A stretch of DNA of 64,000 nucleotides from Myxococcota bacterium (GTDB lineage Bacteria; Myxococcota_A; UBA9160; JAFDDA01), in contig OZ245817.1 in assembly GCA_965228475.1 (NCBI GenBank), forward strand, positions 3,456,001-3,520,000, in the 5' to 3' direction. Both the position numbers and the translations under genes were made by a program. Shown one piece after another: positions 1 to 64,000 of this stretch (positions are counted from its first letter, which is position 1; each line of letters begins with the position of its first letter). The notes below the pieces were generated by a model, which worked only from the letters and a program-made list of their open reading frames with translations, searched no databases and was not told where the DNA came from.

Positions 1-227
1 GAGGCGCTCTGGCGCTCCGTCCCGTCGCGGTTGCCGCGCATGCTCATGAACATGAATCGATAGGAGAGCATGACCTCTCCCGCTTTGTGGACGTGTTCTC
101 CCATCACGCCGATCGGCGCGTGGGTGATGGCGTGATGCCCGTCGGCCCGGACCGTCCCGGGCAGCCAGACGGACGTACACAGCGCGGCCGCACACGCGGC
201 GGCCGCCACACGAATCGCTCGTGTCAC
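1..227 (-). CDS. N-terminal part (runs off the window) of a secreted/outer-membrane 'transporter' family protein, putative metal-uptake beta-barrel
   Basis: Not in the ORF track; hand-translated from GTG227 with a [79 protein letters not shown]. Signal peptide plus the [12 protein letters not shown]..GE.MxSYRxMxM motif. Confidence 0.7.
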
Positions 228-240
228 GAATGTCTCCTCG

Positions 241-265
241 CGCGGGCTGCCCGAGGGCGCCCGCG
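241..265 (-). promoter_or_regulatory. GC-rich hairpin immediately upstream of the transporter RBS
   Basis: CGCGGGC-T-GCCC-GA-GGGC-GCCCGCG inverted repeat abutting GAGGAG (239-234 on the minus strand). Confidence 0.4.
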
Positions 266-290
266 AACCGTTCGATACTTCGAAGATGGA

Positions 291-785
291 TCAGACGGTT
301 CGGGAGAGAATCGGGACGGGTTCGGGCGGGTCGGCGATTGCCTCGACCCAACGGGGAGCGGGCGGGGCTCCGAGCCTTTCGATCGCCGGTACGGCGATGG
401 GCGGGCGCGCAGCGAGCAGGCCCCGGTCGAGCCGCTGGCCGGTCACGGGCGACGGGGCGTCGCCATTGCAGCCGCAGGGGCACACGGCCTTGAAGGCGGG
501 AGTGGATTCCTCGCCACGAGGGCGGTGCATTCCGGAGCCCGCCCCGTGATGCGCGTGGTCCGCCCCGCGGCCCGAAGCACCATGCTCGTGTCGTTCGTGA
601 TGCGCGTGGGGAATCGCGTGACCTTCGACCTCGCGCGCGTGGGCGTGCCCGTCGCCGTGGCCTGCGTGGCTCGCGTGGGCATCGACGGTCGCGTGCTCGC
701 CGCCCGCGGGCATGCACGGGACCGAGACCGCGCCGAGGTAGGCAGCCACGAAGGCGAGCAGGACGGTGCGCAGCGCGGGAGTCAC
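291..785 (-). CDS. His-rich exported/membrane protein, DUF2946-like architecture
   Basis: Hydrophobic N-terminus, 16 His in about 60 aa, CPCGC motif, Pro-rich C-terminus (DPPEPVP). Confidence 0.6.
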   Translation of the reverse strand: MTPALRTVLLAFVAAYLGAVSVPCMPAGGEHATVDAHASHAGHGDGHAHAREVEGHAIPHAHHERHEHGASGRGADHAHHGAGSGMHRPRGEESTPAFKAVCPCGCNGDAPSPVTGQRLDRGLLAARPPIAVPAIERLGAPPAPRWVEAIADPPEPVPILSRTV

Positions 786-820
786 GCGCAGAGCCTACGG
801 CGGGGAGGGACCCACCGCCA

Positions 821-1654
821 TCATCCGCCGAGGTCGGCTTCGAACCTTTCGGGAAGCTGGGCCAGGTCGAATCGGAAACTGCGGCGAAACGTCACGCCGA
901 TGCGGCCGTGGCGCACGGTGTTCCGGACGAAATCTCGGAGATCCCGCTCTCCGTGGCGCCGAGCGAGGTACTCGATCATTCCGTAGCTCTGGAGGTAGGC
1001 GAAGCCCGCCGCCTGCGGCCCGAACCCCGCGAGGCTCGGCGCGGAGAGGTCCGCGAGGCGGAAGAGCGCCCCGGCCCGCGACGCGCGCTGGAGCGCGCTC
1101 AGCTCGTGCGCCGAGAGTCGGCGCTTGCCGATGGCGCGGGCCTCGAACCATTCGGCAACGCCTTCGTTCAACCACGCCGGCAGGACGAGGGAGGGGGCGA
1201 GCTGGTCGAAGGCGGCGTGGACGAGTTCGTGGTGCAGGACCCGCTCGAGGTAGGTCGTCAGCTGGGTTTCACCGCGGATGCGGATCACGCCGTGGTAGAA
1301 GCCCGCCGCGGGGAAGCGGAAATAGCCGGCGAACTCCGCGTCGAAGATCGCGGGGTCGTAGACCGCGACGGTGATCGGCCGCTCCGGGCGGAGGCCGAGA
1401 TACTGGTGCAGGCGGTCGTGGGCCCGCTCGAGCGCTTCGAGCACCTGCCGCTCGAAGCGGAGCGATCCGTGGAAGCCGCCGCGCCGGTCGATGGCGACGT
1501 CCTGGAGCAGGACGAAGTGGGTGGTGCGGCGTTCGCTCCACTCCCCGTCGGCGCCGCGTGCGGCCGCCGGGCCCGGCAGCATGACGGCGCCCGCCAGGGC
1601 GACCGCCGCCGCCAGACGGGCGACGGCCGGGCTCTTCGTCGGCCTCACCCTCAC
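821..1654 (-). CDS. Secreted peptidase MA-family zinc metallopeptidase
   Basis: Signal-like AAAVALAGAVMLPGPAAA, HELVH (HExxH), PAWLNEGVAE. GTG start overlaps the upstream TGA. Confidence 0.8.
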   Translation of the reverse strand: MRVRPTKSPAVARLAAAVALAGAVMLPGPAAARGADGEWSERRTTHFVLLQDVAIDRRGGFHGSLRFERQVLEALERAHDRLHQYLGLRPERPITVAVYDPAIFDAEFAGYFRFPAAGFYHGVIRIRGETQLTTYLERVLHHELVHAAFDQLAPSLVLPAWLNEGVAEWFEARAIGKRRLSAHELSALQRASRAGALFRLADLSAPSLAGFGPQAAGFAYLQSYGMIEYLARRHGERDLRDFVRNTVRHGRIGVTFRRSFRFDLAQLPERFEADLGG

Positions 1655-2667
1655 CCGAGCGGGTACGGGATCTCGCGGGCGATGCGCTTCGCCTCGGCCA
1701 GGGCCTCGGCCGGGAGTTCGACGTCCGCCGCCGCCAGGTGGTCGTCGAGCTGGTCCGCCGAGGTGACGCCGATGATGGTGCTGCCGACGTAGTCCTTCGT
1801 GAGCGTCCAGGCGATGGAGAACGTCACCGGCGACATCCCGCAGTCGGCCGCGAGCTTCATGTAGCGCTCGGTGGCCGCGAGGCTGCGCTCGTTCACGAAG
1901 CGCTTCGTCATGGCCTGGGTGCGCGGGCTGTCCTCCTGGTAGCGCGAGAACCGCGCGCCCTCGGGAAACGCGCCGCCCTGATACTTGCCCGAGAGCACGC
2001 CCGCCGCGATCGGGCTGTAGGGCAGCAGGCTCACGTCCTCGCCGCGGCACACGCGGGCGAGCTCGTCGTTGAAGCGCCAGTTCAGCAGGCTGAAGTTGTT
2101 CTGGATCGTCTCGTAGCGCGGCAGGCCGGCGCGGTCCGCCGCCCAGAGGCTCTTCGTGTAGCCGTAGGCGGTCTCGTTGCTGCAGCCAATGGCGCGGACC
2201 TTGCCGGCGTCGATCACTCGCGAGAGCCCTTCGAGGGTTTCTTCGTAGGGCAGCCCCGGGTCCGGCCAGTGGGTCTGGTAGAGGTCGATGTAGTCCGTGC
2301 CGAGGCGGCGCAGGCTCGCATCGACGGCGCGCTCGATGTTGTGGGCGTCGAGGCTGGTCTTGCCATGCCGCACCGGGGCCTGGAACCAGCCGCGCCCGGG
2401 GCCGGCCACCTTCGTCGCGATGAAGACCGAGTCCCGCGCCTTGCTGCGCAGCCACTTGCCGACGATCTCCTCGGTGCGGCCGGCCCACTCGGCTCGCGGC
2501 GGGACGGGGTAGACCTCCGCCACGTCGAGGAAATCGACGCCGGCGTCGAATGCCTTGTCCATGCACTCGATCCCCGCGGCTTCGTCTGCCATGCTGCCGA
2601 AGGTCATGGTGCCGAGACAGATTTCGGAAACGACCAGGCCCGAGCGGCCGAGGCGGCGATACTTCAT
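1651..2667 (-). CDS. Aldo/keto reductase (Tas-like)
   Basis: MKYRRLGRSGLVVSEICLGTMTFG, DVAEVY, SLRRLGTDYIDLYQTHWPD, GCSNET. Confidence 0.92.
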   Translation of the reverse strand: MKYRRLGRSGLVVSEICLGTMTFGSMADEAAGIECMDKAFDAGVDFLDVAEVYPVPPRAEWAGRTEEIVGKWLRSKARDSVFIATKVAGPGRGWFQAPVRHGKTSLDAHNIERAVDASLRRLGTDYIDLYQTHWPDPGLPYEETLEGLSRVIDAGKVRAIGCSNETAYGYTKSLWAADRAGLPRYETIQNNFSLLNWRFNDELARVCRGEDVSLLPYSPIAAGVLSGKYQGGAFPEGARFSRYQEDSPRTQAMTKRFVNERSLAATERYMKLAADCGMSPVTFSIAWTLTKDYVGSTIIGVTSADQLDDHLAAADVELPAEALAEAKRIAREIPYPLG

Positions 2668-2686
2668 GGCTTCCTCCGAGCGGGGG

Positions 2687-3226
2687 ATGGGTGCGCCGGG
2701 GAAGGGTATCGCGGGGGCTCGCCTCGGGCTCGCGAGCCTCCGGGCGATCGCCGCTGTGATCGCCCCTCTGATCGGATTGGGCTGCGCCTCCGCGCCGCCG
2801 GCCTCCCCTTCCGCGGCGGCCCGCCTGGATGCCGCCGCGAGCCCCGCGCCGCCCCCCTCGCCCGACGCCATCGTCGTTCGCCTGGCCTTCGCCGCGGAGG
2901 TCGATCTCGACCTCTACGTGACGGGGCCCCTCGGCGAGACCGTCTACTTCGCCAACACGCCCGCGCGCACCGGAGGCCGCCTGCTCGCCGACGCCCGTTG
3001 CGAGGGAAGGACCGCGGAGCCGACCCGGCTCGAGACGGTGATCTTCGATCCGGCCCAGCCGGGCCGCTACCGCGTCGGGATCGACTTCCCGGAGCGCTGC
3101 GACGGCGGCAAGGGTCCGGCGGCCTTCGCCCTGTCCGTGGAGGGAGCAGGCGCGGGCCCGCTGCGCAGGGAGTCGACGATCGCCCTGCGCGCCTTCGATG
3201 CCGTGGTGCTCGAGTTCGATCGCTGA
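2687..3226 (+). CDS. Lipoprotein with YfaP/DUF2135-like domain
   Basis: Lipobox-like IGLGC; DLDLYVTGPLGETVYF...GGRL.AD...ETVIF...PGRYRVGI. Confidence 0.6.
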   Translation: MGAPGKGIAGARLGLASLRAIAAVIAPLIGLGCASAPPASPSAAARLDAAASPAPPPSPDAIVVRLAFAAEVDLDLYVTGPLGETVYFANTPARTGGRLLADARCEGRTAEPTRLETVIFDPAQPGRYRVGIDFPERCDGGKGPAAFALSVEGAGAGPLRRESTIALRAFDAVVLEFDR

Positions 3227-3248
3227 AGTCTCAGCTTGGCCGCGGCGG

Positions 3249-4997
3249 CTAGCGCTCGTCGCCGGCGGCCGGAAGCCAGACGTCGAAGCGCGTGCCGTTG
3301 CCCGGGCTCGACTCGACGTCGATCATGCCCCGATGCCGGCTCACGATCTCGGCGGAGATCGCGAGGCCGAGCCCCGTCCCCTCCCCTTCCTGCTTCGTCG
3401 TGAAGAAAGGGTCGTAGATGCGGTCGACGGTCTCCGGAGCGATCCCGTGGCCGTCGTCGCTGATGCTGACGACGACGGTCTTCCCCTCGCTGCGCGTGGC
3501 CACCTCGACGCGGCCGCCCTCGTCGATCGCCTGGAGCGCGTTGATCAGGAGGTTCAGGAAGACCTGCTTCAGCTCCTGGCCCGAGCAGCGGACGAGCGGG
3601 AGGTCGCCGAAGTCCGTCACGATCTGGCCGTTCTTGTGGTTCTGGGCCTCCGCCACGCGGATCACCGACGCGATCAGCCGGTTCACTTCTTCGAGCTCGT
3701 GGAGCGGGCTTCCGGCCCGCGCCAGCCCCTTCACGTCGCGAACGAAGCTCGCGGTCCGCTCGACGCCTTCGAGGGACTCCTCGATCAGCTCTTCGCCCTC
3801 GCGGACGATCTCGTCGAGGCCGGGCCGGCGCGCCGCATCCACCGCGCCGGCGAGGGTCTTCCAGTGGGACTCGAGCAGGGTGAGGTTCGTGCGGATGAAG
3901 GCCAGCGGGTTGTTCACTTCGTGCGCGATTCCCGCGGCGAGCTCGCCCACCGCAGCCAGGCGGTCCGAGGTGATCAGCCGGTTGCGCAGGCTCACGACCT
4001 CGCGGAGGTCCCGCACCACGAGCACCATGCCGATCGCGTAGCCGCGGCGGTCGTTCACGTGGGTGGAGGAGACGGCGACGGGCAGCAGCACCCCGCGCGC
4101 ATCCCGAAGACGAACCTCTTCGTCGCGGACCTCGCGCGCCGGCGCGACGGGAGCATCGGGCACGATCTCCGTGATCGGCTTCCCGGTCAGATCCCGGACG
4201 GACACGCCGACGAGCTCCGCGAGCGCGGCGTTGGCGGTCCGCACGTGGCCGTCCATGCCGAGCAGCGCGACGCCCTCGGGCAGGATCGAGAGCATCTCCT
4301 GCCGGAAGGTCCACGAAGCCGTCATGCTGTAGCCGAAGTAGAGGATGTTGCCGGAGAGCACGGCGCCGAGCGCGGCGAGCGAGAGCGAACCGAACTGCGG
4401 CGTGACGTAACCGAGCATCGGGAGCAGGGCGTCGGTCAGCGAGGCGACGCAGAGCGGGATCGAGAGCGCGAGGGCGAGCCACTTGCCCTGACGGCGCTCA
4501 CGCGGATCGCGATTGGCCTGGAAGCCCTTTCGCCCCCAGTACAAGCCGAGACCGACGTTCAGGATCGTGAACACGTAGAAGACGCCGAAGCCCGCCCCGG
4601 GCACGTACGACCAGCCCCACGGCGTCGCGACGGCTTCGCTGTGGATGCTGTCGGTGGTCCAGGCCAGGGCGAGGAGCGCGACGGCAAACGCGTACTGGCT
4701 CTGCACGAAGCGGCGCTTGCCCCGGCTCGGCTGGGGTTCGAGGTCGAGGAAGAGCTGGGCGACGCTCGGCCCGAGCCAGACCCAGCCGAGCGCGGAGGCG
4801 CGCATCCAGAAGTGGGCGGACTCCGCATCGGGCCGGGTGTTCCAGGCGATCTCGCACAGGGCCCAGTACGCGCCGCAGATCAGGATCTGGACGGCGGCCC
4901 GGCTCGTCCCGTACGCCGCACTCCGCGCGAAGAGCATGCCGGCGCTGGCCGCGCAGCCGACGCAGGCCAGCATCGGGACGATCAGATACGGGTGCAC
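3249..4997 (-). CDS. Sensor histidine kinase: N-terminal 7TM, PAS, HisKA, HATPase
   Basis: Multiple TM segments, PAS (EGVALLGMDGHVRTAN), H-box GIAHEVNNPL, QVFLNLLINA, DDGHGI, DPFFTTK, GTGLGL. Confidence 0.9.
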   Translation of the reverse strand: MHPYLIVPMLACVGCAASAGMLFARSAAYGTSRAAVQILICGAYWALCEIAWNTRPDAESAHFWMRASALGWVWLGPSVAQLFLDLEPQPSRGKRRFVQSQYAFAVALLALAWTTDSIHSEAVATPWGWSYVPGAGFGVFYVFTILNVGLGLYWGRKGFQANRDPRERRQGKWLALALSIPLCVASLTDALLPMLGYVTPQFGSLSLAALGAVLSGNILYFGYSMTASWTFRQEMLSILPEGVALLGMDGHVRTANAALAELVGVSVRDLTGKPITEIVPDAPVAPAREVRDEEVRLRDARGVLLPVAVSSTHVNDRRGYAIGMVLVVRDLREVVSLRNRLITSDRLAAVGELAAGIAHEVNNPLAFIRTNLTLLESHWKTLAGAVDAARRPGLDEIVREGEELIEESLEGVERTASFVRDVKGLARAGSPLHELEEVNRLIASVIRVAEAQNHKNGQIVTDFGDLPLVRCSGQELKQVFLNLLINALQAIDEGGRVEVATRSEGKTVVVSISDDGHGIAPETVDRIYDPFFTTKQEGEGTGLGLAISAEIVSRHRGMIDVESSPGNGTRFDVWLPAAGDER

Positions 4998-5008
4998 CCC
5001 GCCGCCCC

Positions 5009-5668
5009 CTAGAAGAGCCCCAGGCGATAGAGCTGGGAGTAGACCTCCGCAGCCACCACCGCGGCTTCGACCACGGCGTCGAGGGTCACGCGGATCTTCT
5101 CGGCGAGGGACGGTTCGACCCACGGGCACGAGAATCGCTCCCCGCGCGCTTCCAACCGATCGATGGTGTCGAGCAGGGAGGCCTGCCAGAGCATGTCTTC
5201 CCGCTCCTCGGCCAGGGCGAGCTGGAACCGGTAGCGGGCGATCTGGTTCGCGAGCACGACGCACTCGTTGCGTTCGCGGGAGACGGTGCAGTCGCCCTCG
5301 TCCCCGCCGTCGAGGTCTTCCTGGCTCACTGCGTCCTTCACGGCGGCGCCGGGCACCGCGGCCCACCAGCCGTAGTCCGTATCGTGAACCCACGCGCCGT
5401 TGATGTCGTCGTCGCCGTCGGTCCCGGACTCGTGGACCCAGCGGTTCGACGCCTGGTGGACCCAGTCGTCGTCGCCCGAATCGTGGTGCCAGCCGTACTG
5501 GGTGTCGTGGGGCCAGCGGTCGTCGGTCTCCACGCCCTCTTCCGGCGCATGCGCGGCGGGCGGCGCGGGCGTTCGGCATTCCTTGCGAGCTTCGGCCGGA
5601 GCGGCGGCCAGCAGGACGGCGGCAACGATCAGCGCGGTGGCCCCCGCGCGTACGGTGAGCGATCTCAT
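5009..5668 (-). CDS. Secreted hypothetical protein with acidic WxH repeats
   Basis: ATG5668 with GGAG RBS, signal peptide ending AEA, then WPHD/WHHD/WVHQ/WVHE/WVHD and a helical Cys-containing C-terminus. Confidence 0.7.
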   Translation of the reverse strand: MRSLTVRAGATALIVAAVLLAAAPAEARKECRTPAPPAAHAPEEGVETDDRWPHDTQYGWHHDSGDDDWVHQASNRWVHESGTDGDDDINGAWVHDTDYGWWAAVPGAAVKDAVSQEDLDGGDEGDCTVSRERNECVVLANQIARYRFQLALAEEREDMLWQASLLDTIDRLEARGERFSCPWVEPSLAEKIRVTLDAVVEAAVVAAEVYSQLYRLGLF

Positions 5669-5775
5669 GAGGCGTCTCCAAGGGGTCGTCGACCTGCCAC
5701 TCATCGGCAGGACCGGGCTCCGCCTGAAGCGGCAGGAAGCGCGCGAGAGGCCCGAAAACGCGGTCGATCCGGCCC

Positions 5776-7323
5776 CTAGGGGAGCCGGTCGTCGATCACA
5801 CCTGCCTGGCGGTGGGCCAGGGCCATCCCGGTGAACATCGGATTCACGCCGGTGCAGCGCGGGAAGATCCCGGTGTCGGCGATCCAGAGGTTCTCGAGAT
5901 CGTGGGCCTTGCCGTCCTCGTCGACCACGCCCTGGCTCGGGTCCCCGTGCATGCGCGTGGTGCAGAACGCGTGGTTCCCGCCGCACACGAGGTCCGTGCC
6001 GCGGATCTCCGCCGTGCGCAGGATCTCGGCCTCGGCCGGCGAGTTCATGACGTCCGGCAGGCCATGCACGCCGGGCATGATCTTCCGGGCGCCGGCGGCG
6101 AAGAAGATCTCCGAGAGCACGACCAGGGCGTTCTGGAGGATCTTCACGTCCTCGCGGTCGAGCCGGTAGTGGAGGACCGGGTCCATCCCCCGGCGGCGCG
6201 CCACGACCTTGCCGAGCGAACGGTGGCAGCTCGCGATGGCGTCCCAGGTGGCGGAGTGCGTCACCTCGGCCAGGTGCTCCTTCAGGGCGTGGCCCATGCC
6301 CGGCGTGCGTACCGCGAGCACGGCGGGGGGCGCCCAGAGCGTCTCGAGCTTGAACCCCTGCTCGATGAACTGGAGCGACTGGTAGCCCTGGGTGGCGCCG
6401 AAGCGCGGGTTCGTCGGTTCGGGAAAGACGCCCGTGATGGCGACCCCCGGGTGGAACTGGAGGTTCTCGCCGACCTGCTCCGAGCGGTTCGCGAGGTTCC
6501 CGCTCCGCTGCAGGATCACCGGCGTCGCCATGCAGCCGGCCGCCAGCACGACCGCGGCAGCCTTCACCCGGAAGCGCGCGCCCTCGCGGCCGGTGAACGG
6601 CTCGACCACCCGGCCCGTGACGGCCTCGACGCGGCCGCCGCGGTGCTCGACTTCTTCGACGCGCACCGAGGTCAGGACCCGCGCTCCCGCCCGGATCGCC
6701 GCCGGGACGTAGGAGATGTCCATGGACTGCTTCGCGCGGGCTCGGCAGCCGGTGAAGCACTCGCCGCTCCCGCGGCAGCCCCGCACGTTGCGCGGGATCG
6801 GCTCGCTCGAATAGCCGAGCGCCTTGCAACCGTCCCGGAAGAGCAGATTGCGCGGGCCCTGGACCTCGTCGGGCGTCGGTGCGATGCCGAGGAACTCGGC
6901 GACGGCGTCGTAGTGGGGGTCGAGATCCTTGCGGGACGTTCGCGCGAGGTCGTAGCGCGTGCACCAATCCTCGAGGACGGATTCCGGCGCCCGCGGGCAG
7001 ATGGCCGAGTTCACGAGCGAGCCGCCGCCGAGGGCGATGGCCTGCATGGTCGGCATCACGTGGCCGCGCGTCGCGCGCAGGCCGCCCTCGCGCATGGTGC
7101 GGACCATGGAGGTCGCGCCGTCGAGGGCGAAGTCCTCCGGCGTGAAGGGAGGGCCCTCCTCGAGCAGGACGACCTTGCGCCCTGCGATGGCCAGCTCGTG
7201 GGCGACGACCGCACCGGTCGGGCCGGAGCCGACGACGACGACGTCGGCCTCCTCCTGGAAGTCGCCTGCGTAGTCCGCGAAGACCCGGACCTCCCCCTCG
7301 CCGGGCCGCACCGTGACGGTCAA
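5776..7323 (-). CDS. GMC family FAD oxidoreductase
   Basis: VVVVGSGPTG, LGGGSLVN, NVRGCRGSGECFTGC, GENLQFHP, C-terminal GVNP. TTG start overlaps the upstream stop. Confidence 0.9.
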   Translation of the reverse strand: MTVTVRPGEGEVRVFADYAGDFQEEADVVVVGSGPTGAVVAHELAIAGRKVVLLEEGPPFTPEDFALDGATSMVRTMREGGLRATRGHVMPTMQAIALGGGSLVNSAICPRAPESVLEDWCTRYDLARTSRKDLDPHYDAVAEFLGIAPTPDEVQGPRNLLFRDGCKALGYSSEPIPRNVRGCRGSGECFTGCRARAKQSMDISYVPAAIRAGARVLTSVRVEEVEHRGGRVEAVTGRVVEPFTGREGARFRVKAAAVVLAAGCMATPVILQRSGNLANRSEQVGENLQFHPGVAITGVFPEPTNPRFGATQGYQSLQFIEQGFKLETLWAPPAVLAVRTPGMGHALKEHLAEVTHSATWDAIASCHRSLGKVVARRRGMDPVLHYRLDREDVKILQNALVVLSEIFFAAGARKIMPGVHGLPDVMNSPAEAEILRTAEIRGTDLVCGGNHAFCTTRMHGDPSQGVVDEDGKAHDLENLWIADTGIFPRCTGVNPMFTGMALAHRQAGVIDDRLP

Positions 7324-7964
7324 GCCGTCACCACGCGGTAGTCGGGATGAATCGGGGTCTCCGCGCCGAGGGGGCGGGCCTCCCCGGGAGGCGTGAGGTC
7401 GGCTTCGGTCCGGGTGATCGACGAGCGCGGCTGCCCGATGCGCGGGTAGAGCAGATCCGCCTCGACCACCGGGGACTCGATCTCCCAGGGAGAGAGCTCG
7501 AGCCGGTCGAGCACCCGCGGGTCTGCCAGGTAGGCCATGCAGAGGATCGCCCGAAGGCTCGTGAAGACGAGGCGCCGCGGGAAGAGCGAGCTCGTCCGCC
7601 AGCCCTCGAGGACCGCCTGCTGCTGTTCGAGCGAGAGCGCCGAGAAGCGCCGTCGCCCGCCAGAGCCCGGCGCGGGGAAGAGGAGCGTCGCCTGCTCGAC
7701 GAGCAGGAAGAGCAGCCGCATCAGGATCCGCATCATCGCCGGCACGCTCGCCACGTAGCCATCGACCCACTCGGCCGCCCCGGCCTGGCTGCCGGAGGGA
7801 GGAATGGCACCACCGCGCGGAAACAGGGCATCCCCTGCCGCGGCCACGACGGCGGTCTCGCGGGCCGTGAGAAGGCGGGCGTTCTCGGGAGCGGGGCCAT
7901 AGCCGAAGAACAGGCGGCGAATGCCCCAGATGAGGGCGGCAAGGAGCAGGAGGCGAATCAGCAT
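7320..7964 (-). CDS. Gluconate-2-dehydrogenase subunit-3-like partner of the GMC enzyme
   Basis: N-terminal TM, AAAGDALFP..G, RRFSALSLEQQQAVL; translationally coupled to the GMC gene. Confidence 0.65.
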   Translation of the reverse strand: MLIRLLLLAALIWGIRRLFFGYGPAPENARLLTARETAVVAAAGDALFPRGGAIPPSGSQAGAAEWVDGYVASVPAMMRILMRLLFLLVEQATLLFPAPGSGGRRRFSALSLEQQQAVLEGWRTSSLFPRRLVFTSLRAILCMAYLADPRVLDRLELSPWEIESPVVEADLLYPRIGQPRSSITRTEADLTPPGEARPLGAETPIHPDYRVVTA

Positions 7965-8102
7965 GCGGGCAGGATAACGCGCCGGGAGTCCAGCTAAAGC
8001 CCCAGGCTCGATCGGCCGAACTCCCCAGACGATGCACGCGACCGGAACAGCGCGCCCGCGCCCGGCGGGACCCGGGCACGAACCCGCAGGCGGGGCCTCG
8101 CG

Positions 8103-9587
8103 GTGAGTCCGGTCTCGGTCGCGACCCTGGCGGTCGCCGTCGCCGCGCTCTACTCCGCCGGCCTCCACGGCTGGCTCCACTGGAGCTACCGGCGCGGGCG
8201 GATCCATCTGTGGCACAGCGTCACGTCCCTTGCGGTGTGCGGGCTCGCCGGCTCGATCTTCCTGCTCTACGAGAGCGCCGGCCTCGAAGAAGCCAAGCGC
8301 TGGCAGAACTGGATGTTCGTCTTCTCGGCGCCGCTCCTCGTCGGCTACTTCCAGTTCAGCTGGGAGTTCCTCGCGCTCTCCGGGCGCTGGCAGCGCTGGC
8401 TCGTCGGCACCTTCGGGGTCGCCATTGGGCTCGTCGCGGGCACCACGGACCTCTTCCTCGAGCACCAGCGCTTTCGCACTTCGATCCCGTCCGTCGGGCT
8501 CGACTTCGTCTACGCGCCCCTCTCGGATCTCGGGAACCTCGCGGTCGTCGGCTTCGGCATCACGGTGCTCTACCTGGCTTCGCTCTTCGTCCGGTACGCA
8601 CGCAAGGACGACATCGAGTTCCGGGTGATCGCGGCCGCCACGGCCTTGCTGTGTGCCGCCGGGGCCGTCGATCTCGCGAAGTCCTGGCAGTGGATCACCG
8701 CACCCTACGTCGCTCCGTTCGGCTACCTCGCCCTCGTGGCGGGCAGTTCGGGCATCCTCCTGCGGCGCTTCGTGAAGTCCATGGTCTACGCCGAAGCGCT
8801 CGCCGGGAACCTCCACGACCTGGTCGAGCGGCGCACCGCGGAGATCCGCCAGAAGGACATCCAGCTCGCCCACGGCGAGCGCATGGCCGTCGTCGGCACC
8901 CTCGCGGCGGGCATCGCCCACGAGGTGAACAACCCGATGGCCTTCCTGTCCTCGAACCTGAACCGGCTCGAGGAACTCTGGACCAAGCCGGACTCGGCCG
9001 GCGAGGCCATGGAGATCCTCGGAGAGTGCCAGGAGGGTGCGGACCGGGTGCGCTCGACGGTCGCGGAGCTCTTGAGCCTCTCGCGGCGCGACGAGAGCAA
9101 CCTCGAGCCCGTCGACCTGACCGACGTCGTGGCCTCGGTCCTGCGGATGGTCCGCTACGAAGCGCGCGAACGCGCGCTCATCGTGAAGGATCTGGCGACC
9201 TGCGCCCCCTTCCCGGGCGACCGGCGGCTCGTCGCCCAGGTGGTCCTGAACCTGGTGATGAATGCGCTCCAGGCGATCGGAGAGGGGCGGCCGGACGAGA
9301 ACCGCGTGCTCGTTCGCACGCGTGACCTCGGCGACCGCATCGAGCTGCGGGTGGAAGACACCGGGCCCGGCATCCCCGAGCCCTTCCGCACCGAGATCTT
9401 CGACCCGTTCTTCACGACCAAACGAGCGGGGGAAGGGACGGGGCTCGGCCTCGCCGTGACCCGGAAGATCGTGCGCGAACACCGCGGCGACATCCGCGTC
9501 GAGAGTTCGAACCTCGGGACGCGCATGATCGTGGAGTTCCCGGTGGGCGAGCGCGGCGGAGACGCACCGGCCGAGGCCTCGGCCTAG
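8103..9587 (+). CDS. Membrane (about 7TM) sensor histidine kinase
   Basis: TM-rich N-terminus, GIAHEVNNPM, QVVLNLVMNA, DTGPGI, DPFFTTK, GTGLGL. Confidence 0.9.
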   Translation: MSPVSVATLAVAVAALYSAGLHGWLHWSYRRGRIHLWHSVTSLAVCGLAGSIFLLYESAGLEEAKRWQNWMFVFSAPLLVGYFQFSWEFLALSGRWQRWLVGTFGVAIGLVAGTTDLFLEHQRFRTSIPSVGLDFVYAPLSDLGNLAVVGFGITVLYLASLFVRYARKDDIEFRVIAAATALLCAAGAVDLAKSWQWITAPYVAPFGYLALVAGSSGILLRRFVKSMVYAEALAGNLHDLVERRTAEIRQKDIQLAHGERMAVVGTLAAGIAHEVNNPMAFLSSNLNRLEELWTKPDSAGEAMEILGECQEGADRVRSTVAELLSLSRRDESNLEPVDLTDVVASVLRMVRYEARERALIVKDLATCAPFPGDRRLVAQVVLNLVMNALQAIGEGRPDENRVLVRTRDLGDRIELRVEDTGPGIPEPFRTEIFDPFFTTKRAGEGTGLGLAVTRKIVREHRGDIRVESSNLGTRMIVEFPVGERGGDAPAEASA

Positions 9588-11062
9588 AGCACCCCGTCCC
9601 AGGCGCGCCGTTCGGCCGCGTAGGGATCCCGGGCGAGCGCGGATTCGGCGCCGAAGACCATCGTCGCGCGTGAACCGCTCTCGTAGGCCGGCCAGTCGCT
9701 GCCCGGCGCCCCGTCCGTCGCGAAAGCCAGCCACGCGTCCTGCATGCGGTCGGCCAGCCGGTAGGCCGCGGGCTCGACTCCCACCAGACCGTGGAGGTTC
9801 GGGTCGCCGTCGAGCCCGAAGACGAAGGGGATCTCGAGGGCGTGGCAGGAGCCGAGCGCTCCCTCGAGTGCGGGCGAGGCCCAGGTGAAGAGGTAGCTGT
9901 AGACCGGCGCCTCGTGGGCTTCGGCCAGGCGAAGGGCGGGCATGCGGAAGTAGCGGTCGGTCTCGATCGCGAACCAGAGGTCGGCCGGGCTCGCCGACCG
10001 GCCTTCCGCAGCCGCCTCGTAGGCGGCGATCACGTTGGCGGCCGGGTCTCCGATCGTGCGTTCGCAGCGGCGCAGGAGGGCGGCCGCGTCGAGGCGGCGC
10101 GCCTTCGGATCCGCCAGCCCGAAGAACTTCCACTCGTCGAGGTTCGTCCCGACGAGGATCGGAACGCGAGCGCCCTCCCCCGCCGCGAGCGCGGCCTTCG
10201 GCGCTCGCGGGAGAACGCGGCCGTCCACGGTCGGCTGGAACGGGAGGCCGCGGTGCGCGAGTCCGCGAACGGCGAGCACCTCGGCCTGGGCTTCGAGCAG
10301 GGCCTCGACCGGCGCGGCGTGGAGCCCGTCCACGTCTCCGGGAGCGAGACCGAGGGCCTCGGTGAAACGCTCGGCCACCGCCGCCGCCTGCTCGGGCGTG
10401 GCGGCGTTCTCGGTGGCGCCGCTCTGCAGGATCACGCGGTGGAGGAGGCCGCGGGCCTCCGGCGCGGCCAGCAGGGCGCCGATGCTCATTGCGCCCGCGC
10501 TCTCGCCGAAGACCGTGACGTTGCCGGCGTCGCCGCCGAAGACCTCCGCGTTCTCGCGGACGAAGCGCAGCGCCGCGATCTGGTCGAGCAGGCCGGCGTT
10601 GCCGAGAGCGTCGGGGCGCTCGCGATCGAGCCCGGGCAGGGCCAGCCAGCCGAGGGCCCCGAGCCGGTAGTGGATCGTCACGACGACGACGTCGCCGCGC
10701 TGGGCGAGGCGGGCCCCGTCGTAGACGGGCTGGGAGCCCGCGCCGACCGTGAAGCTCCCGCCGTGGACCCACACCAGGATCGGCCGTTTGCGGGCGCCGG
10801 CCGGCGTGAAGACGTCGAGCGTGTGGCAGTCCTCGTCCGCGGCGCCCGGCGTGACGCCGAGCATGCGGGCCACCATGCCGCCGTTCTGGGGTGCGCTCGG
10901 CGGGACTTCGAGCGCGTCGCGAACGCCGGCCCAGGGCTTCGGCGGCCGGGGCGCGGCCCAGCGCGAGGGCGCCTCGGCGAAGGGCACGCCGCGGAAGACG
11001 TGGAGCCCATCCTCGGCGTGGCCGCGGATCCGGCCCGCACTCGTTTCGACGACGACGTCCAT
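9584..11062 (-). CDS. Type-B carboxylesterase/lipase
   Basis: FRGVPFA, EDCHTL, WVHGGSF, FGESAG nucleophile, SCHALEIPFVF. Confidence 0.92.
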   Translation of the reverse strand: MDVVVETSAGRIRGHAEDGLHVFRGVPFAEAPSRWAAPRPPKPWAGVRDALEVPPSAPQNGGMVARMLGVTPGAADEDCHTLDVFTPAGARKRPILVWVHGGSFTVGAGSQPVYDGARLAQRGDVVVVTIHYRLGALGWLALPGLDRERPDALGNAGLLDQIAALRFVRENAEVFGGDAGNVTVFGESAGAMSIGALLAAPEARGLLHRVILQSGATENAATPEQAAAVAERFTEALGLAPGDVDGLHAAPVEALLEAQAEVLAVRGLAHRGLPFQPTVDGRVLPRAPKAALAAGEGARVPILVGTNLDEWKFFGLADPKARRLDAAALLRRCERTIGDPAANVIAAYEAAAEGRSASPADLWFAIETDRYFRMPALRLAEAHEAPVYSYLFTWASPALEGALGSCHALEIPFVFGLDGDPNLHGLVGVEPAAYRLADRMQDAWLAFATDGAPGSDWPAYESGSRATMVFGAESALARDPYAAERRAWDGVL

Positions 11063-11119
11063 GACCCGGACATTATAGACGGTCCCTGGGGACCCTCGGA
11101 TCTGGTAACTCCGGAGGCG

Positions 11120-12076
11120 TTGGCCTCGCATCCGCACAACGCCCGCCGCCCTCCGCACAACGTCCGCCGCGGAGCGGCGCACGCCGAGCCCGGCCCGGAG
11201 CCGCGCCGCCCGCCCGCCTGGCGCCTGTTCTCGGTCGTCGCCCTCGGCGCCCTCGGCATCGCGGCGGCGGCGATCTTCGTCCGGCTTGCCCTTCCGGCGC
11301 CCCCGGTCGTGACCGGCTTCTACCGCATGGCGTTCGCGTTGCCGGTGCTCGCGGCCGTCGTCGCCTGGCAGGGCGGCTTCCGCGACGCGCCCACCCGGGC
11401 GCTCGGGCTCGCCTTCAGCGCCGGGCTCTTCTTCGGCGCGGACCTCTCGCTCTGGCACCTCGCCCTGGTCGAGACCTCGGTCGCCAGCGCCACCCTGCTC
11501 GTCAACACGACGCCGATCCCGATCGGACTGTGGAGCCTGCTCGTCCTGCGCGAGCGCCCCGGTCGCCCCTTCGTGGCCGGCGCGTTCCTCGCGCTCTGCG
11601 GCACGACGCTCCTCCTCGGGTCGGATCTGCGAGAAGGAATCGGCTGGCACGGCGGTGCCCTCGCCCTCGGCGCCGCCTTCTTCTACGCCGGGTACCTCGT
11701 CCTGATCCAGGCGGCGCGCAGCGGGCTCGATGCGTGGACGGGGACGCTCGCCTCGACGGCCGGCGGCGTGCTGGTGATCGGCGTCTTCGCCGCGGTGCGC
11801 GGAGATTCGTTCAGCGGCTTCCCGCCCCACTCCTGGGCGACCTTCGTGGCCGCCGCGCTGGTCTCCCACGTCGGCGGCGTGCTCGGGATCGCCTGGGCCC
11901 TGCGCTGGCTGCGCGCGACGTTCGCCTCGGTCGCCCTGCTGATCCAGCCGCTCGGCGCGACGCTCCTGGCGTGGTGGCTCTTCGACGAGACGCTCTCGCC
12001 CGGGCAGGCGCTCGGCGGCGTCGCGGTGCTCGCGGGGATCTTCGTCGCTTCGCGGGGCGCGCTCCGGACGCGCTAG
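11120..12076 (+). CDS. DMT/EamA family transporter
   Basis: About 10 TM helices, FYRMAFA, TSVASATLLVNTTP, LLIQPLGA. TTG after GGAGG; start uncertain. Confidence 0.85.
   Translation: MASHPHNARRPPHNVRRGAAHAEPGPEPRRPPAWRLFSVVALGALGIAAAAIFVRLALPAPPVVTGFYRMAFALPVLAAVVAWQGGFRDAPTRALGLAFSAGLFFGADLSLWHLALVETSVASATLLVNTTPIPIGLWSLLVLRERPGRPFVAGAFLALCGTTLLLGSDLREGIGWHGGALALGAAFFYAGYLVLIQAARSGLDAWTGTLASTAGGVLVIGVFAAVRGDSFSGFPPHSWATFVAAALVSHVGGVLGIAWALRWLRATFASVALLIQPLGATLLAWWLFDETLSPGQALGGVAVLAGIFVASRGALRTR
11131..11170. repeat. 19-bp tandem duplication, period 21
   Basis: TCCGCACAACG(C/T)CCGCCGC at 11131 and 11152. Confidence 0.7.
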
Positions 12077-12098
12077 AGGCTCCGGCCTCGGGGGCGCT

Positions 12099-13355
12099 TC
12101 AGGCCGCCTCGGCCGACAGCCCGTTCACCCAGACGTAGGCGTCGAGGAGCGCCTGCCGGAGCTCCGGCGTGCCGAGTTCGTAGCGGTCGAGGTGCTTCGA
12201 GATCTCGGGCACGTCGAGGCGTTCGATGCCTTCGGCGATCGCGAGGAAGGCACCCAGGTCACCTTCGCCGTGGAGCAGCGCCGCGTGGATTTCCGGCTCG
12301 AGGCTCATCGTCTCGAGCAGCTCCGTCCGCGGCACGCCGAGCAGCGCGTCGGCCAGGGAGAGCATGCCGACGAGGAAGGCGCGGTCGGCCACCTGCCGAT
12401 CGCTGTGCGGGTCGCTCTCGCGGCTCGCGAGTCCGACGATGTTCTCCATCAACCGCCCGCGCACGGCCGCGGTCTGGAGCAGTGCGGAGCTGCCCGGCTC
12501 CGAGTCGGCCCCCGCGAAGAGCAGCAGGGTGAGCCAGCGCCGGAGCTGCCGGCGGCCGAGGTAGGCCACGGCCTCGGCGACGCTCGCCACGTTCACCGCC
12601 CGGCCCATCGCCGCCGAGTTCACCAGGCGCAGCAGGTTCAGGCCGAGGTCCGCGTTCTGCTTGATCGTGTCGGCGAGCGGCTCGGAGTCGACGTCGGCCG
12701 AGAGCTGCTCGATCGCCTGGAGCACGGTGGCGCGCGCCGGGTCGATGGCCTTGCCGCTCACGACCGTCGGCTTCGAGAAGAAGTAGCCCTGGTAGAGGTC
12801 GAAGCCGAGCTGCTTGCAGCGCTCGAACTCCTCGCGGTCCTCGACCTTCTCGGCGAGCAGCAGGACGTCGTTCCGCCGCAGCCGGGAGACGAGCCGCGGG
12901 AGGTCCTTCATGCCGACGTCGAGGATGTCGACCTTGACCAGGTCGACCCGCTCGAGGAGCGGCTCGCGGGGGTCCCGCAGCACGTAGTCGTCGAGCGCGA
13001 GGCGGTAGCCGAGGCGCCGGAGCGCGCTGCAGCGGGCGGCGACCCGCGGCCCGGGCTTCACCGTCTCGAGGATCTCAAGCACCACGCGCTCCTTGGGGAG
13101 CGCTTCGAGCATCTCGTCGTGGAAGACCGTCTCGGTCAGATTCAGGAAGGCATCGGCCTTGCCGCCGAGGACCGCGTCGACGCCCATGCGCGCGAAGGTG
13201 TTGACGATCACCCGCACCGCCGCGACGTCGTAGTCGTCGATCGAGGCGAAGGTGGCGGTCGCCGAATCGCGGAACAGCAGCTCGTAGGCCGCGACGCGGC
13301 CGTGCCGGTCGAGGATCGGCTGCCGCCCGATGAAGATGTCGCGATCGCCGCTCAC
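12099..13355 (-). CDS. EAL + HDOD domain protein (YuxH-like c-di-GMP signalling)
   Basis: FIGRQPI..AYELLFR, LEILE, ALDDY, AEKVE, YQGYFFSKP, followed by HDOD (LLRLVNSA). Confidence 0.9.
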   Translation of the reverse strand: MSGDRDIFIGRQPILDRHGRVAAYELLFRDSATATFASIDDYDVAAVRVIVNTFARMGVDAVLGGKADAFLNLTETVFHDEMLEALPKERVVLEILETVKPGPRVAARCSALRRLGYRLALDDYVLRDPREPLLERVDLVKVDILDVGMKDLPRLVSRLRRNDVLLLAEKVEDREEFERCKQLGFDLYQGYFFSKPTVVSGKAIDPARATVLQAIEQLSADVDSEPLADTIKQNADLGLNLLRLVNSAAMGRAVNVASVAEAVAYLGRRQLRRWLTLLLFAGADSEPGSSALLQTAAVRGRLMENIVGLASRESDPHSDRQVADRAFLVGMLSLADALLGVPRTELLETMSLEPEIHAALLHGEGDLGAFLAIAEGIERLDVPEISKHLDRYELGTPELRQALLDAYVWVNGLSAEAA

Positions 13356-13412
13356 CCCCGGCTCATCGGCCGTTCCGGCAGGCTCGGACAGCGTGCTTCC
13401 CCCGAGAGCGCC

Positions 13413-14267
13413 TCAGGTCTTGAAGGGGAGCTCCGGCCACCAGGGGTAGAAATCCGGAAGGTCCTCGCTGGGCTTCATCGAGAACGCGGGGGGCCGCTTC
13501 TCGAGGAAACTCTGCACGCCCTCGTAGGCATCCGGGGAACGCCCCATGGAGTAGATGGCCTGGGAGTCGATGCGGTGGGCCTCCATCGGGTGCTCGGCCC
13601 CGAGCATCTTCCAGAGGAGTTGCCGGGAGAGTGCGATCGACACGGCGCTCGTGTTCTCGGCGATCTCGCGCGCCAGGGCCTGCGCTTCCCCGAGGAGGTC
13701 GTCGTGGGGGACGATGCGCGAGACGAGCCCCCCGGCCAGCGCCTCCTCGACCGGGAACACCCGGCCCGTCGCCACCCACTCCATGGCCTGGCTGATGCCG
13801 ACCACGCGTGGGAGGAACCAGCTGCTGCAGGCCTCGGGCACGATGCCGCGCCGGGCGAACACGAAGCCCATCTTCGCGCGGTCGCTCGCGAGACGGACGT
13901 CCATCGGGAGCGTCATCGTGATGCCGACCCCGACGGCCGGCCCGTTGATCGCGGCGATCAGGGGCTTCTTGCAGTCGAAGAAGCGGAGCGTGACGCGCCC
14001 GCCGCCGTCCCGGTGGTCGCTCACCTCTTCGTGGCCGCTCGAATCGAAGGTTTCGCCCCCGCCGCCGAGATCCGCGCCGGCGCAGAAGCCCCGCCCGGCG
14101 CCCGTGAAGACCACGGCCCGCACGGCGTCGTCCGCGTCGATCTCGTCCGTCAACGCGAGCAGGTCGTTCATCATCTGGGTGGTGAACGCGTTCATGCGGT
14201 CCGGACGGTTCAGGGTCACCGTCAAGACGCCGCCGGTGCGCTCGGTCAGCAGGGTTTCGTAGGCCAT
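13413..14267 (-). CDS. Crotonase/enoyl-CoA hydratase family protein
   Basis: LNRPDRMNA, FCAGADL, AAINGPAVGVG, GIVPEACS. Confidence 0.92.
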   Translation of the reverse strand: MAYETLLTERTGGVLTVTLNRPDRMNAFTTQMMNDLLALTDEIDADDAVRAVVFTGAGRGFCAGADLGGGGETFDSSGHEEVSDHRDGGGRVTLRFFDCKKPLIAAINGPAVGVGITMTLPMDVRLASDRAKMGFVFARRGIVPEACSSWFLPRVVGISQAMEWVATGRVFPVEEALAGGLVSRIVPHDDLLGEAQALAREIAENTSAVSIALSRQLLWKMLGAEHPMEAHRIDSQAIYSMGRSPDAYEGVQSFLEKRPPAFSMKPSEDLPDFYPWWPELPFKT

Positions 14268-14335
14268 GTCGGTTCGCTCCTCCTCGGGTGCGCGGTAGGA
14301 TACAGCGCCAAACCCCACTTCCGAGGAGAGCTTTC

Positions 14336-14626
14336 ATGCCGCTGTACGTGATCATCGGCCGGGATGGCCCGCGCGGCCTCGAACTCCGCAAGCAACACCG
14401 CGACGCCCATCTCGCCGGGCTCGAGGGCCTCGAGGCGGCCGGCCGCATCCGGCACGCCGGGCCGCTTCGCGACGAAGCCGGCGATCCGTGCGGCTCGGTG
14501 ATCGTGTTCGAAGCCGAGAGCCTCGAGGAGGCGCGGCGCCAGGCGGCCTCGGACCCCTACGTGACCGAGGGCGTCTTCGCGAGCCACGAGGTCTTCGAGA
14601 CCCTCCAGGTCTTCCCGAAGGCGTAG
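14336..14626 (+). CDS. YciI family protein
   Basis: HRDAHL, AGPL, GSVIV, DPY; GAGGAG RBS. Confidence 0.85.
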   Translation: MPLYVIIGRDGPRGLELRKQHRDAHLAGLEGLEAAGRIRHAGPLRDEAGDPCGSVIVFEAESLEEARRQAASDPYVTEGVFASHEVFETLQVFPKA

Positions 14627-14648
14627 CGCCCCCCGCAGCGCCCCTGCC

Positions 14649-15437
14649 CTAGTAGCGATGGCTCGGGATGTTGGGCGGGCTCGGGGTGCTGGGTGGACTC
14701 GGGATGCTGTGCACGTCCGGCGACGAGGAGGGCGGCCGCGGCTTCGTCACGTTGCCCGGCAGGGTCGGCTTGCGCTGCCCCGTCTCGATCTCGCTGCGGA
14801 AGGGTCGATCGAGCGGATCGGTCTGGTCTTCCTCGTCCTTCGTGGCTTCGCGCGGTTCGCTCGGCTCGTCGCCGAGGCTCTCGACCGAGCTCGCGTCGTC
14901 CTTCTGGTCGATGACGGCCATCCCGCGCACGCCGCGCACGACGATCTTGCCCTCGCGCAGGATCACGGTGGTCGCGAAGTCGACGGCCGCGACCAGCACG
15001 TCGAAGATCGTCCCGCGCACGCCGATCGAAGCCACGGGCGTCTTCACCTCGTAGCTCTCGGGCTCGAGCACCCCCGTGGTGAAGCGCATCAGGCCGACGC
15101 CCATCTCGACGAGGACCTTCCCGGAGCCGCTCGAAGGCTCGTAGACGAAGTCGTCGATGTGGATGCGGGAGCTCGGGCCGACCACGAGTTCGGTCTCGTC
15201 GTGCAGCTCGATCTTCGCCCGGGCCTTCTTCTCGGTCTCGATCCAGTCGCCCCTATAGACGGCGTCGCCCCGCCCGACGCGGCGCGAGTCCGCCCCGAGC
15301 GTCGCCATCACCTTCTTCTCGACCGCCACGATCTTGCCCACGGGCTCCGCGCCGGAAGCCGCCGGATCGTCGGCCGCGGAGGGCGCGGACGTCGCGAGCA
15401 TCGAGCACAGCGTGAGGATGACGAGCAGGGGTCGCAT
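14649..15437 (-). CDS. Secreted FecR-domain protein with Pro/Ser-rich tail
   Basis: Signal peptide, GDWIET, D.TEL.VGPSS, G.MRFTTG, TPVASIGVRGT. Confidence 0.8.
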   Translation of the reverse strand: MRPLLVILTLCSMLATSAPSAADDPAASGAEPVGKIVAVEKKVMATLGADSRRVGRGDAVYRGDWIETEKKARAKIELHDETELVVGPSSRIHIDDFVYEPSSGSGKVLVEMGVGLMRFTTGVLEPESYEVKTPVASIGVRGTIFDVLVAAVDFATTVILREGKIVVRGVRGMAVIDQKDDASSVESLGDEPSEPREATKDEEDQTDPLDRPFRSEIETGQRKPTLPGNVTKPRPPSSSPDVHSIPSPPSTPSPPNIPSHRY

Positions 15438-15477
15438 GAGGGCTCCCGAGGGTGAAGTCCGCCGAGCCGGACCGCGT

Positions 15478-16185
15478 TCAGTCGAGCTTTACCGTCTGGC
15501 GCTCGGGCCGATCGAGCAGCACCGTCCGGATGTCGGCCAGGACGAGGCGCGGGTCCATCAAGCCCACACTGTAGACGTTGCGGACCCGGCGGCGCTCGTC
15601 GAGCAGGTAGACCTTCAGCACGTGCTCGAGGACGCCGGTTTCGGCCCCGTCGACGTCGAGCAGGGAGACCACGCGCTGGCCGTAGTCTTCGAGCACCGGA
15701 GCCAGGGCTTCGGGGCTCGCCGAGGTGAGGAAGCGCCAGTCGGTGCGGGGGGCGAGGCCCTCGCGGAGCGCGCGCATCCGTGCGGGCGAGTCGCGCTTCG
15801 GGTCGAAGCTCACGGTCAAGAGCCGCACGTGCTCGCGCAGGTCCTTCCGCTCGGCGATGGCGCGGTCGAGCTGCTGCAGCGTCGCCAGGGCCATCGGACA
15901 GCTCTGACCACAGCTCGCGTAGATGAAGGCGACGACGGCGACCTGACCGGGCGCGAGGTCCGGCACCCCATGGGGCTGCCCCGCTTCATCGAGCAGCACG
16001 TGTTCCGCGACGCTTCCGAAGGCCGGGAGTTCGTAGCTCCCCGGGGCCGGCGGCTCGAAGAGCGGCGGCCCCGCGGCGTGCGCCGCCTCCTTCCCGTGGC
16101 CTTCGCTGCCGTGGGCGTGAGCCTCCGGCGCGGCGGCAAAGGCCGCGGCGAGCACGAGCCCGGCGATCGCGAGCCCGTGCCTCAA
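15478..16185 (-). CDS. SCO1/SenC copper chaperone
   Basis: [11 protein letters not shown] (CxxxC), SFDPKRD, distal His (EHVLKVYL). TTG overlaps the mtoX stop. Confidence 0.88.
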
Positions 16186-17483
16186 CGCGCCGCCACCTGC
16201 GGGGTCGAATCCGTCGCGGCCATGCGGCCCCGGTAGAGGCCGATCTTTCCGAAGCGCATGATGTGGGGCCGGCCGAGCTCCTCGGCGCGGAAGTCGATGG
16301 CGAAGGTCGGCTCGAGGGTCTTGCCGTCCCAGTCGTAGGCCTTCAGGAACTGCTCGTCCTCGCCGCCGAAGCCGTCCCACTTCGAGAGCAGCGAGGACGT
16401 GAAGTAGACGCGCTTCCCGTCCCAGGACTGGGAGACCATGTTCACCTGGGCGCCGATCTTCTTCTCGTGGATGACGCGCGGCGCGCGCGGGTTCGAGACG
16501 TCGAAGACCCGCACCATGCCGTCGAGGAAGGTGTCGACGAAGAGCGTCTTGTCGTCGGAGGAGATGCTGATGTCGACGGGCAGCGGCGTCTTGGACGGAT
16601 CGCCGACGTCCGCCAGCTCGACGGCCTCGAACGTGCCGTCGTCCTTGCGGAAGAGGCCCCAGAGCTTCGAGGTGAGCGCGGTCGTCGTGAAGGCGTAGTG
16701 GTTGCGCGGGTCGAGCGCCCAGCGCACCTCGAGCGGCGCGCCCGGCACTTCGAAGGTCTGGAGCGGGCGGCGCGCGTGGAAGTCCCACACCACCATCTGG
16801 TTGCCGAACTCCTTCATCGCCTCGGCGTCCGCGAGGAGGTCGCCGAGCGGCCGCATGTAGTTCTTGTGGCCCGTGAAGGAGGACGTGATCATGCGGTTCA
16901 GGTTCGCGTTCACGCGCGCGTCGTAGCCGTACTCGGCGCCCGGCGGCATCCAGCGCGTGCGGATGAACTGGCCGTCGTTGCTGTACTCGACGATCGCCGT
17001 CTTGCCGTTCCCGGTGTGGGCGTTGCTCAGGGAAGGGATCAACATCCGGCCGGGCAGCGCGTAGAACCCGTGCGGGCCGACGACGCCGCCGGTCATCTGC
17101 ACGAAATCGTCGATGACCTTCACGAGCTTCGGGCGCGCCGGGTTCGTCGCCACGTCGATGATGAAGATCTTGCTCGTGTCGAGGCCGCCGAGCCAGAGGT
17201 GGCTGCGGTCGTCGGTGAAGCCGCCGTGGTGGGCCTCGTGACGCCCGCCCACGGAGACCGACGAAACGACCTTGCCGTAGTCGGGCCGGGCCGGGTTCGC
17301 GCCGACGGTGACGAGCTTGTCCGAGCCGTCGCCCAGCCCCTCGATCCCGAGCGTCCAGACGTAGATGAAGTCTTCCTGCCCGGTGATCTTCGGGAGGTAG
17401 GGGGATTGGCAGGTCTCGTCCGCGCGCACCTGCGCGGCCGCGAAGAAACCCACCACCAAGGCCAGGGCGACCCGAACGACCAT
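16182..17483 (-). CDS. mtoX: Methanethiol oxidase-like SBP56/selenium-binding family protein
   Basis: AGGAGG RBS, signal peptide, then [60 protein letters not shown] gene adjacent. Confidence 0.85.
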
Positions 17484-17534
17484 CCGCTCTCCTCCTTCGG
17501 ACATGGGATTGCGCCGCGTATAGTACACCGACCG

Positions 17535-18482
17535 ATGCCCGAGCTGCCCGACGTCACGGTCTACGTGGAGAGCATCGCGCGCCGCGCGGTGGGCGAGCCG
17601 CTGCTCGAAGTGCGGGTCACGAGCCCCGCCCTGCTGCGCACCGTCGACCCGCCGCCCTCGGCGCTGGTCGGCCTGCCCCTCGAGGGGGTCCGCCGGCTCG
17701 GCAAGCGGATCGTGCTCGCCTTCGCGGACGAACACTTCTGCGTCATCCACCTCATGATCGCCGGCCGCTTCCGCTGGAAGAAGGGCGCCGCCGCTCCCCC
17801 GAAGAAGCTCGGCCTCGCGGCCTTCCGCTTCGAGCCCGGCACGCTCGTCCTGACCGAGGCGGGAACCAAGCGGCGGGCGACGCTCCACGTGGTGCGGGGC
17901 GAAGCCGCCCTGGCGGAGCTCGACCCGGGCGGCATCGAGCCGCTCGAGACCGACCTCGCCGGTTTCCGCGAGGCGCTGCTCCGTGAAAACCACACCCTGA
18001 AGCGCTCGCTCACGGACCCCCATCTCCTGAGCGGGATCGGCAATGCCTACTCCGACGAGATCCTCCACCGCGCGCGCCTCTCGCCGGTCAAGTGGACGGA
18101 GCGGCTCGGCGACGAAGAGATCGAGCGGCTCTTCGAAGCCACCCGCGCCGTCCTCGAGGAGTGGACGGACCGCCTCCGCGAAGAAGCCGGCGATCGTTTC
18201 CCGGAGAAGGTCACGGCGTTCCGCCCCGAAATGGCCGTCCACGGACGCCATCGCGAGCCCTGCCCCGTCTGCGGCGCGCCGGTGCAGCGCATCGTCTACG
18301 CCTCGAACGAGACCAACTACTGCGCCCCGTGCCAGACCGGCGGGAAGCTCCTCGCCGACCGCGCCATGTCGCGGCTCCTGCGCAAGGACTGGCCGCGCAC
18401 GATCGAGGCGCTCGAGGCCCGGCGGGCAGCCCAGGCGATCGGTCCGCCCGCAGGCCCCGCCAAGGCGAAGAAGAGGAAGTAG
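17535..18482 (+). CDS. Fpg/Nei family DNA glycosylase
   Basis: N-terminal [20 protein letters not shown], zinc finger CPVC..CAPC. Confidence 0.92.
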
Positions 18483-18489
18483 CGGCGAC

Positions 18490-20394
18490 CTACGCCCGCG
18501 TCTTCGGGTAGCCGAGACGCCCGAGGGCCTCGGTGATCTCGTCGAGGATCACCGGGTCGTCGATCGTCGCGGGCAGGCGCCAGGGTGAGGCGTCCGCGAT
18601 GCAGCGCATCGTGCCGCGCAGCACCTTGCCCGAGCGCGTCTTCGGAAGCCGCGGCACCACGCAGGCCTGCTTGAAGGCCGCGACGGGCCCGATCGTCTCG
18701 CGCACGCGGGCGACGAGCTCCGCCACGATCTCGGCCTCGGGTCGGTCGACGCCCGCCTTCAGCACCGCGAAGCCCAGGGGGAGCTGGCCCTTCAGTGCGT
18801 CCGCGACCCCGACGACCGCGCACTCGGCGACGTCCGGGTGGCCGGCCAGCACCTCCTCGATCGCGCCGGTCGAGAGGCGGTGCCCGGCGACGTTGATCAC
18901 GTCGTCGGTGCGGCTCATGATCCAGAGGTAGCCGTCCTCGTCGAGGTGCCCGGCGTCGGCGGTCTCGTAGTAGCCGGGGAAGCGCGAGAGGTACTTCTCG
19001 CGGAAACCCTCCTCGTCGTTCCACAGCGTCGGCAGACAGCCCGGGGGCAGAGGCAGCTTCACGACGACGCGCCCGGTCTCGCCCGCCGGCACGGGCCCGC
19101 CTTCGTCGTCGAGGATGCGGACGTCCCAGCCGGGCACGGCCTTCGTCGGCGAGCCGTGCTTGACGGGGAGCGGCTCGAGCCCCCGGCAGTTGGCCGCGAT
19201 CGGCCAGCCCGTCTCCGTCTGCCACCAGTGGTCGATCACCGGGATGCCGAGCGCGCGCTCCGCCCAGGCGACGGTGTCCGGATCCGCGCGCTCGCCCGCC
19301 AGGAAGAGCGTACGCAGGCGGGAGAGGTCGTGATCCGCCACGCGCGCGGCCTCGGGATCCTCGCGCTTGATGCCGCGCAGCGCCGTCGGTGCCGTGAACA
19401 GGGCGTCGACCCCGTGCTCCGCCGCCACCCGCCAGAAGGCGCCGGCATCGGGCGTCCCGACCGGCTTGCCTTCGTAGAGCACCGAGGTGCAACCGAGGAA
19501 GAGCGGCGCGTAGACGATGTAGGAGTGGCCGACGACCCAGCCGATGTCCGAGGCCGCCCAGAACGTCTCGCCCGGCCGCATGCCGTAGACGTTCTCGAGG
19601 CTCCAGTGCAGGGCGACGAGATGCCCGCCCGTGTCGCGGACGACGCCCTTGGGCGTCCCGGTCGTTCCCGAGGTGTAGAGGATGTAGAGCGGGTCCGTCG
19701 CCGCGACGGGGACGCAATCCGCTTCGGGAGCGCCCGCGAGGAAGTCCTCCCAGGACAGATCGCGGGCCGGGTCGAGCTCCGCGGGCTGCTCGTCGCGCTG
19801 AACCACGATGGAGCGCTCCGGGCGGTGGCTCGCGAGTTCGAGGGCGCCGTCGAGGAGAGGCTTGTAGGCGACGATGCGCCCGGGCTCGATCCCGCAGCTC
19901 GCCGCCACGATCACCTTCGGCCGTGCATCGTCGATGCGGCTGGCGAGCTCCTGGGAGGCGAAGCCGCCGAAGACGACCGAGTGGATCGCGCCGAGACGCG
20001 CGCAGGCGAGCATCGCGACCACCGCTTCCGGAATCATCGGCATGTAGACGAGCACGCGATCCCCGGGGCCCACCCCCTGCCGCGCCAGCGCTCCCGCCGC
20101 GCACGCGACCCGGGCACGCAGCACCTCGTACGTGATGCGCTCCTTGCGCCCGGTCACCGGGCTGTCGTAGACGAGTGCGAGACGCGCGCCGTGGCCGGCG
20201 GCGACGTGCCGGTCGAGCGCGTTGTGGCAGGTGTTGGTGACGCCTCCGGGGAACCAGCGGTGGAACGGCGGGCGGGAGGCGTCGAGCACTCGCGCGTAGG
20301 GCTCGAACCAATCGATGGCCCGTGCCGCTTCTCCCCAGAACCCTTCCGGGTCTTCGAGCGATCGGCGCCAGGCCGCTTCATGCGCACCGTTCAC
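18490..20394 (-). CDS. prpE: Propionyl-CoA synthetase
   Basis: NTCHNALDRHV, YTSGTTGTPKG, DHWWQTETGW, LPLPPG, RLPKTRSGK. Confidence 0.85.
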   Translation of the reverse strand: MNGAHEAAWRRSLEDPEGFWGEAARAIDWFEPYARVLDASRPPFHRWFPGGVTNTCHNALDRHVAAGHGARLALVYDSPVTGRKERITYEVLRARVACAAGALARQGVGPGDRVLVYMPMIPEAVVAMLACARLGAIHSVVFGGFASQELASRIDDARPKVIVAASCGIEPGRIVAYKPLLDGALELASHRPERSIVVQRDEQPAELDPARDLSWEDFLAGAPEADCVPVAATDPLYILYTSGTTGTPKGVVRDTGGHLVALHWSLENVYGMRPGETFWAASDIGWVVGHSYIVYAPLFLGCTSVLYEGKPVGTPDAGAFWRVAAEHGVDALFTAPTALRGIKREDPEAARVADHDLSRLRTLFLAGERADPDTVAWAERALGIPVIDHWWQTETGWPIAANCRGLEPLPVKHGSPTKAVPGWDVRILDDEGGPVPAGETGRVVVKLPLPPGCLPTLWNDEEGFREKYLSRFPGYYETADAGHLDEDGYLWIMSRTDDVINVAGHRLSTGAIEEVLAGHPDVAECAVVGVADALKGQLPLGFAVLKAGVDRPEAEIVAELVARVRETIGPVAAFKQACVVPRLPKTRSGKVLRGTMRCIADASPWRLPATIDDPVILDEITEALGRLGYPKTRA

Positions 20395-20413
20395 GATTCC
20401 TCCCCTCCGCGCT

Positions 20414-21211
20414 TCAAGGCTCTTCTCCTTCCGCGCGTGCGGCGCGCTTCGCCTGGTTCCAGCGTGCGAGGAGCTCGTCGGGGGCGAGGTCCTTCATGGC
20501 CCGGCCCTCCGCGCGAAGGCCCGCCTCGAGGCGGCGGAAGCGTCCCTCGACCCGGGCGTTGGTCCCCCGCAGGTCGGTCTCGGGGTCGCTCCCGATCGTC
20601 GTGGCCAGATTGGCGACGACGAACAGCACGTCGCCGAGCTCCCGTGCGGCCGCCGCCGCGTCGCCGCGTTCGAGCTCCTCGCGCAGCTCGGCGACCTCCT
20701 CTTCGACCTTGGCGAAGAGCGCCTCGGTGCTTCCCCAGGCGAAGCCGGCCGACGCCATGCGCCGCTGGAGCTTCGCGGCGCGGTTGAGGGCCGGCAGCGC
20801 CCGCGGGACGTCGTCGACCGCGCTGGCCTCGCGGCCGCCGGCTCGGGCCTTGGCCGCGCGCTCGTCCGCCTTGACGGCTTCCCAGCTCGGCGGCGGGCTC
20901 CCCGGCTCCGCGAAGACGTGCGGATGGCGCCGCTCGAGCTTCTCGCAGACGGCATCGACCACGTCCGAGAACCCGAAGGCGCCCTCCTCCTCCGCCATCC
21001 GCGCATGGAAGACGACCTGGAAGAGCAGGTCCCCGAGCTCTTCCCTCAGCGCCACCCGGTCGCCCGAGGCGATGGCGTCGGACACCTCGTAGGCCTCTTC
21101 GATCGTGTAGGGCGCCACGGTCTCGAAGGTCTGGCCGACGTCCCACGGGCAGCCCTTCTCCGGGTCGCGGAGACGGCGCATGATCTCGAGCAGGCGGGAA
21201 GCGTCGCTCAT
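20414..21211 (-). CDS. mazG: Nucleoside triphosphate pyrophosphohydrolase
   Basis: [37 protein letters not shown], second ELGDVLF. Confidence 0.92.
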
Positions 21212-21315
21212 GGCGCGGCCAGACTGCGCCAGCGTGGAGCCCGAGCGCAACCCCCGCGGAGAGAACTCGCCGCCGCACCTCGGGCTCCCGGCCCGGCTGC
21301 GTTACCGTCGCGGCC

Positions 21316-23268
21316 GTGCCGACCGCCCCGCTCTTCGTCCCCAGCGCCGAACGCATCGCGCAGAGCCAGATCGACGCCTTCCGGCGCCGGCTCGCGGCCG
21401 AAGCCGGGGTCGAGCTTCCGGACACCCGCGCACTCTGGCGCTGGTCGATCGAGGAGCGCGAAGCCTTCTGGGCCGCGGTCTGGGACGAGGCCGGAATCCG
21501 GGGAACGCGCGGTGAACGCATCGCCGCGGATGCCGACCGCATGCCCGGCACGCGCTGGTTCCCCGACGCCCGCCTGAACTTCGCCGAGAACCTCCTGCGA
21601 CGCCGCGACGAGAGCCCGGCGATCGTGTTCCGCTCGGAGCACGGGCTCCGGCGGACGCTCTCCTGGCGCGAGCTCGCCGAGGCAACGGCGCGCATCCGGG
21701 CCGCGCTGGCGGCCGAAGGCATCGAGCCCGGCGATCGCGTCGCCGCCTGGCTGCCGAACGTCCCGGAAGCCGTGGCGGTGATGCTCGCCTGCGCGAGCCT
21801 CGGGGCGGTCTTCTCCTCCTGCTCCCCGGACTTCGGAGCGCGGGGCGTCCTCGACCGCTTCGGGCAGATCGAGCCGAAGCTCCTGTTCGCGACCGACGGC
21901 TACTTCTACGGCGGCAAGCGCCACGACGTGCTCGGCAAGCTGCGCGAAGTCCGCGCCGGGCTGCCCTCCGTCGGGCGCGTGGTCGTCGTCCCCTACGGCG
22001 GGGGCGGCGATGCACTCGCCGGGATCGACGGCGCCGTCTGGCTCGACGACTTCGCGCCGCCCAGCGCGACGGCCGACCTCACCTTCGCCGCCCTCCCCTT
22101 CGACCACCCGCTCTACATCCTCTACTCCTCGGGCACGACGGGCGCACCCAAGTGCATCGTCCACGGCGCGGGCGGGACGCTCCTGCAGCACGCGAAGGAG
22201 CACCGCTTCCACGCCGACGTCCGGCCGGGCGACGGACTCTTCTACTTCACGACCCTCGGCTGGATGATGTGGAACTGGCTCGTCTCGGGCCTCGCCGCGG
22301 AGGCGACGCTCCACCTCTACGACGGCTCCCCCTTCCACCCCGAGCCGACCGTGCTCTTCGACTACGTGAGCGAGGAAGGGACGGCGATCTTCGGCACCTC
22401 CGCCAAGTTCCTCGACGCCGCGAAGAAGGCCGGCCTCGCGCCGGCGGACACCCACGACCTCTCCCGCGTGCGGACGATCCTCTCGACGGGCTCCCCCCTC
22501 GTCCCCGAGAGCTTCGACTGGGTCTACCACGCGGTGAAGCGCGACGTGCAGCTCGCCTCGATCTCCGGGGGCACCGACATCGTCTCCTGCTTCGTCGGCG
22601 GCGACCCGACGCTGCCCGTGCACCGCGGCGAGATCCAGGCGCCGGGCCTCGGCATGGCCGTCGACGTCTTCGACGACGAGGGCCAGCCCCTGCGCGGCGC
22701 CAAGGGCGAACTCGTCTGCACGCGGAGCTTCCCCTCGATGCCCCTCGGGTTCTGGAACGACCCGGAAGGCACGCGCTACCGCGAGGCGTACTTCTCGCGG
22801 TTCCCGGGCGTCTGGTGCCACGGCGACTTCGTCGAATGGACGGAGAACGGCGGGTTCGTGGTGCACGGCCGGTCGGACGCCGTGCTGAACCCGGGCGGCG
22901 TGCGCATCGGAACGGCCGAGATCTACCGCCAGGTCGAGGGCCTCGATGCGGTCGAAGAAGCCATCGTCGTCGGCCAGGATTGGGAGGGCGACGTCCGCGT
23001 CGTCCTCTTCGTGCGGCTGCGCGAAGGAAACGTTCTCGACGACGAGCTCATCGGAACGATCCGCAGCCGCATCCGCCAGAACGCCTCGCCGCGCCACGTT
23101 CCGGCGCGGGTGCTCGCGGTGCCGGACATCCCGCGAACGCGGAGCGGGAAGATCGTGGAGCTCGCCGTCCGGGAGGTGGTCCACGGTCGCCCCGTCAAGA
23201 ATCTCGAAGCCCTGGCGAACCCCGAGGCCCTCGAACACTTCCGCGGCCGCGCGGAGCTCGAGAGCTAG
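21316..23268 (+). CDS. Acetoacetate--CoA ligase
   Basis: [60 protein letters not shown]. Confidence 0.9.
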
Positions 23269-23282
23269 GCGCCGTCCGCCGG

Positions 23283-23918
23283 CTAGAGGACCGTCGACGC
23301 CAGCACGAGCTGCCCGCCGAAGTAGAGCGGCAGCCCCCAGGTCTTGTTCCAGAACGTGCGCGAGACGAACCGCTGCCGGGCCACCGCGAGGTCCGAGACG
23401 TAGAACATCACCGCCCCGATGGCGATCGTGAGCGGCCCGCCGGCCGCGACCGCACCCACCGACGCCACGACCATCGCCGAGATCACCGCGATGTACGCGT
23501 AGACCGGGATGCGCATGGCCTCTTCGACGTGGGGCCGCAGCCAGCGCAGCGCGAGGGCGATCACCGGAACGAGCGCCAGCAGCGCGACGCCCGCGGCGGA
23601 AGCCTCGATGCCCCGCACGAGGAAGGCGACGGCAAAGCCGAGATGTCCGAGCAGGAAGCTCACGAGCCCCGCCAGGAACGTCTTCGACGAATCGGGGATC
23701 AGGAGCACGTCGCCGAAGAAGCACAGCACGAGGGCCGCGAACACCCAGCGCCCGTAGGAGGAGTCGAGGGCGCCCGCGCCGTAGGCCGCCAGCAGGAACC
23801 CCGCGGCCGCGACGGGCTTGGTGAGCCAGACGCCCGCGCGCGAGCCGAACCACTCGGCGGCGAGCAGCAAGGCAAGGAAGACGAGCGTGATGGCGCATCC
23901 GAGCGGGAAGAGATCCAT
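23283..23918 (-). CDS. YhhN/TMEM86 lysoplasmalogenase family membrane protein
   Basis: TKP, GDVLL, FLAGLVSFLLGH, FYVSD, LYFGGQ. Confidence 0.85.
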   Translation of the reverse strand: MDLFPLGCAITLVFLALLLAAEWFGSRAGVWLTKPVAAAGFLLAAYGAGALDSSYGRWVFAALVLCFFGDVLLIPDSSKTFLAGLVSFLLGHLGFAVAFLVRGIEASAAGVALLALVPVIALALRWLRPHVEEAMRIPVYAYIAVISAMVVASVGAVAAGGPLTIAIGAVMFYVSDLAVARQRFVSRTFWNKTWGLPLYFGGQLVLASTVL

Positions 23919-23928
23919 CTTCAGCCCC

Positions 23929-25272
23929 TCACTTCCGCGGAACTCGTTTGAAGCTCCCCGCACGCGCCTCGCGCCGGCCGCACCACGGACAGAAGTGCCA
24001 GTAGTCCTTCGAGACGGGCCAGCGGCAGCGCGGGCAGCGGTCCGCGAGCTCGGGATGGCTCCAGGGCCGCTTCGGCTTCTGCTTGCACTCGGGGCAGTAG
24101 CGCATGAACGGACGGAGCTGCCCGTCGCAGCCCTTGCGGGCACACGAGCGCTCGGCCCGCGGGTCACGCGGCGCCTTGCGCCCGTTGCCCTGGAAGCGGC
24201 CCGGGTAGCACCAGGGGCAGGCCCGCCACTCGGCGCGCACGCCCCGCTCGCACTCCGGGCAGACCAGCGACGCGGCCGTGACGTTGCGGAAGGAGTTGTC
24301 CGACGTGCCGCACCAGGGGCAATGGCCCATGGCCTCGGCGATGGGCCCATCACAGCGATGGCACTCGAAGCGCATCTCGAGTTCTTTCCCGTGGGCGCGA
24401 CGGAAGGCCTCGGCCTGGACGGCCAGGGGCGAGCGCGCGGGCGCCTTCTTCTTCGGGCGCGGGCGCGGAGTCCGCGGCTTCCGGACGGGCTCGAGCTTGG
24501 CGAAGACCCGCTCGAGGGCGCGCGAGAGGGCGACCGCGTCCGCGTAGCGTCGCTGGGGCTCGAACTCGGCCGCCTTGCGCAGGATCGGCTGCAACGGCGC
24601 GGGGACCTTCTTCCGGAAGCGGGCATAGCCTTCGAGGGGCCAGCGGAAGGGCCAGGTCGGCAGCACCCCCGTCAACAGGTGGTAGACGATGATGCCGAGG
24701 GAGAAGACGTCCGAGCCGAGGCCGGGACGGCCGTAGGCCTGCTCGGGGGCGACGTATCCGAAGGTCCCGACGTCGGTGAAGTTGCGCGTGGCGGGCGGTT
24801 GGAATCGGGCCACCCCGAAGTCGGTGAGCGCGAAGCGTCCGCCGGGAAAGACCAGGATGTTTTCGGGCTTCACGTCGCGGTGCATGATCTTCTTCGCGTG
24901 GGCGTGGGCCAGCCCGGCCGCGACCTCGCGCGCCACCCGCAGCGCGATCTCCGGCGAGCGCCGTGCGCGGACGTAGGCGCCGAGGTGGGTGCGGGCCAGC
25001 TCGCTCGCCATCACGAACCGCCCGTCGACCCAGTCCGCGTTCAGCAGACCGACGATGTTCGGGTGATCGAGACGGCTCGCGATGCGCGCCTCGTGCTCGA
25101 TCTCGTCCCGGCCCCAGGCGGCCACCATGTCCGGGTGGACCACCTTGAGAGCGACCTTCTGGCGCACCACGCAATCGTGGGCCTTCCAGACCTCCGCGAA
25201 GGAACCGGTGCCGAGCCGACTCTCGAGACGATACTTGCCGAGGCGAGAACCCCTGCGCAGCGTGGTCGCCAC
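23929..25272 (-). CDS. Hanks-type Ser/Thr kinase with C-terminal tandem zinc ribbons
   Basis: LGTGSFAEV, VALK, HRDVKPEN, DFG, APE; eight Cys pairs at the C-terminus. GTG after GGAGG (alternative ATG 25284). Confidence 0.9.
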   Translation of the reverse strand: MATTLRRGSRLGKYRLESRLGTGSFAEVWKAHDCVVRQKVALKVVHPDMVAAWGRDEIEHEARIASRLDHPNIVGLLNADWVDGRFVMASELARTHLGAYVRARRSPEIALRVAREVAAGLAHAHAKKIMHRDVKPENILVFPGGRFALTDFGVARFQPPATRNFTDVGTFGYVAPEQAYGRPGLGSDVFSLGIIVYHLLTGVLPTWPFRWPLEGYARFRKKVPAPLQPILRKAAEFEPQRRYADAVALSRALERVFAKLEPVRKPRTPRPRPKKKAPARSPLAVQAEAFRRAHGKELEMRFECHRCDGPIAEAMGHCPWCGTSDNSFRNVTAASLVCPECERGVRAEWRACPWCYPGRFQGNGRKAPRDPRAERSCARKGCDGQLRPFMRYCPECKQKPKRPWSHPELADRCPRCRWPVSKDYWHFCPWCGRREARAGSFKRVPRK

Positions 25273-25344
25273 GCGCCCTCCCATCTTGACGGGGCCCAAA
25301 CATAACCCGCTTGCCCGCGACCGGTGGCCTACAATCGCGCCGCC

Positions 25345-26904
25345 ATGAGCTGGCGAGACGAAGTCGAGGGAATCGAGGCACGCCGGGAGCGAGCCGCCGA
25401 ACACGGCGGCGCCGAGGCGGTCGCGCGCCAGCGCTCGAAGGGCCGCGGGACCATCCGCGAGCGCATCGCCGCCTTCGCCGACTTCGAGGGCTTCCACGAA
25501 GAGGGCCCGATCGCGGGCCACGCCGAACTCGGCGAGGACGGGGAGCTCGTCCACTTCACCCCCGCGAACTACGTGCTCGGCGTGGCCCAGGTCGAAGGCC
25601 GGCCCTGCGTCGTGGGGGGCGAGGACTTCACCCACCAGGGGGGCTCGCCTTCTCCCGCCGGGCTGCGCAAGAGCGTCTACGCCGAGGATCTCGCGCTCCA
25701 GTACCGCCTGCCCCTGGTCCGGTTCCTCGAGGGGGGCGGCGGGAGCGTCACCGGCGCCGCCCGGCGGAAGTCCGGCGCGCCGGCGGGCGACGCCGCCTAC
25801 ACCCGCCACCGCTTCCTCTCGATCGCCCAGGTGATGGGCGTGGCGCCGGTCGCCTCGGCCGCCCTCGGCCCCGTCGCCGGCTTCCCGGCGGCCCGCCTCG
25901 TGGCCTCGCACTTCTCGGTGATGACGAAGGAGACCGCGCAGGTCCTGGTCGGCGGGCCCGCGCTGGTGGAGCGCGCCCTCGGCGAGAAGCTCACCAAGGA
26001 AGAGCTCGGCGGAGCCGACGTCCACCTGCCGAACGGCGTCGTCGACAACCTGGCCGAAGACGAAGCGGACGCCATCGCCCAGGTCCGGCGCTTCCTCTCC
26101 TACCTGCCGCGCAACGTCGACGAACTGGCCCCCCGCCTCGAAACGGGCGACCCGCCGGACCGGCGGGAGGAGGCCCTGCTCGAGATCGTCCCGCGCGACC
26201 GGCGGCGGGTCTTCGACGTCCGCCGCATGCTCCGGCTGATCCTCGACGAGGACTCCTTCTTCGAGATCGCGCCGCGCACCGGGCGCGGCCAGGTCACGGG
26301 ACTGGCGCGCCTCGACGGCCACGCGGTCGGCGTCCTGGCCAACGACTCGCGCTTCTACGCCGGCTCGATGACCGCCGACGGGGCCCGCAAGGTCCGCCGC
26401 TTCGTGGACCTCTGCGACACCTTCCACCTGCCGGTGCTCTCCTTCGTCGACGAACCGGGCTTCATGATCGGGCGCGACGCCGAGCGGGCCGGAACGATCC
26501 GCTACGGGGCCCAGGCCCTGTTCGCCGTCGTGCAATCACGCGTGCCCTGGATCAGCATCCACGTGCGCAAGGCATTCGGGGTCGCCGCGGCCGCCCACTT
26601 CGGGCCGAACGCGCGCGTGCTGGCGTGGCCCTCGGCGGAGCGCGGCGCGCTCCCCCTCGAAGGTGGCGTCGCGGTGGCGTTCCGGCGCGAGATCGAAGCC
26701 GCCGAGGACCCGGTGGCCCGGCGCGAAGAGCTCGAGAACCAGCTCGCCGCGCGCCGCTCGCCCTACGCCGCGGCGGAGTCCTTCGCCGTCCACGACCTGA
26801 TCGACCCGCGCGACACGCGCCCCGAGATCGCCCGCTGGCTCTCCTGGGTCGGCCCCCTGCTCGAAGCGGAGCGGGGCCCACGCGCTTACACGGTCCGCCC
26901 GTGA
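25345..26904 (+). CDS. Acyl-CoA carboxylase carboxyltransferase (beta) subunit
   Basis: DFTHQGGS, GGPALVERALGE, EELGGA, TGLARLDG, FVDEPGF. Confidence 0.88.
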   Translation: MSWRDEVEGIEARRERAAEHGGAEAVARQRSKGRGTIRERIAAFADFEGFHEEGPIAGHAELGEDGELVHFTPANYVLGVAQVEGRPCVVGGEDFTHQGGSPSPAGLRKSVYAEDLALQYRLPLVRFLEGGGGSVTGAARRKSGAPAGDAAYTRHRFLSIAQVMGVAPVASAALGPVAGFPAARLVASHFSVMTKETAQVLVGGPALVERALGEKLTKEELGGADVHLPNGVVDNLAEDEADAIAQVRRFLSYLPRNVDELAPRLETGDPPDRREEALLEIVPRDRRRVFDVRRMLRLILDEDSFFEIAPRTGRGQVTGLARLDGHAVGVLANDSRFYAGSMTADGARKVRRFVDLCDTFHLPVLSFVDEPGFMIGRDAERAGTIRYGAQALFAVVQSRVPWISIHVRKAFGVAAAAHFGPNARVLAWPSAERGALPLEGGVAVAFRREIEAAEDPVARREELENQLAARRSPYAAAESFAVHDLIDPRDTRPEIARWLSWVGPLLEAERGPRAYTVRP

Positions 26905-28883
26905 GGCGCACGCGCGCGCTCCTCCGGCTCTGCGTCCCGGTCCTCACGTTCGCACTCGGGCCCGCGGCCCTCACCGGCTGTTTCTCGGAAGTCGAGACCG
27001 AGGAGGAGGCTCTCGTCGAACCGGGAGTCCCGCCGCCGGCCGAACGCCCGGCGCCCGGCGCCCTCGCCCGCATGGAGCTCGTCGAGGCCCTTCGCAGCGA
27101 CCTCGCCCAGGCGCGCCATCCCTCGGACGGCGGCGGCCGCGCGTGGCTGGAAGACGGCGGCTCGGCCCGGGCCGGCAAGCCGGGCCGATGGACCTTCGTC
27201 TACGAAGCCGGCGAGCTCGGCATCGCGGTCGGCGGGCAGGTCCTGCTCCAGGTCTCGCCCTTCTGGGGCTGGAGCACGCCGCAGACCCTCGACGCCGACG
27301 GGCGCGGGTACACCGAGGCCACGACCGATGCCCCGGGCGTCACCCTGGAAGCGCGCACCCTCGACGAGCAGCTCCTCGGCATCGCCGTCGGCGGGCGCGC
27401 CCTCGCCGCCGGCGAACGGATCCGCATCCGCTACGGCGCCGGCCCAGCCGGCGCGCGCGCCGACCGCTTCGCCGAGCGCGAGTCTCCCTTCTTCTTCGCC
27501 GTCGACGGCGATGGCGACGGGGTGCGGAAGTTCCTCGTGGACACCCCGAAGGTCGACGTGGCGCCCGGCCCCCCGTCGCAGCTGGCCCTCCATCTCCCGG
27601 CCACGGCGAAGCCCGGCGACGAGGTCGCACTCACGCTCGCGGTGCTCGACGCGGAAGGCAGCGCCGGGACGGACTTCGCCGGCGAGATCCGCTTCGGCGA
27701 CCACGGCGAATGGATCGCTCTCCCGGAGACCGTCACGCTCGGCGCAGCGGACCGCGGCCGCACCCGCGTCACCGTCCGGGTGAGCGCCCCGGGCATCGTC
27801 CGCATCCGGACCGAGGGGCCCGAAGGGCTCGAGGCCATCAGCAACCCGATGCGCGTCTCGCCCGACGCGCCGCGCGTGCTCTTCGGCGAGCTCCACGGAC
27901 ACTCGAACTTCTCCGACGGCACCGGAACCCCCGAGGACTACTACGCCTACGCCGACGAGGTCGCGGGCCTCGACTTCGCCGCGCTGACGGACCACGACCA
28001 CTGGGGCATCCCCTTCCTCGACGCCCGGCCGGACATGCGGGAACGCATCGCCCGCGCGACCGAAGCCGCCCACGCCCCCGGGCGCTTCGCCGCGCTGCAC
28101 GGTTACGAGTGGACGAGCTGGCAGTTCGGCCACCGCCACGTGGTCTACTTCGGAGACCGCTCGCCGATGTATTCCTCCATCGACCCGGCCAGCGATACAC
28201 CCGAAGAACTCTGGGCCCTGCTGCGCGGCAAGCCCGCGCTGACCTTCGCCCACCACTCCGCCGGCGGCCCGATCCCGACGGACTGGAACGTCGCGCCGGA
28301 CCCCGAGCTCGAGCCGCTGACGGAGGTGGCTTCCGTCCACGGCAACAGCGAGGCGAGCGACGCGCCGGCCCCGATCTACCGCGCCGTCGAGGGCAACTGG
28401 GTGCGCAACGCCCTCGACCGCGGCTACCGGCTGGGCTTCGTCGGCGGCAGCGATTCCCACGACGGGCACCCGGGCCTCGCCCACATCGCGAGCGGCTGGA
28501 GCGGCCTCGCGGCGGTCTACGCCGAGGAGGCGACGCGCCCGGCCCTGCGGGAGGCCCTCGCCGACCGCCGCGCCTACGCGACCAACGGCCCGCGCATCCT
28601 GCTCGACGTCCGGCTCGCGGGCCACGCCATGGGCCGCGTCCTCCCCGTGGCCGAACTCGGCGAGAAGCCGCAGCTCGTGGTCGACGTGGTCGGCACGGGC
28701 GTGCTCGACCGCATCGACATCGTGCGCAGCAGCGCGGTGGTGGCGAGCACGGGCGCCGAAGGACGAGCGGACCTGCTCTTCTCCTACCCGGTCTCGGGGC
28801 TGCGCGCGGGCGAGTACCTCTACGTGCGCGCGATCCAGCGCGACGGCGGCGCCGCCTGGTCGAGCCCCTTCTTCCTGGAATGA
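26901..28883 (+). CDS. Lipoprotein metallohydrolase, PHP-fold (CehA/McbA/DUF3604-like)
   Basis: Lipobox LTGC, GELHGHSNFSDG, TDHD, GYEWT, GHRHV, GSDSH, AWSSPFF. GTGA overlap. Confidence 0.78.
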   Translation: MRRTRALLRLCVPVLTFALGPAALTGCFSEVETEEEALVEPGVPPPAERPAPGALARMELVEALRSDLAQARHPSDGGGRAWLEDGGSARAGKPGRWTFVYEAGELGIAVGGQVLLQVSPFWGWSTPQTLDADGRGYTEATTDAPGVTLEARTLDEQLLGIAVGGRALAAGERIRIRYGAGPAGARADRFAERESPFFFAVDGDGDGVRKFLVDTPKVDVAPGPPSQLALHLPATAKPGDEVALTLAVLDAEGSAGTDFAGEIRFGDHGEWIALPETVTLGAADRGRTRVTVRVSAPGIVRIRTEGPEGLEAISNPMRVSPDAPRVLFGELHGHSNFSDGTGTPEDYYAYADEVAGLDFAALTDHDHWGIPFLDARPDMRERIARATEAAHAPGRFAALHGYEWTSWQFGHRHVVYFGDRSPMYSSIDPASDTPEELWALLRGKPALTFAHHSAGGPIPTDWNVAPDPELEPLTEVASVHGNSEASDAPAPIYRAVEGNWVRNALDRGYRLGFVGGSDSHDGHPGLAHIASGWSGLAAVYAEEATRPALREALADRRAYATNGPRILLDVRLAGHAMGRVLPVAELGEKPQLVVDVVGTGVLDRIDIVRSSAVVASTGAEGRADLLFSYPVSGLRAGEYLYVRAIQRDGGAAWSSPFFLE

Positions 28884-28896
28884 CCGGGCCGGTCCG

Positions 28897-29904
28897 ATGA
28901 CCGAACCGATCGTTTCGGTGCTGCTGCCGGTGCGAGACGCCGAGCGCACCCTCGCCGCGGCCCTGCGAAGCGTCACCCGGCAGACGGAGGAGCGCTTCGA
29001 GTGCGTCGTCGTCGACGACGGCTCCGCGGACGGCTCGATCGAGATCGCCCGCCGCTTCGCCGCCGAGGACGAACGCTTCCGGGTGATCGAACGGCGCGCC
29101 GAAGGCCTGGTCCCCGCCCTGAATGCGGGGCTCGAGGCGTGCCGAGGCCGTTTCGTCGCGCGCATGGACGCCGACGACGTGATGCACCGCTGCCGGCTCG
29201 CCCAGCAGCGCGACGCCCTCGAAGAGGACGCCGGCCTCGCGGCCGTCGGCTGCCACGTCCGCCTGTTTCCGGACGGCGAGGTCGGAGACGGAATGCGCGA
29301 GTACCAGGCCTGGTTGAACGGGTTCCGGGGCGAAGCCGAACTCCGCCGCGACGCCTTCGTCGAGTGCCCCCTCGCCCATCCGACCTGGTTCGGACGCCGC
29401 GCCTGGTTCGAAGCCCACCGCTACCGCGACCGCGGGTGGCCCGAGGACTACGACCTCTTCCTGCGCGCCCTGGCCCGTGGCGACCGCCTGGGCGTCGTCC
29501 CGGAGCCGTTCCTCGCCTGGCGCGTGGGACCAGAGCGCCTCTCGCGAACCCACCCGAGCTACGCGATCGAACGCTTCGTCGCGTGCAAGGCGCACTTCCT
29601 CGCCGAGGGATTCCTCGCGGAGTCGGACGAGTACGTGCTCTGGGGATACGGCGGCACCGGCCGGGCCCTGCGCGCGGCCCTCGAGGCCCACGGCCGGCGG
29701 CCCTCGCACATCGTGGAGGTCCATCCGGGACGCCTCGGCCAGCGCATCCACGGCGCCGAGGTGATCGAACCCGCGGCCCTCCCCGCGCTTCCGCGCCGGC
29801 CGCTGCTCGCGTCGGTCGCCGGCGCCGAGCCGCGGGCCGAAGTCCGGGCGGCCCTCGCGCGGATGGGATTCGAGGAGGGGACCGACTTCCTCAGCGTCGC
29901 CTGA
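28897..29904 (+). CDS. GT2 glycosyltransferase with C-terminal Rossmann-like extension (QTGAL/B3GNTL1-like)
   Basis: VSVLLPV, DDGS, MDADD, HPTWFGRRAWF, PEDYD, WGYGGTGR, EEGTDFL. Confidence 0.85.
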   Translation: MTEPIVSVLLPVRDAERTLAAALRSVTRQTEERFECVVVDDGSADGSIEIARRFAAEDERFRVIERRAEGLVPALNAGLEACRGRFVARMDADDVMHRCRLAQQRDALEEDAGLAAVGCHVRLFPDGEVGDGMREYQAWLNGFRGEAELRRDAFVECPLAHPTWFGRRAWFEAHRYRDRGWPEDYDLFLRALARGDRLGVVPEPFLAWRVGPERLSRTHPSYAIERFVACKAHFLAEGFLAESDEYVLWGYGGTGRALRAALEAHGRRPSHIVEVHPGRLGQRIHGAEVIEPAALPALPRRPLLASVAGAEPRAEVRAALARMGFEEGTDFLSVA

Positions 29905-31645
29905 CGCGCGCGCCACCGGTGAGATCGAGGTGCTGGTAGAGCGCGCCGTCGCGGAAGCCGAGGCGCCGGTAGTAGGGACGGGTCCCGACGGCCGAGATCA
30001 CGGCCATGCCCTCGTGCCCCGCGCGGTGCGCGCGCGCCGCCGCCGCAGCGACGAGCCGCCGCCCGAGGCCGCCGTGCTGGGCGTGCTCCTCCGCGCGCTG
30101 CCCCGGCGCCAGGGCCGGACCGTAGACGTGCACCTCGCGCAGGAGTGCGGCGTTCCCGAGCTCCTCGAGCGGCGCGGACTCTCCCGGAAGCGAGAGGCGC
30201 GCGAATCCCACGATGCGATCGGCTCCATCGACGGCCTGGAGGAAGACCTCCGTGCCCGCCGCGCTCGCGTACTCCGTCCGCCGCAGGGAGAGATCCCCGG
30301 CGACGGCGGCACCGCCGATCTCGCGGCTCCGGATGTCGAGACAGCGGCGCCCGCTCGCCGCGAGCGAGCGCTCGGCGACCTCGCGATAGTTCGTGCGCCG
30401 GTTGCCGACGAGGATCTCCTGGGAGGGGATGTCGCGGATGACCCGGGAGAGCCGGCAGTACTCGGGCACGACCGAGAGCGCATCGGTCAGGAGCCCCGTC
30501 AGTTCCTCGTCGCCGTAGGGGCGCCAGCGCCCGGCCGCGTGGTGCGCGACCAGCTCGGTCCCGTCGATCAAGCTGCACGGATAGATCTTGAGCTCGTCCG
30601 GCCGGAGCGCCGGATCCCGGAACAGCTGACGAAGCTCCTGGCGATCGGACGCCGGCGTCGCACCGAGCAGGTTCGGCATCCAGTGGAGCTGCACCTTGAA
30701 CCCGGCGCGCCGAAGCAGCGTCGCGGCACGGCGCGAGCAGGCCGCATCGTGCCCGCGCCGGTTTCGGCGGAGGATCTCGTCGTCGAGGCTCTGGACGCCG
30801 AGCTGGATCTTCGTCGCCCCGAGCTGACGCAGCCGGAGGAGCTCCTCGGCGTCGATCGCGTCCGGACGGGTCTCGAGCACGAGGCCCACGCAGCGCACGG
30901 AGGCGGACTCGTTGCGGCGCTGGGCTTCCCGAAGCGCCTCGAGGGAAGCGGACTCCTCCGCCTCCGGCTGCTCCCGAATTCGCGCGCGGACGACGTCGTT
31001 GTACGCGCCCTCCGTCCCGATCCGGAGGTCCTCGAACCCCGATCGGGCTTCCGTTCGCGGCACGGCCCGCTCGATGACGCCCCAATCGTTCAACGCGTCG
31101 AAGCATCGCTTCACGAACCAACGCTGGTATCCCGCCGGATAGTGCGACCACGTCCCTCCGAGCACGAGGATCTCGGCCTTCTCCACCGGGTGTCCGTTCG
31201 CGTGGAAGGCCCGCAGGCGCTCGAAGGTCTGTTCGTAGGGATCGAAACGATGCGCCTCGGCCCGCTGACAGCCGGGCTCGCTCGCGATGTAGCTCTTCGG
31301 CATGGTCGGATCGTTCGGGCAGAAGATGCAGCGCCCCGGGCACGGGAAGGGCTTCGTGAGCACGGTGACGGGGGTGACGCCGCTGCGCGTGCGAACGGGC
31401 TTGCGCCGCAGACGCCGGAGGAAGACCGCCTCGTCCAGGGCCAGACGGCTCTCGGCGCCGAAGGCCCGGAACCCGGCGATCAGGTCGCTGCGCGAGTAGA
31501 AGCCGCTACCGTCCTTGGGATGACGGCGCAGCAGCGCATCGATCGCCCGAGGCGTCCACTCCTCGAGCTCCTGGAAGGCATCCAGCAGTGCGACGAGGGC
31601 GCTTCGATGGCGCGCGGGGTCGAAGGCTCGCGGTGCGGTCGCCAT
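29891..31645 (-). CDS. elp3: tRNA uridine(34) 5-carboxymethyltransferase Elp3 (radical SAM + KAT)
   Basis: KPVRTRSGVTPVTVLTKP, CPGRCIFC, LGGTW, ETRPD, GVQS, HWMPNL, RPDELKIYP, RVIRDIP, LREVHVYG, QHGGLG, VISAVGTRPYY. Confidence 0.93.
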   Translation of the reverse strand: MATAPRAFDPARHRSALVALLDAFQELEEWTPRAIDALLRRHPKDGSGFYSRSDLIAGFRAFGAESRLALDEAVFLRRLRRKPVRTRSGVTPVTVLTKPFPCPGRCIFCPNDPTMPKSYIASEPGCQRAEAHRFDPYEQTFERLRAFHANGHPVEKAEILVLGGTWSHYPAGYQRWFVKRCFDALNDWGVIERAVPRTEARSGFEDLRIGTEGAYNDVVRARIREQPEAEESASLEALREAQRRNESASVRCVGLVLETRPDAIDAEELLRLRQLGATKIQLGVQSLDDEILRRNRRGHDAACSRRAATLLRRAGFKVQLHWMPNLLGATPASDRQELRQLFRDPALRPDELKIYPCSLIDGTELVAHHAAGRWRPYGDEELTGLLTDALSVVPEYCRLSRVIRDIPSQEILVGNRRTNYREVAERSLAASGRRCLDIRSREIGGAAVAGDLSLRRTEYASAAGTEVFLQAVDGADRIVGFARLSLPGESAPLEELGNAALLREVHVYGPALAPGQRAEEHAQHGGLGRRLVAAAAARAHRAGHEGMAVISAVGTRPYYRRLGFRDGALYQHLDLTGGARVRRR

Positions 31646-31671
31646 GGTGGCGGGAAGATAGGGGCTGGGCG

Positions 31672-32433
31672 ATGACCGACGAAACCGCCCACCGCCTGGA
31701 CGCCCTCTGCCGCCGCTTCTACGCGCGCAACGCCGCCGACTTCAGCGCGACGCGGCAGGCGGCCTGGCCGGGCTGGGAACGCTGCCTGCCCTATCTGCTC
31801 CCGAGCGAGCCGGACCCGGGCGGCGAGCCGAGCTGGCGGCTGCTCGACGCGGGCTGCGGGAACGGGCGCCTCGCCGCCTTCCTGGCGGAGCGCTCCCCGG
31901 GCCGGCTCCGGTATCTCGGCGTCGACGCGAGCCCGGAGCTGATCGAGGAAGCGCGCGGCTCGCGGGGAGCGGACGCCCGCTTCGCCGTCGCGGACCTGGT
32001 GACGCTCGACCCCGCCGGGCTCGGTGAGGCGAGCTTCGACGCGATCGCCCTCTTCGCCGTCCTGCACCACGTGGCGGGGCGCGAGCGCCGGGAGGCGCTG
32101 CTCGCGCGGCTCGCGGGTGCGCTCGAACCCGGCGGACACCTCGTCGCGACCGTGTGGCGCGCCGACGCCTTCGCGCGCTTCCGCGACAAGATCGTTCCGT
32201 GGGAATCGTGCGAGGCACGGACCGGCATCCGGGTGAGCCCGGAGGAGGTCGAACCCGGCGACGTCCTGCTCCCCTGGAAACACGACCCGCGCGCGCTGCG
32301 CTACTGCCACTTCCCGGACGAGGACGAGGCCAATGCGCTGGCCCGCGCAGCGGGCCTGCCCCTGCGCGAAGCCTTCGACGCCGACGGGCGCGAGGGCGCG
32401 CTCAACCGCTACTGGGTGTTGGGACCCCGCTAG
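31672..32433 (+). CDS. Class I SAM methyltransferase, Trm9/ALKBH8-like
   Basis: FY..NAADFSATRQAAWP, LDAGCGNGR, FDAIALFAVLHH...RERR, PGG...TVW, GDVLLPW, RYCH. Confidence 0.82.
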   Translation: MTDETAHRLDALCRRFYARNAADFSATRQAAWPGWERCLPYLLPSEPDPGGEPSWRLLDAGCGNGRLAAFLAERSPGRLRYLGVDASPELIEEARGSRGADARFAVADLVTLDPAGLGEASFDAIALFAVLHHVAGRERREALLARLAGALEPGGHLVATVWRADAFARFRDKIVPWESCEARTGIRVSPEEVEPGDVLLPWKHDPRALRYCHFPDEDEANALARAAGLPLREAFDADGREGALNRYWVLGPR

Positions 32434-35078
32434 TCCTGGAGTGCCCGCAGGACTTCCGCCTCGTAGGCCTCGAGCGAGTCGTACATGCGGAAGGGAGCGC
32501 CGGTCGCCGAGCGCTCGTCGGGCATCGGCAGCGCCCCGCTCTTGGCGAGCAGGTCCGCCAGCCACTCCTTCAGCGCGGCCGAGCCGCCCGAAGCGTCGGG
32601 CACGAGCTTGCGCGGATCGAACCGGTCGCTGCGGAAGCGGACGATCTTGAGCGGCTGACCGTCGTCGGCGAGCCAGTTCGTCAGCAGGTCGATCAACACC
32701 ACGGGCTTGGGCTTCAAACCGCGCACGCCCGCCACGGCGATGGCGTCGATGCGTTCGAGGCCGAGCGTCGCCTTGCCACGCTCCCCGACGTCGACGACCA
32801 GCGCCTCGGCGTTCAGGCTCACGGGCATCGCATCCATGCGCTTCAACGGTCGGCGCGGGGGCGACGGCGCACCCGCATCCTCTTCCAACGGCTCGGGCGT
32901 CAGCGCGACGAGCGGTTCCGGCTCGGGAGCCGCGACGGGTTCGGGCCGCTCCGGCTCCGCGGGCTCGGCGACGATCGGCTCGGGGAGCTCGAGCGAGGCC
33001 GGTTCCGGAATCGACGGCTCGGGCTCTGGCATGGGCTCGGGAGCGGACGGCGCGGCCGCTTGCGGTTCGAAGGGCAGCTCCGGCTCGGCCTCGAGATCGA
33101 TCGCCGTCGGATCGAGGGCACTCGGGTCCTCGTCGGCCGCGACGAAAGCAGGAGCGGCGTCGACTTCGGGCACGTCGAGGGCGGCGGATTCGTCGGCCGG
33201 CGCCTCGGCTCCGGGCGATGCGGGGGCATCGTCGAGAACGGAAGCCGGCAGGTCGCCCGTTTCCTCGGGCACCAGGTCGACCTCACCGTGCGAGAGCACC
33301 GCTTCGGGCGCCGGGCTCTCGGTCGGGACCTCCGCGCCGGGGACCGTCATGTCGTCGAGCTCGAAGGGCGCGGCGTTGAGCTCGTCCCCACCCGCCGCGG
33401 TGTCCTCCCGGACGACGGGTGCGGGGACGTCCTCTTCTCCGGCGGAGGCGGCCGGAGCCGGCTCGGCGAGCAGGTCTTCGTGCTCGTCCTCGTCGCCGCC
33501 CGCGTGGGCCTGGAGATCGAAACTGCTCTCGAAGAGCTGTCCGCCCGTCTGCTCGTTGGGATCGTCGGCGCTCGGCGCCGCAGGCGGGGGTGCCGCTTCA
33601 CCCCCTGCGCCGTGCTGCGCCACGAGGCGTTCGAGATCGGCACGCTCCTCGGGGCCGAGGTCCGGCGATGCGAGGGCCGCCTCGGCCGCGCGCAGCGCAA
33701 GGGAGGGATCGAGATCCTCGGCCACACGAGACGTTCTGTGGAGCACGGCGGCGGAGGGCTCCCCACAGTGGCCGTCGAGGATCCGCCCGATCGAGAACTT
33801 CGCGAGGTCGAACTCGCCCGTCTCCATCAAGAAGCCCGCGATGCGAACCTCGAGCGTGGCGTCCACACGGGCGCCGGGCGCGCGCTGGGTGACCTCGCCC
33901 CAGTGGGTGACGGCCAGGGCCTTCTGCCCGGATCCGACCTCGTCGCGCAGCACCCGAAGCAGGGCGCCCGCGGCGTCCTCCGGGCGGCCGACGGCGCTCG
34001 CCACGTCCCAGAAGGCCAGGCAGGCGTCGCGGTTTCCGGGCTGGCTGGCCACTTCGCCGGCCAGCAGCTCGAAGGCCTCCTCGTCGCAGCCCTTCTCGCG
34101 CGCCTCGAGGGCCTGGTCGAGCACGGGGTTCGATTGCTTCGTGCGCTTCTCTTCGAGCGCCGGGTGGATGAAGCGTTCCTCGATCCGGGTGGCCCGCAGG
34201 ATCGCCGCGAAACCGACGCCCCAGACGAGGCCGCTCGCGTGCACCCAGGTGGCAAACTCGGCGCCCGGCGGTTCGATCCCGGGAGCGCCGTGCTTCAGGA
34301 CGTAGTCGACGCCGAGGTAGGTGGCGCCGTAGATCGGGAGCGCCACCCAGCCCTTCGCGGTGAACTTCCCGCCGAAGGGCGGGATGTAGAAGTACCGGAA
34401 GCGGATCGGCGTTCCGGCGAAACGGATCAGGAAGGCCCCGGCCAGGGCCGCGGCGATGCCCGAGGCGCCACCGAGGGCGCCCCCCTCCGGGTCGAGCAGG
34501 GCGTAGCCCGCCGCCGCGGCGGCTGCGGCGCTGACCACGAAGACGGCATAGATCGCGCGCCCCCAGACCTCTTCGAGGAAGAGGCCCGCGAGCAGCACGA
34601 GCACGAGGTTCGCGACGAGATGGAGCCATCCCTCGTGGGCCAGGACGTAGGAGACGATCGTGGCGTCCGGGTCTTCGAGCGTGCTCGGGAAGAAGCCGAG
34701 CCGGAAGAACGAGTGCGCGTCCATCGTGTCGTAGAGTTCGTCGACCATCGCGTCGAACTCCACCTGGTCGTGGTGGACGACGAAGTCCGGGATCGGCGGG
34801 GAGCTGGATGCGGCGTGCCGCGCGCGGAATTCCTGGACCGTCGCCGCGACCCGTTCGGCGCCGAGCAGGTAGGCGAGATCCGCGTCGACCTTCACCCAGG
34901 GACGGACGGCGTAGAAATCCCAAACCGTCTCGAGCTGGACTTCGGTCTTGGCGTCGACCTCGGCGTCGGTCGTGCGGTTCACGAAGAACGCGACCGAGCA
35001 CGCCGCGAGGAGGAGGAGGGTCACCCACGGAAAGCGGCGGGTGCCACGGGCTTCTTCGTTCAGCGGGATGACGATCAC
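32430..35078 (-). CDS. Rhomboid intramembrane serine protease with long cytoplasmic extension
   Basis: HEGWLHLVAN, GGASG (Ser), WVHASG (His), then a TPR-like helical region, acidic Pro/Glu/Ala linker and C-terminal domain. Confidence 0.85.
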   Translation of the reverse strand: MIVIPLNEEARGTRRFPWVTLLLLAACSVAFFVNRTTDAEVDAKTEVQLETVWDFYAVRPWVKVDADLAYLLGAERVAATVQEFRARHAASSSPPIPDFVVHHDQVEFDAMVDELYDTMDAHSFFRLGFFPSTLEDPDATIVSYVLAHEGWLHLVANLVLVLLAGLFLEEVWGRAIYAVFVVSAAAAAAAGYALLDPEGGALGGASGIAAALAGAFLIRFAGTPIRFRYFYIPPFGGKFTAKGWVALPIYGATYLGVDYVLKHGAPGIEPPGAEFATWVHASGLVWGVGFAAILRATRIEERFIHPALEEKRTKQSNPVLDQALEAREKGCDEEAFELLAGEVASQPGNRDACLAFWDVASAVGRPEDAAGALLRVLRDEVGSGQKALAVTHWGEVTQRAPGARVDATLEVRIAGFLMETGEFDLAKFSIGRILDGHCGEPSAAVLHRTSRVAEDLDPSLALRAAEAALASPDLGPEERADLERLVAQHGAGGEAAPPPAAPSADDPNEQTGGQLFESSFDLQAHAGGDEDEHEDLLAEPAPAASAGEEDVPAPVVREDTAAGGDELNAAPFELDDMTVPGAEVPTESPAPEAVLSHGEVDLVPEETGDLPASVLDDAPASPGAEAPADESAALDVPEVDAAPAFVAADEDPSALDPTAIDLEAEPELPFEPQAAAPSAPEPMPEPEPSIPEPASLELPEPIVAEPAEPERPEPVAAPEPEPLVALTPEPLEEDAGAPSPPRRPLKRMDAMPVSLNAEALVVDVGERGKATLGLERIDAIAVAGVRGLKPKPVVLIDLLTNWLADDGQPLKIVRFRSDRFDPRKLVPDASGGSAALKEWLADLLAKSGALPMPDERSATGAPFRMYDSLEAYEAEVLRALQD

Positions 35079-35226
35079 GACGCGGCGTTTCCAGGAATGT
35101 GCTCGACTCGAGACATGCTGCTCCCCGAGACGCAGCCCTGCATGCAAGGCCGCCGTCCCTACGGGGTTCAACGGATGAACGGCCTCGCTCCTGAAGGATC
35201 TTCAGGACGAACTGGGGCACCGGAGC

Positions 35227-35244
35227 CTCGGGGAAAACCCCGAG
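35227..35244 (-). terminator. Stem-loop downstream of the ceramidase-like gene
   Basis: CTCGGGG-AAAA-CCCCGAG perfect stem; no clear U tract. Confidence 0.35.
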
Positions 35245-35251
35245 AGGCCCA

Positions 35252-36613
35252 TCACTCCCCGGGCAGCGCGCCGGCCAGACCCGCGCCTGCCACGAGCAGC
35301 TCCCGGGCGGCGCCCGGCGCAAAGGTCGACATGAGAACTTCGTAGTGGTGCGCGGCGTTCGGCGCGGTGAAGCGCCGCGGGTGCGGCAGGTAACGCAACC
35401 AGCCTCCGACGTTCGAGAGGAGCGCCGAGCCGGGCGCCCTCCCCTCTTTCCAGTCCAAGCCGACCTCGGCCGTGGCTTCGGCCGGCAGCCCGAGCCAGCG
35501 GGCATCGCCCAGACGCAGGACGCGGACTTCGACGCGCGCCCGCAGCCCGCCGGCCAGGCGCGGCGCCGTCCGCTCCCGCACGAACAGCCGCGCACTCGCG
35601 AGCCGCTCGCGCCGCTCTTCGATCGGCAGGCTCGGGTCGAGTTCCTGCTCGAGGGCGAAGACCTCGGAGACACGCAGCGGCGCGGCGGCATCGCGTCCGA
35701 AGGCGAGCGCGGCGTCGCGGCGGCGGGCATCGACCCGCGCAGCGTGACCGGCCTCGCCGTCCTCGGCGCCGTGGACCGGCAGCTCGACCTCGGTGCAGCG
35801 GGCGGCGACGGGGAGTTCGCCGGGCTCGGCCCGCGCGACGGCCTCCCGCACGGCGAGCCCGACCTCCAGGCCGAGTTCCCGGACGGCGTCCATGCCGGCG
35901 CCGAGGCTCTGCCCGGGCACCGCGAGGTCCTGCAGCCCGCGCGTCCTCGGGTCGACGTCCGCGTGGGCGCCCAGCAGGAAGAGCGGCACCGCGCCGGGGT
36001 GGGCTTCGCGAACCGTCGCCGCCGCGGCGCCCGGCCAATCCGCGGACCAGGCCAGATTCTCGTGCCCCAGCACCGTCGGGTGCGTGCCGTGGACGAAGCC
36101 CACGGCGCGGGTCACGCCGGCTTCGTCGTCGATGCGCAGCACGACCACCTCCGGGTCGACGGCGCCGTCGGCCTCGCGGCGGTTGCGCCCGATCGAGACC
36201 CGGGCCGAGCCGAACCCCGCCTTCGCCGCGAAGGCACCGTCGACCGCCCGGGCGGCGGCCTCCTCCGCCGCATCGAAGAGCGGTGCGGCGAACTCCGGGG
36301 CCGCGGCTCCGGACAGGACGGCGGCGATCCCGGTCTCCGGCCCGGAGTGGGTGTGCGTGGCCGCGACCCAGACCTCGCCCGGTGCGAGACCCGTCCGCGC
36401 GGCCACCCGCTCCGCCAGGGCCCGGGCCTGGGGAACGGAGACCAGGCAGACCTCGAGCTGGACGAGCAGCACGCGTCCACCGTTCTCGAGGTAGAGCGCC
36501 CGGGCGTGGAGCGGATCCGCCAGGGCCTCGGCGGTTCCTTCGCGCGCGCCGTAGCCCATCATCGGGATTCCGAGCGGAAGCTCGAAGGGGATCTCCGCGG
36601 TACCGGCGCGCAT
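35252..36613 (-). CDS. Neutral/alkaline ceramidase N-terminal-domain family hydrolase
   Basis: PMMGYGAR, DPLHARAL, ATHTHSGP, GRNRR, HPTVLG, SADWPG, PAE. Confidence 0.78.
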   Translation of the reverse strand: MRAGTAEIPFELPLGIPMMGYGAREGTAEALADPLHARALYLENGGRVLLVQLEVCLVSVPQARALAERVAARTGLAPGEVWVAATHTHSGPETGIAAVLSGAAAPEFAAPLFDAAEEAAARAVDGAFAAKAGFGSARVSIGRNRREADGAVDPEVVVLRIDDEAGVTRAVGFVHGTHPTVLGHENLAWSADWPGAAAATVREAHPGAVPLFLLGAHADVDPRTRGLQDLAVPGQSLGAGMDAVRELGLEVGLAVREAVARAEPGELPVAARCTEVELPVHGAEDGEAGHAARVDARRRDAALAFGRDAAAPLRVSEVFALEQELDPSLPIEERRERLASARLFVRERTAPRLAGGLRARVEVRVLRLGDARWLGLPAEATAEVGLDWKEGRAPGSALLSNVGGWLRYLPHPRRFTAPNAAHHYEVLMSTFAPGAARELLVAGAGLAGALPGE

Positions 36614-36677
36614 GCCAGCGGTGTAGCTCATCCCCGCGGACGCTACCCTCGCGCTCGCCGACAAGAGGAGTCCCCCG

Positions 36678-37826
36678 ATGCGCCGAACGCTCTTCGAAGA
36701 AGAACACGATCTATTCCGCGACCAGGTCCGCCGCTTCATCGCGGACGAGCTCGAACCCAAGATCGAAGGCTGGAACGCCAAGGGCATGAGCGACCGGGAG
36801 AGCTGGCTCCGCGCCGGCGAAGCGGGATACCTCGGCGCCTGCGTTCCGGAAGCCTACGGCGGCGCGGGCGCCGATTTCACCTACGACGCGATCATCATGG
36901 AAGAGATGGCCTACGCCCGGGCCCACGGCATGATGATCTCGCTCCACTCGGACATCTGCCTCCCCTACCTCCTGGCATTCGGGAGCGAGGAGCAGAAGCA
37001 GAAGTACGTCCCCGGCTGCGTCAGCGGCGAGGTCCTTCTCGGCATCTGCATGACCGAGCCGGCCGCGGGCTCGGACCTCCAGGGCATCCAGACCCGCGCC
37101 GTCCGCGACGGCGACGGCTGGGTCCTGAACGGCGCGAAGACCTTCATCAGCAACGGCCAGATCGGCGACCTCTTCATCGTCGTCGCCAAGACCGATCCGA
37201 GCGCCGAGAAGGCATCGCGCGGGATCAGCCTGTTCCTGGTCGACGCCGACACGCCGGGCTTCGTGCGCGGGCAGAAGCTCGACAAGCTCGGCCTGCGCGG
37301 GCAGGACACGAGCGAGATCTTCTTCCAGGACTGCCGCATCCCGGCCTCGGGCCTGCTCGGCGAAGAAGGCCGCGGCTTCTACATGCTGATGGACAAGCTC
37401 CAACAGGAGCGGATCTGCATCGCCGTGGCCTCGATGGCCTCGTGCCGGCGCTCCCTCGACGACACGCTCGAATACGTGAAGGAGCGCAAGGCCTTCGGCC
37501 AGCCGATCGGCCAGTTCCAGAACACGCAGTTCCTGCTCGCGGACCTCGCCACCCAGGTGGAAGTGGGGCAGACCTTCGTCGACGGACTCGTCGGCGCGCA
37601 CGTCCGCGGCGAAGACGTGGTGAGTGAAGCGAGCATGGGCAAGTGGTGGGCGAGCGACCTGCAGAAGCGCGTGGCGGCAGAATGTCTGCAGCTTCACGGC
37701 GGCTACGGCTTCATGAACGAGTACCCGATCTCGACGGACTACGCGGATGCAGCCGTTCAATCCATCTACGCGGGAACGAACGAGATCATGAAGCGGATCA
37801 TCGCGCGCCGGCTCGGGCTCGGGTAA
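36678..37826 (+). CDS. Acyl-CoA dehydrogenase (long-chain type)
   Basis: MTEPAAGSDLQG, NGAKTFISNG, RKAFG, QLHGGYG, IYAGTNEIMK. Confidence 0.93.
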   Translation: MRRTLFEEEHDLFRDQVRRFIADELEPKIEGWNAKGMSDRESWLRAGEAGYLGACVPEAYGGAGADFTYDAIIMEEMAYARAHGMMISLHSDICLPYLLAFGSEEQKQKYVPGCVSGEVLLGICMTEPAAGSDLQGIQTRAVRDGDGWVLNGAKTFISNGQIGDLFIVVAKTDPSAEKASRGISLFLVDADTPGFVRGQKLDKLGLRGQDTSEIFFQDCRIPASGLLGEEGRGFYMLMDKLQQERICIAVASMASCRRSLDDTLEYVKERKAFGQPIGQFQNTQFLLADLATQVEVGQTFVDGLVGAHVRGEDVVSEASMGKWWASDLQKRVAAECLQLHGGYGFMNEYPISTDYADAAVQSIYAGTNEIMKRIIARRLGLG

Positions 37827-37847
37827 AAGGGGCTCGGGCTCGGGTAA
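37810..37847. repeat. 17-bp perfect direct repeat duplicating the gene 3' end including its stop codon
   Basis: GGCTCGGGCTCGGGTAA at 37810 and 37831. Confidence 0.8.
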
Positions 37848-37891
37848 GCGGAAACACTCAAGGGCCCCGCCGTTTCTCCGATGCGCCTCGG

Positions 37892-38563
37892 GTGTTTGCC
37901 GAAGTCTCGGAGCCCGACGTCCTCGTCGCGGACCCGGAGCGCATCGTCGTCGAGAGCTGCGCGGCCGGGACCCCCGCCGTCGTGACGCTGCGCGAGCGAA
38001 GCGGCGGCGTGCGGGGTTGCTTCAGCGCCTTTCGCCGCGGCGAGATCGAGATCGAACTGGCCGACCCGGCGCCGGAGCTCCCGGAGGGCGCCGCCTGCCA
38101 CGTCGCCTTCCTGCGTCGCGGCCAGGCCGTCTTCTTCGAAGCCCCGCTCCTCCGCCTCGAGGAGAACTCGGGCCGGAGCTTTCTCTGGCTTCCGCTCCCG
38201 GAGTGCATCACCGAGGAGTTCGCGCGCGGCGCCTTCCGCGTCCCCGCGGACGACGAGGCCGCCGACGTCACGATCGTGCTCGACGACGGCTCGCCCGCGG
38301 CCGCACGCCTCGCGAACCTCTCGCTCACGGGAGCGCTCGTCGAGTTCACCGAAGCGATGCCCGCCCTCTTCCCGGAGCAGGTCCTCGAGCTCCACCTGCC
38401 GATCGACGGGAACCCGGTCCGGCTGGCCGCCGTCGTGCGCCGGCTCGACGCGACCTCCGCCGCCTTCTCCTTCCCGGACGCCGTCTCGGACGGCCTCGAG
38501 AACCCCGTCCGCCGCGCCGTGGCGGCCCTCGAGCGCAGCTGGCACGCACGCCTGCGACGCTGA
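37892..38563 (+). CDS. PilZ-domain protein (YcgR-like)
   Basis: RGAFR (RxxxR) and NLSLTG (D/NxSxxG); start uncertain. Confidence 0.75.
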   Translation: MFAEVSEPDVLVADPERIVVESCAAGTPAVVTLRERSGGVRGCFSAFRRGEIEIELADPAPELPEGAACHVAFLRRGQAVFFEAPLLRLEENSGRSFLWLPLPECITEEFARGAFRVPADDEAADVTIVLDDGSPAAARLANLSLTGALVEFTEAMPALFPEQVLELHLPIDGNPVRLAAVVRRLDATSAAFSFPDAVSDGLENPVRRAVAALERSWHARLRR

Positions 38564-38635
38564 ACCCGAGCCATTCTTCGGCAACGCCCCTCGCGACGCG
38601 CGCCATGCTATTTCTGGCCGACGCGAAGGAGAGCC

Positions 38636-38998
38636 ATGCCCACCCGCCCGACGACCACCGCGGCCTACGTCTCCCGCATCGCCGCGAGCCGGCAGCCGGA
38701 CTTCACCGCCCTGCGAGACCTGGTGAAGCAAGCGCTTCCCAAAGCCCGCGAGACGATGTCCTACAAGATGCCGACGTACGAGATCGGGGAGGCCCGGGTC
38801 TGCGCGATCGCGGCCCAGGCGCGGCATTTCTCGCTCTACCTCTGCGAGAGCCCCGCCCTCGAGCGCCACCGCGGCGAGTTCGAACACCTCGACCTCGGCA
38901 AGGGTTGCATTCGCTTCCGCTCGTTCGACGATCTCCCGAAGGCGACGACGCGGAAGCTCCTGCGCGAAGCCGCGCGGGACGCCCGGGCGGACTCGTGA
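38636..38998 (+). CDS. DUF1801 (YdhG-like) protein
   Basis: ETMSYKMPTY, HFSLY, GKGCIRF. Confidence 0.8.
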   Translation: MPTRPTTTAAYVSRIAASRQPDFTALRDLVKQALPKARETMSYKMPTYEIGEARVCAIAAQARHFSLYLCESPALERHRGEFEHLDLGKGCIRFRSFDDLPKATTRKLLREAARDARADS

Positions 38999-39480
38999 GC
39001 CTCGAGGTCCACCGCGCCGACCTCTCGCGCGGCGATCACGCCGAAGCGATCGTCGCGCTGATCGACCACTACTCCCGCGACCCCATGGGCGACGAAGCGC
39101 CGCTGCCCGCGAAGATCCGGGAAGCGCTCGTGCCCGGCCTGCGGCACACGCCCCAGGCCCGCTGCTTCCTCGCGGCACGCGACGGCGAGTTCGTGGGCCT
39201 CGCCGTCTGCTTCCTCGGCTTCAACACCTTCGTCGCCCGCCCCGCACTCAACGTCCACGATCTCATCGTCGCGCCCGCGGCGCGGGGGGCCGGGATCGGC
39301 CGCCGCTTGATGGACGAAGCCGAGCGCGCGGCGCGCCAAGAGGGCTGCGCACGCATGACGCTCGAGGTCCGCGGCGACAACGCGCCGGCCATGGCCCTCT
39401 ACCGGAGCCTCGGCTTCGAGGGCGGCACCTTCAGCCCTCCGGCGCCGCACTACCTCTTCTGGAGCAAGGAACTCGCATGA
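38995..39480 (+). CDS. GNAT N-acetyltransferase
   Basis: LNVHDLIV, RGAGIGRRL, TLEVRGDN, LYRSLGF; GTGA overlap. Confidence 0.88.
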   Translation: MSLEVHRADLSRGDHAEAIVALIDHYSRDPMGDEAPLPAKIREALVPGLRHTPQARCFLAARDGEFVGLAVCFLGFNTFVARPALNVHDLIVAPAARGAGIGRRLMDEAERAARQEGCARMTLEVRGDNAPAMALYRSLGFEGGTFSPPAPHYLFWSKELA

Positions 39481-40073
39481 AACTCTTCCACACGCCCCTC
39501 ACGCGCTCGGTCCGGATCCTCTGGCTCTTCGAGGAGCTCGGTCTGCCCTACGAGCTCGAGACCGTGGAGACGGTGGACCCCGTGGCCCGCCCGTTCGTGC
39601 AGAAGACGCCGACGGGCAAGGTGCCGACCCTCGAAGACGACGGTCTCGTGATGTTCGAATCGGGCGCGATCATCGAGTACGTGCTCGAACGGTACGGAGA
39701 AGGCCGGCTCGCCCCGGCGCCGGGGGACGCCCGGCGAGGCGAATTCCTCCAGTGGATGCACTTCGCGGAGTCGACGGCGATGGCCGGCCTCGGGCCCATC
39801 ATCTGGCACACGCGCTTCCGGGAGAACGCTGCGGAGATCCCGAGCGCCATCGCCGACTACCGCGGCTGGACCGATGCCGCCTTCGACGTGCTCGAACGGA
39901 CCCTCACCGGGCGCGAACACCTGCTCGGCGAGTTCAGCGCGGCGGACATCATGGTCGGCTACACCGCGCTCGCGGCGAAATCCTTCGACGTGCTCGGCGA
40001 GCGCCCCGCGCTCGAAGCCTACCTTGGCCGCCTCACGGCGCGCCCGGCCCTGCAGAAGGCCCTGACGCGCTAA
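39477..40073 (+). CDS. Glutathione S-transferase
   Basis: RSVRILWLFEEL, GKVPTL, ESGAIIEY, FSAADI. Confidence 0.9.
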   Translation: MKLFHTPLTRSVRILWLFEELGLPYELETVETVDPVARPFVQKTPTGKVPTLEDDGLVMFESGAIIEYVLERYGEGRLAPAPGDARRGEFLQWMHFAESTAMAGLGPIIWHTRFRENAAEIPSAIADYRGWTDAAFDVLERTLTGREHLLGEFSAADIMVGYTALAAKSFDVLGERPALEAYLGRLTARPALQKALTR

Positions 40074-40492
40074 CCGTCGCGGTCGCCTTTCTCACGCCGG
40101 CCCTTCTCCGCGCGCCGCTCCTGCTCGGCCAGGAACGCCGCCACGGTGGCGCGCAGGTCGAGGGTGTCGACCTCGAGGGCGAAGGCCGTCGCCGCCGGCG
40201 GGTAGCCGAGGCGATAGTGCGAGCCGTCCGCCGTCCGCTCGAGGTGTCCGTAGTCGATGAGCCAGCGGCGAACCGTCACGTGGTCCGTGTCGATGGCCGG
40301 GGCGACGTCGCGGCTCCACGCCTGGAGCTCCTCGTTGATCTCGTGCTCGCTGTACTCGCGCGCCGCATCGAGCTGCATGCGGATGCTCTTCATGAGGATC
40401 TGGCGGTCGCGCGACTTGCGGGGGAAGCTGCGCGGCCCGCGGTCCGCGCCCAGTCGGAGCAGCCGCTCGGCGAACTCTTCGAGCGAGATCAT
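40070..40492 (-). CDS. DUF2087 protein
   Basis: FPRK, YSEHEINE.L, DHVTVRRWLIDYG.LER..DGS.Y. Confidence 0.78.
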   Translation of the reverse strand: MISLEEFAERLLRLGADRGPRSFPRKSRDRQILMKSIRMQLDAAREYSEHEINEELQAWSRDVAPAIDTDHVTVRRWLIDYGHLERTADGSHYRLGYPPAATAFALEVDTLDLRATVAAFLAEQERRAEKGRREKGDRDG

Positions 40493-41643
40493 CGCCGGCC
40501 GAGCCGCCGGGCCAGGCGGCGCACCGCCTCCGCGACGTCGTCGGGCGGCGCGGCCGTGAAGCACAGCCGGACGTGGTTCTCGTAGCCGGCGCCGCAGGAG
40601 CCTCCGGGCGCGAGCAGGATGCCGTCTTCGAGACAGTCCTCGAGGAAGCCCCAGAGGCCGCGCTCGTCGAGGTGTTCCGAGACGTCGAGGAAGAGGAACG
40701 TCCCACCTTCGGGCGGCGCCAGGCCGAGCGCCTCGGCCGCGGACTCTCCGGCCTCTCGGTAGCGGGCGCGGGCATGGGCGACCCAGTCCGCCCCCTCGGC
40801 GAGCGCGGCCTCGGCGGCGAGCTGCCCGGCCGTCGGAGCGTGGTAGGCGGTGTGGGTGCCGACCTTGCGCGCGGCAGCGACCGCGTCCGCCGGCCCTGCG
40901 AGATACCCGACGCGGTTGCCGGCCATGCCGTAGGCCTTCGAGAACGAGAAGACCGAGAGCGTCCGCTCCGGCGCGAAGCGGCCGATCGAGACGTGCTCGC
41001 CGCGGTAGACGTAGTCTTCGTAGACCTCGTCGGAGAGCAGCCAGAGGTCTTCGCTGCGAGCCCACTCGGCCAGGGCCGCGAGCCAGCCCTCCGGGAGCAC
41101 CCGGCCCGTCGGGTTCGAGGGCGTCGAAACGTAGAGCGCCGCCGTCCGCTCGCTCGCGCGCTCCCGGACGCGGGCGACGGCGTCCTCGGCCGAGGTCGCG
41201 CGGTCGAAGAAGGGGACCTCGACCGCCTCGCCCCGGAAGGACTGCACGATCCCGCGGATCAGCGGCCAGAACGGGGAGAGGATCAGGACCTCCTCGCCGG
41301 GCGAGACCGTCGCGCCGACCGCGCAGGCGAGCGCACCGGTCGCGCCCGCGGTGACGAGCACGTTCTCCCGGCCGACGGCCAGCCCGTTGCGCTCGCGGAG
41401 CTTCTCGACGACGCCGTCGAGCAGACCCGGAATGCCCTGGGGATCCACGTAGCGGTGCATGCCCGGGTGGTCGGACTCGCAGAGGTCCTCCATCCGGGCG
41501 CCAGCGCAGGGCTCCATCCACGTGTCGCCCACGTGGAGGGGATAGATCGGGCCCTCGTGCGTGCGGATCCGGTCGGCCAGGGGCGAGAAGATCGCCCCGG
41601 GGATCGCTTCGACGGCGGGCGCCAGCCCGAGCTTGCGCGGCAT
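40489..41643 (-). CDS. PLP-dependent aminotransferase class I/II
   Basis: PSNPTG, SDEVY, SFSKAYGMAGNRVGY. Confidence 0.92.
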   Translation of the reverse strand: MPRKLGLAPAVEAIPGAIFSPLADRIRTHEGPIYPLHVGDTWMEPCAGARMEDLCESDHPGMHRYVDPQGIPGLLDGVVEKLRERNGLAVGRENVLVTAGATGALACAVGATVSPGEEVLILSPFWPLIRGIVQSFRGEAVEVPFFDRATSAEDAVARVRERASERTAALYVSTPSNPTGRVLPEGWLAALAEWARSEDLWLLSDEVYEDYVYRGEHVSIGRFAPERTLSVFSFSKAYGMAGNRVGYLAGPADAVAAARKVGTHTAYHAPTAGQLAAEAALAEGADWVAHARARYREAGESAAEALGLAPPEGGTFLFLDVSEHLDERGLWGFLEDCLEDGILLAPGGSCGAGYENHVRLCFTAAPPDDVAEAVRRLARRLGRR

Positions 41644-41651
41644 CGGCGAAT

Positions 41652-41728
41652 TCTAGCGGCGTTGCGCGCGACGGGCGGTGGGGAGACGCTTCTCTAGCGG
41701 CGTTGCGCGCAGCGGGCGGTGGGGAGAC
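41652..41728. repeat. 36-bp intergenic tandem duplication (34/36 identical, period 41)
   Basis: TCTAGCGGCGTTGCGCGC(GA/AG)CGGGCGGTGGGGAGAC at 41652 and 41693. Confidence 0.85.
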
Positions 41729-41738
41729 ACTCCGCTCC

Positions 41739-42563
41739 GTGGCGCTCTCGGTCCTCAGCCTGAACCTCTGGCACGACGCCGGCCCCTGGCCCGAGCGCGC
41801 GAAGCGCATCCGGAGCTGGATCGACCGGCTCGACCCGGACCTGATCGGCTTCCAGGAGGTTCTCTCGGGGGAAGGCATCGACCAGGCCGCCGAGCTGCTC
41901 TCCGGCCGCGGCTTCCATCTGGATTTCGCGGCGGCGACCCCGCGCTTCGGCGACCGCGACGTCGCCTTCGGGAACGCCGTCGCCTCGCGCTGGCCGCTCG
42001 AGGATCGCGAGGTGCTCGCCCTGCCCTCCTCCGGCGACGGCGAAACCCGAACCGCCCTGTCCGTGATCGCCAAGGCGCCCTTCGGCCCCGTGGGCTTCAC
42101 CTGCACGCACCTGAACTGGCGCTTCCACCACGGCAACGTGCGCGAGCGCCAGGTCCTCGCCCTGGCCGAGTGGGTGCGCGCGCGGCGCCCGGCTGGCGGC
42201 TACCCGCCGATCGTGGTCGGCGACTTCAACGCCGAACCCGACGCTTCGGAGATCCGCTTCCTCTCGGGGCTCCGGGCCCTCGGCGGCCGCAGCGTCTACT
42301 TCGCGGACGCCTGGCGAACGGCGGGCGACGGGAGCGCGGGCATCACCTGGTCGAACCGCAACGACCACGCGCGCGAGTGGCTCGAGCCCGAACGCCGCAT
42401 CGACTACGTCTTCGTCGGCCCGCCGCACCACACCGGCCTCGGGCAGATCACCGGCTGCCGGGTCGTGTGCGACGACGTCGTGGACGGCATCTGGCCCTCG
42501 GACCACTTCGGCGTGTTCGCGGAGCTGCGCGACGAACCCCTTCCGGGGCGCGGCGGCGCGTGA
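41739..42563 (+). CDS. Endonuclease/exonuclease/phosphatase family protein
   Basis: SLNLW, GFQEV, CTHL, GDFNAEP, RIDY, SDH. Confidence 0.9.
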   Translation: MALSVLSLNLWHDAGPWPERAKRIRSWIDRLDPDLIGFQEVLSGEGIDQAAELLSGRGFHLDFAAATPRFGDRDVAFGNAVASRWPLEDREVLALPSSGDGETRTALSVIAKAPFGPVGFTCTHLNWRFHHGNVRERQVLALAEWVRARRPAGGYPPIVVGDFNAEPDASEIRFLSGLRALGGRSVYFADAWRTAGDGSAGITWSNRNDHAREWLEPERRIDYVFVGPPHHTGLGQITGCRVVCDDVVDGIWPSDHFGVFAELRDEPLPGRGGA

Positions 42564-42571
42564 TCGACCGC

Positions 42572-43213
42572 TCAGGCGAGCGCGCGAAGCCCCGCCGCGA
42601 GGTCGGGCACGGCCTCGGCATGCGCGCGCGCGGCCTCCCACCAGGGCGGGCGCGGCCCGCCCTCCTCGACGAGCACCAGCCTCCGCACGCCGGCGATGAA
42701 CGGCTCGGCCCACCAGAGCGGCCGCGGGTCTCGCTCGGCCATCATGACGTAGGGATCCGCGTCCCCCTCGAAGGCCGCGACGCGCTCCGGGGACGGCACG
42801 ATGGGCCGGAAGTCCTCGAGGTCCGGCTCGGGGCCGCCCGCGGCGAGCCCCTCGCCCGGGAGGAGCAGACAGCCGGGCACGGACTCCGCGCGGGCCGCGG
42901 CGATCATCATCCCGTGCCAGGCGCCGAGGCCCGCGCCGGCGAGCACGGCCGTGCCGCCGATCGCGCGCAGGGCAAGATCCGTATCCGAGAGGAACCTCTC
43001 GTAGGAGTAGCAGCCGCCGCGCAGACGGGAGGACCCGCCGTGGCCCGAGAAGTCGAGAGCGAAGACGGGGCCGGGCCAGTCGTCGACGGCGTCGGGCCAG
43101 TCCGCGCTCGAACCGTAGAGCGCGTGGAGCAGCAGGAGCGGTGTGCCCTCCCCGGCGGTGCGTTCGTGGAGCGCGATCTCGCCCCGGCCGTTCTTCACCT
43201 TGCGTGCGCTCAT
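42572..43213 (-). CDS. Alpha/beta hydrolase-fold protein, degenerate nucleophile elbow
   Basis: LLLLHAL, ALDFSGHGGS; elbow reads GAGLG with no Ser. ATGA-coupled to the upstream hydrolase. Confidence 0.75.
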   Translation of the reverse strand: MSARKVKNGRGEIALHERTAGEGTPLLLLHALYGSSADWPDAVDDWPGPVFALDFSGHGGSSRLRGGCYSYERFLSDTDLALRAIGGTAVLAGAGLGAWHGMMIAAARAESVPGCLLLPGEGLAAGGPEPDLEDFRPIVPSPERVAAFEGDADPYVMMAERDPRPLWWAEPFIAGVRRLVLVEEGGPRPPWWEAARAHAEAVPDLAAGLRALA

Positions 43214-44100
43214 GCGTCGAGCCAGTCGAGAAGCAGCCGCGCCGTCTCCTCGGGCTGTTCCATGTGGACGAAGTGGCCGGCCTCGGCGACGACCGCCTTT
43301 TCGAGGTTCGGCACGTGGGAGAGGCGTTCGCTGAGGAGCGGCTCGGGCAGCGGCCCCCAGGTATCGGGCTCCGAGCCCCAGATGGCGAGCATCGGCATCT
43401 CCAATCGCCCCCACGACACGCCGATGTGATCGGGCGTGAAGGGGCCGATGAAGCGGCCCATGGTCGGATCGTGTTTCCAGTGCCAGCCGTCGGCTTCGAG
43501 CCGCGCGGCGTGGAAGACGAAGAAGCGGAGCCACTCGCGCGAGAGGCGCGGGTTCTGGGCGAGCCGCCGCTCGACGAGATCCTCGAGACTCTCGTAGGGG
43601 CGCCAGGCCGCTCGCTCGATGCGGCGGTGGCGGGCGTCGAGGGAGTCCGCGAGGAGTTCGGGCAGGGGCACGTCGCCCTCGGGCTCCGCCGGCGGCCCGA
43701 AGCCGTCGATGTTCACGAGCTGGCGCACGAGCTCCGGGGCCACGCGCGCGGCGTCCGTCACCTGGCCGCCGCCCTTGCTGTGCCCGACCAGGTGGACCTT
43801 GCGGCCGAGGCTCCGCGCCACGGAGAGGATGTCGTGGATGTCGGCCGGCCAGGCGTAGGCGTCCGCCCAGCCGGAATCGCCGTGGCCCCGCGCATCGACC
43901 GCGACGACGCGGAAGCGCTCGGCCAGGAGCGGCCCGAGCACCGCGAAGCTGCGCGCGTGGTCCCACATGCCATGGGCCAGCACCACGGGCTGGGCCTCCG
44001 GGTCGCCCCATTCGAGGCAGTTCAGCTCGATGCCGGCCGAGGCGACGCGCCGCGTCCGCTCGGGCGGCGGCGTTCCGGGATAGTCGGGTGCTTCTTCCAC
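43210..44100 (-). CDS. Alpha/beta hydrolase
   Basis: AHGMWD, DARGHGDS, GHSKGG, AGHFVH; start uncertain. Confidence 0.88.
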   Translation of the reverse strand: MEEAPDYPGTPPPERTRRVASAGIELNCLEWGDPEAQPVVLAHGMWDHARSFAVLGPLLAERFRVVAVDARGHGDSGWADAYAWPADIHDILSVARSLGRKVHLVGHSKGGGQVTDAARVAPELVRQLVNIDGFGPPAEPEGDVPLPELLADSLDARHRRIERAAWRPYESLEDLVERRLAQNPRLSREWLRFFVFHAARLEADGWHWKHDPTMGRFIGPFTPDHIGVSWGRLEMPMLAIWGSEPDTWGPLPEPLLSERLSHVPNLEKAVVAEAGHFVHMEQPEETARLLLDWLDA

Positions 44101-44146
44101 GGGAAGCGGGAGGATAGGCCGAACCGCCTTCGTTAGCCTTCCCGCC

Positions 44147-45340
44147 ATGGCCGATCCCGAGGACGCGAACCCCGAGAACGAATCCGGCGCACCGCCCGCC
44201 GAACAGACGACGGCGCAGGCGGACGCCGAGGATGCGGCAACGGAGGCCGGTGGAGGCGGGCTCTCGCCGACGCTCCTGCGCGTGGCCAAGGGCGCCGTGG
44301 CCGCCCTCGTCGTGGCCGGGCTCGTCGCCGGAGGCTTGCGCTACGCGAGCCGGAACGGCGAGTTCGAAGAACACGACGCCGAAGGCCGCCTCCTGCGGAC
44401 CTACGAACTCTCGGGCGGGGAACTCCACGGCCCGCGCATCGACTGGAACCCCGACGGCAGCAAGCGGCGCGAGGTCCACTGGAAGGAAGGCCTCCGCCAC
44501 GGGCCCGACATCCTCTACTGGCCCGACGGCAGCAAGCGGCGCGAGGGGGCCTGGGAAGCCGACCTGCCCGTCGGCACCTGGCGCACCTGGCACGGCAACG
44601 GAGCGCTCCAGAGCGAGGGCGCTTACTCGGACCGGGACGCCCGCGAGCCGGCGCGCCCGGCCGGCCCGTGGGTCACCTGGGACGCCGGCGGCACCAAGCT
44701 CTCGGAAGGCCGCTTCGTGAACGGCGAGAAGGACGGGCCGTGGGCACGCTTCTGGCCCAGCGGGAAGCCGCGCAGCCAGGGCCTCTGGGCCGCCGGGACG
44801 CAGGTCGGCAAGTGGAAGGTCTGGCACGAGAACGGGAACCTCGAATCCGAGGGGTCCTGGGCCGGCGGCAAGCGCGAAGGCCGCTGGGTCGAGTGGTACG
44901 CGGACGGCAGCAAGAAGTACGAGGGGAGCTACCGCGGGGGCGAAGCCGTCGGCGAGTGGACGCGCTGGTTCGAGAACGGAAACGTCCAGCTCCACACCGT
45001 CGAGTTCGGCAAGGACGGCAAGACCATCCGGGAAGTGAAGACCTTCTACCCGAACGGCGCCCCGCGCAGCGAGGAGCGCTACGCGGACCAGGTGCCCGAC
45101 GGCCCGAGCCGATCGTTCTACCCGGACGGGAGCCTGTTCGAGGAAGGCCGCTGGGTCGCGGGAGCCAAGGACGGCCCCTGGAAGATCTACGCCCAGGGCA
45201 GCGACGAGCCGAACGTCATCGAGTGGCGCTCGGGCGAGCGGATCACCCCGAACCAGAAGCGGCCCCGCAGCGGCTCGATGGGACATCCGCCCATCGTGCG
45301 CATGCCCGTCGAGTCCGAAGACCGCAACAAGTACGACTGA
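44147..45340 (+). CDS. Membrane-anchored MORN-variant (YwqK-like) repeat protein
   Basis: One TM, then many W/Y-x-NG-x-x-x-SEG-x-W-x-x-G-x-x-x-G repeats. Confidence 0.85.
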   Translation: MADPEDANPENESGAPPAEQTTAQADAEDAATEAGGGGLSPTLLRVAKGAVAALVVAGLVAGGLRYASRNGEFEEHDAEGRLLRTYELSGGELHGPRIDWNPDGSKRREVHWKEGLRHGPDILYWPDGSKRREGAWEADLPVGTWRTWHGNGALQSEGAYSDRDAREPARPAGPWVTWDAGGTKLSEGRFVNGEKDGPWARFWPSGKPRSQGLWAAGTQVGKWKVWHENGNLESEGSWAGGKREGRWVEWYADGSKKYEGSYRGGEAVGEWTRWFENGNVQLHTVEFGKDGKTIREVKTFYPNGAPRSEERYADQVPDGPSRSFYPDGSLFEEGRWVAGAKDGPWKIYAQGSDEPNVIEWRSGERITPNQKRPRSGSMGHPPIVRMPVESEDRNKYD

Positions 45341-45362
45341 GGCTTCGGAGCGCCGGACGAGC

Positions 45363-45665
45363 TCAGGAGACGGAGACGAGCCGCTGGACGGTGGGCGGTT
45401 CGGCCGCCATGGGCGCGAGCGCTCCGACGGCGGACTGCAGCGACTCCTGCGCGAGGTGGGTCGCGAGCGCCTCCTCGCTCTCCCAGGTCTCGACCATCAC
45501 GAAGCGGCCCGGCTCGGCGATGTCCTGGCAGAGGTCGTACTCGATGCAGCCGGGCTCGCCGAGCGTCGGGGCGACCATCGTGCGCCGCGCGGCCTCGATG
45601 AAATCATCCACGCACTCGGGCTTGACGGCGAAACGCGCCACGACACGGACCTGACCCTTCGGCAT
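45363..45665 (-). CDS. ABM-family putative quinol monooxygenase
   Basis: EPGCIEYDL, FVMVETW, H. Confidence 0.85.
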   Translation of the reverse strand: MPKGQVRVVARFAVKPECVDDFIEAARRTMVAPTLGEPGCIEYDLCQDIAEPGRFVMVETWESEEALATHLAQESLQSAVGALAPMAAEPPTVQRLVSVS

Positions 45666-45703
45666 CCTGGACCTCCACGATCTTGGAGGGAGGAGTCTAC
45701 CCG

Positions 45704-46105
45704 ATGGAACCCGATGCCCTGCGCGCGCTCGACCGCGAGCGCTACGTGAGCCTGGTGACCTTTCGCCGCTCGGGCGCGGAGGTCGCAACGCCGGTCTGGT
45801 GGGCCCTCGCCGGCGACCGTTTCTACGTCTTCACCGAGGCGCGCTCGGGAAAGATGAAGCGCCTGCGCAACGACGCGCGCGTGCGCCTCGCCGGCTGCGA
45901 CGTCCGCGGCCGCGTCCACGGGAGCTACGTCGACGGCCGGGCTCGGACGGTCGAGGACGAGGCGACGATCGCCCGGGCGTACGAGGCGCTGCGGGCGAAG
46001 TACGGCTGGCAGATGCGGCTCACGGATGGGCTCTCCCGGCTGGCCGGCCGCTACGCGGGCCGGGCGATGCTCGAGATCGAGGTCACGGACGGACCGGCAG
46101 CTTGA
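45704..46105 (+). CDS. PPOX-class F420-dependent oxidoreductase
   Basis: YVSLVTFRRSG, TPVW, SGKMKRLRND, CDVRG, KYG. Confidence 0.85.
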   Translation: MEPDALRALDRERYVSLVTFRRSGAEVATPVWWALAGDRFYVFTEARSGKMKRLRNDARVRLAGCDVRGRVHGSYVDGRARTVEDEATIARAYEALRAKYGWQMRLTDGLSRLAGRYAGRAMLEIEVTDGPAA

Positions 46106-46157
46106 TCGACTAGAGGTCCGGACTGGTTCAGGAATCGACTATCGATCCGGACCGATG

Positions 46158-46217
46158 AAAAAAACGATCGTATTTTTTTAAACAAACGATCTTGTGTTAT
46201 TTCAAGATCGATCATAT
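46158..46217. promoter_or_regulatory. AT-rich promoter with GATC-centred operator-like palindromes upstream of tetR
   Basis: AAAAAAACGATCGTATTTTTT plus two related sites (AACGATCTTG, AAGATCGATC) in a striking AT island. Confidence 0.65.
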
Positions 46218-46227
46218 TCTCTCGCCC

Positions 46228-46833
46228 ATGCGACGCTCCACCTCTCGCGAACGCCACGGAGACCGGCGCCGGCGGACCATCCTCGCCGCCGCGGCGGACC
46301 TCGCTACGGCCGAGGGCCTCGAGGGCCTGTCGATCGCCCGGCTCGCCCGGGCCGTGGGCCTCAGCAAGGGCGGCGTCGTCGCCCACTTCCCGTCCAAGGA
46401 AGAACTCCAGCTCGAGGTGATCGAGGCGGCGGCCGAGGCCTACGACCACCGGGTCTGGTCGCGCGACGCGGAGCCCGGCCTCGCGCGCACCGAAGCCTTG
46501 ATGGCCGCGTGGATCGATTTCATCGACGGCATCGAGTATCGCGGCGGGTGCTTCTTCGCGGCCGCCGCCGCCGAGTTCGGTGCGCGGCCGGGCGCCGTGC
46601 GCGACGCCATCGCACGCCACACCGAAGGCTGGACGCGCATCCTCGAGCGCGAACTCCGGACGGCCCTCCGCCAGGGCGAGCTCCGCGAAGGGTGCGACCC
46701 GCGCCTGCTCGCCTTCCAGCTCCACTCCCTCGTTCAGGAAGCGAACCAGCGCCGGACCCTGCTCGGCGACGAGGGGGCGTTCGACGACGCGCGCGCCCTC
46801 CTGGCGAGCCTCCTGGCCAACGCCCGCGCCTGA
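46228..46833 (+). CDS. TetR/AcrR family regulator
   Basis: ILAAA..GLEGLSIARLA.AVGLSKGGVVAHFPSKEELQ, GGCFF. Confidence 0.92.
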   Translation: MRRSTSRERHGDRRRRTILAAAADLATAEGLEGLSIARLARAVGLSKGGVVAHFPSKEELQLEVIEAAAEAYDHRVWSRDAEPGLARTEALMAAWIDFIDGIEYRGGCFFAAAAAEFGARPGAVRDAIARHTEGWTRILERELRTALRQGELREGCDPRLLAFQLHSLVQEANQRRTLLGDEGAFDDARALLASLLANARA

Positions 46834-46849
46834 AACCTAGGAGAACCCC

Positions 46850-47260
46850 ATGCACGATCCTCAACGCCTGCTCCGGAACAGCCTTCGCGCCAACGGCGCC
46901 TTCTCGACCCTTTCGGGTCTCGTCTTCGCCTTCGCGGGCGGCGCCGTGGCCCGAGCGATCGGCCTCGAAGCCGCCTGGCTCGTCCACGCAACCGGCATCG
47001 GCCTGCTCGGCTTCGCGGCCTACCTGTTCTACACGGCCTCGCGCCCCGAACTCGATACCGGCGTCGCCCTGCAGATCGTGTTCGCGGACCTCGCCTGGGT
47101 CGTCGGCACCCTGCCCGTCGTGTTCTTCGACGTGCTGAACCGGACGGGAACCCTCGGTGCCATCGCGATCGCCGACGTCGTCCTGCTGTTCGCCGTGCTC
47201 CAGTACGCCGGCGTGCGGCGGATCCGCGGGAGCGCGAGCGCTGCGGAGGGCGCGGCGTGA
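46850..47260 (+). CDS. Four-TM hypothetical membrane protein
   Basis: LRANGAFSTLSG, DLAWV, QYAG; AGGAG RBS. Confidence 0.75.
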   Translation: MHDPQRLLRNSLRANGAFSTLSGLVFAFAGGAVARAIGLEAAWLVHATGIGLLGFAAYLFYTASRPELDTGVALQIVFADLAWVVGTLPVVFFDVLNRTGTLGAIAIADVVLLFAVLQYAGVRRIRGSASAAEGAA

Positions 47261-47919
47261 AGCCGCCGCGACTCCTGCTGGCGGGCGCCGTCCTCCTCGG
47301 CGCGCCCGCGCTGCAGCTCGCCGCCGAGGCCGCGACGCGCTTCCCGGTCGGCCCCGCGCGGATGGCGACGCTCGCCGTCTGGCTCGTCGCCTGGGTGCCC
47401 CTGGTCCGCTTCGGCCTGGCCCGCGCGGACGGCCTGCCCGCTTCCCGGGCCGCGCGGGCCGGCGTCTTCGCGCTGGTGCCGCTGCTCGGCCTCGCACACG
47501 TCCTCGCGGGCGCTCGTTTCTCGGACGGCCCCTTCGGCCCCGTCCCGGGCGGCCCCCTGGCCGGACCCGTCGCGACCGAGCCGCACCCGGACTGGTCGAA
47601 GGCCCGCACCGCCCGCTACGCGGAGCTCGAAGTCCTTCCGGACCGGCCACGCAGCCTCGAAACGCTGGTGCTCGCCCGCGACGGCGTGCTCTACGTCGCG
47701 GCCAACATGCCGCGCAGCAAGCGCTGGCCGGGGCAGGTCCTGGCGGAGCCCCGCGTTCGGATCCGCGTCGGGGATCGCGTCTACGAAAGAAGCGCGTTGC
47801 GCGTCGAGGGCGCCGCGCACCGTGCGGCGCTGCTCGCCTCGATGAACGAGAAATACGGCTTCGACGTGTCGCTCGGCGGCGAGATCTGGTTCTTCGCCCT
47901 CGAACCCCGGCGTTCCTAG
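47257..47919 (+). CDS. Membrane protein with C-terminal split-barrel (DUF2255/nitroreductase-like) domain
   Basis: Three hydrophobic segments, GPFGPVPGGPL.G, DGVLYV, W...PRVRIRVG, KYG. Confidence 0.6.
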   Translation: MKPPRLLLAGAVLLGAPALQLAAEAATRFPVGPARMATLAVWLVAWVPLVRFGLARADGLPASRAARAGVFALVPLLGLAHVLAGARFSDGPFGPVPGGPLAGPVATEPHPDWSKARTARYAELEVLPDRPRSLETLVLARDGVLYVAANMPRSKRWPGQVLAEPRVRIRVGDRVYERSALRVEGAAHRAALLASMNEKYGFDVSLGGEIWFFALEPRRS

Positions 47920-48806
47920 GCCGCCTGCAGGCCCTGTCCCGACTCGAACTCGGCGCGCATCTCGCGCGCGGTCTTCGTCGAGCCGTCCGGGCTCCAGCCC
48001 GGCGGGGCGAAGACGTAGCCGAGCGCGTCGTGCAGGCTCCGGGCCCGGCGCACGTCGCGGGCGATGGCCGCCCACTCGTGGAAGGCGATCGTCCACGGGT
48101 TGTAGGTCTCGAGATTCTTCGTGAGGCCGTAGGTGACGGGGGCGCGCTCGGGCTCGAACGTCCCGAAGAGCCGATCCCAGAGGATGAAGATCCCCGCGTG
48201 GTTGCGGTCGAGATACTCGACGTTCGTGCCGTGGTGCACGCGGTGGTGCGAGGGCGTATTGAACACCGCCTCGAACCAGCCGGGCAGCCGGTCGATGCGC
48301 TCGGTGTGGATCCAGAACTGGTAGAGCAGATTCACGGAGCCGACGGTGAGCAGCAGCATCGGGTCGAAGCCGAGCAGCGGCAGGGGCCAGTAGAAGAAGA
48401 GCTGCGTGAACCAGCCCGTCCACGTCTGGCGGAGCGCCGTCGAGAGGTTGTAGTGCTGGCTCGAGTGGTGGGTCACGTGGGCGGCCCAGAAGAAGCGCAC
48501 CTCGTGGCCCGCGCGGTGATACCAGTAGTAGACGAAGTCCTCGACGACGAGCGCCAGCAGGAACACGGCGATGCCGGTTCCGAGATCGAACAGGCGGTAC
48601 TCGTAGAGGGCGTAGAACAGCGCGAGCCGCACGCCCTTCGTCGCCAGGTTGATCGCGACGTTCCCGAGGCCCATCGAGAGGCTCGCCGCCGTATCGCGCA
48701 GGGCGTAGCCCTTGTCTTCCTTGCGGGCGCGAACGGTCGTCGCGATGGCCTCGACGACCATCAGCGTGATGAAGGCGGGAATCGCCAGGTGGGTGAGATC
48801 AGGCAT
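47916..48806 (-). CDS. Sterol desaturase/fatty-acid hydroxylase family (alkylglycerol monooxygenase-like)
   Basis: His boxes YHRAGH, HVTHHSS, FWIHTE, PSHHRVHH; NLSTALRQ. Confidence 0.88.
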   Translation of the reverse strand: MPDLTHLAIPAFITLMVVEAIATTVRARKEDKGYALRDTAASLSMGLGNVAINLATKGVRLALFYALYEYRLFDLGTGIAVFLLALVVEDFVYYWYHRAGHEVRFFWAAHVTHHSSQHYNLSTALRQTWTGWFTQLFFYWPLPLLGFDPMLLLTVGSVNLLYQFWIHTERIDRLPGWFEAVFNTPSHHRVHHGTNVEYLDRNHAGIFILWDRLFGTFEPERAPVTYGLTKNLETYNPWTIAFHEWAAIARDVRRARSLHDALGYVFAPPGWSPDGSTKTAREMRAEFESGQGLQAA

Positions 48807-49413
48807 CGATCGTCTCTCCGGAGAGGGCGCGCCGGGCCAGGCCTTCGAGCAGCGCGAGGGTTCTGGGGATGGCCGGGTCGTTCGGGACGAGCAGCGCTCG
48901 GCCGCGCAGGCCCGAGTAGGCGTCGAGAATGAGGTCGAGCATGGGCGCCAGGTCGTCGACCTCCGGGAAGGACTCGCGCGCCAGGCGATGGACGTTCACC
49001 GAGTGCTGCTCGACGACCGGGAGGAGCGCCGCGAGCAGCGCACCGTCCGTGCGCGCCGCGACCTGCAGCTCGAGCGCCGCGGTCAACGCCGGATCGAGGA
49101 AGATCTCCCAGAGCAGCCCGAGCGCGGCGCGCACGCGGTCGGCCTCGGGCGGGAGCTGTGCGAAGCCCTTCTGGAAGCGCTCGGTCAAGCCGGCGTAGAG
49201 GTGCGCGACGGCGGCGGCCAGCAGCTGGTGGCGCGTCGGGAAGTGGTGCAGCTGCGCGCCGCGCGAGACGCCCGCCTCCTTCGCGACGGCCGTGGTCGTC
49301 GTCCCCGAGAACCCGTGCTCGACCAGGCACCGGATGGCGGCGTCAAGGATGCGCTCGCGGGTCAACGCGCTGCGCTCTTCCTGACTTCGGCGGGCGGTTC
49401 GTCTTGCCGGCAT
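48799..49413 (-). CDS. TetR/AcrR family regulator
   Basis: QEERSALTRERILDA, AGVSRGAQLHHFPT. Confidence 0.92.
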   Translation of the reverse strand: MPARRTARRSQEERSALTRERILDAAIRCLVEHGFSGTTTTAVAKEAGVSRGAQLHHFPTRHQLLAAAVAHLYAGLTERFQKGFAQLPPEADRVRAALGLLWEIFLDPALTAALELQVAARTDGALLAALLPVVEQHSVNVHRLARESFPEVDDLAPMLDLILDAYSGLRGRALLVPNDPAIPRTLALLEGLARRALSGETIDA

Positions 49414-49437
49414 GGAGAGGAGTATCGGCGAAACGAT

Positions 49438-49459
49438 ACAAACAGTCAAGACTGATTGT
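49438..49459. promoter_or_regulatory. Probable TetR operator palindrome
   Basis: ACAAACAGTC-AA-GACTGATTGT (9/10 inverted match) in the AT-rich divergent intergenic region. Confidence 0.7.
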
Positions 49460-49590
49460 TAAAATCTTCAAGTGTCTGATAGATTTTAAGTTTCCTGGAC
49501 GAACAGATCCCCGTGCTCTGACTCCCGGGAGCGTCGGCGACGGCCCGTGCTCGGTTGACCCGGCCCGAAAACTGAAACATGTTCCATCCC

Positions 49591-51603
49591 ATGAAGCGCC
49601 CCCCTCTTCGCCTCTCGGCCGTCCTTCCCGTCCTTCTCGCCGTCGCCTGGCTCGGCTGTGGCGAGGATCCGCCGCCGCCCGTGGAGATCGACTACGGGGG
49701 GCCGGTCGCCGAGTGGGAGCACGTCGGCGGCGACGCCGGCGGCATGCAGTACTCCCCGCTCCGCCAGATCACCGCCGAGAACGTGGGCTCCCTCGAAGTC
49801 GCCTGGACCTACCGCCACGGCGACATCTCCGACGGGAGCGACGGCAGCACCCGCACCTCCTTCAACGCCACGCCGATCGTGGTGGGCGACGGCCTCTACT
49901 TCTGCACCGGCATGAACCGCGTGATCGCCCTCGACGCAGAGACCGGCGAAGAGCGCTGGACCTTCGACCCGGAGCCGAAGCTCACCCAGCTGAAGGGGCC
50001 CTACCCGCGCGTGTGTCGCGGCGTGGCGCACTGGGAAGCCCCCGCGGCTTCGGGCGCCTGCAGCGCGCGCATCTTCACCGGCACGATCGACTCGGAGCTG
50101 ATCGCCCTCGACGCCGAGACGGGCGAACCCTGCGAAGACTTCGGCGCGAACGGCCGCGTCTCCCTGCGCGATGGCATCGACGCCGAAGACTGGGAGTACT
50201 ACCCGACGGCGGCACCCGTGGTGCTGCGCGACGTCGTCGTGATCGGCGCGCTCATCGCCGACAACCTGCGGAGCGACGCCCCGAGCGGCGTCGTGCGCGC
50301 CTTCGACGCGCGGACGGGCGAGCTCCGCTGGTCCTGGGACCCGGTGCCCCCGGGCTGGACCTGGCCCGAAGGATGGGGCGACCGCCCGCGCACCGACTAC
50401 ACGCCGGGCACGCCGAACGTCTGGACCTGGATGTCGGCGGACCCGGAACGGAACCTCGTCTTCGTCCCCACCGGCAACGCCTCGCCGGACTACTTCGCCG
50501 CGAACCGCCACGGCCTCGACCACTACTCGAGCTCCGTCGTCGCGCTCTGGGGCTCGACGGGGACGGTGATCTGGAACTTCCAGACCGTGCACAAGGACGT
50601 CTGGGACTACGACATCCCGGCCCGCCCGCAGCTCTTCCGCTTCGAGGGCGCGAACGGCCCCGTCGACGCCGTCGCCCAGATCACCAAGATGGGCCACCTC
50701 TTCCTGCTCGACCGCGAGAGCGGCCGCCCGCTCCACCCCGTCGAAGAGCGCCCCGTCCCCCAGAGCGACGTCCCCGGCGAGGTGCTCTCTCCGACCCAGC
50801 CCTTCCCGACCCACATCCCGCCGCTCCACCCGCCGGAGCTCACGCCCGACGACGCCTTCGGCTTCTCGCCCTGGGACCGCGGGAAGTGCCGCGAGATCAT
50901 CGAAGGCCTGCGCAGCGAGGGGCTCTTCACGCCGGCGAGCCTCGAGGGATCGATCCAGTACCCGGGCGCCGCCGGCGGCCCGAACTGGGGGAACATCGCC
51001 ATCGACCCGGAGAACCAGGTCGCCTTCGTGAACGGCATGCGCGTCCCCTCGGTGATCCAGCTGATCCCTCGCGAAGAATGGGATGCGATGGACGACAAGA
51101 CCGCCGCCTACCCGACCGAACTCTCGCCCATGGACGGCACGCCCTACGCCCTGCGCCGCGGCCCGCTGCTCTCGCCGCTCGGCGCCCCGTGCAACCCGCC
51201 GCCCTGGGGCACGCTCACCGCCGTCGACCTCGTCGCCGGCGAGATCCTCTGGGAGGTGCCCCTCGGCACCACGCGCGACCAGGCGCCCTTCCCGATCTGG
51301 TGGCTCCAGGGCGACGTCGGCGCGCCGAACCTCGGCGGCGCCATCGCGACCGCGGGCGGGCTCGTCTTCATCGGCGCCACCACCGACAAGTACCTGCGCG
51401 CCTTCGACGCGAAGACCGGCGAGGAGGTCTGGACCGAGCGCCTGCCCTTCACGGCCAACGCGACGCCGCTGACCTACCGGCTCCGGCCCGACGGCAAGCA
51501 GTTCGTGGCGGTGGCCGCCGGGGGCCACGGCTGGAGCGAGCCCGGGGACGCCGTGATCGCCTGGAGTCTCCGCGAGAAGGCCCCGGAGGCGACCCCGGAG
51601 TAG
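49591..51603 (+). CDS. PQQ-dependent dehydrogenase (glucose/quinate/shikimate family), lipoprotein
   Basis: Lipobox WLGC, YSPLRQIT.ENV, CRGVA, W.FQTVH.D.WDYD, PCNPPPWG. Confidence 0.9.
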   Translation: MKRPPLRLSAVLPVLLAVAWLGCGEDPPPPVEIDYGGPVAEWEHVGGDAGGMQYSPLRQITAENVGSLEVAWTYRHGDISDGSDGSTRTSFNATPIVVGDGLYFCTGMNRVIALDAETGEERWTFDPEPKLTQLKGPYPRVCRGVAHWEAPAASGACSARIFTGTIDSELIALDAETGEPCEDFGANGRVSLRDGIDAEDWEYYPTAAPVVLRDVVVIGALIADNLRSDAPSGVVRAFDARTGELRWSWDPVPPGWTWPEGWGDRPRTDYTPGTPNVWTWMSADPERNLVFVPTGNASPDYFAANRHGLDHYSSSVVALWGSTGTVIWNFQTVHKDVWDYDIPARPQLFRFEGANGPVDAVAQITKMGHLFLLDRESGRPLHPVEERPVPQSDVPGEVLSPTQPFPTHIPPLHPPELTPDDAFGFSPWDRGKCREIIEGLRSEGLFTPASLEGSIQYPGAAGGPNWGNIAIDPENQVAFVNGMRVPSVIQLIPREEWDAMDDKTAAYPTELSPMDGTPYALRRGPLLSPLGAPCNPPPWGTLTAVDLVAGEILWEVPLGTTRDQAPFPIWWLQGDVGAPNLGGAIATAGGLVFIGATTDKYLRAFDAKTGEEVWTERLPFTANATPLTYRLRPDGKQFVAVAAGGHGWSEPGDAVIAWSLREKAPEATPE

Positions 51604-51615
51604 GCGCCTAAGCCA

Positions 51616-51643
51616 TCGGGGGAAAAGGGTTTTTCGCCCCCGA
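51616..51643 (+). terminator. Stem-loop after the PQQ dehydrogenase
   Basis: TCGGGGGAAAAGGGTTTTTCGCCCCCGA followed by CCTTTGT. Confidence 0.5.
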
Positions 51644-51653
51644 CCTTTGTGAT

Positions 51654-51667
51654 ACGATACGTCTCGT
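51654..51667. promoter_or_regulatory. Candidate operator upstream of the ipd operon
   Basis: ACGATACGTCTCGT (12/14 palindromic) between TTGTGA and TATTGA. Confidence 0.45.
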
Positions 51668-51688
51668 TATTGATTTCCAGGGGGCTTC

Positions 51689-52546
51689 GTGGACAAGCGC
51701 ACGAGCGAGGCGGCAGTCGTCTCTGAAATCCGCGACGGCATGACCGTGGGCATCGGCGGTTGGGGCTCGCGCAGGAAGCCCATGTCCCTGGTGCGCGAGA
51801 TCCTGCGCTCGGATCTGAAGGATCTCACGATCGTCTCCTACGGCGGGCCGGACGTCGGCCTGCTGTGCAAGGCGGGCAAGGTCCGCCGCGTCGTCTACGG
51901 CTTCGTCTCCCTCGACTCGATCCCCCTCGAGCCGCACTTCCGTGCCGCGCGCCAGTCCGGCGCCGTCGAAGTGACCGAGCTCGACGAAGGGATGCTGCAG
52001 TGGGGCCTCTACGCCGCCGCCCTGCGACTGCCCTTCCTGCCGACGCGCTCGGGCATGGGCTCGGACGTCCTGAAGTACAACCCGGACCTGAAGCTCGTGC
52101 GCTCCCCCTACGACGACGGCGAGGAGCTCGTGGCCATGCCGGCGCTCCACCTCGACGTGGCGCTCATCCACATGAACCGCGCCGACGAGCGCGGGAACGG
52201 CCAGTACCTCGGCCCCGACCCCTACTTCGACGATCTCTACTGCATGGCCGCGAAGCGCCGCTTCATGTCCTGCGAGAAGATCGTTCCGACGGAAGACCTC
52301 GCGAAGGCCGGGCCGGCCCAGACGCTCGTCATCAACCGCACGATGATCGACGGCGTCGTCGAAGCGCCGGGCGGCGCGCACTTCACCGAGTGCCCGCCCG
52401 ACTACGAACGCGACGAAGCCTTCCAGAAGGAATACGCCATGACGGCCAAGGACCCGGACGATTGGCGGGCCTTCGAGGAGCGCTACCTCTCGCTCGCGAG
52501 CGAGGCCGACTACCAGGCGGCCGTCCGCGCCCGGAGCGGTTCGTGA
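51689..52546 (+). CDS. ipdA: Steroid ring-C cleaving hydrolase, alpha subunit
   Basis: GIGGWGSRRKPM, GFVSLDSIPLEPHF, ELDEGM, GPDPYFDDL, GAHFT. Confidence 0.88.
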   Translation: MDKRTSEAAVVSEIRDGMTVGIGGWGSRRKPMSLVREILRSDLKDLTIVSYGGPDVGLLCKAGKVRRVVYGFVSLDSIPLEPHFRAARQSGAVEVTELDEGMLQWGLYAAALRLPFLPTRSGMGSDVLKYNPDLKLVRSPYDDGEELVAMPALHLDVALIHMNRADERGNGQYLGPDPYFDDLYCMAAKRRFMSCEKIVPTEDLAKAGPAQTLVINRTMIDGVVEAPGGAHFTECPPDYERDEAFQKEYAMTAKDPDDWRAFEERYLSLASEADYQAAVRARSGS

Positions 52547-53307
52547 GCGGCGCGACGCGAGCGGAGGTCTGCGTGACGGCGGTGGCCGACGCCTTCCGCG
52601 ACGACGGCGAGGCGCTCGCGAGCGCCTTCGGCTCGGTCCCCACCGTCGGCGTGCGGCTCGCCAAGCTGACCGACGCCCCCGACCTGCTGATGACCGACGG
52701 CATCGCCTACCTGCGCGGCGACGTCGCGAGCCTCTCGGGCGAGGACGCGCACGAGCCCGTCGTCGAGGGCTGGCTGCCCTTCCGCAAGGTCTTCGACCTG
52801 CTCTGGTCCGGGCGGCGACACGTGATCATGACCGCCAGCCAGATCGACCGCTTCGGCAACCACAACTTCGCCTGCATCGGCGACTACGCGAAGCCGAAGG
52901 CCCAGCTCCTCGGCATGCGCGGCGCGCCGGGCAACACGATCCACCACGCCACGAGCTACTGGGTGCCGAACCACAGCCCGAAGGTCTTCGTCGAAGAGGT
53001 CGACGTCGTCTCGGGCGTGGGCAACGACCGCGCGCGGGCTCTGGGCGAGGCCGGCTCGCGCTTCCACGATCTGCGGCGCGTGATCTCGAACCTCGCCGTC
53101 TTCGACTTCGCGCCCGAGGACGGCGCCATGCGCCTCGTCTCCGTTCACCCGGGCGTGAGCGTCGACGAGGTCGTCGAGCAGACGGGCTTCGCCCTGGACG
53201 TCGACGGTGACGTCCCCGAGACGCGGCTCCCGAGCGAATCCGAGCTCACCCTGATCCGCGAGCGCATCGACCCGCGCGGCTTCACCGGCCGCGAAGTCCC
53301 CGCCTGA
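52543..53307 (+). CDS. ipdB: Steroid ring-C cleaving hydrolase, beta subunit
   Basis: TRAEVC, EGWLPFRKVF, RGAPGNT, SYWVPNH; GTGA overlap. Confidence 0.88.
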   Translation: MSGATRAEVCVTAVADAFRDDGEALASAFGSVPTVGVRLAKLTDAPDLLMTDGIAYLRGDVASLSGEDAHEPVVEGWLPFRKVFDLLWSGRRHVIMTASQIDRFGNHNFACIGDYAKPKAQLLGMRGAPGNTIHHATSYWVPNHSPKVFVEEVDVVSGVGNDRARALGEAGSRFHDLRRVISNLAVFDFAPEDGAMRLVSVHPGVSVDEVVEQTGFALDVDGDVPETRLPSESELTLIRERIDPRGFTGREVPA

Positions 53308-53314
53308 GGCCCCC

Positions 53315-54376
53315 GTGACCTCTCCCCTCCACACCCCGCTCTGCGACCTGCTCGACGCGCGCTACCCGATCGTGCAGACGGGCATGGGCTGGGTGGCGAC
53401 ACCGGAGCTCGTGGCGGCGGTGAGCAACACCGGCGCCTTCGGCTTCCTCGCCGCGGCGACGATCCCGCCGGGCGAGGTCGAGGACGCGATCGTCCAGACC
53501 CAGGCGCTGACCGACCGCCCCTTCGGCGTGAACTTCCTGATGGACGCACCGGGCGCCGACGTCATCGTCGCGGCGCTGGTCCGCCAGGGCGTGAAGGCCG
53601 CCGGCTACAACCGGGCCCCGAGCGCGGAGCTCATCGGCACGCTCAAGGAGGCGGGCATCGTCTGCATCCCGACCTGCGGCGCCGTGAAGCACGCGGTGAA
53701 GGCCCAGAAGCTCGGTGCGGACGCCATCATCGTCCAGGGCGGTGAGGGCGGCGGGCACACCGGCTCCGTCCCGACCTCCCTGCTCGTCTCCGCCTGCGCC
53801 GACGCCGTCGACGTTCCGGTACTCGCCGCCGGCGGCTTCCGCGACGGCCGCGGGCTCGTCGCGGCCCTGGCCTTCGGCGCGGCCGGCGTCGCCATGGGCA
53901 CGCGCTTCCTGCTCACCAAGGAGAGCCCGGTTCCCGCGCGCACGACGGACCGCTACCTCGAGGCCGGCGTCGAGGACGTCACGGTGACGACGCGTATCGA
54001 CGGCCTGCCCCAGCGCGTGGTCACGAACGAACTCCTGCGGCGGCTCGAGGGCGCGAACCCCCTCGCCGCCTACTGGCTCGCCCTGCGCAATGCCCTCGCC
54101 CTACGCAAGGAAACGGGCGCGTCGCTCGTCGAACTCCTGCGCTCGGGCCTCGCCATGCGCCGGAACGAACGGCTCTCGCGCACGCAGATGCTCATGGCCG
54201 CCAACGCCCCGATGCTCGCGAAGCGGGCCATGACCGACGGCGACCCCATCGGGGGTTATCTGCCGAGCGGCACCGTCACCGGACTGATCGAGGACCGGCC
54301 GAGCTGCGCCGAGCTCGTGCAGCGCATCGTCACCGAAGCCGAGAAGACGCTCGGCCAGCTCTCGGGAGGCAACTGA
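53315..54376 (+). CDS. ipdC: Flavin-dependent enoyl-CoA reductase (nitronate monooxygenase family)
   Basis: PIVQTGMGWVA, QGGEGGGHTG, AAGGFRDGRGL, MAANAPML. Confidence 0.85.
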   Translation: MTSPLHTPLCDLLDARYPIVQTGMGWVATPELVAAVSNTGAFGFLAAATIPPGEVEDAIVQTQALTDRPFGVNFLMDAPGADVIVAALVRQGVKAAGYNRAPSAELIGTLKEAGIVCIPTCGAVKHAVKAQKLGADAIIVQGGEGGGHTGSVPTSLLVSACADAVDVPVLAAGGFRDGRGLVAALAFGAAGVAMGTRFLLTKESPVPARTTDRYLEAGVEDVTVTTRIDGLPQRVVTNELLRRLEGANPLAAYWLALRNALALRKETGASLVELLRSGLAMRRNERLSRTQMLMAANAPMLAKRAMTDGDPIGGYLPSGTVTGLIEDRPSCAELVQRIVTEAEKTLGQLSGGN

Positions 54377-55158
54377 TGACCGGCACCAGCACCGCGCCCA
54401 TGACCGGCATTCGCACCGAGGTTTCGGGCGGCGTCGCCCAGCTCGTGATCGACAACCCGCCGGTGAACGCCCTCGGCGTGGCGGGCTGGCGCGCCTTCGC
54501 CGAAGCGATGACGGCGCTCGGCCTGCGCGAGGACGTGAACTGCGTCGTGATCCGTGCCGAAGGCCGCGGCTTCCAGGCGGGTGTCGACGTGAAGGAGCTC
54601 GCCGAGGACGGGACCAAGATCGTCGAGGTGAACCGCGGCTGCTACGACAGCTTCGCCGCCATCTACGACTGCCCGGTGCCCGTGATCTCGGCGGTCCACG
54701 GTTTCTGCCTCGGCGGCGGAATCGGCATCTCCGGCGCCTCGGACATCGTCGTGGCCTCCGAGGACGCGACCTTCGGCCTGCCCGAGATCGACCGCGGCGC
54801 CCTCGGCGCGGCGACGCACCTGATGCGCCTGGTCGGGATGCAGAAGACGCGGCGCATGCTCTACACCGGCGAATCGATCGACGCGCGCGAGATGCTGCGC
54901 CTCGGTGCCGTGGAATCCGTCGTCCCGCGCGAGAAACTCCTCGACGAAGCCATGGCCCTGGCCCGGAACATCGCCGGCAAGAGCCCGAAGGCGCTCCGCC
55001 TGGCGAAGTGGTCGCTCAACGGAATCGAGCTGCTCGACGTGAAGGAGAGCTACCGCTACGAGCAGGGCTTCACCCTCGAGCTCTACACCTCGCCGGACTC
55101 CCAGGAAGCCCGCGACGCCTTCGTCGAGAAGCGCGACGCGAAGTTCGAGCAGGATTGA
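54376..55158 (+). CDS. echA20: HIEC-CoA ring-D hydrolase (crotonase family)
   Basis: PPVNAL, AGVDVKE, LPEIDRGALGAATHL, SYRYEQGFT. Confidence 0.85.
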   Translation: MTGTSTAPMTGIRTEVSGGVAQLVIDNPPVNALGVAGWRAFAEAMTALGLREDVNCVVIRAEGRGFQAGVDVKELAEDGTKIVEVNRGCYDSFAAIYDCPVPVISAVHGFCLGGGIGISGASDIVVASEDATFGLPEIDRGALGAATHLMRLVGMQKTRRMLYTGESIDAREMLRLGAVESVVPREKLLDEAMALARNIAGKSPKALRLAKWSLNGIELLDVKESYRYEQGFTLELYTSPDSQEARDAFVEKRDAKFEQD

Positions 55159-55165
55159 GGCCGAG

Positions 55166-56335
55166 ATGGATCTCTCGTACAGCCCGTCACAGCAGGCCTT
55201 CCGCAAGGAAGCGCGCGCCTGGCTCGAAGCCAACGTGCCGAAGGAGCCCCTCGCGTCCTTCGATACGGAAGCCGGATTCGCCGCCCACCGCGCGTGGGAA
55301 GAGAAGCTCCACGCCGGCGGCTTCGCCATGGTGCCCTGGCCCGTCGAGTACGGCGGGCGCGGAGCGGACCTGCTCGAGTGGCTGGTCTTCGAAGAGGAGT
55401 ACTACCGCGCCGGCGCGCCGGGCCGCGTGAACCAGAACGGGATCTTCCTGCTCGGCCCGACCATCATGGAGTACGGGACGCCCGAGCAGAAGGCGCGCTT
55501 CCTGCCGAAGATGGCCTCGAGCGAGGAGGTCTGGTGCCAGGGTTGGAGCGAGCCGAACGCCGGGAGCGACATGGCCGCGATCCAGAGCACGGCCGTCCGC
55601 GACGGCGACTGCTTCGTCGTGAACGGCCAGAAGACCTGGGCCTCACGCGGCGCCTTCGCCCACTGGCTCTTCGGCCTCTTCCGTACGGACCCGGAAAGCA
55701 GCCGGCACCGCGGCCTCTCCTTCCTTCTCGTTCCACTCGATCTGCCGGGCATCACCGTGCGGCCCATCCAGAAGATCAACGGCAAGGCCGCCTTCGCCGA
55801 GGTCTTCTTCGACGACGTGCGCGTTCCCGCCGAACACCTGCTCGGCCCCGAGGGCGACGGCTGGAAGGTCGCCATGGCGACGGCCGGCTTCGAACGCGGC
55901 CTCATGCTGCGCAGCCCTGCGCGCTTCCAGAGCACCGCCGACCGCCTGCTGCGCCTCTACCGTGAGACCGTGGCGCGCGGCGACGCCGTCTCCCCGAGCC
56001 TCCGCGAGCGCGTCGCCCGCACCTGGATGGACGCCGAGGCGTACACGCTCAACACCTACCAGACCGTCTCGAAGCTCCTGGCCGGGGGCTCGATCGGCGC
56101 CGAGGCCAGCCTGAACAAGATCTTCTGGTCCGAGCTCGACGTCCGCATGCACGAGCTCGGCCTCGAGCTGCTCGGGCCGCGCGCGGAACTCCTGCCCGGA
56201 GCACCGGCCGCCGGCGACGTCGGAAGCTGGCTCGACGGCTTCATCTTCGCGCTCTCCGGCCCGATCTACGCCGGAACCAACCAGATCCAACGCAACATCA
56301 TCGCCGAGCGCATCCTCGGCCTGCCGCGGAAGTAG
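55166..56335 (+). CDS. fadE31: Acyl-CoA dehydrogenase, FadE31-like
   Basis: GFAAHRAW, FEEEYYRAGAPGR, ERGLMLRSP, GPIYAGTNQIQRN. Confidence 0.75.
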   Translation: MDLSYSPSQQAFRKEARAWLEANVPKEPLASFDTEAGFAAHRAWEEKLHAGGFAMVPWPVEYGGRGADLLEWLVFEEEYYRAGAPGRVNQNGIFLLGPTIMEYGTPEQKARFLPKMASSEEVWCQGWSEPNAGSDMAAIQSTAVRDGDCFVVNGQKTWASRGAFAHWLFGLFRTDPESSRHRGLSFLLVPLDLPGITVRPIQKINGKAAFAEVFFDDVRVPAEHLLGPEGDGWKVAMATAGFERGLMLRSPARFQSTADRLLRLYRETVARGDAVSPSLRERVARTWMDAEAYTLNTYQTVSKLLAGGSIGAEASLNKIFWSELDVRMHELGLELLGPRAELLPGAPAAGDVGSWLDGFIFALSGPIYAGTNQIQRNIIAERILGLPRK

Positions 56336-56339
56336 CCCC

Positions 56340-57392
56340 ATGGACTTCGACTTCAGCGAAGACCAGCGCATGCTCCAGCAGACCGTCGCGGACTTCCTCG
56401 GCGGCGAGTGCCCACCCGAGCGCGTGCGCGCGGGCTGGGAGACGGAGACCGGGCGCGACGACGGCTTCTGGCGAAGCCTCGCCGAGATCGGCCTGCCCGG
56501 ACTGCTCGTCCCGGAAGAACATGGCGGCCTCGGCCTCGAGGAAACCGACCTCGTCCTCGCCCTCGAAGAGACGGGCCGCGTGGCACTCGCCGAGCCCGTC
56601 GTTCCGACGAGCGTCGGCGTGGGGATGCTGCGCGAGATCGGCGGCGACCTCGCCGCGAGCTGGCTGCCCCGCGTCGCCGAGGGAGAGGCCCGCCTCGCCG
56701 TCGGCCTTCCCGAGAGCCCCTTCGTCGCCGATGCCCATGTCGCCGGTCTCCTGCTGATCGCCTCCGAGGACGCCATCCACGCCATCCCGGGAAGCGAGGC
56801 CACGCTCGAGGCCCAGGCCTCGAACGACGGCTCGCAGCGTCTCTTCCGCGTGCAGCAAGGCAGCGGCGAGCTCGTCGCGACTGGCGACGACGCGCGAAAC
56901 CTCGCCCGCGCCGCCCTCGACCGCGGCGCCCTGTGCTGCGCCGCCGAAGCCCTCGGCGTGGCCGCGCGCTTGATCACCCTCGCCGCCGAGTACGCCGCCC
57001 AGCGCAACCAGTTCGGCGTCCCGATCGGGAGCTTCCAGGCCGTGAAGCATCTGCTGGCGGACGAGATGGTGAAGCTCGAGTACGCGCGCTCGCACGTCTA
57101 CCGCGCCGCCCACTCCGTGGCGAACGCCGCAGGCACCCGAGCGGCCGACGTCTCGATGGCCAAGCTCGCCGCCTGCGAAGCCGCGACCGAGGCCGCGAAG
57201 ACTTCGCTCCAGGTGCACGGCGCGATCGGATACACCTACGAGCAGGACGTGCACGTCTGGATGAAGCGGGCCTGGTCCCTCGACCTCGCCTACGGAACGA
57301 GCGTCTTCCACCGCGAGCGCCTGTGCAGCGCGGTGATCGACGGCACCCTCGAAGCACGCCCCTTCGGATACGAGCCGCCCGGCCTGAGTTAG
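56340..57392 (+). CDS. fadE32: Acyl-CoA dehydrogenase, FadE32-like partner subunit
   Basis: QFGVPIGSFQAVKH, QVHGAIGYT; follows the fadE31-like gene. Confidence 0.7.
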   Translation: MDFDFSEDQRMLQQTVADFLGGECPPERVRAGWETETGRDDGFWRSLAEIGLPGLLVPEEHGGLGLEETDLVLALEETGRVALAEPVVPTSVGVGMLREIGGDLAASWLPRVAEGEARLAVGLPESPFVADAHVAGLLLIASEDAIHAIPGSEATLEAQASNDGSQRLFRVQQGSGELVATGDDARNLARAALDRGALCCAAEALGVAARLITLAAEYAAQRNQFGVPIGSFQAVKHLLADEMVKLEYARSHVYRAAHSVANAAGTRAADVSMAKLAACEAATEAAKTSLQVHGAIGYTYEQDVHVWMKRAWSLDLAYGTSVFHRERLCSAVIDGTLEARPFGYEPPGLS

Positions 57393-57417
57393 GCTTTCGC
57401 AGCGGCAAGGAGACCCC

Positions 57418-57858
57418 ATGGCGAAGAAGCGCGTCCCGGCCCAGGAGGGCTGGTTCACCCTCGAAGACGAGCCTCACCTGATCGGCCTGCGCGACAAGGA
57501 GAGCGGCTCCTGCTTCTTTCCGAAGGACGTCGCGATCTCGCGCGCGCCCGGCTACGCCGACGCCGAGCTCGAAGAAGTCGAGCTCTCGCGCACGGGCAAG
57601 CTCTGGTCCTGGACGACGAACCACTACGCGCCGCCCGAGCCCTACGTCTCGCCCGACCCGTTCGTGCCCTACACGGTGGCCGCGGTCGAGCTGAGCGTGG
57701 AGCGCATGGTGGTACTCGGCCAGCTCGACGACGGCGTCGACCTCGAGGCCCTCGAGGTCGGCCAGGAGATGGAGCTCGTGCTCGGCACCCTCTACGAGGA
57801 CGACGAGAACGAGTACATGGTGTGGAAGTGGCGCCCGGCGGGCGCGGAGGCCGCGTGA
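57418..57858 (+). CDS. DUF35 OB-fold protein lacking zinc-ribbon cysteines
   Basis: LSRTGKLWSWT, PPEPY, PY.VAAVEL..E.MVVLGQ, WKW; only one Cys. Confidence 0.8.
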   Translation: MAKKRVPAQEGWFTLEDEPHLIGLRDKESGSCFFPKDVAISRAPGYADAELEEVELSRTGKLWSWTTNHYAPPEPYVSPDPFVPYTVAAVELSVERMVVLGQLDDGVDLEALEVGQEMELVLGTLYEDDENEYMVWKWRPAGAEAA

Positions 57859-59045
57859 TGGTGGGCGAAGTCGCGATTCTCGGAGCGGGCATGCACCCCT
57901 GGGGCAAGTGGGGGCGGAACTTCGTCGAGTACGGCGCCCACGCCATCAAGGCGGCCCTCGCCGACGCCGGCCTCGAGTGGAAGGACGTCGAGTTCCTCGC
58001 CGCCGGCGAGACCATCCGCAACGGCTACCCGGGCTACGTCGCCGCCTCGAGCTTCTCCCAGGCGATGGGATTCCAGGGCATCCCGATCGCGAGCTGCTAC
58101 GCCGCCTGCGCCAGTGGGACCCAGGCCATCGAGGCCGCGCGCACGCGCATCCTCGCCGGCCTGTGCGACGTCGCGGTGGTCGCCGGTGCCGACACGACGC
58201 CGAAGGGTTTCCTCGCCCCGAACAAGGGCGAACGTCAGCTCGACCCGGACTGGCTGCGCTTCCGCCTGCTGGGCGCGACCAACCCGACCTACTTCGGCCT
58301 CTACGCACGACGGCGCATGGAGCTCTACGGCGCCGAGGAGCGGGACTTCGCGCGCGTGAAGGCCAAGAACAGCCGCGTCGGCGCGACCAACCCGAACGCC
58401 CGCTACAAGAAGGTCTTCACCGAGGACGAGGTGCTCGCTTCTGCGCTCGTGGCCGACCCGCTGCGCCTGTTCGAGATCTGCGCGACGAGCGACGGCGGCG
58501 CCGCCCTGGTGCTCACCTCGCTCGACTTTGCGCGCAAGCACGCCTCGGAGTTCGTGCGCATCGCCGGCGTCTCGACGGTCACCCCGACCTACCCGAACGT
58601 CGTCGTCGACATGCCGAACTTCGCGGCGGACTCGACCGTCGGCATCGCGGCGCCGGACCGCGGCTTCAAGGACTCGATCGCCTACGCCGCCTACGAGCAG
58701 GCCGGCCTCGGGCCCGAGGACATGTCCCTGGCCGAGGTCTACGACCTCTCCTCCGCCCTCGAGCTCGACTGGTACGAAGAGATCGGGCTGTGCAAGCGCG
58801 GCGAGGCCGAGCGCCTGCTGCGCGACGGCGCCACCGAGGTCGGCGGCCGCATCCCGGTGAACCCGAGCGGCGGTCTCGGCGCGTTCGGAGAGGCCGTGCC
58901 CGCCCAGGCGATCGCCCAGGTCTGCGAACTCACGTGGCAGCTGCGCGGCCAGGCCGGCGAGCGCCAGGTCGCCGGAGCCAAGGCCGGCATCACCGCGAAC
59001 CAGGGCCTGTTCGGCCACGGCTCGTCCGTCCTCTGTGTGAAGTAA
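57858..59045 (+). CDS. Thiolase-fold 'lipid-transfer protein' (SCP2/Ltp-type)
   Basis: GAGMHPWGKWG, AACASG, ICATSDG, EVYDLS, NPSGGL..FGEA. Confidence 0.85.
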   Translation: MVGEVAILGAGMHPWGKWGRNFVEYGAHAIKAALADAGLEWKDVEFLAAGETIRNGYPGYVAASSFSQAMGFQGIPIASCYAACASGTQAIEAARTRILAGLCDVAVVAGADTTPKGFLAPNKGERQLDPDWLRFRLLGATNPTYFGLYARRRMELYGAEERDFARVKAKNSRVGATNPNARYKKVFTEDEVLASALVADPLRLFEICATSDGGAALVLTSLDFARKHASEFVRIAGVSTVTPTYPNVVVDMPNFAADSTVGIAAPDRGFKDSIAYAAYEQAGLGPEDMSLAEVYDLSSALELDWYEEIGLCKRGEAERLLRDGATEVGGRIPVNPSGGLGAFGEAVPAQAIAQVCELTWQLRGQAGERQVAGAKAGITANQGLFGHGSSVLCVK

Positions 59046-59054
59046 GGAGCGATC

Positions 59055-60206
59055 ATGCCCGAGGCCTACATCATCGATGCCGTCCGCACGCCCGTCGGAA
59101 AGCGCGGCGGCGGGCTCGCCACCGCCCACTCGGCGGATCTCGGCGCCCACGTGCTGCGCGCCCTCGTCGAGCGCACGGGTGTGGACGCCGGCGCCGTGGA
59201 GGACGTCGTGTTCGGCTGCTGCGACACCGTCGGCACCCAGGCCGGCGACATCGCACGCACCTGCTGGCTCGCCGCGGGGCTGCCCGAGCACGTGCCCGGC
59301 GTGACGATCGACCGCCAGTGCGGATCCTCCCAGCAGTCGGTCCACTTCGCGGCCCAGGGCGTCATGAGCGGGGTCCAGGATCTGGTGATCGCCGGCGGCG
59401 TCCAGAACATGAGCCAGATCCCGATCTCCTATGCCATGACGTCCGCCGAGCCGCTCGGCATGACGGACCCGTTCTCGGGCTCGAAGGGCTGGACGGAGCG
59501 CTACGGCACCCAGGAAGTCTCCCAGTTCCGCGGCGCCGAGATGATCGCGGAGAAGTGGGACGTCTCGCGCGAAGACATGGAAGCCTTCGCCCTGGCGAGT
59601 CACGAGCGCGCGCTCCGGGCCATCGACGAAGGGCGCTTCGCGAACGAGATCGTGCCCTACGGCGACGTCACGACGGACGAGGGCCCGCGGCGCGGCACGA
59701 GCCTCGAGAAGATGGCGAAGCTCGAGCCGCTCTCTCCGGGAGGACGGATCACCGCCGCCCTCGCGAGCCAGATCTCCGACGGAGCGACGGCGCTCCTCGT
59801 GGCTTCGGAGCAGGCCGTGAAGGACCACGGCCTTTCGCCGCGCGCCCGGATCCACCATCTCTCGGTGCGCGCCGACGACCCGATCTACATGCTCACCGCG
59901 CCGATCCCGGCGACGAAGCACGCTCTCGAGAAGACCGGCATGAAGCCCTCGGACATCGACCTGGTCGAGATCAACGAGGCCTTCGCCTCGGTCGTGCTCG
60001 CCTGGCAGAAGGAGACGGGCTGGGACCTCGACCGCGTGAACGTGAACGGCGGCGCGATCGCCCTCGGCCATCCGATCGGCGCGACGGGAACCCGGCTCAT
60101 GGCGACGCTCCTGAACGAGCTCGAGCGCACCGGCGGCCGCTACGGAATGCAGACCATGTGCGAGGGCGGTGGCCAGGCCAACGTCACGATCATCGAGAGG
60201 CTCTAG
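59055..60206 (+). CDS. fadA6: Acetyl-CoA C-acyltransferase, FadA6-like thiolase
   Basis: [36 protein letters not shown]. Confidence 0.82.
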
Positions 60207-60208
60207 GA

Positions 60209-61111
60209 ATGGGAATCTGTGAAGACCGCGTCGTCATCGTGACCGGCGCCGCGCGCGGCATCGGGCGCGAGCACGCCCTGGCCTTCGCCCGCGAGGGCGC
60301 GAAGGTCGTCGTGAACGACATCGGCGTCGAGCTCGACGGCTCGGGCGGCGGCGAAGGCCCGGCCCACGAGGTCGCCGAGGCCATCCGCGCCGGGGGTGGC
60401 GAGGCGATCGTGAACGGCGCCGACGTCTCGAGCTGGGACGAGACCGGGGCCCTCGTGCGGCAGACCCTCGAGGCCTTCGGGCGGCTCGACGCCGTCGTCA
60501 ACAACGCCGGCTTCGTGCGCGATCGCATGTTCGTCTCCTGCAGCGAAGACGAGTGGGACGCGATCGTGAACGTCCACCTGAAGGGCCACTTCTGCCTCGC
60601 GCGCCACGCGGCCGAGCACTGGCGCAACGAGGCCAAGGCCGGGAACCCCGTCGACGCCCGCATCATCAACACGAGTTCGGGCGCCGGGCTCCAGGGCAGC
60701 ATCGGGCAGAGCAGCTACTCGGCCGCCAAGGCCGGCATCGCCACGCTCACCTTGATCCAGGCCGCGGAGATGGGCCGTTACGGCGTGACCGCGAACGCGA
60801 TCGCCCCCTCCGCCCGCACCCGCATGACGGAGGAGGTCTTCGCGGACATGATGAAGGCCCCCGACGAAGGCTTCGACGCGATGCACCCCGGGAACATCTC
60901 GCCCCTGGTCGTCTGGCTCGGGAGCGCGGAATCGAAGGAGGTGAGCGGCTGCGTGTTCGAAGTCGCGGGCGGCGAGATCTCGATCGCCGACGGCTGGCGG
61001 ACCGGCCCAAAGGTCGACAAGAACGCGCGCTGGGCGCCGGACGAGGTCGGCGCCGCCGTGCACGACCTGCTCGCGAAGCGCGTCGAGCCCCAGAAAGTCT
61101 ACGGCACCTAG
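60209..61111 (+). CDS. SDR oxidoreductase (Rv3548c-like)
   Basis: TGAARGIG, NNAG, VHLKGHF, TSSGAGLQGS, YSAAK. Confidence 0.88.
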   Translation: MGICEDRVVIVTGAARGIGREHALAFAREGAKVVVNDIGVELDGSGGGEGPAHEVAEAIRAGGGEAIVNGADVSSWDETGALVRQTLEAFGRLDAVVNNAGFVRDRMFVSCSEDEWDAIVNVHLKGHFCLARHAAEHWRNEAKAGNPVDARIINTSSGAGLQGSIGQSSYSAAKAGIATLTLIQAAEMGRYGVTANAIAPSARTRMTEEVFADMMKAPDEGFDAMHPGNISPLVVWLGSAESKEVSGCVFEVAGGEISIADGWRTGPKVDKNARWAPDEVGAAVHDLLAKRVEPQKVYGT

Positions 61112-61118
61112 CGCTCCC

Positions 61119-62261
61119 ATGAACTTCGCCTTCACCGAAGAGCAGGAAGAGCTGCGCGAGACCGCGCGCGCCTTTCTCGAAGAGCACTCCGGCTCCGAGG
61201 CCGTGCGGGCTGCGATGGAGAGCGAGCTCGGCCATGACCCGGCGCTCTGGAAGCAGATCGGCTCGGAGCTCGGCTGGACGGCGGTGACGATCCCCGAGGC
61301 CCATGGCGGCCTCGGCCTCTCCTACGTGGAGCTGGTCGCACTCCTCGAGCCCATGGGTGAAGCGCTGCTCTGCTCCCCTTTTTTTTCGACCGTGGCGCTC
61401 GGCGCGAACGCCCTGCTGTGCGCCGGGACCGAGGAGCAGAAGGCGCGCTGGCTGCCGGGCATCGCCGAAGGAGAGACCCGCGCAACGCTCGCGGTCGCCG
61501 AGGACGCCGGAAGCTGGGCGCCCGAAGGCATCACCGCGACCTGGCGGCGCGAAGGCGACGGCTACCGGCTCTCCGGGACGAAGCGCTACGTGCTCGACGG
61601 CGCCTCGGCGGACCTGGTGCTCGTCGCAGCTCGGGCCGAAGGATCCCGGGGCGAGGACGGGCTCTCCCTCTTCGCGATCCCCGGCGCGGCCGACGGCCTG
61701 ATCCGCACGCCGCTCCCGACCCTCGACGCGACCCGGCGGCTCGCGGCGCTCGAACTCGACGACGTGGCGGTTCCAGCCGACGCCCGGCTCGGCGAAGAAG
61801 GTGCGGCGGCCCGGCCCCTGGCGCGGACGCTCGACCTCGCGGCCATCGCGCTCGCGGCCGAGCAGGTCGGCGGCGCCGAGCGCTGCCTCGCCGAGAGCGT
61901 CCGCTATGCCAAGGAGCGCGAACAGTTCGGGCGAGCGATCGGCTCCTTCCAGGCGCTGAAGCACAAGTGCGCGGACATGATGGTCGCCGTCGAGTCCGCG
62001 CGCTCGGCCGCCTACTACGCCGGCTGCATCGCCTCCGAAGACGCTTCCCCGGAGCTGCCCGCCGTTGCGGCCCTGGCCAAGGCCTGGTGCTCCGAGGCCT
62101 ACTTCCGCTGCGCCGCGGAATCGATCCAGATCCACGGCGGCGTCGGCATGACCTGGGAGTACGATTGCCACCTCTACTTCAAGCGCGCGCGCGGCGACGA
62201 GGCCTTCCTCGGAAGCCCCGACGAGCACCGCGAGCGCGTCGCGCAGGAGATCGGGCTCTAG
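61119..62261 (+). CDS. Acyl-CoA dehydrogenase, FadE33/IpdE2-like
   Basis: AVRAAME...D..LW, DATRRLA, GSFQALKH, QIHGGVGMTWE. Confidence 0.75.
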   Translation: MNFAFTEEQEELRETARAFLEEHSGSEAVRAAMESELGHDPALWKQIGSELGWTAVTIPEAHGGLGLSYVELVALLEPMGEALLCSPFFSTVALGANALLCAGTEEQKARWLPGIAEGETRATLAVAEDAGSWAPEGITATWRREGDGYRLSGTKRYVLDGASADLVLVAARAEGSRGEDGLSLFAIPGAADGLIRTPLPTLDATRRLAALELDDVAVPADARLGEEGAAARPLARTLDLAAIALAAEQVGGAERCLAESVRYAKEREQFGRAIGSFQALKHKCADMMVAVESARSAAYYAGCIASEDASPELPAVAALAKAWCSEAYFRCAAESIQIHGGVGMTWEYDCHLYFKRARGDEAFLGSPDEHRERVAQEIGL

Positions 62262-62262
62262 C

Positions 62263-63042
62263 ATGGCGGTCACGATCGACTTCGCAGGGAAGGTCGCCCT
62301 CGTCACCGGCGGAGCCCGCGGCGTGGGGCGCGGGATCAGCGAGCGGTTCCTGGCCGCCGGGGCTGAGGTCGCCATCTGCGGCCGCAACGAGCCGGAGGCG
62401 CTGCCCGCCGCCGGGGGCCGGAGCGCCGTGTTCTTCGCTGCGGACGTCCGCGACCCGGAGCAGGTCGACGCCCTGGTCCGCGCCGTGGTGGAGCGCTTCG
62501 GCCGGCTCGACGTGCTCGTCAACAACGCCGGCGGCGCGCCGGCGGCGGAGGCCGCCACGGCTTCGCCGCGCTTCCACGAATCGATTCTCCGCCTGAACCT
62601 GACGGCGACGCTCCACTGCGCCCAGCGCGCGAACGCCGTCATGGCGGCCCAGCCCGAGGGCGGCTCCATCGTGAACATCGCGAGCGTGTCGGGGATGCGG
62701 CCCTCGCCCGGCACCGCGGCCTACGGCGCGGCCAAGGCGGGCGTGCTCTCGCTGACGCAGACGCTGGCCGTCGAGTGGGCCCCGAAGGTCCGCGTGAACG
62801 CCGTCACGGCGGGCATGATCCGCACCGAGCTCGCGCACCTGCACTACGGCGACGAGGCGGGCATCGCCTCCGTCGAATCCACCGTCCCGCTCGGACGCCT
62901 GGGGACGCCCGGCGACGTGGCGGACGCCTGCCTGTTCCTGGCTTCCCCGCTCGCGGCCTACGTGAGCGGCGCGAACCTGCTGCTGCACGGCGGCGGCGAG
63001 AAGCCGGCCTTCCTGGACGCCGCCAAGAACACCGAGCCCTGA
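62263..63042 (+). CDS. SDR oxidoreductase (Rv3549c-like)
   Basis: TGGARGVG, NNAGG, RPSPGTAAYGAAK, AVEWAPKVRVN. Confidence 0.88.
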   Translation: MAVTIDFAGKVALVTGGARGVGRGISERFLAAGAEVAICGRNEPEALPAAGGRSAVFFAADVRDPEQVDALVRAVVERFGRLDVLVNNAGGAPAAEAATASPRFHESILRLNLTATLHCAQRANAVMAAQPEGGSIVNIASVSGMRPSPGTAAYGAAKAGVLSLTQTLAVEWAPKVRVNAVTAGMIRTELAHLHYGDEAGIASVESTVPLGRLGTPGDVADACLFLASPLAAYVSGANLLLHGGGEKPAFLDAAKNTEP

Positions 63043-63060
63043 GGCCGCGGCCGGCCGCGC

Positions 63061-63390
63061 CTACTTCTTGGGGAGGCTCCGGGCGAACTCGAGGCCGCGC
63101 TCGATCCAGGTGTCGAGCTGCTTCGACGTCCGCACCCCGGGCGCCGAAACGAAGACCATGCCTTTCATCGGCCGGCCCGTGATGTCCATCGGGCGGGCAT
63201 GCTTCCGGGCCAGCGCCGCTTCGTGGGCGTCGGGCCCGACGCGGACCATCAGATCGTCCCGCGAGACGCCGCAGAACATGTTCCCGTTGGCGAGGAACGC
63301 CACGCCGCCGAACATCTTCTTCTCTTCGATCCCACGCCGGCGAGCGACCTTGCCGCGAATCCGCTCGGCGAGCTTCTCGTCGTAGGCCAT
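63061..63390 (-). CDS. TfoX/Sxy N-terminal domain protein
   Basis: MAYDEKLAERIR, EKKMFGG, GRPMKG. Confidence 0.85.
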   Translation of the reverse strand: MAYDEKLAERIRGKVARRRGIEEKKMFGGVAFLANGNMFCGVSRDDLMVRVGPDAHEAALARKHARPMDITGRPMKGMVFVSAPGVRTSKQLDTWIERGLEFARSLPKK

Positions 63391-63420
63391 GGCCCGCCCC
63401 TTCCGGTGGTGGAGACGAAC

Positions 63421-64000
63421 CTAGCGGCGTCGCGGCCGCCCGCCTCGTCCGCCGCGCGGGCCGTCGGAGGGCCCCCGCGAGCCGCCTTCCCGCCCGGAGC
63501 CGCCCGGACCGCTCGGGCCGCGCCCTCGCGAGCCGCTTCCGGAGTTGCGCGAGCGGGTCTCGGAACCGCGCGGGCCCCGGCGGCCCTGCCCGCGAGAACC
63601 CTCGTCGCGCGTCGAACCGGCGCTTCGGCCGCGCGAACCCTCGCCGCGCGTCGAACCGGCGCTTCGGCCGCGCGAACCCTCGCCGCGCGTCGAACCGGCG
63701 CTTCGCCCGCGCGAACTCTCGCCGCGCGTCGAACCGGCACCTCGTCCGCGCGAACCCTCGCCGCGCGTCGAACCGGCACCTCGTCCGCGCGAACCCTCGC
63801 TCTGCGGACCCCTGCGGCGAGACGCCTCGCCCCGCTCCGGCCGGTCGTCCCGCCCGCGCGTGCTGGCGCCGCGCCGGCCACGCGTCTCGCCCTCGGAGCC
63901 TCGGCTCCCCCGGGAGCCCGCGCTTCGGCCCCCGCCACCGGAGCGGCCGGAACCGTTGCGCTGCCGGCTGGAGGGCCGGCCGTTTCCGCGGCCGCGCCGC
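63421..64000 (-). CDS. RG/RGG-rich C-terminal tail of a gene starting beyond the window (possibly a DEAD-box helicase)
   Basis: Open frame from the window edge to TAG at 63423-63421: ...RRGRGNGRPSSRQRNGSGRSGGGG...GPRGGRGGRPRRR*. Family assignment is a guess. Confidence 0.6.
   Translation of the reverse strand, partial: RRGRGNGRPSSRQRNGSGRSGGGGRSAGSRGSRGSEGETRGRRGASTRGRDDRPERGEASRRRGPQSEGSRGRGAGSTRGEGSRGRGAGSTRGESSRGRSAGSTRGEGSRGRSAGSTRGEGSRGRSAGSTRDEGSRGQGRRGPRGSETRSRNSGSGSRGRGPSGPGGSGREGGSRGPSDGPRGGRGGRPRRR
63592..63800. repeat. 39-bp coding tandem repeat, about 5.4 copies
   Basis: GCGCGAACCCTCGCCGCGCGTCGAACCGGCGCTTCGGCC units at 63592, 63631, 63670, 63709, 63748 and partial 63787. Confidence 0.92.

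Follow-up and report, generated by a model that had tools for sequence, protein, structure and literature searches.

Our analyses suggest that a Myxococcota bacterium carries a divergently transcribed two-gene module that would build the C5 side chain of the tRNA wobble uridine, in which Elp3 would make cm5U34 and a linked Trm9-like enzyme would convert it to mcm5(s2)U34, a reading that we consider quite likely and that is based on gene identities, residues, linkage, and co-occurrence. The pair would probably give the bacterium the mcm5U of archaea and eukaryotes in place of the usual bacterial wobble base. It lies in the window (the whole stretch of 64,000 nucleotides that was analysed) beside a glycosyltransferase gene, as follows:

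28897-29904, + strand: GT2 gene (335 aa), an orphan two-domain glycosyltransferase, neighbour of the elp3-methyltransferase pair and not a member of it
29891-31645, - strand: elp3 (584 aa), predicted stand-alone radical SAM plus KAT tRNA U34 carboxymethyltransferase
31646-31671, no strand: 26-bp spacer between the divergent starts of elp3 and the methyltransferase gene
31672-32433, + strand: gene of a class I SAM methyltransferase (253 aa) that resembles Trm9 and is predicted to methylate the carboxyl group of cm5U

All three open reading frames are intact, and their coordinates and geometry match the preliminary description of three contiguous genes, with GT2 and elp3 converging so that their 3' ends share 14 bp, and elp3 head-to-head with the methyltransferase gene. 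The methyltransferase start is the ATG common to its homologues, giving 253 aa. The 26-bp spacer appears too short for two promoters, which would have to overlap the coding starts unless the transcripts are leaderless; no sigma-70-type site was found in the spacer region, where 0.0 were expected. GC and GC3 of the locus resemble those of its neighbours (GC3 0.89-0.93 vs 0.88-0.94), and a horizontal island was rejected on grounds of composition.

Elp3 and its linked methyltransferase

The assignment of Elp3 made in the preliminary description is firm, the protein matching TIGR01211 over its full length with 446.2 bits (curated cut-off, 350), and the closest PDB sequence is that of DmcElp3 (5L7J, E 2e-104). 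The radical SAM CxxxCxxC motif (C102/C106/C109) and the KAT domain are both present, and alignment to DmcElp3 places its acetyl-CoA residues K77, K193, E386, and Y441 at K156, K317, E504, and Y558. The three cysteines, K156, K317, E504, and H506 are invariant in 26/26 aligned rows, while the Y558 column holds Tyr in 16 and Trp in 10. Relative to the Dehalococcoides Elp3, the protein has an extra N-terminus of ~80 aa and an insertion of ~50 aa (188-236). Phage carriage of this Elp3 clade was rejected, no phage copy having been found: there was no match among 50,697 phage records, and IMG/VR held only distant Elp3 proteins (28-38% identity, many labelled giant-virus MAGs), at whose 79 loci no match to the methyltransferase or GT2 was found. 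The Elp3 tree was made by a quick method with archaeal and cellular eukaryotic rows left out, and we therefore claim no donor or direction of transfer.

Linkage and co-occurrence were followed in 61 genomes of the order, 151 of the phylum, 50 further Elp3 genomes outside the order sample, and 80 GTDB Elp3 loci, counts in which kin genomes are not independent and in which Patescibacteria lack many genes. Within the order, Elp3 occurs in 32/61 genomes, the methyltransferase in 33/61, and both in 32, the sole methyltransferase without Elp3 being a fragment at a contig end. By coordinates, the two genes are head-to-head in all 32 Elp3 genomes of the order (29/30 in the locus survey). The methyltransferase gene also lies upstream on the opposite strand in 48 of the 80 GTDB loci, extending the pair beyond Myxococcota to Acidobacteriota, Chloroflexota, and Patescibacteria, and the head-to-head geometry is conserved across every linked locus. 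The gene was found in 48/50 of the other whole Elp3 genomes; Elp3 without it was seen in 3/5 phylum genomes outside the order and in 2/50 others. Linkage beyond chance was seen for elp3 and the methyltransferase gene only and not for GT2.

The resemblance to Trm9, proposed from the first inspection of the locus, is borne out for the methyltransferase by profile rank and active-site residues. Trm9 of Yarrowia (5CM2_Z) was the top match of the family profile among PDB sequences (E 6e-15; next 2e-11) and came first again in a second profile search (E 3e-16 over positions 26-233; next 2e-12), and several close homologues carry the JGI label TRM9. Searches with the single sequence rank generic small-molecule families first. 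This ranking would fit a pathway of another kind, in which the methyltransferase is a small-molecule enzyme, Elp3 is an acetyltransferase or radical enzyme on a non-tRNA substrate, and the linkage serves that pathway, which we regard as very unlikely.

According to parts of PMC4678810, loss of any of eight residues kills or cripples yeast Trm9, and an Arg/His dyad among them (R29, H116) is proposed to hold the cm5U carboxylate. The family keeps six of the eight, yeast R29, D72, H116, W145, W168, and R241 corresponding to R28, D85, H133, W162, W202, and R210 here. Among 47 aligned rows, the equivalents of R29 and H116 are each kept in 46, those of W145 and R241 in 47, whereas that of D72 is Asp in 42 and Glu in 5 and that of W168 is Trp in 36 and Phe in 11. 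The seventh, N271, is probably represented by N245 (45/47 rows), a match that presupposes an insertion of 6 residues and falls immediately past the end of the HMM alignment. The eighth, Y243, is replaced throughout the family, by C212 here and by Cys (38), Val (4), Ala (3), or Ser (2) overall, with Tyr in 0/47 rows. The Y243A change lowers yeast Trm9 activity tenfold in the experiments quoted from PMC4678810; the replacement would lower the claim to strict Trm9 membership, not the claim that the enzyme works like Trm9.

The methyltransferase model (pLDDT 94) has a class I SAM fold. Foldseek placed 5CM2_Z at rank 36, yet its target-normalised TM-score (0.76) was the highest of those listed, the crystal form being truncated. 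In a second structural comparison METTL6, which acts at C32, came first (Z 21.1, rmsd 3.4, 224 aligned), and 5CM2 was absent from the best 50 matches listed. Fold searches with this model do not appear to single out Trm9, which counts against the Trm9-type reading. Together with the family-wide replacement of Y243, the lead of METTL6 favours an alternative in which the pair acts on tRNA U34 but mcm5U is not the end product, the ester being converted further to ncm5U or some other derivative, or in which the methyltransferase hits another group or anticodon-loop base, as in METTL6-like action at C32. The Haloferax trm9 mutants described in excerpts of PMC6144793, which turn cm5U into something else, point in the same direction. 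On the other hand, the Arg/His dyad in 46/47 rows and the strict co-occurrence with Elp3, which fits an enzyme needing the product of Elp3, speak for a Trm9-type activity, and Z differences of 1-2 do not discriminate between class I methyltransferases; we judge this alternative unlikely.

The predicted wobble-uridine pathway and its genomic setting

In the mechanism that we propose for the pair, Elp3 alone, as in archaea, would use SAM, a [4Fe-4S] cluster, and acetyl-CoA to form cm5U34, a step inferred from Elp3 orthology and the kept catalytic residues. The Trm9-like enzyme would then methylate the cm5U carboxylate to mcm5U34, with the genome's Trm112/YcaR-like protein as a speculative activator, and MnmA would 2-thiolate tRNA Lys(UUU), Glu(UUC), and Gln(UUG) to give mcm5s2U34. 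The module would take the place of MnmE/MnmG, which were not found in the lineage. The part of the preliminary description that therefore stands, as a prediction, is a conserved bacterial route to mcm5U34 by Elp3 and a Trm9-type enzyme; its joining of GT2 to the same unit does not. Counting against the pair reading, xcm5U has been measured in no bacterium according to part of PMC7663514, and the activity of DmcElp3 was weak.

Other tRNA-modification genes are consistent with such a replacement. No mnmG was found in the 61 order genomes or in the 50 other Elp3 genomes, and among the 151 phylum genomes Elp3 occurs in 24 and mnmG in 83 with an overlap of 0. Lineages in which mnmG was lost regardless account for part of this mutual exclusion, because many genomes have neither gene (29/61 in the order, 44/151 in the phylum), and the pair is to that extent dispensable. 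In the bacterium's own genome mnmA is present, and none of mnmE, mnmC, and cmoB scores over its cut-off. An apparent absence of Trm112 from this genome proved to be a threshold miss of the Pfam search, a Trm112/YcaR-like gene (G000:C1:3411593-3411841) being found by further searches; the lack of a PF03966 match in 40/80 genomes elsewhere may therefore likewise be a threshold effect. A queuosine pathway is also encoded (queA, two tgt, and queG over cut-off). The genes named in the preliminary description as worth looking for thus fall into mnmE and mnmG, not found, and tgt/que and Trm112/YcaR-like genes, found.

The neighbouring glycosyltransferase

GT2 belongs to an orphan family that joins a GT2 to a Rossmann domain and whose genes lie outside polysaccharide clusters. 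The protein combines a GT2/GT-A domain (PF00535, residues 1-240) with a C-terminal Rossmann domain of Rex/CoA-binding type (~243-335; matches to Rex, VioB, and PF02629) in a model with a pLDDT of 95.6. The DxD motif (D91/D93/D94) and E183/D184 are invariant, features common to many GT2 enzymes and not diagnostic. In two proteins a methyltransferase is fused to GT2, but that methyltransferase reaches no more than 16-19 bits against the Trm9-like profile and belongs to another family. Other long GT2 forms either occur only once or seem to be frames extended too far.

The three genes had been proposed to form one selected position-34 unit, an anticodon-remodelling island giving mcm5U and glycosyl-queuosine. 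The three-gene order does recur in three genomes of two families (G000, G002, G006), and the queuosine pathway of the bacterium would suit such a unit. The distribution of GT2 is, however, independent of Elp3 (25/32 order genomes with Elp3 vs 23/29 without), it adjoins the pair in only 3/25 genomes having both, and it was found in none of the 50 other Elp3 genomes. Conservation of the neighbourhood thus holds for elp3 and the methyltransferase gene (32/32) and fails for GT2. The same-genus genome G001 keeps GT2 and both its flanks without the pair, no elp3 or methyltransferase match was found at 80 metagenome and 29 further GT2 loci, the locus has no composition anomaly, and the convergent arrangement means that GT2 and elp3 are not co-transcribed. 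The island as a unit is largely refuted, and we consider it extremely unlikely. GT2 would instead belong to an older block (accD-like, PHP, GT2, rhomboid, ceramidase-like), where the pair sits by chance in two families. The accompanying idea of protection from anticodon nucleases found no support: yeast without Trm9 activity resists the anticodon nuclease zymocin (reported in part of PMC4678810), and the modification is therefore the mark that zymocin targets.

Taken alone, GT2 might be a bacterial QTGAL-like enzyme that glycosylates queuosine-34 with a hexose and has no connection with the pair. Human B3GNTL1 has the same layout of a GT2 domain and a C-terminal Rossmann domain, and the bacterial gene is single copy per genome. 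Its 120 nearest neighbours in metagenomes (74/80 loci) are nearly all unrelated housekeeping genes, the exceptions being one sugar epimerase and one DUF2079 protein. A tgt gene lies directly downstream in one locus (L361), serS, leuS, and proS each occur once nearby, and asnS occurs in 8/30 order loci. On the other hand, the lone tgt neighbour has a chance probability of 0.03-0.06, co-occurrence with queA is uninformative because queA is nearly universal (149/151 phylum genomes), and the PDB proteins matched are generic GT2 enzymes. Fold searches established the folds and no more, so that the absence of QTGAL from the listed matches excludes nothing. No partner recurs across families in 20 phylum regions (86/142 called genes scanned), and no GT2 relatives were found in viral contigs. 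Parts of PMC10690763 report sugar-Q for vertebrates only and glutamyl-Q for bacteria. A QTGAL-like role is therefore possible without being probable, and we lean towards an acceptor other than tRNA, for example a small molecule, a lipid, or a protein.

Significance and comparison with known systems

According to reviews, most bacteria use MnmE/MnmG at U34, bacterial Elp3 is rare, and no bacterial Trm9 is named; PMC5372719 detected no homologue of Trm112-dependent methyltransferases in bacterial genomes. Our literature search found no paper on a bacterial Elp3-Trm9 pair or on bacterial queuosine glycosylation; it did not cover the paper that described QTGAL (Zhao et al. 2023, Cell), where bacterial homologues may appear in a phylogeny. 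The association of a Trm9-like gene with elp3 in Myxococcota, Acidobacteriota, Chloroflexota, and Patescibacteria, where mnmG was never found, leads us to predict a second wobble-uridine chemistry in bacteria, provides a candidate for the missing step downstream of bacterial Elp3, suggests a job for bacterial Trm112/YcaR proteins, and yields a two-gene system testable in E. coli. If GT2 glycosylates queuosine, sugar-Q would no longer be restricted to vertebrates. It is even conceivable, though rather doubtful, that this bacterium has both mcm5(s2)U34, made by Elp3 and a Trm112/YcaR-activated Trm9, and hexosyl-queuosine, for which an enzyme of a large bacterial QTGAL-like family would be responsible. 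The two systems would be inherited separately and meet here by gene-order history, and one bacterium would then use two modifications hitherto attributed to eukaryotes alone (mcm5U also to archaea).

GT2 would resemble vertebrate QTGAL (B3GNTL1), the queuosine-34 galactosyltransferase, in its GT2 fold, approximate length, and C-terminal Rossmann-like domain, and its bacterial family has no consistent link to queuosine genes. The pair would share with MnmE/MnmG/MnmC, which make (c)mnm5(s2)U34, the tRNA position and the role of a C5-methylene side chain, but the enzymes are unrelated, and none of the Elp3-bearing genomes searched yielded an mnmG. The Elp3 of Dehalococcoides mccartyi (5L7J, 6IA6) is likewise bacterial, is the closest solved sequence, and has the same Fe-S and acetyl-CoA residues, whereas the present protein has a long archaeal-like N-terminus and the ~50-aa insertion. 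Eukaryotic Elongator with Trm9-Trm112 (S. cerevisiae; Y. lipolytica 5CM2) or the ALKBH8 methyltransferase domain shares the predicted chemistry and six of the eight residues with a probable seventh. The other Elongator subunits are not expected here, and the bacterial methyltransferase has no RRM or AlkB domain and carries an extra helical insertion (~165-195) as well as an inserted loop ahead of its final strand. The archaeal minimal mcm5U34 pathway consists of a stand-alone Elp3 with Trm9-Trm112 in Haloferax volcanii, and elp3 and trm9 are clustered in Sulfolobus solfataricus (parts of PMC6144793 and PMC5372719). The system described here is known from its genes and differs in its bacterial host, in a thiolation that would fall to MnmA, in the head-to-head arrangement, and in the Cys at Y243, but it shares with the archaeal pathway an Elp3 without Elp1/2/4-6, a linked and predicted Trm9-type carboxyl methyltransferase, and a Trm112-family gene in the genome.

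Conservation of the elp3-methyltransferase pair

The window carries three open frames at the positions given in a preliminary description of this DNA, which had read them as a possible single island for tRNA position-34 modification:

28897-29904, + strand, glycosyltransferase (GT2)
29891-31645, - strand, elp3
31672-32433, + strand, methyltransferase

As that description had it, GT2 and elp3 converge, with a 14-bp overlap of their 3' ends, and elp3 and the methyltransferase gene diverge; 26 bp lie between the latter two. All three have ordinary base composition, and the genome (G000) is a single 5.0-Mb contig (completeness 96%) whose nearest named homologues carry Myxococcota or Deltaproteobacteria labels. 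Next to the methyltransferase gene, 32430-35105 (- strand) encodes a protein that combines a rhomboid domain, a long middle region of acidic low-complexity sequence, and a conserved C-terminal domain; the stops of these two genes overlap by 4 bp.

Linkage of elp3 and the methyltransferase gene is borne out by comparison. Among 61 genomes of the host's order, 32 encode Elp3 and 33 the methyltransferase, including all 32; the one methyltransferase without Elp3 is a fragment located where a contig ends. By gene coordinates, the two are head-to-head in 32/32 of these genomes, and the arrangement was seen in 29 of 30 fetched loci, the 30th being interrupted by a contig end. The best 80 of 597 confirmed GTDB Elp3 loci included members of the host's order, Acidobacteriota, Chloroflexota, and Patescibacteria; in 48 of these 80, or 48 of the 74 whose upstream sequence spans 1 kb or more, the methyltransferase gene is found up to 6 kb upstream of elp3, on the other strand. 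Fifty of the 80 genomes were taken whole, leaving out most of those titled deltaproteobacteria or spirochaetes and those with the shortest contigs, and 48 of the 50, a set whose completeness is not stated, encode the methyltransferase somewhere. Elp3 without the methyltransferase was found in three of five phylum genomes outside the order. No third gene recurred across lineages among the neighbours listed.

Several record titles (L101, L112, L115, L126, L130, L099) look unreliable as lineage labels: records titled Pseudomonadales span just 0.8-1.1 Mb and have neighbours common to Patescibacteria, and one titled Bacteroidetes has neighbours common to Chloroflexota. Small Patescibacteria-like genomes (L078, L111, L112, L114, L122, L130, L136) have tRNA genes no more than 6 kb from elp3, a proximity likelier by chance in small genomes; most of these tRNAs have U34 anticodons (Gln UUG, Leu UAA, Pro UGG, Gly UCC, Arg UCU, Val UAC). 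In three order genomes (G018:C117, G021:C607, G040:C1), elp3 appears split in two by a frameshift or assembly error. Searches of phage and viral sequences found no phage copy of this Elp3 clade or of GT2. At least 375 Elp3-like stretches (28-38% identity) occur in IMG/VR, many of them in giant-virus MAGs; eight placed in a tree were separate from the bacterial clade, and by methyltransferase profile none of 79 such loci (L233-L311) had a Trm9-like neighbour.

Identity of the two enzymes and a candidate partner

The single Elp3 of the genome reaches 446 bits against TIGR01211 (cut-off 350), and its closest solved relative is Dehalococcoides Elp3, for which residues K77, K193, E386, and Y441 are named in PMC6367351. 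Equivalents of all four, mapped by hand from the alignment to that protein with conservation counted in 26 aligned rows, are present along with the Fe-S cysteines.

As a single query, the methyltransferase matches generic class I families, and fold searches with its confident model (pLDDT 94) do not favour Trm9 over other class I folds, a point against the Trm9 identity: Trm9 ranked 36 in one search, and METTL6 came top in a second (Z 21.1, rmsd 3.4, 224 aligned). Family profiles point to Trm9. With a 29-row profile, the top-ranking PDB sequence was that of Yarrowia Trm9 (5CM2_Z; E 6e-15, runner-up 2e-11), and a 47-row profile from several phyla lengthened that match to positions 26-233 (E 3e-16). 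Among the eight residues listed in PMC4678810 as essential to yeast Trm9, equivalents of W145 and R241 are kept in all 47 rows, R29 and H116 in 46 each, D72 in 42 (Glu in 5), W168 in 36 (Phe in 11), and the probable equivalent of N271 in 45; at Y243, Tyr occurs in 0/47 rows and Cys in 38. JGI labels call some close homologues TRM9 and most SAM-dependent methyltransferase.

A Trm112/YcaR-like gene lies ~44 kb before the window. A PF03966 search of the genome gave no match at a threshold too strict for this gene, which was recovered with PF03966 matches from pair-bearing genomes as queries:

G000:C1:3411593-3411841 (L400:3594-3842), + strand, Trm112/YcaR-like gene, 83 aa

The product matches structures 2K5R, 2KPI, and 2JS4, and has a central insertion resembling XF2673 (2K5R), and at least six order genomes encode a close homologue; Trm112 and YcaR models matched it below cut-off. 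PMC5372719 counts 2KPI and 2JS4 among bacterial Trm112 orthologues and states that homologues of the Trm112-partner methyltransferases were not detected in bacterial genomes. PF03966 matched in 40/80 pair-bearing genomes, many right at threshold, and in none of 12 pair-bearing Patescibacteria-like genomes of at most 1.2 Mb, with a model that overlooks true members; the Trm9-like enzyme of those 12 may be Trm112-independent.

The neighbouring glycosyltransferase

The window GT2 is unlinked to the pair. It occurs in 48 of 61 order genomes irrespective of Elp3 (25/32 with, 23/29 without) and adjoins elp3 in 3 of the 25 genomes having both (G000, G002, G006); in most of the others, the genes are on separate contigs, and no GT2 lies in the 1.5-kb elp3 flanks. 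At E 1e-55, the family is absent from all 50 other GTDB Elp3 genomes, using a profile that still gives 229 bits to a Bacteroidota member with 30% identity. A congener (G001) keeps the accD-like, GT2, rhomboid, ceramidase-like, acyl-CoA dehydrogenase, and PilZ-like genes in unchanged order, with ~300 bp where the pair sits in G000. Together with the convergent orientation of GT2 and elp3, these data remove GT2 from the proposed three-gene island.

The GT2 protein (model pLDDT 95.6) looks soluble and has two domains, a GT-A domain up to about residue 240 and a Rossmann domain matching Rex, VioB, and PF02629 (26/98 members), a layout like that of human QTGAL. The family is large and single-copy, occurs in 54 of 151 phylum genomes, and has members in Pseudomonadota, Verrucomicrobiota, and Bacteroidota clusters. 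The 120 nearest genes at 74 of 80 metagenome loci include one epimerase, one DUF2079 protein, one tgt (chance probability 0.03-0.06), and three aminoacyl-tRNA synthetases, the others being unrelated. The neighbours are not polysaccharide genes, a context that fits an enzyme acting alone inside the cell and would allow a tRNA acceptor. Glycosylation of queuosine by GT2 is possible but less likely than not; queA is too common for a co-occurrence test.

At 8 of 30 order loci (L035, L047, L049, L051, L053, L054, L057, L059; three families), GT2 converges with a gene that by eye looks like an asparagine-tRNA ligase. One of the queuosine tRNAs is tRNA-Asn, and the adjacency may reflect old gene order. 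Natural-looking fusions join GT2 to a different methyltransferase family at its N-terminus (P0243, P0394), and others to a 2-thiouracil desulfurase (P0308) or CYTH domain (P0317).

Proposed wobble-uridine modification and known systems

Of the genes that the preliminary description had singled out for checking, mnmE and mnmG were not found in the genome, and tgt/que genes and the Trm112/YcaR-like gene were. Neither mnmE, mnmC, nor cmoB exceeded cut-off; mnmA, queA, queG, two tgt genes, and the expected U34 tRNAs are present. Both tgt genes (G000:C1:4985176-4986261, 2371036-2372073) exceed cut-off, one adjoining queA, and two GluRS/GluQ-like genes score under the GluQ cut-off. mnmG was found in none of the 61 order genomes and in none of the 50 other GTDB Elp3 genomes (9/14 controls positive), and among 151 phylum genomes Elp3 occurs in 24, mnmG in 83, both in 0, and neither in 44. 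Since Elp3 and mnmG never overlap in the genomes counted, the pair is confined to genomes where MnmEG was not found, although many such genomes manage without the pair as well, and kin are not independent. Neither Elp3 nor mnmG was found in 29/61 order genomes (G001, G005, G008, G012, and others).

Gene identities, residues, linkage, co-occurrence, and the lack of MnmEG matches suggest that Elp3 would make cm5U34, which the Trm9-like enzyme would methylate to mcm5U34 via an Arg28/His133 dyad, with MnmA supplying the 2-thio group; we consider this route to mcm5(s2)U34 probable. The product would aid decoding of split-box codons that end in A or G. Linkage and residues support the Elp3/Trm9-type part of the earlier interpretation, and the independent distribution of GT2 speaks against the three-gene island. 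The earlier idea of protection from anticodon nucleases finds no support: yeast trm9 mutants gain zymocin resistance (PMC4678810).

Among papers listed by literature searches that covered few subscription journals, none was on an Elp3-Trm9 pair or on sugar-queuosine in bacteria; galQ and manQ are placed in vertebrates by PMC11755703 and PMC10690763. Bacterial Elp3 itself is already known (PMC6367351, PMC7663514, PMC13315578), and direct evidence for xcm5U in Elp3-bearing bacteria is lacking according to PMC7663514. Elp3-Trm9 chemistry is already known in Haloferax and eukaryotes (PMC6144793), and genomics gives good support to the pair as a bacterial variant of that pathway.
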